A model generated the notes under the pieces. The model saw only the letters and a program-made list of their open reading frames with translations, searched no databases and was not told the origin of the DNA. A stretch of 33,188 nt of DNA from Candidatus Zhuqueibacterota bacterium (GTDB taxonomy: Bacteria > BS750m-G25), in assembly GCA_016783505.1 (NCBI GenBank), contig JADHWK010000023.1:1-33188 (forward strand). Reading direction: 5' to 3'. Both the position numbers and the translations under genes were made by a program. Positions 1 to 33,188 of this stretch are shown one piece after another. The stretch's first letter is position 1. Each line of letters opens with the position of its first letter.

Positions 1-24
1 AATTTTCGAGGGGATTGGTGAGAT

Positions 25-933
25 TTAAAGTTGTTTTCCTTCCCGGGTAATCCTTAAGTCACTGAGGGCGATAGCACCTACTGCGGCCTCTTCCGGTAGG
101 GGGGTGAGTACGGAAAGAAGCCCCTTATCGAAGTCAATACCCATCACCAGCCCCAGGGCACGGTCGTTTCCCCAAAGGTCGCGCAGGGAAACCAGCCGAT
201 TTAGAAGCAGGTCCCGGTGATGTCGGACTAACCCCTCTGTACCCCTGACGCCAATTCGGCGCCATTCTACCCGCAGAAGTCTCCCCTTTCCGAAATACTC
301 CCTGAATTTTTTCTCCCGATAGAGGGATCTTTCCCCTTGGGTTTTCAGCTTCGCCCCTGAAGGGACGGGCATTCGGTAAATGATGGGGCCTTTTGTCCCT
401 CTTAGCCCTAAAGGCCGGTAGGCCCGCAGGATGGGTTCTAGCTCTTGGGTCCTCTCTAAGGCTATGATAATCCGGGGTCTGAGAAGGTCAATGAGATGCC
501 ATTTCAGGACCCTTCCTATCTCTCCATCAATAAGCCCGGTGGTGTCAATAATCACCTTTTCCACCGCCCGGGTGACCCGGTCGAGATTGATCCTGGCCCC
601 GGTTATGGTGGGCAACAGGTGTCCTACCGGAGAGGTGGACCCGGTAAAATACATATCACGCACGACGATATTTTCCCAACCGATAAATCCCCCCTCGACC
701 AGTCCCCAGGCGATGGTAGTGGGGGGTCCCAGGTGGGATTGCCCCATGTCCAGATCAACTACGCCAACAGACCCTTCCTCTGACAAAAGGTCAGCTAAAC
801 CTTCCACTAAGGTTGTTTTCCCCGTTCCAGGTCCGCCAAGGACCATTACGATCCGATTTTGGGATCTCAATACTTCTCTTTCCAGTTCGGAGGAAAAGGA
901 AAACCCCCCGAGTTTTTCCACAAACGTTTTCAC
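25..933 (-). CDS. Clp1/Grc3/Nol9-family polynucleotide 5'-hydroxyl kinase
   Basis: P-loop GGPGTGKTT, then DLDMGQSHLGPPTT, GSTSP and IIDTTG motifs typical of the Clp1 family; C-terminal R..YREKKFREYF segment; GTG start. Confidence 0.8.
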   Translation of the reverse strand: MKTFVEKLGGFSFSSELEREVLRSQNRIVMVLGGPGTGKTTLVEGLADLLSEEGSVGVVDLDMGQSHLGPPTTIAWGLVEGGFIGWENIVVRDMYFTGSTSPVGHLLPTITGARINLDRVTRAVEKVIIDTTGLIDGEIGRVLKWHLIDLLRPRIIIALERTQELEPILRAYRPLGLRGTKGPIIYRMPVPSGAKLKTQGERSLYREKKFREYFGKGRLLRVEWRRIGVRGTEGLVRHHRDLLLNRLVSLRDLWGNDRALGLVMGIDFDKGLLSVLTPLPEEAAVGAIALSDLRITREGKQL

Positions 934-944
934 CTGAAAATAGA

Positions 945-1048
945 CCGCAGATTACACGGATGACACAGATTTACCCCTTTTAGATATTCAACCTTTAAGT
1001 ATCTACTATCTTACAAGGTAAAATTGTCTAACGGGGTGAACACAGATT
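945..1048. repeat. 9-bp tandem repeats (ACACAGATT-like) interrupted by a ~70-bp inverted-repeat element
   Basis: CCGCAGATT/ACACGGATG/ACACAGATT at 945-971 and ACACAGATT again at 1040-1048; between them imperfect IR TTACCCCTTTTAGA (971-984) / TCTAACGGGGTGAA (1027-1040). Confidence 0.55.
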
Positions 1049-1178
1049 TTTATACACGATTCTTGGATAATATTTAACCAAATAGCTTGGAACAATAGAA
1101 TTAACCCAATTATCCATTTATCCAAATATCCAAGAATATGTAATTTCGTCTGAGAATACATATTTTCATCCCCCTTCA

Positions 1179-1194
1179 TCCCGAAGGTTCGGGA
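1179..1194. repeat. short palindromic repeat TCCCGAAGGTTCGGGA (REP-like family)
   Basis: palindromic arms TCCCGA/TCGGGA; related copies at 5076, 10973, 12619, 15677, 22916, 29185 and 33066. Confidence 0.7.
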
Positions 1195-1233
1195 TGGGGG
1201 TTTCATTAATATTCCCTGCATAACATAAATAAT

Positions 1234-1272
1234 AAAGCCCAGAGGCTTGAGTCGAAAATCTGGGCTTTTTTT
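1234..1272. terminator. intrinsic terminator-like hairpin downstream of the aminopeptidase, possibly bidirectional
   Basis: AAAGCCCAGA...TCTGGGCTTT stem followed by a T-tract on the plus strand. Confidence 0.55.
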
Positions 1273-1288
1273 GTTAAAGGTTTTAAGG

Positions 1289-2245
1289 TCAAACCACAAT
1301 TTCTCCATCTTTCATGATGAGCTTTCCGTCAATCTTTAAGGTGGGGTTCTTCAGGATGCCGTCCAGATGGCTGGGGACGTTTATACTTCCCCCCATGGAG
1401 ATGTTGTCCCCGAGGGCAATATGCACCGTGCCAATGGCCTTCTCATCCTCCAGCACCAATCCGGTGATCTGGGCCATGTAGTTGGTGCCGATGCCCAACT
1501 CGGCGATGTTCCGGGCCGATCGTCCGAAAGGTCTTAAGAGTTCCTTTAGTCGGTCGGCTTCTCGATCCCCGGAGATTTCTTCAGCGTAACCGTCTTTTAC
1601 CACAATTTTTATAACGCTTTCCTTCAACAACCCCACTCCGGCCATGGATCCATCCACCACGATGACCCCCTGGGATGCTCCCTCAACTGGGGCCAGATAG
1701 GCCTCCCCGGCGGGCAGATTACTCATGTCGCCAGGGTTATGGACCAGTCCCGTATCCGGGTGTCCCTTCATTCCCTCGATGGGAAGGGTAATGTCGGTTC
1801 CCGCCGGGGTGGTCACGTGGGCCTCCTTTCCTTCATCCAGGATTTTATTTAACTTCATGGTCAGGTAGGCGATCTTCTTGTAATCGGCGTTCAGGGTTCG
1901 GATCATGCAATCCTCACTGATCCCCGGCAGGGTGGCGATGCGCACCCCGGCCTGGCTCGCCTCTCGTCGGGCATCAGTATGGGTGAGGGAGCGGGAGGTG
2001 GGGCATAACACCACATCCACTATCTTCATGAGGTGGGCGATGGGTTCCGGGGGTTCCTGACCATGGGTTTCCCGGGGAATGATCTCTAACAGCATCGCCT
2101 CGGTGCCCAATTCCTTGGCCGCTTCCCATAAAGCGTAGCCGATCTTCCTTTCCGGCTCATCGGTGATTACCAACAGGCTCTCCCCGGCTTTGGCGGCCAT
2201 GCAATCCCGAACCGCAATTAAAGCTGCATTGTGTAGTGGCTCCAT
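1289..2245 (-). CDS. M29-family (aminopeptidase T-like) leucyl aminopeptidase
   Basis: NLPAGEAYLAP, IAELGIGTN, EDEKAIGTVHIALGDN and HLDGI motifs; start at 2245 follows SD-like AGAGG/AAGGA (ORF track starts at 2269). Confidence 0.85.
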   Translation of the reverse strand: MEPLHNAALIAVRDCMAAKAGESLLVITDEPERKIGYALWEAAKELGTEAMLLEIIPRETHGQEPPEPIAHLMKIVDVVLCPTSRSLTHTDARREASQAGVRIATLPGISEDCMIRTLNADYKKIAYLTMKLNKILDEGKEAHVTTPAGTDITLPIEGMKGHPDTGLVHNPGDMSNLPAGEAYLAPVEGASQGVIVVDGSMAGVGLLKESVIKIVVKDGYAEEISGDREADRLKELLRPFGRSARNIAELGIGTNYMAQITGLVLEDEKAIGTVHIALGDNISMGGSINVPSHLDGILKNPTLKIDGKLIMKDGEIVV

Positions 2246-2296
2246 ATCCTTAACCTCTCTATTTTCCATCGGATTTCTATAAACATAAGACCCAAT

Positions 2297-2668
2297 TTAA
2301 CGATAATTCCAAAACCACATATTATAATCTTCTATAAGCTGCTGATTTTTACCTTTTTGCTTCATTTCAACCTTGGCTAAAGGAATAGCAATTTTACATC
2401 TTCCCTGCTTCCCTTTACAAAACAATCCATAAAACTCAAGATCAGAGCACTCATCAATATCTAAAATGTCAGTAATTTTAATATCATAATGGATTTTCTC
2501 CAATGGTCCTGTTTCTTCAGGATACTTCGCATCAAAGGGAAATGATAAATTTTTGTTCAAATAATGATGATACACATTCAAAGTTTTCTCTGAAACTTTA
2601 GGAAGGTTTTCATCTTCTTTGACTTTTAAGATATGAGCTACTCGCTTTTCATAGTTTTCTATTGACAT
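2297..2668 (-). CDS. CcbP-like calcium-binding family protein
   Basis: LSFPFDA..., YGLFC...IPL and C-terminal N.QLIEDY..WFWNYR pattern; AT-rich; GAGG SD. Confidence 0.6.
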   Translation of the reverse strand: MSIENYEKRVAHILKVKEDENLPKVSEKTLNVYHHYLNKNLSFPFDAKYPEETGPLEKIHYDIKITDILDIDECSDLEFYGLFCKGKQGRCKIAIPLAKVEMKQKGKNQQLIEDYNMWFWNYR

Positions 2669-2720
2669 TGTTACCTCTTGGAAGGTGTAAGGCGAAGGTG
2701 ATGCCTAAATAAGATTCACG

Positions 2721-3068
2721 TTAAGATCGTATCATTATCAAAATCATCTTGAATTTCTTTACTGCTCTCAAAGCATGTGGTTGATTGGCTGGCATTATAA
2801 CCATTTCACCTTTTTTCAGGTAGAGAGGTTTTCCAGAGATAACAATTTCTGCTTCACCATCAAGAAGATGAACCAAGGCGTCAAATGGTGCTGTATGTTC
2901 ACTCAATCCTTGCCCCTCATCAAAAGCGAAAAAGGTCACTGTCCCTGTCTTTTTTTTAATTATCGTTCGACTCACTACAGAACCTTCTTGATAATCCGCC
3001 AAATCAATTAATCTTACCGCTTGCGCTTCAAGCTTTTTCATGCTTGTTCGTTCCTTATTATGATCCAT
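2721..3068 (-). CDS. cupin domain protein
   Basis: FAFDEGQGLSEHTAPFDA and MPANQPHAL cupin motifs; GAGGTG SD. Confidence 0.9.
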   Translation of the reverse strand: MDHNKERTSMKKLEAQAVRLIDLADYQEGSVVSRTIIKKKTGTVTFFAFDEGQGLSEHTAPFDALVHLLDGEAEIVISGKPLYLKKGEMVIMPANQPHALRAVKKFKMILIMIRS

Positions 3069-3102
3069 TCTTTTTCACCTCATTATTCTTTCAAACGATT
3101 TC

Positions 3103-3219
3103 GCCTAACCTTCCCAGTATATGCGATGTTGCGACCGAAGGGAGCAATGTCCTGTCTGTCCTGAACCTATCCAAGGAAAGGCCAAGGAGCGTAGCGACGA
3201 TGCGTATATGCTGAAAGCG
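3103..3219 (-). mobile_element. degenerate integron attC site
   Basis: minus-strand R' GTTAGGC (3103-3109) lies just before the cupin SD/ATG; inner IR CAGTATATGCG / TGCGTATATGCTG; R'' position reads CGCTTTC instead of RYYYAAC; 59 bp after the hydrolase stop. Confidence 0.55.
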
Positions 3220-3277
3220 CGCGCTCTTTAATTTGTCTCAAGCGAAACATAGATGTTGAGCTTGAGATTTTCCGTAA

Positions 3278-4342
3278 TCAAAGGTGTTTCTTAAAAAAAT
3301 CAAGCTGATCGCTTACGCTTATCTCGAAGTTATCTCCAATATAAATATCAAAGTGACCGATTGAATAGTGCTTAACTTCTGCATATTTCCTCAATTCTTT
3401 TTCGGTTTCGGGGCTTATTGGAGCTAAGCTGTCATTATCACATATCTGAATCAGGATTGGGCAGTGTGCGTTCCGGGCGTGTTCGACCGGTTTGTATCCG
3501 TGTGACCGGAGAATGATACGAGCACAGACTTCGTTAATAAAATTCTCCGATGCAAGTTTCCCGTAGCCGTCATAAGCATCTGAAATAGGGAAAAAAGCAA
3601 AACTTCCAGGTTTCCCTACGATAGGTATTTTATGGGGCGAAAGACCGAAGCGGGATCTCATCATATCACGCTGTCCGTGAACAACCAGACGGAGAATGTG
3701 TCCGATGCCTAATTTTTTTAAAAACATTTTGTTTGAGGCACGACTATCCAGCCCTGGACATTGTGCGACTACACAGGCAATATTTTTATCTTTTGCAGCG
3801 ATTACAATACCATATCCACCGCTTGCAGAGGTTCCCCACAGAGCAATTCTTGCCGGATCAATCTCCTTGAGACCCCGAGCATACTCGATCGCTGCTGAAT
3901 AATCTTCCAGTTGGTACGGAATCAAAAGCAGCTGTCGTGGTTCCCCCTCGCTTTCACCAAAATGCCTGTAATCGAATGCAAGCACAGCAAACCCGGCTTC
4001 CTGATATCGAAGAGCATAAGATTCCATGATCATATCCTTGGTTCCCCCAAAACCATGTCCCATAATTATACATGGAACGGGAGCAGACAAATTCTCAGGT
4101 AGATACAGCCATGCGCTTAATGATGTTCCTTTAACTTGAAAAGTCACATTTTTTCTTGACTGGGGTGGTTTTGCATCTACCTCCTTGGTTTCTTGTTGCG
4201 CTATTACCAGGTGTTGCTTTGGAACCGAAAAGCCAGGGACAAAAGCCATAATAGCCACAATTGCTAGTTCAAGGACAAATAATCCAATAAGAATACCAAT
4301 AATGAGGCCAATGATTTGAAGAATCATTATTACTATTTCCAT
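3278..4342 (-). CDS. alpha/beta hydrolase with N-terminal membrane anchor
   Basis: HGFGG oxyanion motif, FDYRHFGESEGEP, nucleophile GTSASGG, C-terminal D...GHFDIY. Confidence 0.85.
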   Translation of the reverse strand: MEIVIMILQIIGLIIGILIGLFVLELAIVAIMAFVPGFSVPKQHLVIAQQETKEVDAKPPQSRKNVTFQVKGTSLSAWLYLPENLSAPVPCIIMGHGFGGTKDMIMESYALRYQEAGFAVLAFDYRHFGESEGEPRQLLLIPYQLEDYSAAIEYARGLKEIDPARIALWGTSASGGYGIVIAAKDKNIACVVAQCPGLDSRASNKMFLKKLGIGHILRLVVHGQRDMMRSRFGLSPHKIPIVGKPGSFAFFPISDAYDGYGKLASENFINEVCARIILRSHGYKPVEHARNAHCPILIQICDNDSLAPISPETEKELRKYAEVKHYSIGHFDIYIGDNFEISVSDQLDFFKKHL

Positions 4343-4581
4343 ATTATTTTCTTCTTCTATATTAATTTATACATATGACCTATTAAAAAATAAAAATAAA
4401 TAAAGAGTAATTCTAGTTATCCATAAACAGTAATTTTTTTACAAGGCCACGGATGGTCGAGCATCTTCCTCCTGCGCGCTTATTGCATATAACTATTGTA
4501 TTTACGAAACAAGTTTCGCCAATCCTTCCAATATAGCCTATATTGCGAAAAAAAGTTCGCTAATTCCCCTTAGCTGCAAAT

Positions 4582-4974
4582 TTATGGGCCATTTATTTTT
4601 ATCTCCCTTTTTCTCCTCGCCGAACCTTCGACTTTTTCATGACCTGGTCCAAAAGATATAAATTTGTTTTTCAGTAATTTCTGAAGAAAAACTGTCAGCC
4701 GGGTTTCTACCGGTTCCACCCGTTCCCCAAACTTTTCCCTGAGCCGGTGAGCGATGTGGCCTCCCGGGGTTTTACCGTCAATGAGGGACCAGACCCGACT
4801 GCCAAACTCGTCTAAGTGCACCCGATAGGTTGAGGGTTTTATCCTGGCGGCCAGCCAGCGGCCAATTCTGTTGTTCTTATACCGGGGGACCAAAATGGTC
4901 ACTCTCCCATCTGACCTGTTTTCCCAATCCCGGATTCGGTGGGGCTTCACATCCATAAGGCTTAATTCTTCCAT
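4582..4974 (-). CDS. PqqD-family (RRE-like) protein
   Basis: LDEFGSRVWSLIDG...IA..L..KFGE...RL..FL..L pattern; directly downstream of the OPT gene. Confidence 0.8.
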   Translation of the reverse strand: MEELSLMDVKPHRIRDWENRSDGRVTILVPRYKNNRIGRWLAARIKPSTYRVHLDEFGSRVWSLIDGKTPGGHIAHRLREKFGERVEPVETRLTVFLQKLLKNKFISFGPGHEKVEGSARRKREIKINGP

Positions 4975-4985
4975 GATTAGCGATT

Positions 4986-5139
4986 ATCCCGAATCTGGAA
5001 ATTCAACAATTAATAATTCTGAATTGTTAATTGCTAATTGCTAATTGTTAAAACCTAAGCTCCAGCAGCAATCAGTCCCGAGCATTCGGGACAATCATCA
5101 ATCATTTCAGTCGCATTCGGTATGTTCCGAATCTGGGAT
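4986..5139. mobile_element. MITE-like repeat, copy 1
   Basis: imperfect terminal IR ATCCCGAATCTGGAA / TTCCGAATCTGGGAT; internal 7-mer arrays (CTAATTG)n and (CAGCAAT)n; homologous to 9244-9403. Confidence 0.65.
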
Positions 5140-7163
5140 TATATCTCCCCCGGCTCGGCCATCTTTTTCCTCAGGTTTCTGACGGGTATGCTGATTAACA
5201 TATAAAAAACTAAGGCGAAGATGATAAGGGAAGCCCAGCCGCTCTCGGCGATAGATGGGAGCTTGACCTGGAGGATTACCAAAAAGGCCAAAATCACCCC
5301 GGTTAACGCCTCCCCGGCGATCAGTCCCGAGGCCACCAAGATGCCGATGTTTGAACCCCGGTTTTTCTGTTCCTCGTCGCCGGCCCGTTTATGGATGATC
5401 TTTTCGGCGATCCATTTGATGATGCCCCCCACGAATATGGCGGCGGTGGTTTTAAAGGGCAGATACATCCCCACCGCAATCAGCATCGGGGAGGGGGATT
5501 TGATAAGGATTAATCCCACCGAAAAGGCCATTCCCGCCAGCACCAGGGGCCAGGCCATCTCGCCGAGGACGATACCTTTAGCGAGCATGGCCATCAGGCC
5601 GGCCTGGGGGGCGGGGAGCTCGGTGCCGCCGATGCCCCCGGTGCCGCTGATGAGGCTGGCATCATGGAGGACGGATATGGGTATGATGAGGACAAAGGAG
5701 GCGACGATCACCCCGAGGATCTCGCCCACCTGCATCCGCCAGGGGGTGCCGCCCAGGATGTGCCCGACCTTCAGGTCCTGTATCATGTCCCCGGCGATGC
5801 CGGTGGCACAGCAGACGACCCCGGCTACCCCGAGCACTGCGGCGATCCCAGGTTTTCCCGTGACCCCCAAAAGCACCATCAGCAGGGCGGCCACGATGAG
5901 GGTGGACAGGGTCAGGCCGGAGATGGGGTTATTGGAGGAGCCGATCAGACCCACCAGGTATCCGGCTACGGCGGCGAATAGAAACCCGGCCAGCACCATC
6001 ACTAAGGCGGCGATTAAAGCCCCCCAGAAGTTCTGGGCGAAATAGTTATAGAGCACGGTGATGGGTATGACCAGGATGACGATGGCGGCGATGACCCAGG
6101 TGAAGGGGATGTCGAATTGCAACCGTGAGGGTTTTTCACCGGTTCTCTTCATGGAGCGCATGTCGGCGATGGCCTTGCCGATGCCGGCGGTGAGGTTTTT
6201 CCGAATGTTATACAGCGTATAGAAGGCCCCCACCAGCATGGCCCCCACGGCGATGGGCCGTACGATGGCCAGCCAGGAGGCGGTAGCCACATGCATCCAT
6301 CGCTGAACGAGTGAAAGTCCAGCCAGGTCCTTGAGGTTCACCATTGAGGCAATGGGTCCCTCCACCCCGTTCATAAAGATCACCAGGGGGATCAACAGGA
6401 GCCAGGCGAATATCCCCCCGGAGAAGACGATGGAGGCCAAGCGGGGGCCGATGATGTAGCCCACCCCCATTATGGCCGGGGAGGCTACCGGTGACTGTAC
6501 GGCCATTCCCCCCTTGAAGTTCATGGCCTCACCAAAGGGGGAACCGTCCCGGATGAACTGGATTTTAGAGGCTTTAAACGGTAACCACTGGGTGACGTAT
6601 TCCTTGAAAATTGTGATGCCATTAGAATTTTTTAATAGTTCGATGAGGGCGGAAATACCCATGGCACCAAAGAGGAATTTAGCCCCGGTCTCCCCGTGCT
6701 GTCCGGCTTTGTGTATCTCCGAGGCGGCCACGCTTTCGGGAAAGGGGAGGTCGGCCTCCACTACCAGGGTGCGGCGGAGCATGATGACAAAAAACACCCC
6801 AAGCAGCCCCCCGATTAGCATGATCATGGTGCCTTCCCAATAATTTAACCCTTCCCAGATACCGGCGATGACGAAGGCGGGTATGGTGAAAATCGCCCCG
6901 GCCACCAGGGCCTCCCCAACCGAGGCGGTCGTCCGGGCCAAGTTTTCTTCAAGAATGGAACCCCTCCAGATCCGGAAGAAGGCCATGGCCACCACCGCAG
7001 CAGGAAAGGTGGCGGCGATGGTCATACCGGCCTTTAATCCAACATAGGCATTAGCAGCCCCCAGCACACAGGCCATGATAACCCCCAGGATGAGGGCCCT
7101 TATACTAAACTCTCTCATGGACGTTTCTGCGGGAACATAAGGCTTGAATTCCTGATTACCCAT
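5139..7163 (-). CDS. OPT-family oligopeptide transporter
   Basis: ANAYVGLKAGMTIAATFPAAV, LPFPESVA, SNNPISG, QDLKVGHILGGTP and PAPQA motifs; many transmembrane segments; GGAG SD. Confidence 0.93.
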   Translation of the reverse strand: MGNQEFKPYVPAETSMREFSIRALILGVIMACVLGAANAYVGLKAGMTIAATFPAAVVAMAFFRIWRGSILEENLARTTASVGEALVAGAIFTIPAFVIAGIWEGLNYWEGTMIMLIGGLLGVFFVIMLRRTLVVEADLPFPESVAASEIHKAGQHGETGAKFLFGAMGISALIELLKNSNGITIFKEYVTQWLPFKASKIQFIRDGSPFGEAMNFKGGMAVQSPVASPAIMGVGYIIGPRLASIVFSGGIFAWLLLIPLVIFMNGVEGPIASMVNLKDLAGLSLVQRWMHVATASWLAIVRPIAVGAMLVGAFYTLYNIRKNLTAGIGKAIADMRSMKRTGEKPSRLQFDIPFTWVIAAIVILVIPITVLYNYFAQNFWGALIAALVMVLAGFLFAAVAGYLVGLIGSSNNPISGLTLSTLIVAALLMVLLGVTGKPGIAAVLGVAGVVCCATGIAGDMIQDLKVGHILGGTPWRMQVGEILGVIVASFVLIIPISVLHDASLISGTGGIGGTELPAPQAGLMAMLAKGIVLGEMAWPLVLAGMAFSVGLILIKSPSPMLIAVGMYLPFKTTAAIFVGGIIKWIAEKIIHKRAGDEEQKNRGSNIGILVASGLIAGEALTGVILAFLVILQVKLPSIAESGWASLIIFALVFYMLISIPVRNLRKKMAEPGEI

Positions 7164-7210
7164 TTTCCACTCCTTTCTTGAACGTCTACATTATTATTAA
7201 CTTGAAATTT

Positions 7211-7239
7211 AAGATAGTATTTCTAATGGAAAAAGTCAA
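7211..7239 (-). promoter_or_regulatory. sigma70 promoter for opt
   Basis: TTGACT-17 bp-TATCTT on the minus strand. Confidence 0.55.
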
Positions 7240-7271
7240 GTAAAATTTTTAAAAGTTTTCAGATAATTCTC

Positions 7272-7300
7272 TTGACAAAATAACTAATTTTGTATATATT
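7272..7300 (+). promoter_or_regulatory. sigma70 promoter for the tlpA operon
   Basis: TTGACA-17 bp-TATATT, followed by AAGGAG SD. Confidence 0.7.
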
Positions 7301-7323
7301 AAACATTAAATAAGGAGAAAATC

Positions 7324-7944
7324 GTGGGAAAATGGTTGCTACTGATGTTGGTATGGCTGTTGTTCGTTCATGGGGGCTGGGCTGAAGAGAAGAGCGAGGA
7401 AAAAGGCCCCAAAGAGGGGGAGGAAGCCCCCACCTTTTATAGACAAACCCTGGATGGGAAAGATTTTTTCCTGCGTGACTGGTGCGGAAAAGAGCTCCGC
7501 CAGCCGTGGCTGAACAAGGAGAAATACGTAATCGTTCTGTCGTTCTTCGCTACCTGGTGCGTTCCCTGCCAGAGGGAGATTCCCGAACTGGAAAAGTTGT
7601 CTGAAAAATATAGGGGGAAGAATGTAAAATTCTACCTTATTGATATCCAGGAAGGTAAGAGGAAGGTCAAAAGATTTGTTAAGGCAAAGGGCTACAAATT
7701 TCCGGTACTTATGGACCGCTACGGAGCGGTGAAGGAACTATATGGGGCCGCCACCCTGCCCCGGCTGTTTGTCATTGACAAACAGGGGATTATTCGATTA
7801 ATAAACAAGGGGTTTGGGGAGAACGCCGAAGAAATTTTGAAGAAAATTGAGGATACTATTGATGCGACACTGGCGGAGCCGGACCAGCCCCCTGCTGACC
7901 CTGGAGGCGAAAAATCCCCAACAATACCCCCTGAGGAACGATGA
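7324..7944 (+). CDS. secreted TlpA/ResA-like thiol-disulfide oxidoreductase
   Basis: signal peptide, FFATWCVPCQREIP, LPRLFVIDKQG; stop overlaps the next ATG (ATGA). Confidence 0.88.
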   Translation: MGKWLLLMLVWLLFVHGGWAEEKSEEKGPKEGEEAPTFYRQTLDGKDFFLRDWCGKELRQPWLNKEKYVIVLSFFATWCVPCQREIPELEKLSEKYRGKNVKFYLIDIQEGKRKVKRFVKAKGYKFPVLMDRYGAVKELYGAATLPRLFVIDKQGIIRLINKGFGENAEEILKKIEDTIDATLAEPDQPPADPGGEKSPTIPPEER

Positions 7945-9245
7945 AAACTGGTTTCATAAAATTATGCTTGGTTGGTTTCGGGGTGATCCTATCGGGTTTT
8001 TTCCTTTTCATCCTATCCGATGATTCAAAAACACGGTTGGTCATCCTTCACACCAACTCCACCAACGGGATTTTGGAGAACTGCGGCTGCCCCCACGAGC
8101 CCTTGGGCGCCCTGGAGAAGCGTTCAGCCAAAATAAAGGAGATTCGTTCTTCTTGGTCCGATGTATTGGTCTTGGACTCCGGGGATATTTTACCAGCCAT
8201 TGAGGATACGATGAAGGCCAGATTGGCCCTCAAGGCGATGGAGATCATCGGTTACGACGCCATGACTATCGGTGATCAGGAATTTATCAACGGCCCGGCT
8301 TTCTTCAAGCATGAAGTATTGGGCTCTGGACTCCCCTTTGTCTCCGCCAATCTTTTCTGGAGAGATAGTCATAAACCGGTGACGAAATCTCACCTCATTA
8401 AGAAAATTGCTGGACTGAAGATCGCCATCATTGGGATTATCGCCCCGAATGCGGTTTTCTTCTTTCCTGAGGAAAAGGGAGAATGGTTCCAGATTAGGGA
8501 TTACGATAACATTCTGGAGGGATTGCTCAAGGATCTCAGAAAAAAAGCGGACTTTATCGTTCTTCTTTCCCACTCAGGATATGATGAGGACCGAAAGATC
8601 GCCAGGAAATTTCCGGACATTGATCTTATCGTGGGGGGGCATTCCCAGACCAAGCTGGAAAGGCCTGGGAAAGTGGGGAACACCCTTATCGTTCAGGCTG
8701 GTGGGAACTGCCGGTATCTGGGAAGGTTGGATTTGACGTTTAACAGAAAAAAGAAGTTATCCCATTACCGGGGCAAACTGATTCCCTTGACCCTGGACAT
8801 GCCCAACGACCCACGGATTATTGAGCTGATCAGGGAATACGAGAAGCATTTCTTCGGGGATGTCCGTCCCATTCCCCACATTGGCACCATTCCGCTGAAA
8901 TTTGGGGTCGCCAGGGCTGAAGACTGCAGGGAATGTCATGAGCTCCAGTATGATAGGTGGCAGAATACCCCCCATGCCCGGGCATTTGAGATTATTCAGG
9001 AAAGGGGAAAAGTGTATAATCCCGAATGCCTATCCTGCCACACCACCGGATACGGCAGGGAGGACGGATTCAAGAGGATAGATCTGACGCCGGGGATGGT
9101 GGGGGTTTCCTGCACGGAATGTCATTACGTGGATAAAGACCATCATGCAGAGGCCGTTAAGGAAGCAACCTGCGTGCGCTGTCATAATCAAAAGAACAGT
9201 CCCGATTTCGGCTATCCTGAATATTTAAAGAAAATCGTCCATTAA
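7941..9245 (+). CDS. UshA/5'-nucleotidase-like metallophosphoesterase domain with CGC motif fused to a tetraheme cytochrome c (c554-like)
   Basis: ILHTNSTNG.LENCGC, LDSGD, LLSHSG and IVGGHSQ motifs; four CxxCH (CRECH, CLSCH, CTECH, CVRCH); N-terminal hydrophobic signal/anchor. Confidence 0.8.
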   Translation: MKTGFIKLCLVGFGVILSGFFLFILSDDSKTRLVILHTNSTNGILENCGCPHEPLGALEKRSAKIKEIRSSWSDVLVLDSGDILPAIEDTMKARLALKAMEIIGYDAMTIGDQEFINGPAFFKHEVLGSGLPFVSANLFWRDSHKPVTKSHLIKKIAGLKIAIIGIIAPNAVFFFPEEKGEWFQIRDYDNILEGLLKDLRKKADFIVLLSHSGYDEDRKIARKFPDIDLIVGGHSQTKLERPGKVGNTLIVQAGGNCRYLGRLDLTFNRKKKLSHYRGKLIPLTLDMPNDPRIIELIREYEKHFFGDVRPIPHIGTIPLKFGVARAEDCRECHELQYDRWQNTPHARAFEIIQERGKVYNPECLSCHTTGYGREDGFKRIDLTPGMVGVSCTECHYVDKDHHAEAVKEATCVRCHNQKNSPDFGYPEYLKKIVH

Positions 9246-9403
9246 CCCAAATCCGAAAATTTAACACTGACCGAAGGTTCGCCGTGGCGAAAAAACACTG
9301 AATTGTTGATTGTTAACTGCTAATTGTTAAAACCTGGGCTCAAGCAGCAATCAGCAATCAGCAATCATTACCAGTGTCGTTCTGTGCCTTCCGAATCCGG
9401 GAT
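9244..9403. mobile_element. MITE-like repeat, copy 2
   Basis: shares CTGAATTGTT..TTG.TAA.TGCTAATTGTTAAAACCT..GCTC.AGCAGCAATCAG and the TTCCGAATC.GGGATTA end with 4986-5139. Confidence 0.65.
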
Positions 9404-9419
9404 TAAAGGAGGAACTTCC

Positions 9420-9878
9420 ATGGAAATTTGGATTTATCTGGGAAGGCTGGTGTTGTCCATCATTTTAGGGGGTCTCATCGGCTATGAGCGGGAGACGGAG
9501 CATAAACCGGCCGGTCTGCGTACCCTAACGCTGGTTTCCCTGGGATCCTGTCTGTTCATGATCATATCTATCAGGACGGCCCAGGGGTTGGAGAACGTGG
9601 ACCCCACCCGGATCGCCGCCCAGGTAGTGACCGGCATCGGTTTTCTGGGGGCCGGGGCTATCCTCCACGCCCGGGGCGCCGTCTACGGGTTGACCACGGC
9701 GGTCTCCATCTGGTTGGTGGCGGCCATCGGCTTAGCAGCCGGGGCGGGACTGTACATCGAAGCCGTGGTTGTCACCATTTTGGGCTTTATCATCCTGCGT
9801 TCAGCAGAGAAATTCTTGTACAAGAAAGACAAAAAACAGAATGAATCTGTGCTGGACTCCGATGAAGATAAAGAATAG
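9420..9878 (+). CDS. MgtC/SapB family membrane protein
   Basis: IGYERE..HKPAGLRT, DPTRIAAQVVTGIGFLGAG and GLTTA motifs; AAAGGAGG SD before ATG 9420. Confidence 0.92.
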   Translation: MEIWIYLGRLVLSIILGGLIGYERETEHKPAGLRTLTLVSLGSCLFMIISIRTAQGLENVDPTRIAAQVVTGIGFLGAGAILHARGAVYGLTTAVSIWLVAAIGLAAGAGLYIEAVVVTILGFIILRSAEKFLYKKDKKQNESVLDSDEDKE

Positions 9879-9909
9879 TGTGATTTTTTCCCTGCGGCGA
9901 GAAATCTGA

Positions 9910-9937
9910 GCGGGACCCCACTGGTCCCGCTTTTTTT
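9910..9937 (+). terminator. intrinsic terminator
   Basis: GCGGGACC-CCACT-GGTCCCGC stem-loop followed by T7. Confidence 0.85.
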
Positions 9938-9941
9938 ATAC

Positions 9942-9970
9942 TTGCATTTATGGGAAATTTTTGTTAGATT
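9942..9970 (+). promoter_or_regulatory. sigma70-type promoter, probably the selA promoter
   Basis: TTGCAT-17 bp-TAGATT with TG extended -10. Confidence 0.45.
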
Positions 9971-10100
9971 ATTTTAACTGATATTTTCATTTTTCAATTA
10001 TGGTTAAGCGCAACGACGGATATCATCGGCTGGGCGGCGGGGGGAAATGGGGTGATTTTGCATTATCATTAAACTTGATATAAAATATATGAGGTGTATA

Positions 10101-10957
10101 ATGAATAACGATGAAACAAATCAACCACTTAGTAATGGTGACAAAGCCTTTTTATCCAAAATTTATGAAAGCACCTGGGAGAATGTTCGAGGCACTGAAA
10201 AATCTATAATTCAATATATTATCATAATAGTTACAGTAATTGCTATTGTAGCATACTCACTTTACTTTAATAAATCCTACCTTGTTTTTAGCTACAGTAA
10301 TTTCCCAAATCATACTTTTTTGGGGATTAAATTTAATTATTGAAGCCAATTTTGAATATAGAAGGAATCAAAAAAATGTCGTATGTTGAGAAAGATATTC
10401 TTAGGAATTAAATCAACAGAATAATTCCAACTTATTACCATGATGTTAAATATCAATTAATGGAAAAATATAAAATTTATTTCTTTGTCTTTATTCTATT
10501 CATTAGTATTATTCCCTTAATATATTTATATTTTGGGTTTTCATTTCTTTCTTGCCAATTCATTAGGATTGGTTTAATTGGCTTTTTACTTGTTTCCGTT
10601 CTCACTGCCTTTTTTTTGATTTCTTTCAATAGTAGTTGTGATAATAGATTTCAAGCTATTTTATGGAATATCAAGAACAAAATTAAATCTAAACAGCAAA
10701 ACGAAATGGAAGATAATATAATATTTCTTAGAGCCTGTTTTTATGTTCTTCCTTTTCTCATTCCATTCTTTTTACTTTTGCTATATTTTTCTTTAGACTT
10801 TAACTATGATACAAAAATATCCACTCAAAATCACCTCAAAATTGCATCTGTTGTTATCATTCAAATAATAGGTCTAGTTGTCACATGTCTATTCGACAAA
10901 AAAAGGGCATTGGCATTAAACAATTTCATAAAGGAAACTGATAATAGCCGGAGTTAG
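10101..10957 (+). pseudogene. frameshifted AT-rich multi-TM membrane protein gene
   Basis: GAGGTG SD + ATG 10101; the hydrophobic reading continues after frame changes (..FLATVISQIILFWGLNLIIEANFEYRRNQ..) toward ORF 10460-10957. Confidence 0.5.
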
Positions 10958-10960
10958 ACC

Positions 10961-12406
10961 ATGTCCAAACTTTCCCGAAGCTTGCGGACTTCTTTTAGCC
11001 TGACCGATAGTCGAAAATTACTGGCCAACCTCCCATCGGTTGAAAGGATGCTTGTCCTTTGGGAAAAAGAGGGGCTAAAAAATTTTCCTAGGTGGGTGGT
11101 GGCTGAACTCATTCGGACCGAAATCGGCCAGGTTCGTGAAAAGGTGAAACGGGGAAAGCTATCCCGGGTTCCTGACGAAGGGGAACTTTTAGCTTTGGTG
11201 TCGGATAAACTATCCAAACTGTTCTCGCCCAGTCTGAGGAGGGTGATCAACGGGACGGGTATCATCCTTCATACTGGTCTGGGCCGGGCTCCCTTTCCCC
11301 ACGCCGTTCAAGAAAGTCTGGTTAGCCTGATAAATAGTTACACCAATCTGGAATTAGATATTGAAAGCGGCCGGCGGGGGGAGCGGATCAGGCACGTGAA
11401 AAAACTGCTTTGCCTTTTGACCGGGGCTGAGGCAGCGGCGGTAGTCAATAACAACGCAGCGGCTGTTCTATTGACGTTGAACACCCTGTCAAAAAGGAAG
11501 GAAGTCATCGTCTCCCGGGGGCAGTTGATCGAGATCGGGGGTTCCTTCCGCCTCCCTGACGTAATGGCACAGTCCGGGGCTAAGATGGTGGAGGTGGGTA
11601 CTACCAACCGAACAAGGTTATCAGATTACGAAAATGCCATTGGTCCAAGAACACGGGCTATCCTCAGGGTTCATCCCAGCAACTACCGGATATTGGGATT
11701 TACCCAGGAAGTGCCTTTGGAGGAGTTGGTTAGTCTAGGGGAAAAATACCAGCTTCCCATTATTGATGATTTGGGCAGTGGGGTGCTGGTAGACCTGAGG
11801 AAATACGGCCTGCCATACGAGCCGGTAGTCTCCGAGAGCATAAGGAAGGGGGCGGCGGTGGTTTGCTTTAGCGGGGATAAGGTCTTAGGTGGGCCCCAGG
11901 CTGGCATTCTGGTCGGAAAAAAAATCTATCTGGACAGGATTAAAAAGAATTCCCTGATGCGGGCGTTACGCTGCGGCAAGTTGACCTATGCTGTGCTGGA
12001 GGCGGTATTAAAGCTATATTTCGATGAAAAAAAGCTGGTATCCAACCACCCGGTGTTCAGGATGCTGACGGAATCGGCTGAGGACATAGGGCAAAGGGCA
12101 AAGTACTTAGTTGAAAGTTTAAAGTTAAAAATTAAAATTGATAAACTAATAATTAAAGTTGAGGATTCGGAAGCAGAAACAGGGGGAGGGGCGCTTCCGC
12201 TGGAGAAAATCCCCAGCAAGGCGGTTTCCATTAAACCCAAAAGGATTTCGGTTGACCGATTAGCCAAAGCCATGCGGCTAAACGAACCGCCGATTATCGG
12301 ATATGTGAAAGATGATAAATTTTATCTGAACATGAGGACGGTGAGGAATGATGAGGTGGGACTGATCAAGGAAGCTATCGAAAAAATATTTCTGGACGGC
12401 GGATAG
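10961..12406 (+). CDS. selA: L-seryl-tRNA(Sec) selenium transferase
   Basis: VINGTGIILHTGLGRA, VNNNAAAV, SRGQLIEIGGSFRLPD, EVGTTNRT, FSGDKVLGGPQAG (PLP lysine). Confidence 0.97.
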   Translation: MSKLSRSLRTSFSLTDSRKLLANLPSVERMLVLWEKEGLKNFPRWVVAELIRTEIGQVREKVKRGKLSRVPDEGELLALVSDKLSKLFSPSLRRVINGTGIILHTGLGRAPFPHAVQESLVSLINSYTNLELDIESGRRGERIRHVKKLLCLLTGAEAAAVVNNNAAAVLLTLNTLSKRKEVIVSRGQLIEIGGSFRLPDVMAQSGAKMVEVGTTNRTRLSDYENAIGPRTRAILRVHPSNYRILGFTQEVPLEELVSLGEKYQLPIIDDLGSGVLVDLRKYGLPYEPVVSESIRKGAAVVCFSGDKVLGGPQAGILVGKKIYLDRIKKNSLMRALRCGKLTYAVLEAVLKLYFDEKKLVSNHPVFRMLTESAEDIGQRAKYLVESLKLKIKIDKLIIKVEDSEAETGGGALPLEKIPSKAVSIKPKRISVDRLAKAMRLNEPPIIGYVKDDKFYLNMRTVRNDEVGLIKEAIEKIFLDGG

Positions 12407-12618
12407 GATTAAAATTCAGCAAGTTTTAGTTTGCCAGTTCTATATAGTCGGTCGCCTGAACGAACCGATCGAAGCACGAGATCCTATAATCCTTACACTA
12501 TTAGGTAGATTTAGCGATAAGGCTAACTGGTCTAATAAAGCGAAGTTATCTAAAATCTATAAATCTACACTTTAAATTAAATCATTATTTAATTGAGCAA
12601 ACAAATTCCGCTAACCCA

Positions 12619-12636
12619 TCCCGTAGGTTCGGGACT
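12619..12636. repeat. short palindromic repeat TCCCGTAGGTTCGGGACT
   Basis: member of the TCCCGA-N4-TCGGGA family. Confidence 0.65.
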
Positions 12637-12722
12637 AAAACACAGAAAGGGAAGAATTAATTTATAGGTCCTAAATGTCTTCAACATTCGGCAATGTCAG
12701 ATAAAAAATAGAGGATAGTATC

Positions 12723-13472
12723 ATGGTCAAATGGGCGGGAAAGATCATTGGGGGTGGCATTGGGTTTGCCCTGTTCGGACCTATCGGGATGATCATCGGG
12801 GGAATGTTGGGGGATAAGTTCGATAAGAAGGCCGAGTTGCTGAGCCTGTCGAGTCAGGGGCGGGGCTATGGTCCCCGTCCCCGGGGTAAGGTGGACCAGG
12901 GTTCCTTTGCCGTGACCCTTTTGGTACTGTTTGCTCACGTCAGCCGGGCTGACGGCAAGGTGACTTCAGCCGAAGTCCAGTTCGTTAAACGGTTTCTTAT
13001 TGACAAGTTCGGTCGGGTTGAAGCTGCCGACCTCATGCAGATATTCAAGGGGGTAGTGAACCAGCACTACCGGATTGAAGAGGTGGCCTGGCAGGTAAAG
13101 AACCAGATGGATTATTACTCCAGGCTGGAGCTGCTTCACATCCTGTTCGGCATCGCCAAGGCCGATGAACTCATCAGCCCCGGTGAGCTGGAAGCCATCC
13201 AGTTAATTTCCGATCATCTTGGGATAAAAGCCCAGGATCATCTATCCATTAAGAATATGTTCTTCAAAGAGGATAAATCGGATTATAAAATTCTGGGCGT
13301 TTCTTCAATAGCCACCGCAGAGGAGATCAAGCGCGCCTACCGGAATTTAGCCCAGAAATACCACCCCGATAAGGTCACCCATCTGGGAGAGGAGTTTCAA
13401 AAACTGGCTCAGGAAAAATTCGTCCAAATAAAAAAAGCCTACGAAAGCATAAAAAGGCAAAAAGGGTTTTAG
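12723..13472 (+). CDS. djlA: DjlA-like co-chaperone (TM + TerB-like + J domain)
   Basis: N-terminal GGGIGFALFGPIG, ADGKVT..E TerB motif, C-terminal J domain with HPD. Confidence 0.85.
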   Translation: MVKWAGKIIGGGIGFALFGPIGMIIGGMLGDKFDKKAELLSLSSQGRGYGPRPRGKVDQGSFAVTLLVLFAHVSRADGKVTSAEVQFVKRFLIDKFGRVEAADLMQIFKGVVNQHYRIEEVAWQVKNQMDYYSRLELLHILFGIAKADELISPGELEAIQLISDHLGIKAQDHLSIKNMFFKEDKSDYKILGVSSIATAEEIKRAYRNLAQKYHPDKVTHLGEEFQKLAQEKFVQIKKAYESIKRQKGF

Positions 13473-13524
13473 GGGGAAGGAGCTTATTAGCTGGATAGTT
13501 GTAATCATTATATCAAGATAAGGG

Positions 13525-15417
13525 ATGTCTCACATTATCATCGGCACTGCCGGACACATTGACCACGGCAAAACGGAGCTGGTTAAGGCGTTGACGGGGA
13601 TGGACACCGACCGCCTGCCAGAGGAGAAAAAACGGGGGCTCACCATTGACCTGGGGTTTGCCTTCTACGGGGAAAACGCCGCCATTATTGATGTCCCCGG
13701 GCATGAACGGTTCATCAAGAATATGGTGGCCGGGGTGGCCACTATTGATTTGGTGCTGTTCGTTATCGCCGCCGATGACGGCATCATGCCCCAGACAAGG
13801 GAGCACCTAGATATTTTAAACTTATTGGGGGTAAAAAAGGGATTGGTTGCCATCACTAAGATTGATCTGGTAGAAAGGGATTGGCTGGATCTGGTGATTG
13901 ATGAGGTGCATAAATTTGTGGAGGGGACCTTTCTAGATGAAGCACCCATCCTCCCCGTGTCGTCAACAACGGGGGAAGGCATTGAGGCCCTCAGGAAGGT
14001 TCTGGATGGGGAATTGGCCAGGGCGCAAGCCAAACCCTTCCGCCAGCTATTCCGCATGCCCATTGACCGCGTGTTTACAATTAAGGGTTTCGGAACGGTG
14101 GTTACAGGAACCGTCCTGTCGGGAACGGTCAGGGTAGGGCAAACCCTGGAATTGCTTCCCCAGAGAAGGGAAATGAAAATCCGGGGGATTCAGAAGCACG
14201 GGAGGACCGCGGAGACGGCCCGGGCCGGGGATCGAGCGGCCCTGAATCCAATGGGGATCGGTAAGAACGAACTGGCCAGGGGGGATGTGCTGGCCCAGAA
14301 AGGCTATCTTAAGCCCAGTCCCTTTTTGGATGCTCGTCTGAACCTGTTAAAATCGGCCCGAGGGATGAAAAACCGCACCCGGGTGAGGCTTCACATCGGC
14401 ACCAAGGAAATTTTGTGCCGGGTAGTTTTGTTAGAAACGGACCGATTAGAACCCGGGGGGACGGAGTGGGTGCAATTTCTGCTGGAGAGCCCTTACGCTG
14501 CCATCCCCGGTGACGCCTTTGTCATCCGGAGTTATTCCCCCCAGCTCACTATCGGTGGGGGACGGGTTATTCATCCCCATCCACCCAAACACCGGCGTTT
14601 TCAAAGAGATGTATTGCAGTTTTTGCGAACCATGGCGGGGGGAAATCCCCGGGAGATCATCGAGGCGAAACTTATGTTGTCCCGGAAAAATACCCTTCTA
14701 ATGGCCCGCTTAGTGGAGGAGGGAGGGGTGGATCCCGATTTAGTTAAGACCATAATTGCTGAGTTGGTGAAAGAAAATATTATCCTTTCCCTGGATGATG
14801 AAGGAAAGATCCTGTTCCATCGGCAAAATATTAAAAGTGCTTCAGAAGAATTTATTCGCATTATTGAAAATTTCCATCGGGCCCATCCTGATCATCGGGG
14901 GTTGGCGCTGGCGGAGCTCAAAGCCAAGTTTAACCGGGAGGTTCATCCCGCCCTGTTTGAGAAAATCCTTAAAGACTTGGAAAAGGGGAGGAGGATTAAA
15001 CGAGAGGGGAATTTAGTACGGTTGGCCACCTACCGGGTGCGACTCTCGCCCCAGCGGGAAAAATTGATCAATCGAATTGAGGAAATTCTTTTGGATGGAG
15101 GGGTTCATCCCTCGGGGATCCAGGAAATAGCGAAGATGCTGGATACCCGGCCCGGTACTGTCAATGAACTGGCTACTATCATGCAGGATATGGGTAAACT
15201 AGCCCGGGTGGATAATTCTCATTTTTTCCATCAACGGATGATCGAGCAGGCCCGGGAGAAGATCTCCCAATTTTTAAATGAACAGGGTGAAGTTACCATC
15301 AGTGAGGTGGGAAAACTCCTAAATACAAGCCGAAAATATTCCGTTCCCCTGATGGAATATTTTGACGCCGTTGGCTTTACCGAGCGCAGGGGGGACGTAA
15401 GGGTAAAGAAGGGCTAA
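13525..15417 (+). CDS. selB: selenocysteine-specific elongation factor
   Basis: [40 protein letters not shown]-terminal winged helix [13 protein letters not shown]. Confidence 0.97.
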
Positions 15418-15676
15418 TGCCGTTCCCGTTTAATAAAATGGGGTCCGTTAATATCAGTAAGTATCTTGCCGTCTATAAAAGGCAACTTCTTTACAAATGT
15501 GTCAAGTTTTGATAGAGTTTTCGCATTTATTCTAAAGGGTGAAAAAGTCCCGTTGCCTGTTTTTCGGTGACGCGGCCAGTATCGGCTTTCGGTGCGGACG
15601 CATCTTGGGATAACGGCCTTCGGTATTCGGTAAGACCGGGTTACCAATAATTAATACCGGGCTTCGATACGGGTTT

Positions 15677-15694
15677 TCCCGAAGCTTCGGGACT
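15677..15694. repeat. short palindromic repeat TCCCGAAGCTTCGGGACT
   Basis: perfect 16-bp palindrome, family member. Confidence 0.7.
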
Positions 15695-15797
15695 AAACGA
15701 ATGACGAATTACTTCCACTACAGCCTTTTAAACCCCCTGAAATTTAATCTCGTTGGTTTAAGGCGAAACTTCGCTAGTATTATGAGGGCTTTTCAAT

Positions 15798-16820
15798 ATG
15801 GTAAAGGAAGCGATGTTCTATGAGAAGGTTGACGGCGGTAAGGTCGTCTGCCGCTTGTGCGCCCATTACTGTAAAATCCTACCGGGAAGAATTGGAATCT
15901 GTGGGGTGAGGGAAAACCGGGAAGGGACTCTGTTTACCCTGGTATATCAAAAGGCCATTTCTACCAGTGTAGACCCGGTGGAAAAGAAACCCGTTTTCCA
16001 TCTCTACCCGGGGTCGGGTTCCTTTTCCTACGCCACAGTGGGCTGTAATTTTCACTGTAAGTTCTGCCAGAACAGCAACATCTCCCAGTTCAGCAAACAG
16101 AGGACAGAATATATCCCGGGGCAGGATATTACACCCGAGCAAATAGTGGCCATGGCTCAGGGGTATGAATGCAGGAGTATCGCCCATACCTATACCGAGC
16201 CGATCATCTTCTTCGAATACGCTTATGAGATCGCCCAAAAAGCCCATGATGCCGATATAAAAAATATTTTCGTAACCAACGGCTATTTTACCGAAGAATC
16301 GTTAAAGGCCATCGCCCCCTATCTGGATGCCGCCAACGTGGACTTAAAAAGCTTTGAAGACCGATTTTATCGCCGATTAGTGGGGGCTAAGCTTCAGCCG
16401 GTTTTGGATTCACTGAAAATGATGAAGAAGCTGGGCATCTGGGTAGAGGTGACCACCCTGATCATTCCTACACATAACGATTCCGAAGATAATTTGAAAA
16501 ATATCGCCAGTTTTATCCACGATGATCTGGGGTCGGAGACCCCCTGGCACATTAGCCGGTTCTACCCCCACTATAAACTGATGGATGTGCCCCCGACGCC
16601 GGTTGCCACTTTACGAAAAGCCCGCCAGATCGGTCTTAAGGCCGGCCTGCGATATGTCTACAGCGGTAATGTTCCCGGGGATGAGGGGGAAAGTACCTAC
16701 TGTTACCAATGTGGAAAAGTACTTATTAAACGATGGGGATATCAAATTCTGGATAATAAAATTAAAAATTCAAAATGCTTCTACTGTGGAGCGGCTATTG
16801 ATGGAGTTGGGATGGGGTAG
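15798..16820 (+). CDS. amrS: AmmeMemoRadiSam system radical SAM enzyme
   Basis: N-terminal C.LC.H.C..G.CGVR.N, DPVEKKP.FH, GCNFHCKFCQN, YTEP, PWHISRFYP, C-terminal CxxC pairs. Confidence 0.92.
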   Translation: MVKEAMFYEKVDGGKVVCRLCAHYCKILPGRIGICGVRENREGTLFTLVYQKAISTSVDPVEKKPVFHLYPGSGSFSYATVGCNFHCKFCQNSNISQFSKQRTEYIPGQDITPEQIVAMAQGYECRSIAHTYTEPIIFFEYAYEIAQKAHDADIKNIFVTNGYFTEESLKAIAPYLDAANVDLKSFEDRFYRRLVGAKLQPVLDSLKMMKKLGIWVEVTTLIIPTHNDSEDNLKNIASFIHDDLGSETPWHISRFYPHYKLMDVPPTPVATLRKARQIGLKAGLRYVYSGNVPGDEGESTYCYQCGKVLIKRWGYQILDNKIKNSKCFYCGAAIDGVGMG

Positions 16821-16917
16821 TGCTTTATGCTTAATAATTCCTTTCTTTTCGAAATGTTACATTACTCAAATTACATGTTATAACACGGCGTTTAGGCAGT
16901 ATCATAATATGTTAGTC
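16821..16917 (+). mobile_element. putative attI-like/promoter module, copy 1
   Basis: ~95-bp repeat with an exact 25-bp core TGTTATAACACGGCGTTTAGGCAGT shared with 20846-20937; ends in GTTAGTC at the start of the first cassette. Confidence 0.5.
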
Positions 16918-16960
16918 CTATCAACTTGATTAGTTTCAAACCAAAATAGGAGGAACTACA

Positions 16961-18139
16961 GTGAAGGCAAGGAAGATTAACGAAAGTATCTACTGGATGG
17001 GTGCTATTGACTGGGATAGACGTTTGTTCGATTCTCTCATACCGCTTCCTGATGGGACGAGTTACAATGCCTACCTGGTTCAAGGAAGCGAGAAAACGGT
17101 ACTGTTAGACACCGTTGATCCCACCATGGTGGATGTTCTTCTGTCCCAATTAGCGAGCGTCCCAAAAGTTGATTACATTGTTGCTCACCATGCCGAACAA
17201 GACCATTCTGGGGCCATTCCCCACGTCCTGGAAAGGTACAAAGACGCAAAGGTGCTTATGACCCCCAAGGGGAAAGGGATGCTCATAGATCACTTGTCCA
17301 TTCCAGAGGATCGGGTGATCGCGGTTAAAGATGGGGAGGTTCTGTCGCTTGGCGACAAGACGCTGGAGTTCATTTTCACGCCCTGGGTGCATTGGCCGGA
17401 AACTATGGTCACCTATCTTCAAGAGGAGCGCATCCTGTTCAGTTGTGATTTTTTCGGGTCGCATTTGGCCACTACCGATTTATACGTTACCGATGAGGCT
17501 CGCGTGTATGAAGCCGCCAAGAGGTACTATGCAGAGATTATGATGCCCTTCCGCAAGGTCATCCAAAAGAACTTGGACAAAATCGGTAGTCGTGAAATCG
17601 CTCTGGTAGCGCCAAGCCACGGTCCCATCTACGACCGACCAGCTTTTATCATAAACGCCTACCGAGGCTGGATCTCGGAGGAGCCCCAAAACGTCGTAGT
17701 TCTCCCATACATATCCATGCACGGCAGTACCAAGAAAATGGTGGAATACTTGACCAGTGCGTTGACCGAAAGAGGGATCACAGTTTACCAATTTGACTTG
17801 GTCGTGACTGACATTGGAAAGTTGGCGATTGCTCTGGTGGATGCCGCCACCATTGTAATTGGGACGCCTACGGTTCACCTTGGGCCACATCCTCTTGTTT
17901 TCTATGCCGCACACTTGGCCAATGTTTTGCGCCCTAAACTAAAATTCGCCTCGATTATCGGGTCCTACGGCTGGAGCAGTAAAGCGGTTGAACAGATTGC
18001 CGGGTTGATTCCGAATCTGAAAGTAGAGATATTGAGTCCAGTACTCTGTAAGGGATTTCCCAGAGAGAGCGATTTTGATGCCCTGGACAAACTGGCGGCT
18101 GCCATTGCAGGCAAGCACAAGGAACATAACTTGATCTAG
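16961..18139 (+). CDS. fprA: FprA-type flavodiiron protein (MBL + flavodoxin), cassette-borne
   Basis: GTSYNAYL, HHAEQDHSG, VHWPETM, SCDFFG, APSHG, YISMHGST, GSYGW. Confidence 0.92.
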   Translation: MKARKINESIYWMGAIDWDRRLFDSLIPLPDGTSYNAYLVQGSEKTVLLDTVDPTMVDVLLSQLASVPKVDYIVAHHAEQDHSGAIPHVLERYKDAKVLMTPKGKGMLIDHLSIPEDRVIAVKDGEVLSLGDKTLEFIFTPWVHWPETMVTYLQEERILFSCDFFGSHLATTDLYVTDEARVYEAAKRYYAEIMMPFRKVIQKNLDKIGSREIALVAPSHGPIYDRPAFIINAYRGWISEEPQNVVVLPYISMHGSTKKMVEYLTSALTERGITVYQFDLVVTDIGKLAIALVDAATIVIGTPTVHLGPHPLVFYAAHLANVLRPKLKFASIIGSYGWSSKAVEQIAGLIPNLKVEILSPVLCKGFPRESDFDALDKLAAAIAGKHKEHNLI

Positions 18140-18164
18140 CGACACTTTTTCAAGATGGGAAGCG

Positions 18165-18295
18165 GCCTAACAAGCGGTTGCATCCGACCGCACTTTCGAG
18201 GTGGTTTTTGGAGTCTTTTTAGCATTTGGAAGGTGTCTTTCTGTGTTTCATCCGTCGTATGAGCCGCGCGGAGGCTGAGCTCCATTCCGTTATAC
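18165..18295 (+). mobile_element. integron attC site (131 bp)
   Basis: R'' GCCTAAC, left arm GTTGCATCCGACCGC, right arm GCGGAGGCTGAGC, R' GTTATAC. Confidence 0.8.
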
Positions 18296-18318
18296 CTATA
18301 AAAAATGGAGAAAATATT

Positions 18319-19491
18319 ATGTCTAAAATTAATAATTTATTTTTACTTCTCTTTGTTTCATTTATCATTTTTTCACATTATCTCTATGGACAATCACCAG
18401 AAAATACACCACAAAAAGTATATAGATACTGTTATGTGGTCAATTCTAAAGATTGGTATAAGAATCAGGGAAAATTGTGGAAATTAGAAATATCAAAAAA
18501 TCCACATAATGAAGATGCATGGTACAACTATTTTTTTGCAGCCAGATATGGGTGGGCAAATGTTAAAGGACAAACTAATACCAGAGAAGCGCTTATGGAT
18601 TCAATCTATAATGAAATGGGTAAAGCTATTCCGAATTCCTGGGTATATCATTATATACATTATTATAATTATGCCACTGATTTTTCTCGTCTTGAAAAAG
18701 CTTATCAAATTAATCCAAATAGACCTGATTTATATTGGGAATTTATAAAGGAATATACACTGACAGGACAGAAACACAAGAGCTCTGAGTTTTGCAAAAA
18801 GCTGTATGAGAGTAAGGATATTTCAACTGGCATTTATAATTTGAATTACAATATGTTGAATTCAACAACCAAAAATTCAATTTTATTTACAAATGGAGAC
18901 AATGACACATACCCTGCCTGGGTATTACAGCAAGCAAAAGGGATAAGAAAAGATGTATTAATCATAACAATGCACGGGATATTTTCATATCGAGATTATC
19001 TAAAATCAATTTTAGCTGATAAAGGTATCAATTTAAATATAGAAAAATTATCAAAAACCGACGTTACTTCATATTTTAATGCACTGGTAAAATCATTGAG
19101 AACAAACTATCCTAATATAATGATTCATATAGCCCGGACAGTTTATAAACCTTATTATGAAAGATTTAAGGATAAATTATACCTGACTGGATTTGTATTT
19201 ACGTATAGTGAAAAGCCTTTTAACAGTGATGAAAGTAATAGAAAGATAATTGAAAATGACCTTAGATTAGATTATTTAGATATTGATTGGTATGCTGATT
19301 TACATGTCTCAGAACCATTGGTGAATCAATTAAATCTAATGTATGTTGATCCTTCTCTAAAATTAGCTGAATATTATAATTTGAAAGGAGATATTAAATC
19401 TGCAATAAAATGGAAGAATAAAGCCTTATTCCTTTCAAAAAGAGCAAATGATGAAGATTTAATAAAAAAGATAGAAGAAAAGAATTGGTGA
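18319..19491 (+). CDS. AT-rich secreted hypothetical protein with a DUF2723 C-terminal-like segment, cassette-borne
   Basis: signal peptide; ILFTNGDNDTYPAW.LQ...GIRKDV motif; GGAG SD; the ORF-track start (18226) lies inside the attC. Confidence 0.6.
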   Translation: MSKINNLFLLLFVSFIIFSHYLYGQSPENTPQKVYRYCYVVNSKDWYKNQGKLWKLEISKNPHNEDAWYNYFFAARYGWANVKGQTNTREALMDSIYNEMGKAIPNSWVYHYIHYYNYATDFSRLEKAYQINPNRPDLYWEFIKEYTLTGQKHKSSEFCKKLYESKDISTGIYNLNYNMLNSTTKNSILFTNGDNDTYPAWVLQQAKGIRKDVLIITMHGIFSYRDYLKSILADKGINLNIEKLSKTDVTSYFNALVKSLRTNYPNIMIHIARTVYKPYYERFKDKLYLTGFVFTYSEKPFNSDESNRKIIENDLRLDYLDIDWYADLHVSEPLVNQLNLMYVDPSLKLAEYYNLKGDIKSAIKWKNKALFLSKRANDEDLIKKIEEKNW

Positions 19492-19499
19492 CAAATTTG

Positions 19500-19634
19500 G
19501 CATAACAATTGGCTCAAGCTGACCGCAAGGGCGATGGCGCGAATGGGACGTTTGGTGGTTTCTTTGAAGTTTTGTGCATAATTTAACATATTGATTACAT
19601 TATCCTTGCGGCAGCTTATTCAAAATCGTTAGGC
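19500..19634 (+). mobile_element. integron attC site (135 bp)
   Basis: R'' GCATAAC; AAGCTG-A-CCGCAAGG pairs with CCTTGCGG-CAGCTT leaving one unpaired base; R' GTTAGGC. Confidence 0.88.
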
Positions 19635-19774
19635 GTGCAGGTCGTATTTCAACACCTGAATTTTTTTATTTTTGACATCAACATGTTTTAATCCTTCCTT
19701 GATTTTTCATAAGTTCAACAAGATATTAGTTTCAATTTCCGATCTGTAGTGTATTTTTGTTATTGGAGGAAGTA

Positions 19775-20554
19775 ATGAAAATTCCAATATATCAAGTTGA
19801 TGCTTTCACAGACAAAGTATTTGGCGGTAATCCAGCCGCAGTCTGTCCTTTAGATAATTGGGTAGATGATGAAATTCTTCAAGCCATTGCCGCCGAGAAC
19901 AACTTATCCGAAACAGCTTTCTTCGTTAAACAAGGCAATGATTTTGAGCTAAAATGGTTCACGCCAAAGACAGAGGTTGAATTATGCGGCCATGCTACCC
20001 TCGCTTCAGCCCACATCCTTTATAACCATCTGGATTACAAAGATCATCAAATAAACTTTATTACCAAAAGCGGCGTTTTAAAGGTTACTAAAAAAAATGA
20101 TATTATTTCCATGAATTTCCCTTCAACAAAACCGGTGCCGGTTGAAATTCCAAAAGAACTAACCAATGGTCTTGGATATGAACCTTCTGAAGTACTCAAA
20201 TCAAGGGATTATCTCGCTGTTTTCAAAGATGAAGAAACAATCCTTTCAATCAAACCGGATTTTGAAATTCTAAAGAAACTGGATTGCCTGGGGATAATTG
20301 TCACCGCCAAGGGAAACAACTCTGATTTTGTATCGAGATTCTTTGCACCGGGGGTGGGCATTCCTGAGGACCCGGTAACGGGTTCAGCCCATGTTACTTT
20401 AGTACCTTATTGGTCTGAAAAATTGAACAAAAAATCTTTGTATGCAATTCAGATGTCAAAGCGTAGGGGTGAATTATTTTGTGAAGATTTGGGGGAGCGT
20501 GTATTGATTTCAGGAAAAGCGGTCACATATTGTGAAGGATCAATTGTATTATAG
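19775..20554 (+). CDS. PhzF-family isomerase/epimerase, cassette-borne
   Basis: YQVDAFT...GGNPAAV, NLSETAF, EVELCGHATLA, EDPVTGSAH; GGAGG SD. Confidence 0.93.
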   Translation: MKIPIYQVDAFTDKVFGGNPAAVCPLDNWVDDEILQAIAAENNLSETAFFVKQGNDFELKWFTPKTEVELCGHATLASAHILYNHLDYKDHQINFITKSGVLKVTKKNDIISMNFPSTKPVPVEIPKELTNGLGYEPSEVLKSRDYLAVFKDEETILSIKPDFEILKKLDCLGIIVTAKGNNSDFVSRFFAPGVGIPEDPVTGSAHVTLVPYWSEKLNKKSLYAIQMSKRRGELFCEDLGERVLISGKAVTYCEGSIVL

Positions 20555-20572
20555 ATTGCGTTCTCTTTTGAC

Positions 20573-20653
20573 GGCTAATGAGATCAAACCAGTTTTTTCT
20601 ATTTTGTAAGTACATCGGGCGTTATTAGCGGATGATGCCCGGTCCCGTTAGGC
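20573..20653 (+). mobile_element. degenerate attC (right half recognisable)
   Basis: GCGGATGATGCCCGGTCCC-GTTAGGC right arm; ACGGCTAAT at the left matches the cassette's own left core (rc ACGCCTAAC) at 7/9. Confidence 0.5.
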
Positions 20654-20694
20654 CGTATTATCCATTTTCAGAGAATAGAAAAAGAAGCATAAGG

Positions 20695-20826
20695 ATGACT
20701 GATAACAAATTCAATTTAAAAACTATTTGAGAAGGAATAGCTGGAGCGGCCGCCATCGCTGTCACCTTTGAGACGCCCATGTTTCGGCCCTGGCGTATTA
20801 GGTGGGGTGCTACCGATTCAGGTTGA
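20695..20826 (+). pseudogene. truncated cassette gene head (..RPWRIRWGATD..), copy 1
   Basis: 145-bp ungapped homology with 22681-22825; in-frame TGA at 20728 where the other copy has GGA. Confidence 0.65.
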
Positions 20827-20845
20827 TACCCTGCGAATGGATTAA

Positions 20846-20937
20846 TGCTTTTTCCTTAACTAATTTTTTCCGAATCGCTTGATTACCAAAATGACGTGTT
20901 ATAACACGGCGTTTAGGCAGTCCAATATAAGTTAGGC
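20846..20937 (+). mobile_element. putative attI-like/promoter module, copy 2
   Basis: repeat of 16821-16917; ends in GTTAGGC, whose extension GTTAGGCGGTTT matches the SDR cassette right end AAACCGCTTAAC at 11/12. Confidence 0.55.
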
Positions 20938-20972
20938 GGTTTTGCTTATTTAATTGAATATTGGAGATAGTT

Positions 20973-21731
20973 ATGGATTTTTCTGGTAAATATGCATTAG
21001 TTACTGGAGGTTCCCGGGGAATAGGTAGGGCTTGTGTTGAGGCCTTTGCAAAGCATGGTGCACGTGTCGCTATTAATTATCACCATAATGCAGATGCAGC
21101 ACAAGATACTATTGACAGATTGCCAGGTGGTCCGCATTTGATGATAAAGGCGGATGTATCGGATCCTAATTCAGTGAAAGAGTTGATTGAAAGAGTTACG
21201 AATGATTTTGATGGTTTAGATATCGTTGTGAATAATGCTGGTATATCACAGAAACATCCAATAGATGAGATTGAGTATAATACATGGCAGGAAGCCTGGC
21301 AGCGAGTTATGGCGGTTAATCTATTCGGTCCGGCAAATGTTATGTACTGGGCAGCCCAATACATGATGAAAAGGAGTGGTGGTCGCATAGTCAATGTTTC
21401 GTCACGTGGTGCATTTCGAGGTGAACCTGAACAGCCTGCATATGGTGCTAGTAAGGCCGCTTTGAATTCAATGAGTCAGTCATTGGCTCAAAAGTTAGCC
21501 AAATACAATATTTTCATCGGTGTAGTTGCTCCTGGATTTGTTGAGACCGATCTCTCATCAAAATATTTATCAGGTCCGGAGGGAGATAATATAAGGAATC
21601 AGAGTCCGCTGGGTAGAGTTGCACGACCGGAAGAAGTGGCATATGCAGTTTTATTTCTTGCTTCAGAGGGTTCAGAATATATGACTGGTGCGATCATAGA
21701 TGTAAATGGTGCGAGTTATTTACGTTCTTAA
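20973..21731 (+). CDS. SDR-family oxidoreductase, cassette-borne
   Basis: TGGSRGIG, VVNNAG, NVSS, YGASK, APGFVETD. Confidence 0.95.
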   Translation: MDFSGKYALVTGGSRGIGRACVEAFAKHGARVAINYHHNADAAQDTIDRLPGGPHLMIKADVSDPNSVKELIERVTNDFDGLDIVVNNAGISQKHPIDEIEYNTWQEAWQRVMAVNLFGPANVMYWAAQYMMKRSGGRIVNVSSRGAFRGEPEQPAYGASKAALNSMSQSLAQKLAKYNIFIGVVAPGFVETDLSSKYLSGPEGDNIRNQSPLGRVARPEEVAYAVLFLASEGSEYMTGAIIDVNGASYLRS

Positions 21732-21769
21732 GTGTATCAGTATTTAACTTATAATCAGGTATCTAAACC

Positions 21770-21832
21770 GCTTAACCAGTCGCTTCACCTGATCCCGAAG
21801 GATGGGGACAGGTGAGCTCCGAACCGTTGGAC
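21770..21832 (+). mobile_element. integron attC site (63 bp)
   Basis: R'' GCTTAAC; GCTTCACCTG-A-TCCC pairs with GGGA-CAGGTGAGC; R' GTTGGAC. Confidence 0.88.
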
Positions 21833-21849
21833 GTCAAGAAGAAACGGTC

Positions 21850-22629
21850 ATGAACGAGATACATGAGGCCAATAGAAAGGGCTGGGATGCTGCTGCGTTA
21901 GCAGGGCTTGGTCAGGCGGATCGCACGATAGACTGGCGACGTTGCCACCGCGATGCACGCCTCGTGTTCACTGAGCAGGAGCTAAAATGGCTTGGCAATG
22001 TCAGCGGCAAGAGGGTATGCGTTCTGGGAAGCGGAGACAACCTTGCCGTTTTTGCTCTCGCGGGGCTGGGGGGCGAGGTGACCTCTGTTGACATTTCGCA
22101 GGAGCAACTCAACATTGCCAACAAGCGAGCGTCCCAACTCGGGCTGTCCATCGCCTTCGTCCAAGCGGATGTCATTGATCTGTCCCCACTGGACAGTAAA
22201 TGTTTTGATGTGGTCTACACGGGTGGCCATGTTGCAGTATGGGTGTCTGACCTGCAGAAGTACTACAGTGAGGCAGCTCGCATTCTGAAACCCCGCGGAC
22301 TGTTCGTTGTCAACGAATACCACCCTTTCCGGAGGATATGGAAGGAATCGAAGCATACCCTCGAGGTTGCATTCAGCTATTTTGATCGCGGCCCACATCG
22401 ATGGGACAGATCGGAAGATATCCCGGGCGCAGAACCGGGGTCGTTGCCCGCGTACGAGTTTCATTGGACTGTCAGTGAGTTCTTAGCAGCAGTAGTGGAT
22501 GCAGGATGCGAGTTGTTATTGGTGGATGAATTCGGTGATGAACCAGAAGCATGGGAAATCGCTCCTTTGGCAGGATTGCCTCAATTCTTGTTGATAGTCT
22601 CTAGAAAGAAGGAATGTCCGAAAACCTAA
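21850..22629 (+). CDS. class I SAM-dependent methyltransferase, cassette-borne
   Basis: VCVLGSGD, VTSVDIS, FDVVY, AARILKPRG.F...EYHP; the ORF-track start (21802) lies inside the attC. Confidence 0.9.
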   Translation: MNEIHEANRKGWDAAALAGLGQADRTIDWRRCHRDARLVFTEQELKWLGNVSGKRVCVLGSGDNLAVFALAGLGGEVTSVDISQEQLNIANKRASQLGLSIAFVQADVIDLSPLDSKCFDVVYTGGHVAVWVSDLQKYYSEAARILKPRGLFVVNEYHPFRRIWKESKHTLEVAFSYFDRGPHRWDRSEDIPGAEPGSLPAYEFHWTVSEFLAAVVDAGCELLLVDEFGDEPEAWEIAPLAGLPQFLLIVSRKKECPKT

Positions 22630-22687
22630 TGCAGCCGATTTGTCTCAGGCCATGCGGCCTGACAAACGGCTGATCAGGGTGTTAGGC
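22616..22687 (+). mobile_element. integron attC site with mutated R'' (72 bp)
   Basis: GTCCGAA (GTCCAAC expected from the cassette left core GTTGGAC); ATGCAGCCG-A-TTTG / CAAA-CGGCTG-AT; inner hairpin TCAGGCC-ATGC-GGCCTGA; R' GTTAGGC. Confidence 0.75.
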
Positions 22688-22728
22688 CGTCTTATCTATT
22701 TTCAGAGAATTGAAAAAGAAGCATAAAA

Positions 22729-22825
22729 ATGGCGGATAACAAATTCAATTTAAAAAATATTGGAGAGGGAATAGCTGGGGCGTTTGCCATCGCCGCCGCC
22801 TTTCTAACGCCCATGTTTCGGCCCT
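22729..22825 (+). pseudogene. truncated cassette gene head, copy 2
   Basis: MADNKFNLKNIGEGIAGAFAIAAAFLTPMFRP; homology with 20695 ends at 22825. Confidence 0.65.
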
Positions 22826-22883
22826 CTAAAGCTACCGGTAGATGTCACTTACACGCCAATTTTTTGGTGGCGGGTCATCCGCC

Positions 22884-22958
22884 GGAATTTCTGGGATGTC
22901 AATATAATAGTCCCGTCCCGAAGCCTCGGGATTTGGGATGACATCCTTGATGTGCATG
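22884..22958. repeat. ~70-bp dispersed repeat, copy 1
   Basis: aligns with 29153-29220 (GGAATT.CTG..ATG.C.ATATAATAGT.CCGTCCC...GGGAT.ACATC.TTGA.G.GCATG). Confidence 0.6.
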
Positions 22959-22980
22959 GAAGAATTTTGAAAGGTCGAGC

Positions 22981-23176
22981 ATGTCAAGAGAATCAACGTT
23001 TGATGTAAGTTACAGATTTTATTGGGTTTGTTTTTTTATCGGACTGTTGTTTTTGGGGGGTTCTGATTCTGTCTGGATGTTGCCGCAAACTTGTCAGGAA
23101 AGAAGTGCGACCCAAGCCCGATGAAGATGTTACCTATGCCACATTATCCGTGCCGATTCCATGGTTACACGAATAG
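22981..23176 (+). pseudogene. 5' fragment paralogous to the 26059 lipoprotein gene
   Basis: shares ACTTGTCAGGAAAGAAGTGCGACCCAAGCCCGATGAAGATGT; extra G in a G-run (frameshift); ends at TAG. Confidence 0.8.
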
Positions 23177-23326
23177 GCTGCACCAGCGTCTTACTCTACA
23201 AGTTATATAATATGCATAATTTAGTAGTGGTCGATTTTACTTTTTGTCAAATGGCCGATGCTCATTTTGCTTTTACGATCGGATTTGTTAGATTATCGAA
23301 GAACAAACAGAAGTTGGATCCTGAAA

Positions 23327-24520
23327 ATGCCTAAAAGAGCATTATACATTTTTTCTCTCATGCTGATCAGTTTATCTTTATTGCTGGTACTTAGTGGCTG
23401 TTCAGTGATGAGGCCCAAGTGGAAAAGCGTTGAATTGAATAACGATGAACTTGAAACTGCAGAACGACTCAGGATTGGTGAAAAAGAATTAAGAAAAATG
23501 AAAGCCAAGCAGTTATATAAGTTTAGGGAACAGGAACTTGATCGATACTTGGGCTACTTTCAGGAGATTGAGCCGGATTTAAGAAAGCGCGTACAGCATC
23601 TGGCGCGGAAATTTGTCAGTCAGCCTTATCAGATTTTTTTATTGGGAGAGTTTTCCTATGAAATTTACGACATGGATCCGCTATACTCTCTCAAAAAAAG
23701 TGATTGTGTGGTGTTTTGTGAACATGTATACGCTATGGCCTTAGCCCAAAACTGGTCCAACTTCTTTTCCCTATTGCAGAGAATTCGCTATAAAAACGGG
23801 CAGATCGGTATACTCACACGCAATCACTATACTGTAGCCGACTGGGATTACAATAACGCTTGGTTGGTTGAAGACATCACCGAAGAGCTTGCAGGGGATA
23901 AAGCCGTGAAGGATACTATGATTGTGGATAGGGCGCGCTTTTTTAAAAAGTGGGATATCGGTCAGGATATACCGGTGGATACACTGGAATGGGTTTATAT
24001 TCCATATGAGGTACTTCCCGAAATTGTGAATGAACTGCAAATGGGGGATTTCGTCAACATTGTTCGTGGAGACGAGGACGGCAAATGGGTCGGGCATGTG
24101 GGCTTGATCACTATAGGTAATGACGGCACAGTTAATTTTCTCCATTCTGTCAGGCCTCAGGTGGTCGAGCAGCCGATTATGGAACTATACTATGATGCGG
24201 AGAAATACAATAAAGAACGTCGCAAAGTTAATGAAAGGCTCAAGAAGAAAAATAGAGAAATCGAGCGGTATAATGCCAAGCTTCGAGCCCATGAAGATGG
24301 AACAAGAGATAAAAAAGAGAAAGAGTTGCTATCGCTGAAGCCTTATTTTTTAGGCTTTAAATTCCTGCGCCTGAAGGAAGATCCGATCAGCGAATTGATT
24401 CAAATAGATGGATCAGATGCTCCCAGGATTACCATTCCATCGGGGGTGTTACGGCATTCGGTTCGGGAATTGGAGGGGGTTCCAGAGACAAAAAGTGAGG
24501 AAAGAGAATCGATAGAATAA
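23327..24520 (+). CDS. DUF1460 (AmiA-like NlpC/P60) N-acetylmuramoyl-L-alanine amidase-like lipoprotein
   Basis: lipobox LSGC; SDCVVFCEHVYAMAL, RIRYKNG, RNHY, HVGLI, FLHS motifs; charged coiled-coil insert near the C-terminus. Confidence 0.78.
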   Translation: MPKRALYIFSLMLISLSLLLVLSGCSVMRPKWKSVELNNDELETAERLRIGEKELRKMKAKQLYKFREQELDRYLGYFQEIEPDLRKRVQHLARKFVSQPYQIFLLGEFSYEIYDMDPLYSLKKSDCVVFCEHVYAMALAQNWSNFFSLLQRIRYKNGQIGILTRNHYTVADWDYNNAWLVEDITEELAGDKAVKDTMIVDRARFFKKWDIGQDIPVDTLEWVYIPYEVLPEIVNELQMGDFVNIVRGDEDGKWVGHVGLITIGNDGTVNFLHSVRPQVVEQPIMELYYDAEKYNKERRKVNERLKKKNREIERYNAKLRAHEDGTRDKKEKELLSLKPYFLGFKFLRLKEDPISELIQIDGSDAPRITIPSGVLRHSVRELEGVPETKSEERESIE

Positions 24521-24640
24521 CTTGTGGGCGAGTAAAAAATGATTTGTGCTCATTTTAATCTGTAACCAAATAACAATAACAACAAAGCTTTTTCTGCAAA
24601 TATGATCTAAAATGCGAATAAATATAGAGCTATAATAAAA

Positions 24641-25798
24641 ATGGCTAGAGAACTAATATTAAAGAATTGCAAACTCTACTATTCGCTCAATGATAGTGAA
24701 CTTGTGGACGTTTTGATTCAAGATGGCGTCATCATTCAAATAGGAAAGATTACAAATAATCATGAAAATGGACATTTCCTTGATACTGATGGGAGAATTG
24801 TCGTACCTGGTTTTATAGATGTTCATATACAAGGTGCCGGCGGTGCCGATATTCTGGATGGCTCCCTTGATGCTTTACAAACAATATCGAAGACGCTCGC
24901 TCGCTTTGGAACAACGAGTTTTCTAGCAACTACTGTGGTTCATTCCAATAGTGATAATATCCATCTAGAATTGGCTGCAAAACATACTGGAGAAAATCTT
25001 GGAGGAGCAAATCTACTTGGTATTCATCTGGAGGGACCCTTTGTAAACCTTCAAAGAAGGGGTGGGATGTCAAGGAGTAGTATATCTGATCCCTCAACCA
25101 AAACGCTCGAAGATATTCTGAATATTACGGCTGCATCATTAAAAATTATGACCATCGCCCCGGAACTCGATGGCAGTTTAGATGTCATTCATCAACTTGT
25201 CAATCGTGGTGTGGTTGCTTCATTTGGTCATTCCAATGCAACCTACGATGAAACCAAAATTGGGTTTGATGCCGGCATATCCCATGTCACCCATATTTTC
25301 AACGCGATGCCCCCTTTTCACCACCGAACACCTGGGCCGCTCCTGGCGATTTTTGAAGCGAACGATATCAGCGTTCAAATCATTGCTGATGGTGTTCATC
25401 TTCATCCCGGCATAATTAAAATGATCTACCAGATAATTGGCGAGGGTAGGTCAATTTGTATCACTGATGGTATACAAGCGATTGGACTGCCAGAAGGAAG
25501 GTACTTGTACAATGGGAGAGAGTACGAATCGAAAGATGGCGTAGCTCGTTATCTCGATGGGACACTCATCGGTACAGCAATTGGGTTGGATCAATTAGCC
25601 ATGCGATTCAAGAAATTCAACAATTGCTCGTTTGAGGCGGCAATGAATACAGTAGCGAAGAATCCCGCTAAACTCCTTGGTATTGAAGATCGAAAAGGAT
25701 CAATAGGGGTTGGGAAGGATGCTGATTTAGTCGTGTTTGACACTGATTATTCAGTTTGGGCGACAATAATTGATGGCAGGATTATTTTCCAAAAATAG
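24641..25798 (+). CDS. nagA: N-acetylglucosamine-6-phosphate deacetylase
   Basis: PGFIDVHIQG, GIHLEGPF, TIAPE, GHSNAT, THIFNAM, IIADGVH, ITDG, GKDADLV. Confidence 0.93.
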   Translation: MARELILKNCKLYYSLNDSELVDVLIQDGVIIQIGKITNNHENGHFLDTDGRIVVPGFIDVHIQGAGGADILDGSLDALQTISKTLARFGTTSFLATTVVHSNSDNIHLELAAKHTGENLGGANLLGIHLEGPFVNLQRRGGMSRSSISDPSTKTLEDILNITAASLKIMTIAPELDGSLDVIHQLVNRGVVASFGHSNATYDETKIGFDAGISHVTHIFNAMPPFHHRTPGPLLAIFEANDISVQIIADGVHLHPGIIKMIYQIIGEGRSICITDGIQAIGLPEGRYLYNGREYESKDGVARYLDGTLIGTAIGLDQLAMRFKKFNNCSFEAAMNTVAKNPAKLLGIEDRKGSIGVGKDADLVVFDTDYSVWATIIDGRIIFQK

Positions 25799-26058
25799 TA
25801 GATGGAATATCTATCAATATTGTCAACAAAATAATCTCATTGGACTACGGGATATTGTATAATTTACACGCCAGCAATTCTCTTTTTATATCCGCTTAAA
25901 GCACTATTCAATCTATCCCTAGCCGTAGTATCTCCAGGGAGGTTATGGGAAGGATGAATATACAACTTGATAAGGTATTATTATTTGGTGGAATACCAAA
26001 CTTAGGTTCGTTAATGATCCCGGTTCTACCTCAACCCAAGCATATAAGGAGGTGAAGC

Positions 26059-27084
26059 ATGTCAAGAAGATTTATGCTTAAGGTTAATCACCAATTTTTT
26101 CGGATTTATTTTTTTATCGGTCTGTTGTTTTTGGGGGTTCTTATTCTGTCCGGATGTTACTGCAGACTTGTCAGGAAAGAAGTGCGACCCAAGCCCGATG
26201 AAGATGTCACCCGGACAACATTGTCTGCCCCGATGCCGTGGTTGCATGAACCGGCTTCGCGATGGGAGAGGGATTTTACCGGCTCTCGACGCGATAGCCT
26301 TATCCCTGTTCCAAAAGCCGATCTTGAAAAAGAGGGTATCGGGATTAAAACCCGCATATATGATCTCTTTGATCGATGGGGGTTGAACGACGACATTCGC
26401 GGTAACCGGGGTACCCATTATGCAGATGTAACGGGAGAATGTAAGGGGATGATTGAGCTGGACTTCGCCTTAACACAAGAAGAATGGCAAAGGCCGGAGA
26501 ATAAAGCAAAATACTATCGAGCTGTGGACAAACTTATCAACAGGATCGGCAACACGCTTTTGGCAGATTTCGGAAATAAACTAAGGGGCCAAGAAAAGGA
26601 GCTCTTTCTGCGTGCCCTCAAAACCCTTGCCTGGCAGGAAAGTAAATGGCAGCATTACTTACGTTACAAGGATTGGTTTTTTATCATCGTCAGCAGCGGC
26701 TCTTATAACAAACTGCATGACTGGGGCATCACTCAAATAGCCCGTTCCTCTTTTAATCCTGATATTCTACTGAACAAAAACTTTTTCGATAGTAAAGCTT
26801 ATTGTTCAATCTCCAGCAGCCTATATTACGGATTTATGGAATATTATTTTTGTTACATGGAGGCCAGGGAGAATCCCGACAATGGTATCAGCTTGTTTAA
26901 TAAAATCATTGGTGGTTACAATCGCTATTCTTCCGGTTACAGCTCCAGTTGCTTTGAGCTGGCAAAAAACGATGAAGCTTACCGTAACTATCAAATTCGG
27001 GCAATGGGAGGATTCAAGGACAATTTTATCCTAAAACCGTGGGAAAGGCTAATGAAGTCCACTAATGAAACCATAAACCAGTGA
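26059..27084 (+). CDS. lipoprotein with a putative lysozyme-like/lytic transglycosylase domain
   Basis: lipobox LSGC; LAWQESKW (ES motif), DWGITQI (GLMQ-like), GGYN (AYN-like); AAGGAGG SD. Confidence 0.55.
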   Translation: MSRRFMLKVNHQFFRIYFFIGLLFLGVLILSGCYCRLVRKEVRPKPDEDVTRTTLSAPMPWLHEPASRWERDFTGSRRDSLIPVPKADLEKEGIGIKTRIYDLFDRWGLNDDIRGNRGTHYADVTGECKGMIELDFALTQEEWQRPENKAKYYRAVDKLINRIGNTLLADFGNKLRGQEKELFLRALKTLAWQESKWQHYLRYKDWFFIIVSSGSYNKLHDWGITQIARSSFNPDILLNKNFFDSKAYCSISSSLYYGFMEYYFCYMEARENPDNGISLFNKIIGGYNRYSSGYSSSCFELAKNDEAYRNYQIRAMGGFKDNFILKPWERLMKSTNETINQ

Positions 27085-27290
27085 GGATAGTCGCCATCTA
27101 TACCCGAACATATTATTCTTATTGTCTTTAGGTTACATCTTTTATTCATCAAAACTTCCCTTGCCAAATTGGTCATATTAGATCGTTATGATAAAGATCT
27201 TTTTCTAGGGAAAATCTGTGGGACACATTACAAATTCAAAGAATAGTTTAGTTCCTCTGATCGACAGGTTGAATAAATACCCAAATCGGT

Positions 27291-27557
27291 TTGGTGGACA
27301 ATAACATTTTACGTGAAATATTGTCGCTACTGTTCTCAGAACGTGTGAGCTCAGTAAATAAAGATATCTGCCTCGGTTGTGGCGTATGTATTTCGGCTTG
27401 TGAAAAAAACGCTATTTCACTAATTCCTCGTAAAAATCCCACCATCCCGAAGGGAACTATAAGGGAACTCTATAAAACCATCTTGCGAGAAAAGGGCAGA
27501 TTAACAACTTTTATTGTTAACAGATTTAATAGAGAGGTTGATAAATTTTTACAATGA
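27291..27557 (+). pseudogene. C-terminal fragment of a 4Fe-4S ferredoxin-type protein
   Basis: single CLGCGVCISAC..NAI motif with no partner motif and no clear SD. Confidence 0.55.
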
Positions 27558-27682
27558 ATTAGGATACATAAAAATTGTAAATAGTTCTGCTGAGCCTTGC
27601 CGAACCTGACCCTACAAGGCAGGGCCATTGATTCCCATTTCATCAAAGGTTGTTTAATGCCTGTGCGCTACCGGTGAAAATA

Positions 27683-28330
27683 ATGATTGTACTATTAACA
27701 CTGTTGACGATAGTTACAGCGTCTTTACACATTCACGCTGAATATCAGGGTCCACGATATCACGTCTACTTGTTCAAACCACTGACCATGGTTTTCATCC
27801 TGCTTATTGCTATACAAGTAGGACAAAATGATGGTTCACTTTACAAATATGCAATTGTAGTCGGCCTGGTCTGTTCCTTGGCCGGGGATGTGTTTTTGAT
27901 GCTTCCATCAGATAGATTCATCGCTGGGCTCATCAGTTTTTTTATCGTTCATATTTTATACATAACGGCGTTTACATCCGGGATTGGCTTAAGTTACTCG
28001 TGGTGGTTATTGCCTCCTTTCGTTATTTGTGGTATTTTCATGTTCTTCATCCTTTCACCGTACCTTGGTAAACTGACGCTGCCCGTCCTGGTGTATGTAG
28101 TGGTGATTTTGGTCATGGCATGGCAGGCATGGGAGCGATGGAACTATATTGGGCAAAGTAAAGCATTACTGGCTTCCTTTGGAGCAGTGTTATTTCTCAT
28201 TTCGGATTCAGCACTGGCCCTTAACCGTTTTCGAGGACAATATATAAGTGCTCGAGCTTTGACCTTGAGTACCTATTTTGCTGCACAATGGTTGATTGCT
28301 CTCTCAGTTGGTCAGCAACCATTACAGTAA
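27683..28330 (+). CDS. YhhN-family lysoplasmalogenase-like membrane protein
   Basis: FKPL, SLAGDVFLM, FIAGL.SF...H..Y, LFLISDS.LA..RF, TYFAAQ. Confidence 0.9.
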   Translation: MIVLLTLLTIVTASLHIHAEYQGPRYHVYLFKPLTMVFILLIAIQVGQNDGSLYKYAIVVGLVCSLAGDVFLMLPSDRFIAGLISFFIVHILYITAFTSGIGLSYSWWLLPPFVICGIFMFFILSPYLGKLTLPVLVYVVVILVMAWQAWERWNYIGQSKALLASFGAVLFLISDSALALNRFRGQYISARALTLSTYFAAQWLIALSVGQQPLQ

Positions 28331-28495
28331 TAAAATATTTCCAGAGATACTGAGTTTCTCACTTGATATGATTTAGGGATATCATGGGAGCGTTATATTT
28401 CAAGAAGCAAAAGTCACCGATCTTCACAGCTAGCCAACTGTACTATCCATCAGGCTTATTGGATTGATCATAATATCTATGTCTTTTTTACTCAG

Positions 28496-28529
28496 GTCTA
28501 ACACCGCATTTGATACGTGGTCGTTACGG
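28496..28529 (+). mobile_element. possible collapsed attC relic
   Basis: GTCTAAC-ACCGC-ATT|TGAT-ACGTGGTC-GTTACGG: both outer boxes present, inner stem absent. Confidence 0.3.
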
Positions 28530-28702
28530 TTTTGGATGTAAATCAAACGCATTCAAGAATAGTAGGAGAAAAATGAGGGGAATAGCACCTGGACGTAATT
28601 CCAACCAAAGTGCCTCCTGAGGTAGGGATTTAATAAGAATCCCTATCAAAAGTAAAAGGTGAAAGGAAATCAAGGCAAATCTTAAGTGAAGGGAGTATTA
28701 AA

Positions 28703-28948
28703 ATGATTTTTGCAATTTGTTTGATCGTGGTGGGGGTCGTCTTTTTGCTGAAAAATGTCGGGGTTATCACCGGGGATGCCTGGGACATCATCTGGCCACT
28801 GCTCATAATCTACCTCGGTCTCTCCATGATCATCCGTAGAAAAAACCCCGAATCTAAGTGGGGGTGGTGCTGGCCCCGGATGTGTTATGACGAGGAACGA
28901 TCCAGAGAATTTCATAGAAAAATGGGAACCAAGGAGGATGAGAAGTGA
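28703..28948 (+). CDS. small LiaF/DUF5668-like membrane protein
   Basis: LIVVGVVFLLKNVG...WDIIWPLLIIYLGL; GGGAG SD. Confidence 0.65.
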   Translation: MIFAICLIVVGVVFLLKNVGVITGDAWDIIWPLLIIYLGLSMIIRRKNPESKWGWCWPRMCYDEERSREFHRKMGTKEDEK

Positions 28949-29098
28949 TATAGGAGACATAAAATAGAAAAATATACATAGGAATTAGACTGAAAACAAC
29001 CCTGAAATGATTCCGCAGGATGCTGAATTGCCAACACGTGCGGGATTACAGGGGAGGGATGGTTCAAGGCAAAGGGCAAATTTTATGTCGCTGTGGCT

Positions 29099-29122
29099 GG
29101 CGGTTAACCTTTACAGTTAGGC
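29099..29122 (+). mobile_element. right half of an attC site
   Basis: GGCGGTTAACCTTTACA-GTTAGGC; no complementary left arm found. Confidence 0.35.
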
Positions 29123-29152
29123 GGTTTATTTAACATGTATGTCATTACAGTT

Positions 29153-29220
29153 GGAATTACTGAAATGACGATATAATAGTGCCGTCCCTTAGATTCGGGA
29201 TAACATCATTGACGAGCATG
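29153..29220. repeat. ~70-bp dispersed repeat, copy 2
   Basis: aligns with 22884-22958 and is 7 bp shorter. Confidence 0.6.
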
Positions 29221-29276
29221 ACGTTTGTCATCGGTGGTAACCCGTGGAATTGCAAGGTCCCGAAAGGAGCAAACCG

Positions 29277-29627
29277 ATGTTTAGTGGATTACTGCTTAAA
29301 GAAAGTCTAAAAGAAGCCAGCGTCCTGGATGTGATTCGGGTTACCAAGATAGAAAAGTGGGATGTTGATAACACCGCTGATTTTCAACCCAAAACTTGGA
29401 CCGCAATTTTTTTCGAAGGGGATGAAAGTCAAGTTGATAATACAGCGGAGAAATTGAGTCAATCACTCAAGCCACGCTGGTATGCCAATATCTCCACCGT
29501 GAACAACGAGTATGTAATCTTTCCCAACAAAGTTTTTAAGTATACAAAAGGGGATAAGCAAAAGATAACGGAAGCGGTAAAATATGGTCTATCGTTAGGT
29601 ATTCCCGACCACCAGCTCGATTGGTAA
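29277..29627 (+). CDS. hypothetical protein
   Basis: AGGAG SD; compact ORF with GLLLKESL...WYA...YG...GIP.HQLDW. Confidence 0.7.
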   Translation: MFSGLLLKESLKEASVLDVIRVTKIEKWDVDNTADFQPKTWTAIFFEGDESQVDNTAEKLSQSLKPRWYANISTVNNEYVIFPNKVFKYTKGDKQKITEAVKYGLSLGIPDHQLDW

Positions 29628-29676
29628 GAATAAAGCTTTGAATTCTGTTATCCTAAATTTGTCTAGCTTTGATACT

Positions 29677-30461
29677 ATGGGTAATATTCAGGACATGCAG
29701 CATCATTTTGAGCGTGTGGCTTCGGTGTATGCCCAAGTTCGCCACACCGATCCTGGCGTCATCGAAGCGATAATCACCCACTTGCCACGCGATAATCGTT
29801 TAGTTAATGTAGCTGACCTCGGCTGCGGACCGGGACGCTATTCAGAAATCATTGTGGCACGACTCGATAGTAATCTAAGGCTTTTATGTTGCGATAATTC
29901 TGGAGCCATGCTAGCGGAATGCTGCAGACCTATGAGTAGGAAGTTCCCTTCTAAGCATATCCGCTACTGTCTCGCCAATGCCAACGACCTACCTTTCGCC
30001 GATGGCTGCTTCAATGCTGTCACCACCTTCAATGCGGTTCACCATTTCGATCTTGATTGTTTTATTGCAGGAGCAGCACGCATTTTGTGCCGTGACGGAC
30101 TTTTGTCCATCTGTACCCGCACACCCGAGCAGAATGCCCGCATTGTGTGAGGAAAGTATTTCCATAGGTTTATTTAATACGAAACCAGATTGTACCGGCG
30201 TGAACACCTTGAAGAGGCGATCGGTGGTACATTGGAACTGCAATTGGTAGGTATACAGGTATTCAAGCATGTGCGGACGGAGTTGGTGAAGTCACTGTTG
30301 AAGCGAGGCCGCAATTTCCACTATTCAACGTTTGCACTTTATTCTGGTGAGGAATTTGACCGGGTGATGGTGACATTCGCTAAGTGAATGACCGACATCA
30401 GCAACAAAGGCATGATCGAATTACCTCCAGGAACACACTGGTATTAGCGCAGCGAATATAA
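29677..30461 (+). pseudogene. class I SAM methyltransferase pseudogene
   Basis: ADLGCGPG and LPFADGCF..V..FNAVHHF motifs; in-frame stops TGA 30148, TAA 30175, TGA 30385 and a late frameshift; ORF 30190-30387 is in the same frame. Confidence 0.8.
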
Positions 30462-30565
30462 AGATTTACTGGGCCGATCCAGAAAATGGTGAAACACCTG
30501 CAGTTGTCTTTACGGACACGTAGATGTTTTGACCCTTTTTTAATATACCCCCTCAACCTTTTTTA

Positions 30566-30592
30566 GGAACTTTTCCTTTTATCTATCGTTAA
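30566..30592 (+). promoter_or_regulatory. ECF sigma-type promoter
   Basis: GGAAC-16 bp-CGTTAA upstream of AGGAGGAG SD. Confidence 0.6.
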
Positions 30593-30625
30593 AATTTAGT
30601 AGAAATAGGGAAAAAGGAGGAGAAA

Positions 30626-31543
30626 ATGAAGCCTTTAAAAATTCGTCCGGTGCCAGTGGGATTTATTTTATTGATCTTTTTGGCGGTTGGGCCAGGATAC
30701 GGACAGGGGATGGGGGCTTACGCCGCCGTGGGTGACGGGGACAAGGTGGGATGGCTGGGTGTTTATCTGGATAATCTCACCCCTGAAATTAAGGAATCCT
30801 TAGATTATGGGGGCAAATATGGGGTGTTGGTTGAGGAAGTGGCAAAGGATAGCCCTGCTGAGGAAGCCGGTATCGAGGACGGGGATATTATCGTGGAATG
30901 GGATGGAAAAACGGTCAAAAACATTTATAAACTTAAGCGGTGGATCCGGGAGGGAAAAGCCGGGGACAAGATGACCGTAAAAATCTTTCGGGACGGTGAA
31001 GAAAAGGTTCTTGAGGTTGAGGTCGGGGGAAGGCCGTGGGGACCGCCGGGGTTGGGATTTTTCCGTTGGGGGCCGGAGGGATTTTTCGAAATGGCCAAAG
31101 AGGAGCGGGCCTGGCTGGGGGTTAGATTACAGGATTTAACGGATCAATTAGGGAAATACTTCGGGGTAAAAGACGGAAAGGGTGCCCTGATATCTGAAGT
31201 GTTAGAAGATAGCCCAGCAGAGGAGGCGGGTCTTAAGGCCGGGGATGTGGTGATTCAATGGGATGACGAGAAAATAGAAGATGCCCAAGGGCTTCGAAGT
31301 TGGGTGCGGGAAGCCGGGGTGGGCGATGAAATAACCCTGTTGGTAAAACGGAATAGGAAAAAAAAGAAATTCAAAGTGAAACTGGCCGAAGCACCAGAAA
31401 AATACAAAACCTGGGATTTCCCAATCTTTGGTCCCCAAAAATGGAAATATTTCTATTATCCTGATTATCCTGAGCGAAAAGGGCCTTTTAGGTGGTATTA
31501 TCGCTGGGGACCTGACTGTGAGGAGGAGGATTTTGATCTTTAA
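30626..31543 (+). CDS. secreted tandem-PDZ protein without a protease domain
   Basis: signal peptide; two repeats of WLGV.L..LT......G.L..EV..DSPAEEAG...GD.....D. Confidence 0.85.
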   Translation: MKPLKIRPVPVGFILLIFLAVGPGYGQGMGAYAAVGDGDKVGWLGVYLDNLTPEIKESLDYGGKYGVLVEEVAKDSPAEEAGIEDGDIIVEWDGKTVKNIYKLKRWIREGKAGDKMTVKIFRDGEEKVLEVEVGGRPWGPPGLGFFRWGPEGFFEMAKEERAWLGVRLQDLTDQLGKYFGVKDGKGALISEVLEDSPAEEAGLKAGDVVIQWDDEKIEDAQGLRSWVREAGVGDEITLLVKRNRKKKKFKVKLAEAPEKYKTWDFPIFGPQKWKYFYYPDYPERKGPFRWYYRWGPDCEEEDFDL

Positions 31544-31586
31544 ATAATGACTGCCGATTTCTTGGAAATTCTAGGATATTTTTTCT

Positions 31587-31620
31587 AAAGCCGTAGACTT
31601 GGTGAGCCTACGGCTTTTTT
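31587..31620 (+). terminator. intrinsic terminator
   Basis: AAAGCCGTAG...CTACGGCTTT plus T-tract. Confidence 0.8.
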
Positions 31621-31646
31621 ATGGTTGACTAAAAATAACCTATGTC

Positions 31647-31680
31647 TGCCCATATGACACCATGCAATGCCCATACGACA
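31647..31680 (+). promoter_or_regulatory. putative bacterial enhancer (bEBP binding sites)
   Basis: TGCCCATATGACA / TGCCCATACGACA direct repeat with a 21-bp period, upstream of the sigma54 site. Confidence 0.5.
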
Positions 31681-31722
31681 GACTTGGGGACAGGGAAAGG
31701 GGAATTTATTTATGAATTTTTT

Positions 31723-31737
31723 TGGCACGATGATTGC
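31723..31737 (+). promoter_or_regulatory. sigma54 (-24/-12) promoter
   Basis: TGGCAC-GATGA-TTGC, matching TGGCAC-N5-TTGC. Confidence 0.8.
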
Positions 31738-31802
31738 CTATTTAAATAACGAAATTTGGGAAAAAGAAAAAATTCATGGAAATTAAGGAAAGGAGGTCTA
31801 AA

Positions 31803-32228
31803 ATGACGTTAGTCAAATGGCAACCGACCAGATCGCTGTTCAGGCCCAGTTTCTTTTTCGATGACCTTTTTGGTTTGAATCGGCCCTTTTTTGACAGGGA
31901 CTTCAGTCCCAGGATGGACATCGTGGAGAAGAAAAACGATTTCGTCCTCAGTGCCGAGCTGCCCGGTGTGAACAAGGAAGATGTAAAGGTTACTGTCGAA
32001 GATGATATGCTGACGATCAAGGGCGAGAAGAAAATTGAGAAGGTTAACGATGAAGGGAATTTTTACCATGCTGAGCGGGCTTACGGCAGTTTCTGCCGCA
32101 GTTTCAGGCTGGGTGAAGAGGTGTTAAGGGACAAGATTAAGGCTCAGTTCAAGGACGGGGTGTTAACTGTTAATCTTCCCAAGGCCAAGGTCGTTGAGCC
32201 CAAGGCGATCAAAATTTCCGTCAACTGA
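31803..32228 (+). CDS. Hsp20/alpha-crystallin small heat-shock protein
   Basis: PRMDI.E, AELPGV.KEDV, LTIKGEK, ER.YGSF.RSF.L, A.FKDGVL.V.LPK; AGGAGG SD. Confidence 0.95.
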   Translation: MTLVKWQPTRSLFRPSFFFDDLFGLNRPFFDRDFSPRMDIVEKKNDFVLSAELPGVNKEDVKVTVEDDMLTIKGEKKIEKVNDEGNFYHAERAYGSFCRSFRLGEEVLRDKIKAQFKDGVLTVNLPKAKVVEPKAIKISVN

Positions 32229-32271
32229 AACCCGCAGATATTATCAACGGGGTGAAAAGCGGTTTTCTAAC

Positions 32272-32304
32272 AAAAGCCGGAAGCTTTATGTTTCCGGCTT
32301 TTTT
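32272..32304 (+). terminator. intrinsic terminator
   Basis: AAAAGCCGGAA...TTCCGGCTTTT plus T-tract. Confidence 0.85.
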
Positions 32305-32315
32305 ATTTTTAATAC

Positions 32316-32344
32316 TTGACATTGTTATAAAATTTTTGTATAAT
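32316..32344 (+). promoter_or_regulatory. consensus sigma70 promoter
   Basis: TTGACA-17 bp-TATAAT. Confidence 0.8.
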
Positions 32345-32352
32345 ATTTAATA

Positions 32353-32910
32353 ATGAAAAAAATCTACTATTCATTTTGCCAAACCCCTCTTGGGGAGGTT
32401 CTTTTGGTATTCACCCCACGGGGGTTATGTCGGTTGGCTTTGCCTCATGAACCGGCGGATGGTGTCTTAGTTTCCATAAAGAAGACCTATGGGGACTATC
32501 ATCTAATTGAAGATAGCACAAAATATAATGGGGTAAAGATCGAACTGGAACGTTATTTTGGTGGCGAGTTAAAGAAATTCTCATGTCCCCTTGATCCTTC
32601 GGGAACCCCTTTCCAGCAGAAGGTCTGGAAAGTCCTGAGGATGATTCCCTTTGGCCAAACCCGATCCTATGGGGAGGTGGCCCTTAAGATCGGGAAACCA
32701 GGGGCGGCGCGGGCGGTGGGATCGGCCTGTGCCCGAAATCCCATCCCCATCCTGGTGTCCTGTCATCGGGTGGTGGGTAAGGACGGCTCTCTTGTCGGCT
32801 ATGGCGGGGGGTTAAGAATTAAGAAATATCTTCTTGAGCTTGAAAAAGAAAGGGCAGGGGAGCAGGGGGGTTGTACTGATTGTTTAGGAATTTCTAAAAA
32901 AGGGCTTTAA
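32353..32910 (+). CDS. ogt: methylated-DNA-[protein]-cysteine S-methyltransferase
   Basis: GTPFQQKVW..L..IPFG.T.SYG, ARAVG.A..RNP.PILVSCHRVV, GYGGGL..K..LL.LE. Confidence 0.9.
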   Translation: MKKIYYSFCQTPLGEVLLVFTPRGLCRLALPHEPADGVLVSIKKTYGDYHLIEDSTKYNGVKIELERYFGGELKKFSCPLDPSGTPFQQKVWKVLRMIPFGQTRSYGEVALKIGKPGAARAVGSACARNPIPILVSCHRVVGKDGSLVGYGGGLRIKKYLLELEKERAGEQGGCTDCLGISKKGL

Positions 32911-32915
32911 AGTAG

Positions 32916-33061
32916 ATCAGAATATCAACAAATTAATAGTAAGAAAATCAGATTATCAGTGTATCAGATTTTATCCTGATGTTCCGATTCACTGATCTTC
33001 CGACTGATATCCTGATCACCTGATATACTTATTTCCATCATTCCACCATTCCATTATTCCA
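32916..33061. repeat. short tandem repeat tracts with ~8-bp period
   Basis: ATCAG-containing units followed by complementary CTGAT units, then TTCCATCA/TTCCACCA/TTCCATTA. Confidence 0.6.
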
Positions 33062-33188
33062 GTTGTCCCGAACCTTTCGGAAAGATCTTGGGACGGGTCT
33101 GAGTTCTAACTGTCGGAACATTTGAATGGTTTTGGATGACAAAACAGCAATCATATCGTTAGTTCAGGAGGAAGAATGAAACGAATTT

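Follow-up and report, generated by a model that had tools for sequence, protein, structure and literature searches.

The textbook integron comprises one integrase, one attI site beside the integrase gene and one array, and the origin of the thousands of cassette loci that have no integrase (CALINs and SALINs) is debated, with integron debris and loose insertion at attG sites as the two options. These loci are defined from attC sites alone (PMC4889954; 10.1101/2022.09.11.507474). Cury et al. (2016, PMC4889954) state that most integrons have no known attI and that a search for it is not feasible, so whether CALIN and SALIN loci begin with an attI normally cannot be asked. The window analysed here (33,188 nucleotides, the whole of contig C13) raises this question in concrete form: a module that ends at cassette boundaries is present twice in its array, and the first-pass annotation had read both copies as candidate integrase-free platforms carrying attI and a promoter (Pc). 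No intI was found on this contig.

The last non-cassette gene before the array is amrS, the order before it being selA, a TerB/DnaJ gene and selB (neighbours assigned by Pfam; Table 1). With attC sites at 18165–18295, 19500–19634 and 20573–20653 and no integrase near, the array qualifies as a CALIN (at least two attC sites, no integrase nearby). Several of its attCs looked decayed, and no recognisable attC was found downstream of cassette 6, where AmiA-like and amidohydrolase genes of housekeeping type come next. The first 145 bp of cassette 4 (20647–20791) shared ~88% identity with the beginning of cassette 6. The junction of amrS, copy 1 and cassette 1 was identical in X2, X5 and X6; in the contigs of four runs, neither window module displayed a joint, and no cassette replacement was seen there.

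Table 1. Genes, cassettes and recombination sites of the array (window coordinates).
Feature	Position	Strand	Description
amrS	15798–16820	+	AmmeMemoRadiSam radical SAM enzyme; TIGR04337 372.1 bits, cutoff 220
Module copy 1	16812–16917	+	Putative attI-type S, non-palindromic subtype, array head; nhmmer E 3e-12
Copy 1 core	16876–16900
Copy 1 R box	16911–16917		GTTAGTC; crossover between G16911 and T16912
Cassette 1	16912–18289	+	Flavodiiron-like ORF 16961–18139; Pfam ODP/Lactamase_B/flavodoxin
Cassette 1 attC	R'' 18165–18171; R' 18289–18295		GCCTAAC; GTTATAC; poor fold, z +1.49 (18160–18296)
Cassette 2	18290–19628	+	Low-GC 390-aa ORF 18319–19491, no family found
Cassette 2 attC	R'' 19500–19506; R' 19628–19634		Classical; GCATAAC; GTTAGGC; R''/R' pair in fold, z −1.74
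Cassette 3	19629–20647	+	PhzF-like ORF 19775–20554; weak attC
Cassette 3 attC	R'' 20573–20579; R' 20647–20653		GGCTAAT; GTTAGGC
Cassette 4	20648–20931	+	Decayed; small ORF with in-frame stop; copy 2 at expected attC place
Module copy 2	20837–20937	+	Putative attI-type S within array; core 20897–20921; nhmmer E 3.8e-17
Copy 2 R box	20931–20937		GTTAGGC; attC-ORF-attI architecture
Cassette 5	20932–22681	+	SDR 20973–21731, then methyltransferase 21802–22629
Cassette 5 sites	R''-like 21765–21776; R' 22681–22687		AAACCGCTTAAC, between SDR and methyltransferase; GTTAGGC
Cassette 6	22682–22941	+	70-aa ORF 22729–22941

The exact 25-mer TGTTATAACACGGCGTTTAGGCAGT occurs twice in the window (16876–16900 and 20897–20921), even when three mismatches are allowed, and none of 100 shuffles gave a match, which confirmed the duplicated core that had been annotated. 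Across the modules, each ~100 bp long, 74 of 98 alignment columns were identical, and an identical run of 25 columns was reached by only 649 of 100,000 permutations of the match and mismatch columns. The looser similarity described to the left of the core was real as well (local score 26, where shuffles averaged 15.9 with an sd of 2.3 and one of 500 scored as high). Both modules close with GTTAG at the cassette boundary (16911 and 20931), as annotated, and the annotated left limits of the ~95-bp unit (16821 and 20846) proved slightly short, because the similarity begins at ~16812 and ~20837, nine bases ahead of the stop codons. At these boundaries, both copies carry an R box of the GTTRRRY form found in attI. 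The claimed match between the first bases of the SDR cassette, GTTAGGCGGTTT, and AAACCGCTTAAC at its far end was reproduced, with 11 of 12 bases complementary; GTTAGTC of copy 1 is complementary to GCCTAAC at 18165–18171 in 6 of 7.

The right-hand ~46 bp of the module belong to a site family, termed S here, that consists of an imperfect palindrome around TGTTATAACA (…CGTG TTATAA CACGG…) with GTTTAGGC-like boxes in its arms, an AT-rich spacer of 9–11 bp and the R box GTTRRRY, with the crossover placed after the G. Only this part of the window modules matched the intI-adjacent sites, with 87–89% identity to the end of the spacer between intI and cassette in metagenome contig L025 (46 bp at 89% for copy 2 and 38 bp at 89% for copy 1); the left ~50 bp are shared by the two window copies alone. 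In BLAST searches against the L025 spacer, nine loci and both window copies stopped at one query position, the GTT; homology of copy 1 to L025 and L019 likewise ended there. Sites of the L025 type carry GTATAACAC repeats upstream, and their degenerate left arm (…AAAATGACGTG) is common to both window copies. S is directional, its profile scoring much higher in one orientation (nhmmer).

Folding bore out the claim that the modules are not attC hairpins. On both strands, the folds of the two modules were no better than those of shuffles (z = 0.22, 0.16, −0.82 and 0.75), and the upstream motifs CCTTAAC and GCTTAAT are poor complements of the R box that stayed unpaired, whereas the classical attCs that close cassettes, taken as controls, paired R'' with R' (z −4.75 on contig C53). 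A reading of the modules as attC by R''/R' pairing was consequently rejected. Copy 2 retains a short central hairpin around TTATAA, and in intI-adjacent S sites the central palindrome alone folded (z −3.1 and −3.4), with the R box unpaired. Because S is partly palindromic, it could act as a folded strand like attC.

In four metagenome contigs (L025, L026, L027 and L030), S lies upstream of a divergently oriented integron integrase gene, at a distance of 309–384 bp (309, 379, 384 and ~380 bp from the intI ATG to the GTT, respectively), and its GTT end always points away from intI, toward the cassettes. All four were recovered via the S pattern, and the distance and orientation of S relative to intI are fixed among them. 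The integrase gene is intact in L025, L026 and L027 (TIGR02249 scores of 421, 455 and 455 bits, respectively), with an aberrant C-terminus in L025, and is present only as fragments in L030. L026 holds a complete integron with intI, S, a cassette starting GTTAGGCAG and a classical attC starting ATGCCTAAC. The ~350 bp from intI to S are conserved throughout in L026, L027 and L030, with no internal boundary for a separate attI. Given that S adjoins a divergent intI in all four contigs, one of them a full integron, S is by position the putative attI, an assignment that rests on four short metagenome contigs. The window copies themselves do not lie between an intI and a first cassette, the position that these four homologues occupy.

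Among 16 distinct metagenome loci with S, four had no intI within 1.3–4.8 kb and eight had a flank too short to judge; two S copies were found on a single contig in both L019 and L029. L028 and L035 have a left flank of 540 bp in common (93.7% identity), in which similarity ends at the GTTA of S, the sequences being unrelated beyond. L028 carries mazG (105.9 bits), and no intI was found within 1.3 kb upstream. This pair offers a single comparative instance of cassette replacement where S has no integrase nearby, and none was seen at the window copies.

The metagenome-assembled genome (MAG) that includes the window (60% complete) contains seven clear and two to three degraded S copies, about nine in total. 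The clear ones (nhmmer, E 5e-19 to 3e-12) are on C53, C37, C13 (twice), C72, C23 and C30, weaker matches are on C69 and at C30:3005, and a right-arm remnant is on C59. The sole intI is an internally deleted remnant on contig C44, with no S next to it. Whether module copies adjoin intI, a check proposed in the first-pass annotation, was thus answered negatively for the MAG (none of about nine copies) and positively for the S homologues in the four metagenome contigs. As to whether copies always precede cassettes, most did: most MAG copies lie directly 3' of a housekeeping gene, in the same direction, and head at least one cassette. The genes upstream of S encode V/A-ATPase B, aldehyde dehydrogenase, Glu/Gln-tRNA synthetase, saccharopine dehydrogenase, NfeD and AmrS; being housekeeping genes, they cannot be cassettes that own S as their attC. 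The view of S as the attC of a 5' cassette was therefore discarded for copy 1, behind amrS, and for the other copies with housekeeping genes upstream; copy 2 does follow a cassette, the decayed cassette 4. Cassettes headed by other MAG copies end in classical attC hairpins, and in C53, C30 and C37 the distal cassette end again carries GTTAGGC.

The homology, the intI-adjacent position of S in relatives, the start of cassettes at its GTT, the structure unlike attC and the scatter of integrase-less copies together suggest that both modules are probably copies of the primary (attI-type) recombination site S of an uncharacterised integron lineage, on whose scattered copies an IntI encoded elsewhere would act. 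This IntI would come from the unassembled 40% of the genome or be supplied by transfer, and cassettes would be inserted and removed at S by attI × attC recombination. Copy 1 would head the integrase-less six-cassette array directly behind amrS. Copy 2 appears to occupy the place of the attC of the decayed cassette (attC-ORF-attI), so that the array would effectively consist of two S-headed sub-arrays in series; it may have originated by duplication or by capture of an attI-bearing segment. Of the earlier proposal, the attI-type character, the lack of an adjacent intI and the presence of more than one copy were upheld, and the promoter was not. Only by inference may the window copies be said to seed and re-seed arrays.

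Decay of ordinary attCs after integrase loss, in a dying CALIN whose left arms mutated past pairing, is an unlikely explanation of the modules, even if the intI of this genome is a remnant and other sites of the array are degraded (z +1.49 at 18160–18296, the cassette 4 pseudogene, cassette 6 without attC). The left side of copy 2, TTACCAAAATGACGTG, does resemble a mutated form of the palindromic left arm CGGCCTAAATGCCGTG, with a short hairpin kept. However, a location between intI and the first cassette, as in the four contigs, is impossible for the attC of a cassette, and in the MAG housekeeping genes, not cassettes, lie upstream of S. An R'' complementary to R' at the symmetric position was absent in nearly all S copies, the well-preserved palindromic ones included, and was seen only in C23. 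Moreover, the degenerate left arm is conserved among seven distinct metagenome loci, and the 25-bp core has stayed identical although the rest of the module diverged (the 649 in 100,000 permutations given above).

That S occupies many loci, and some arrays twice, could also reflect a small ORF-less mobile cassette, perhaps promoter-bearing and often first in arrays, that spread by cassette insertion and whose site, not an attI, is S. The short left flank AAGTTAWTRAATGR common to C53 and C37 includes a GTT, and ΔattI-type and ORF-less cassettes are already known (PMC12901181). We consider this quite improbable, since the ~350 bp between intI and S are unbroken in L026, L027 and L030 and leave no room for a separate attI end, the scattered copies have no common sharp left boundary, and the promoter scan gave no signal. 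Still further from the evidence, and very improbable, is the view that S is a generic REP/BIME-like palindromic repeat of intergenic DNA, or a terminator, whose link to cassettes is incidental: the intergenic placement just 3' of genes is REP-like and the palindrome with its T run is terminator-like, but the distance and orientation to intI are fixed in all four intI-bearing contigs, S is directional in profile scores, its GTTRRRY end coincides exactly with the start of cassettes that classical attCs close, and its GTT is where the loci cease to be homologous. A REP/BIME-like repeat without a recombinase link was rejected on the same grounds of geometry, direction and cassette boundary.

The attI-type reading of S can be compared with known systems by position and architecture, not by sequence similarity to attI1, attI2 or attI3. 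According to PMC12901181, attI1 is 65 bp long, with DR1, DR2, an L box and the R box GTTRRRY, and the attI2 region, measured from the start codon of intI2 up to the crossover, is ~311 bp. Like known attI, S is located in the relatives between the first cassette and a divergent intI. Its end is a GTTRRRY box in which the crossover follows the G and which lacks an R'' partner, and several repeated box-like motifs precede it (GTTTAGGC-like boxes in the arms; GTATAACAC repeats in the L025 type); the ATG-to-crossover distance of 309–384 bp is like that of attI2. Unlike known attI, S has a conserved near-palindrome with a 6-bp centre, and about nine copies are present per genome, none beside an intI and most behind housekeeping genes; binding by IntI and use as double-stranded DNA are putative. 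The literature searches made turned up no description of scattered attI copies.

A second copy within one array and no adjacent intI had been called nonstandard; the lack of intI held, and a second attI has a precedent in ΔattI-type cassettes (PMC12901181), of which 96 are given among 1,685 integrons of class 1 and 14 among 57 of class 2. They include a full-length duplicate of the 65-bp attI1 and a ΔattI2 of 244 nt, and those tested were recombined by IntI1. Copy 2 has the same attC-ORF-(Δ)attI layout, with attI replacing attC inside the array: the unit 20648–20931 starts at the R' GTTAGGC (20647), like its paralogue cassette 6, and ends in copy 2. ΔattI-type cassettes, as described there, lie in mobile integrons with intI and a primary attI and mostly keep 14–18 nt, whereas the window keeps ~100 bp, its primary copy is integrase-less and further copies are scattered on the chromosome.

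CALINs and SALINs (PMC4889954; 10.1101/2022.09.11.507474) likewise have cassettes and attC sites without a nearby integrase, often at several loci per genome and mostly with one or two cassettes; unlike them, each locus here is headed by one conserved site homologous to the intI-proximal site. At attG sites, as in the preprint of Loot et al. (10.1101/2022.09.11.507474), cassettes also lie on the chromosome outside an integron platform and are expressed if near a host promoter. However, all that attG sites have in common is GWT with short motifs on its flanks, and their minimal length is 18 nt, whereas S is conserved over ~60 bp with a full GTTRRRY box and precedes cassettes at every locus examined, and attG insertion was rejected. 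This conservation, and the GTTAGGC found distally in the cassettes, would be better explained if cassettes had entered a site S…GTTAGGC that was already there than by attG.

More tentatively, S may belong to a distributed integron, in which one integrase, encoded elsewhere or acquired by transfer, would serve many attI-type docking sites behind expressed housekeeping genes, with read-through transcription instead of a dedicated Pc, and the docking site would multiply as attI-bearing cassettes or otherwise. If so, many small CALINs and SALINs would be attI-headed mini-integrons, not integron debris or attG insertions. The putative attI of one lineage is here recognisable by homology and stands at the head of about nine cassette loci without integrase in a single genome, and a third origin of CALINs and SALINs, multiple attI docking sites served in trans, becomes directly testable. 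Defined sequences for such tests are supplied by the S variants, the complete IntI genes of L026 and L027 and the matching attC sites.

The promoter proposed within the core, an extended −10 element, was unsupported: a sigma-70 scan gave 15 sites vs. 13.4 expected, none of which uses TGTTATAAC as −10 element. Cassettes would rather be expressed by read-through from the upstream gene. On the minus strand, the palindrome and the T run resemble a terminator (20908–20895).

The two ~100-bp modules of the window shared the 25-mer TGTTATAACACGGCGTTTAGGCAGT, which occurred exactly twice in the window and was matched in 0 of 100 shuffles, and 74 of the 98 columns in the alignment of copy 1 with copy 2 were identical. 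The core is conserved better than the remaining module, since a run of 25 identical columns was reached in only 649 of 100,000 permutations of the alignment columns. In both copies, similarity started nine bases ahead of a stop codon (1 of 500 shuffles scored equally) and the right end was GTTAG. Between the left flank of copy 2 and the 3′ end of amrS only ~9 nt (ATGGnnTAR) could be aligned. On both strands, the fold of each module was no better than that of shuffled sequence (z = 0.22, 0.16, −0.82, and 0.75); a short central hairpin was retained in copy 2. Together, these results confirmed the duplicated module without an attC fold, ending at a cassette boundary, that the first-pass annotation had described.

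Coordinates of the features discussed (C, contigs of the MAG, C13 being the window; L, metagenome contigs)
Feature	Contig	Position	Content
Genes upstream of copy 1	C13		selA, TerB/DnaJ gene, selB, amrS (TIGR04337, 372 bits)
Spacer upstream of amrS	C13	15418–15797	
Copy 1	C13	16812–16917	core 16876–16900; GTTAG at 16911
Cassette 1	C13		flavodiiron-like protein
Cassette 2, ORF	C13	18319–19491	390 aa, no Pfam/NCBIfam match; GC ~0.26–0.34 (genome 0.46)
Cassette 3	C13		PhzF
Cassette 4	C13		decayed, 284 bp; small ORF with in-frame stop; ends in copy 2
Copy 2	C13	20837–20937	core 20897–20921; GTTAG at 20931
Cassette 5	C13		SDR, then methyltransferase
R″ of SDR cassette and following sequence	C13	21765–21800	AAACCGCTTAAC, then CACCTGATC
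Methyltransferase gene	C13	21802–22629	
Sequence complementary to the R″ part	C13	22671–22687	GATCAGGGTG…GTTAGGC
R′ of SDR/methyltransferase cassette	C13	22681–22687	
Cassette 6	C13		70-aa ORF
intI remnant	C44	2866–3190	
Truncated S	C59	20047–20078	~32 bp
Larger repeats ending in S	L019	4270–4845; 5733–5948	
Larger repeats ending in S	L020 (reverse strand)	1109–1280; 4029–4223	
Tyrosine recombinase C-terminal fragment	L020 (reverse strand)	~1283–1757	…IVQELLGHTGVKTTRIYTQV
Group II intron D1–D4	L022 (− strand)	9–277	RF02005, 105.8 bits

Further contigs of the MAG carried the right part of the module in a more complete, partly palindromic form (the site family S), with palindrome arms resembling GTTTAGGC. 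When a degenerate version of the core was used to scan metagenome contigs, 19 loci were obtained, of which 16 were distinct: eight were of the palindromic type, seven had a degenerate left arm like that of the window modules (…AAGATGACG TGTTATAACACGG…), and one was ambiguous. No common left boundary was found for the scattered copies. The order and phylum comparison sets contained this genome alone. A 25-nt match among 40 same-domain genomes (E 8.6e-4) was taken as chance, and the one match in the scan of genome contigs, in a Clostridia MAG, covered the core only, without GTTRRRY context, and was likewise attributed to chance (~4 expected).

Integrases were detected by tblastn with the L025 protein in three metagenome contigs, L025, L026, and L027, scoring 421, 455, and 455 bits with TIGR02249 (cutoff 265), and as fragments in a fourth, L030. 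In all four, intI was divergent from S, whose GTT end pointed away from it, and the distances from the intI ATG to GTT were 309, 379, 384, and ~380 bp, respectively, the spacer being conserved within each clade. Contig L026 carried a complete integron, with intI, S, a cassette starting GTTAGGCAG, and a classical attC extending from ATGCCTAAC to GTTATAC. When the L025 region was compared by BLAST with the window and the remaining loci that bear the module, every alignment ended at the same query position, GTT, and the window copies matched the final 38–46 bp at 89%. In the intI-adjacent sites, folding was limited to the central palindrome (z −3.4 and −3.1) and no partner existed for the R box, unlike in the classical attCs closing cassettes, which have an R″/R′ pair (z −4.75 at C53 and −2.1 at C30). 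Given this placement and the unpaired R box, S, judging from sequence, holds the position of an attI and does not have the architecture of an attC. Overall, intI was present at 4 of the 16 metagenome loci and absent from the 1.3–4.8 kb of proximal flank at another four (L019, L029, L033, and L028); at the other eight the flank was too short to judge. Two S copies were carried by each of L019 and L029.

In the metagenome arrays, S of the L025 type formed the end of a larger repeat, in which part A begins with GTTCTTGTCAAG immediately behind the CTAAC…hairpin of a cassette and part B shows homology to the L025 spacer next to intI; both were also found apart, and at some loci a ~700-bp structured insert lay between them. 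Reading the module as a very long attC, with its left arm far upstream (part A plus part B of L019), was not adopted: each of the two parts also occurs on its own, and part A is missing from the intI-adjacent sites. At L024, L035, L032, and L036, a conserved leader motif (…ATTAGRCTGCARTTTTTRCWATATA…) lay ~120–130 bp left of the S centre; it precedes palindromic copies without adjacent intI and differs from the intI-proximal spacer.

On contig C13 no integron integrase was found, and no TIGR02249 match above cutoff was found across the MAG (2.5 Mb, estimated 60% complete), of which the window is one entire contig. The sole intI trace in this 60% complete MAG was an internally deleted remnant on C44, comprising the N-terminal ~70 and C-terminal ~43 residues (model positions 1–55 and 262–304, joined out of frame), with no S adjoining. 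A search of the MAG with a profile built from 22 S sites recovered clear copies on C53, C37, C13 (two), C72, C23, and C30 (at 7578; E 5e-19 to 3e-12) and weaker ones on C69 and C30 (at 3005), one orientation always scoring much higher. On C59, the right arm, spacer, and GTTAGCC of a truncated S lay directly before an ORF, resembling a ΔattI-type remnant. No integrase was found near any of the MAG copies. Homology, together with the position of S in relatives, supported the earlier proposal of an attI-type site that is integrase-free and present in more than one copy.

Upstream of S stood co-directional genes, namely those for V/A-ATPase subunit B, aldehyde dehydrogenase, Glu/Gln-tRNA synthetase, saccharopine dehydrogenase, and NfeD, as well as amrS; their ends lay 12–212 bp from S (870 bp in the case of NfeD at C72). 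This consistent co-orientation with an upstream housekeeping gene suggests that the cassettes are expressed by read-through. The promoter that had been proposed within the module was not supported: a sigma-70 scan, based on a model that may not represent the host's promoter type, gave 15 sites vs. 13.4 expected, none using TGTTATAAC as the −10 element. On the GTT side, S was followed by an ORF, behind which C53, C30, and C37 had a classical attC with GTTAGGC at its end; the recurrence of this motif at the far end would fit cassette insertion into a pre-existing S…GTTAGGC site. An automated cassette-closure test was positive at three of eight sites (C53, C30:7578, and copy 2). No match was obtained at C23 (where the contig ends ~830 bp on), C37, C72, or C30:3005, and the 3-mismatch matches at copy 1 fell within ORFs and were disregarded. 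By eye, a classical attC with R″ matching 6 bases was recognized at C37.

A second attI within an array has already been published for mobile integrons: according to PMC12901181, ΔattI-type cassettes occur in 96 of 1,685 class 1 and 14 of 57 class 2 integrons, the examples including a complete duplicate of attI1 as well as a 244-nt ΔattI2, and are recombined by IntI1. Copy 2 fits the cassette architecture as outlined there. Cassette loci that lack an integrase go by the names CALIN and SALIN, and some insertions are explained by attG, as stated in 10.1101/2022.09.11.507474; by Cury et al. (PMC4889954), attI is described as unknown for most integrons and as a site that cannot be searched for. 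Our literature searches turned up no account of a single attI-type site in many integrase-free chromosomal copies, each heading cassettes.

Within the window, several attC sites of the array were weak or decayed, and TGTTATAACA was found in none of them. The start of the SDR cassette was complementary to the R″ behind its own ORF at 11 of 12 bases, and those of cassettes 1 and 2 to their own R″ at 6 of 7 (GTTAGTC/GCCTAAC) and 7 of 8 bases (GTTATACC/GGCATAAC), respectively. The first 145 bp of cassette 4 repeated the start of cassette 6. That amrS is itself a cassette was rejected, as the spacer upstream of it contains no attC and it is a TIGR04337 equivalog adjoining selA and selB.

Comparative evidence for use of S came from metagenome contigs L028 and L035, whose left flanks agreed over at least 540 bp (93.7% identity) up to the GTTA of S and which were unrelated beyond it; L028 carried mazG (105.9 bits) and lacked intI in the 1.3 kb upstream. 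Runs of other studies (X5 and X6) yielded contigs with an unchanged junction of amrS, copy 1, and cassette 1. Contigs from X2, X5, X6, and X7 broke at the 25-bp repeat and contained no cassette skipping or joint at either window module. One X5 contig (record 13) matched the window up to 22686, within the R′ of the SDR/methyltransferase cassette, with its remaining 241 bases not aligned to the window, and a different cassette may follow this R′ in the X5 population.

Rfam searches gave no family in the window and, in seven metagenome loci, only the group II intron of L022, which lies ~1.2 kb downstream of S within a cassette array. The recombinase fragment of L020 was oriented as the cassettes and followed by ~200 bp of repeated TTATGTGAGTCGCAT motifs ending in GTTAGGG, which may represent a second, different attI remnant in the same array. 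In the window, the R″ of the SDR cassette and the sequence following it were complementary to a stretch 870 bp downstream, and the methyltransferase gene, of higher GC, lay between these parts as if inside a split attC.
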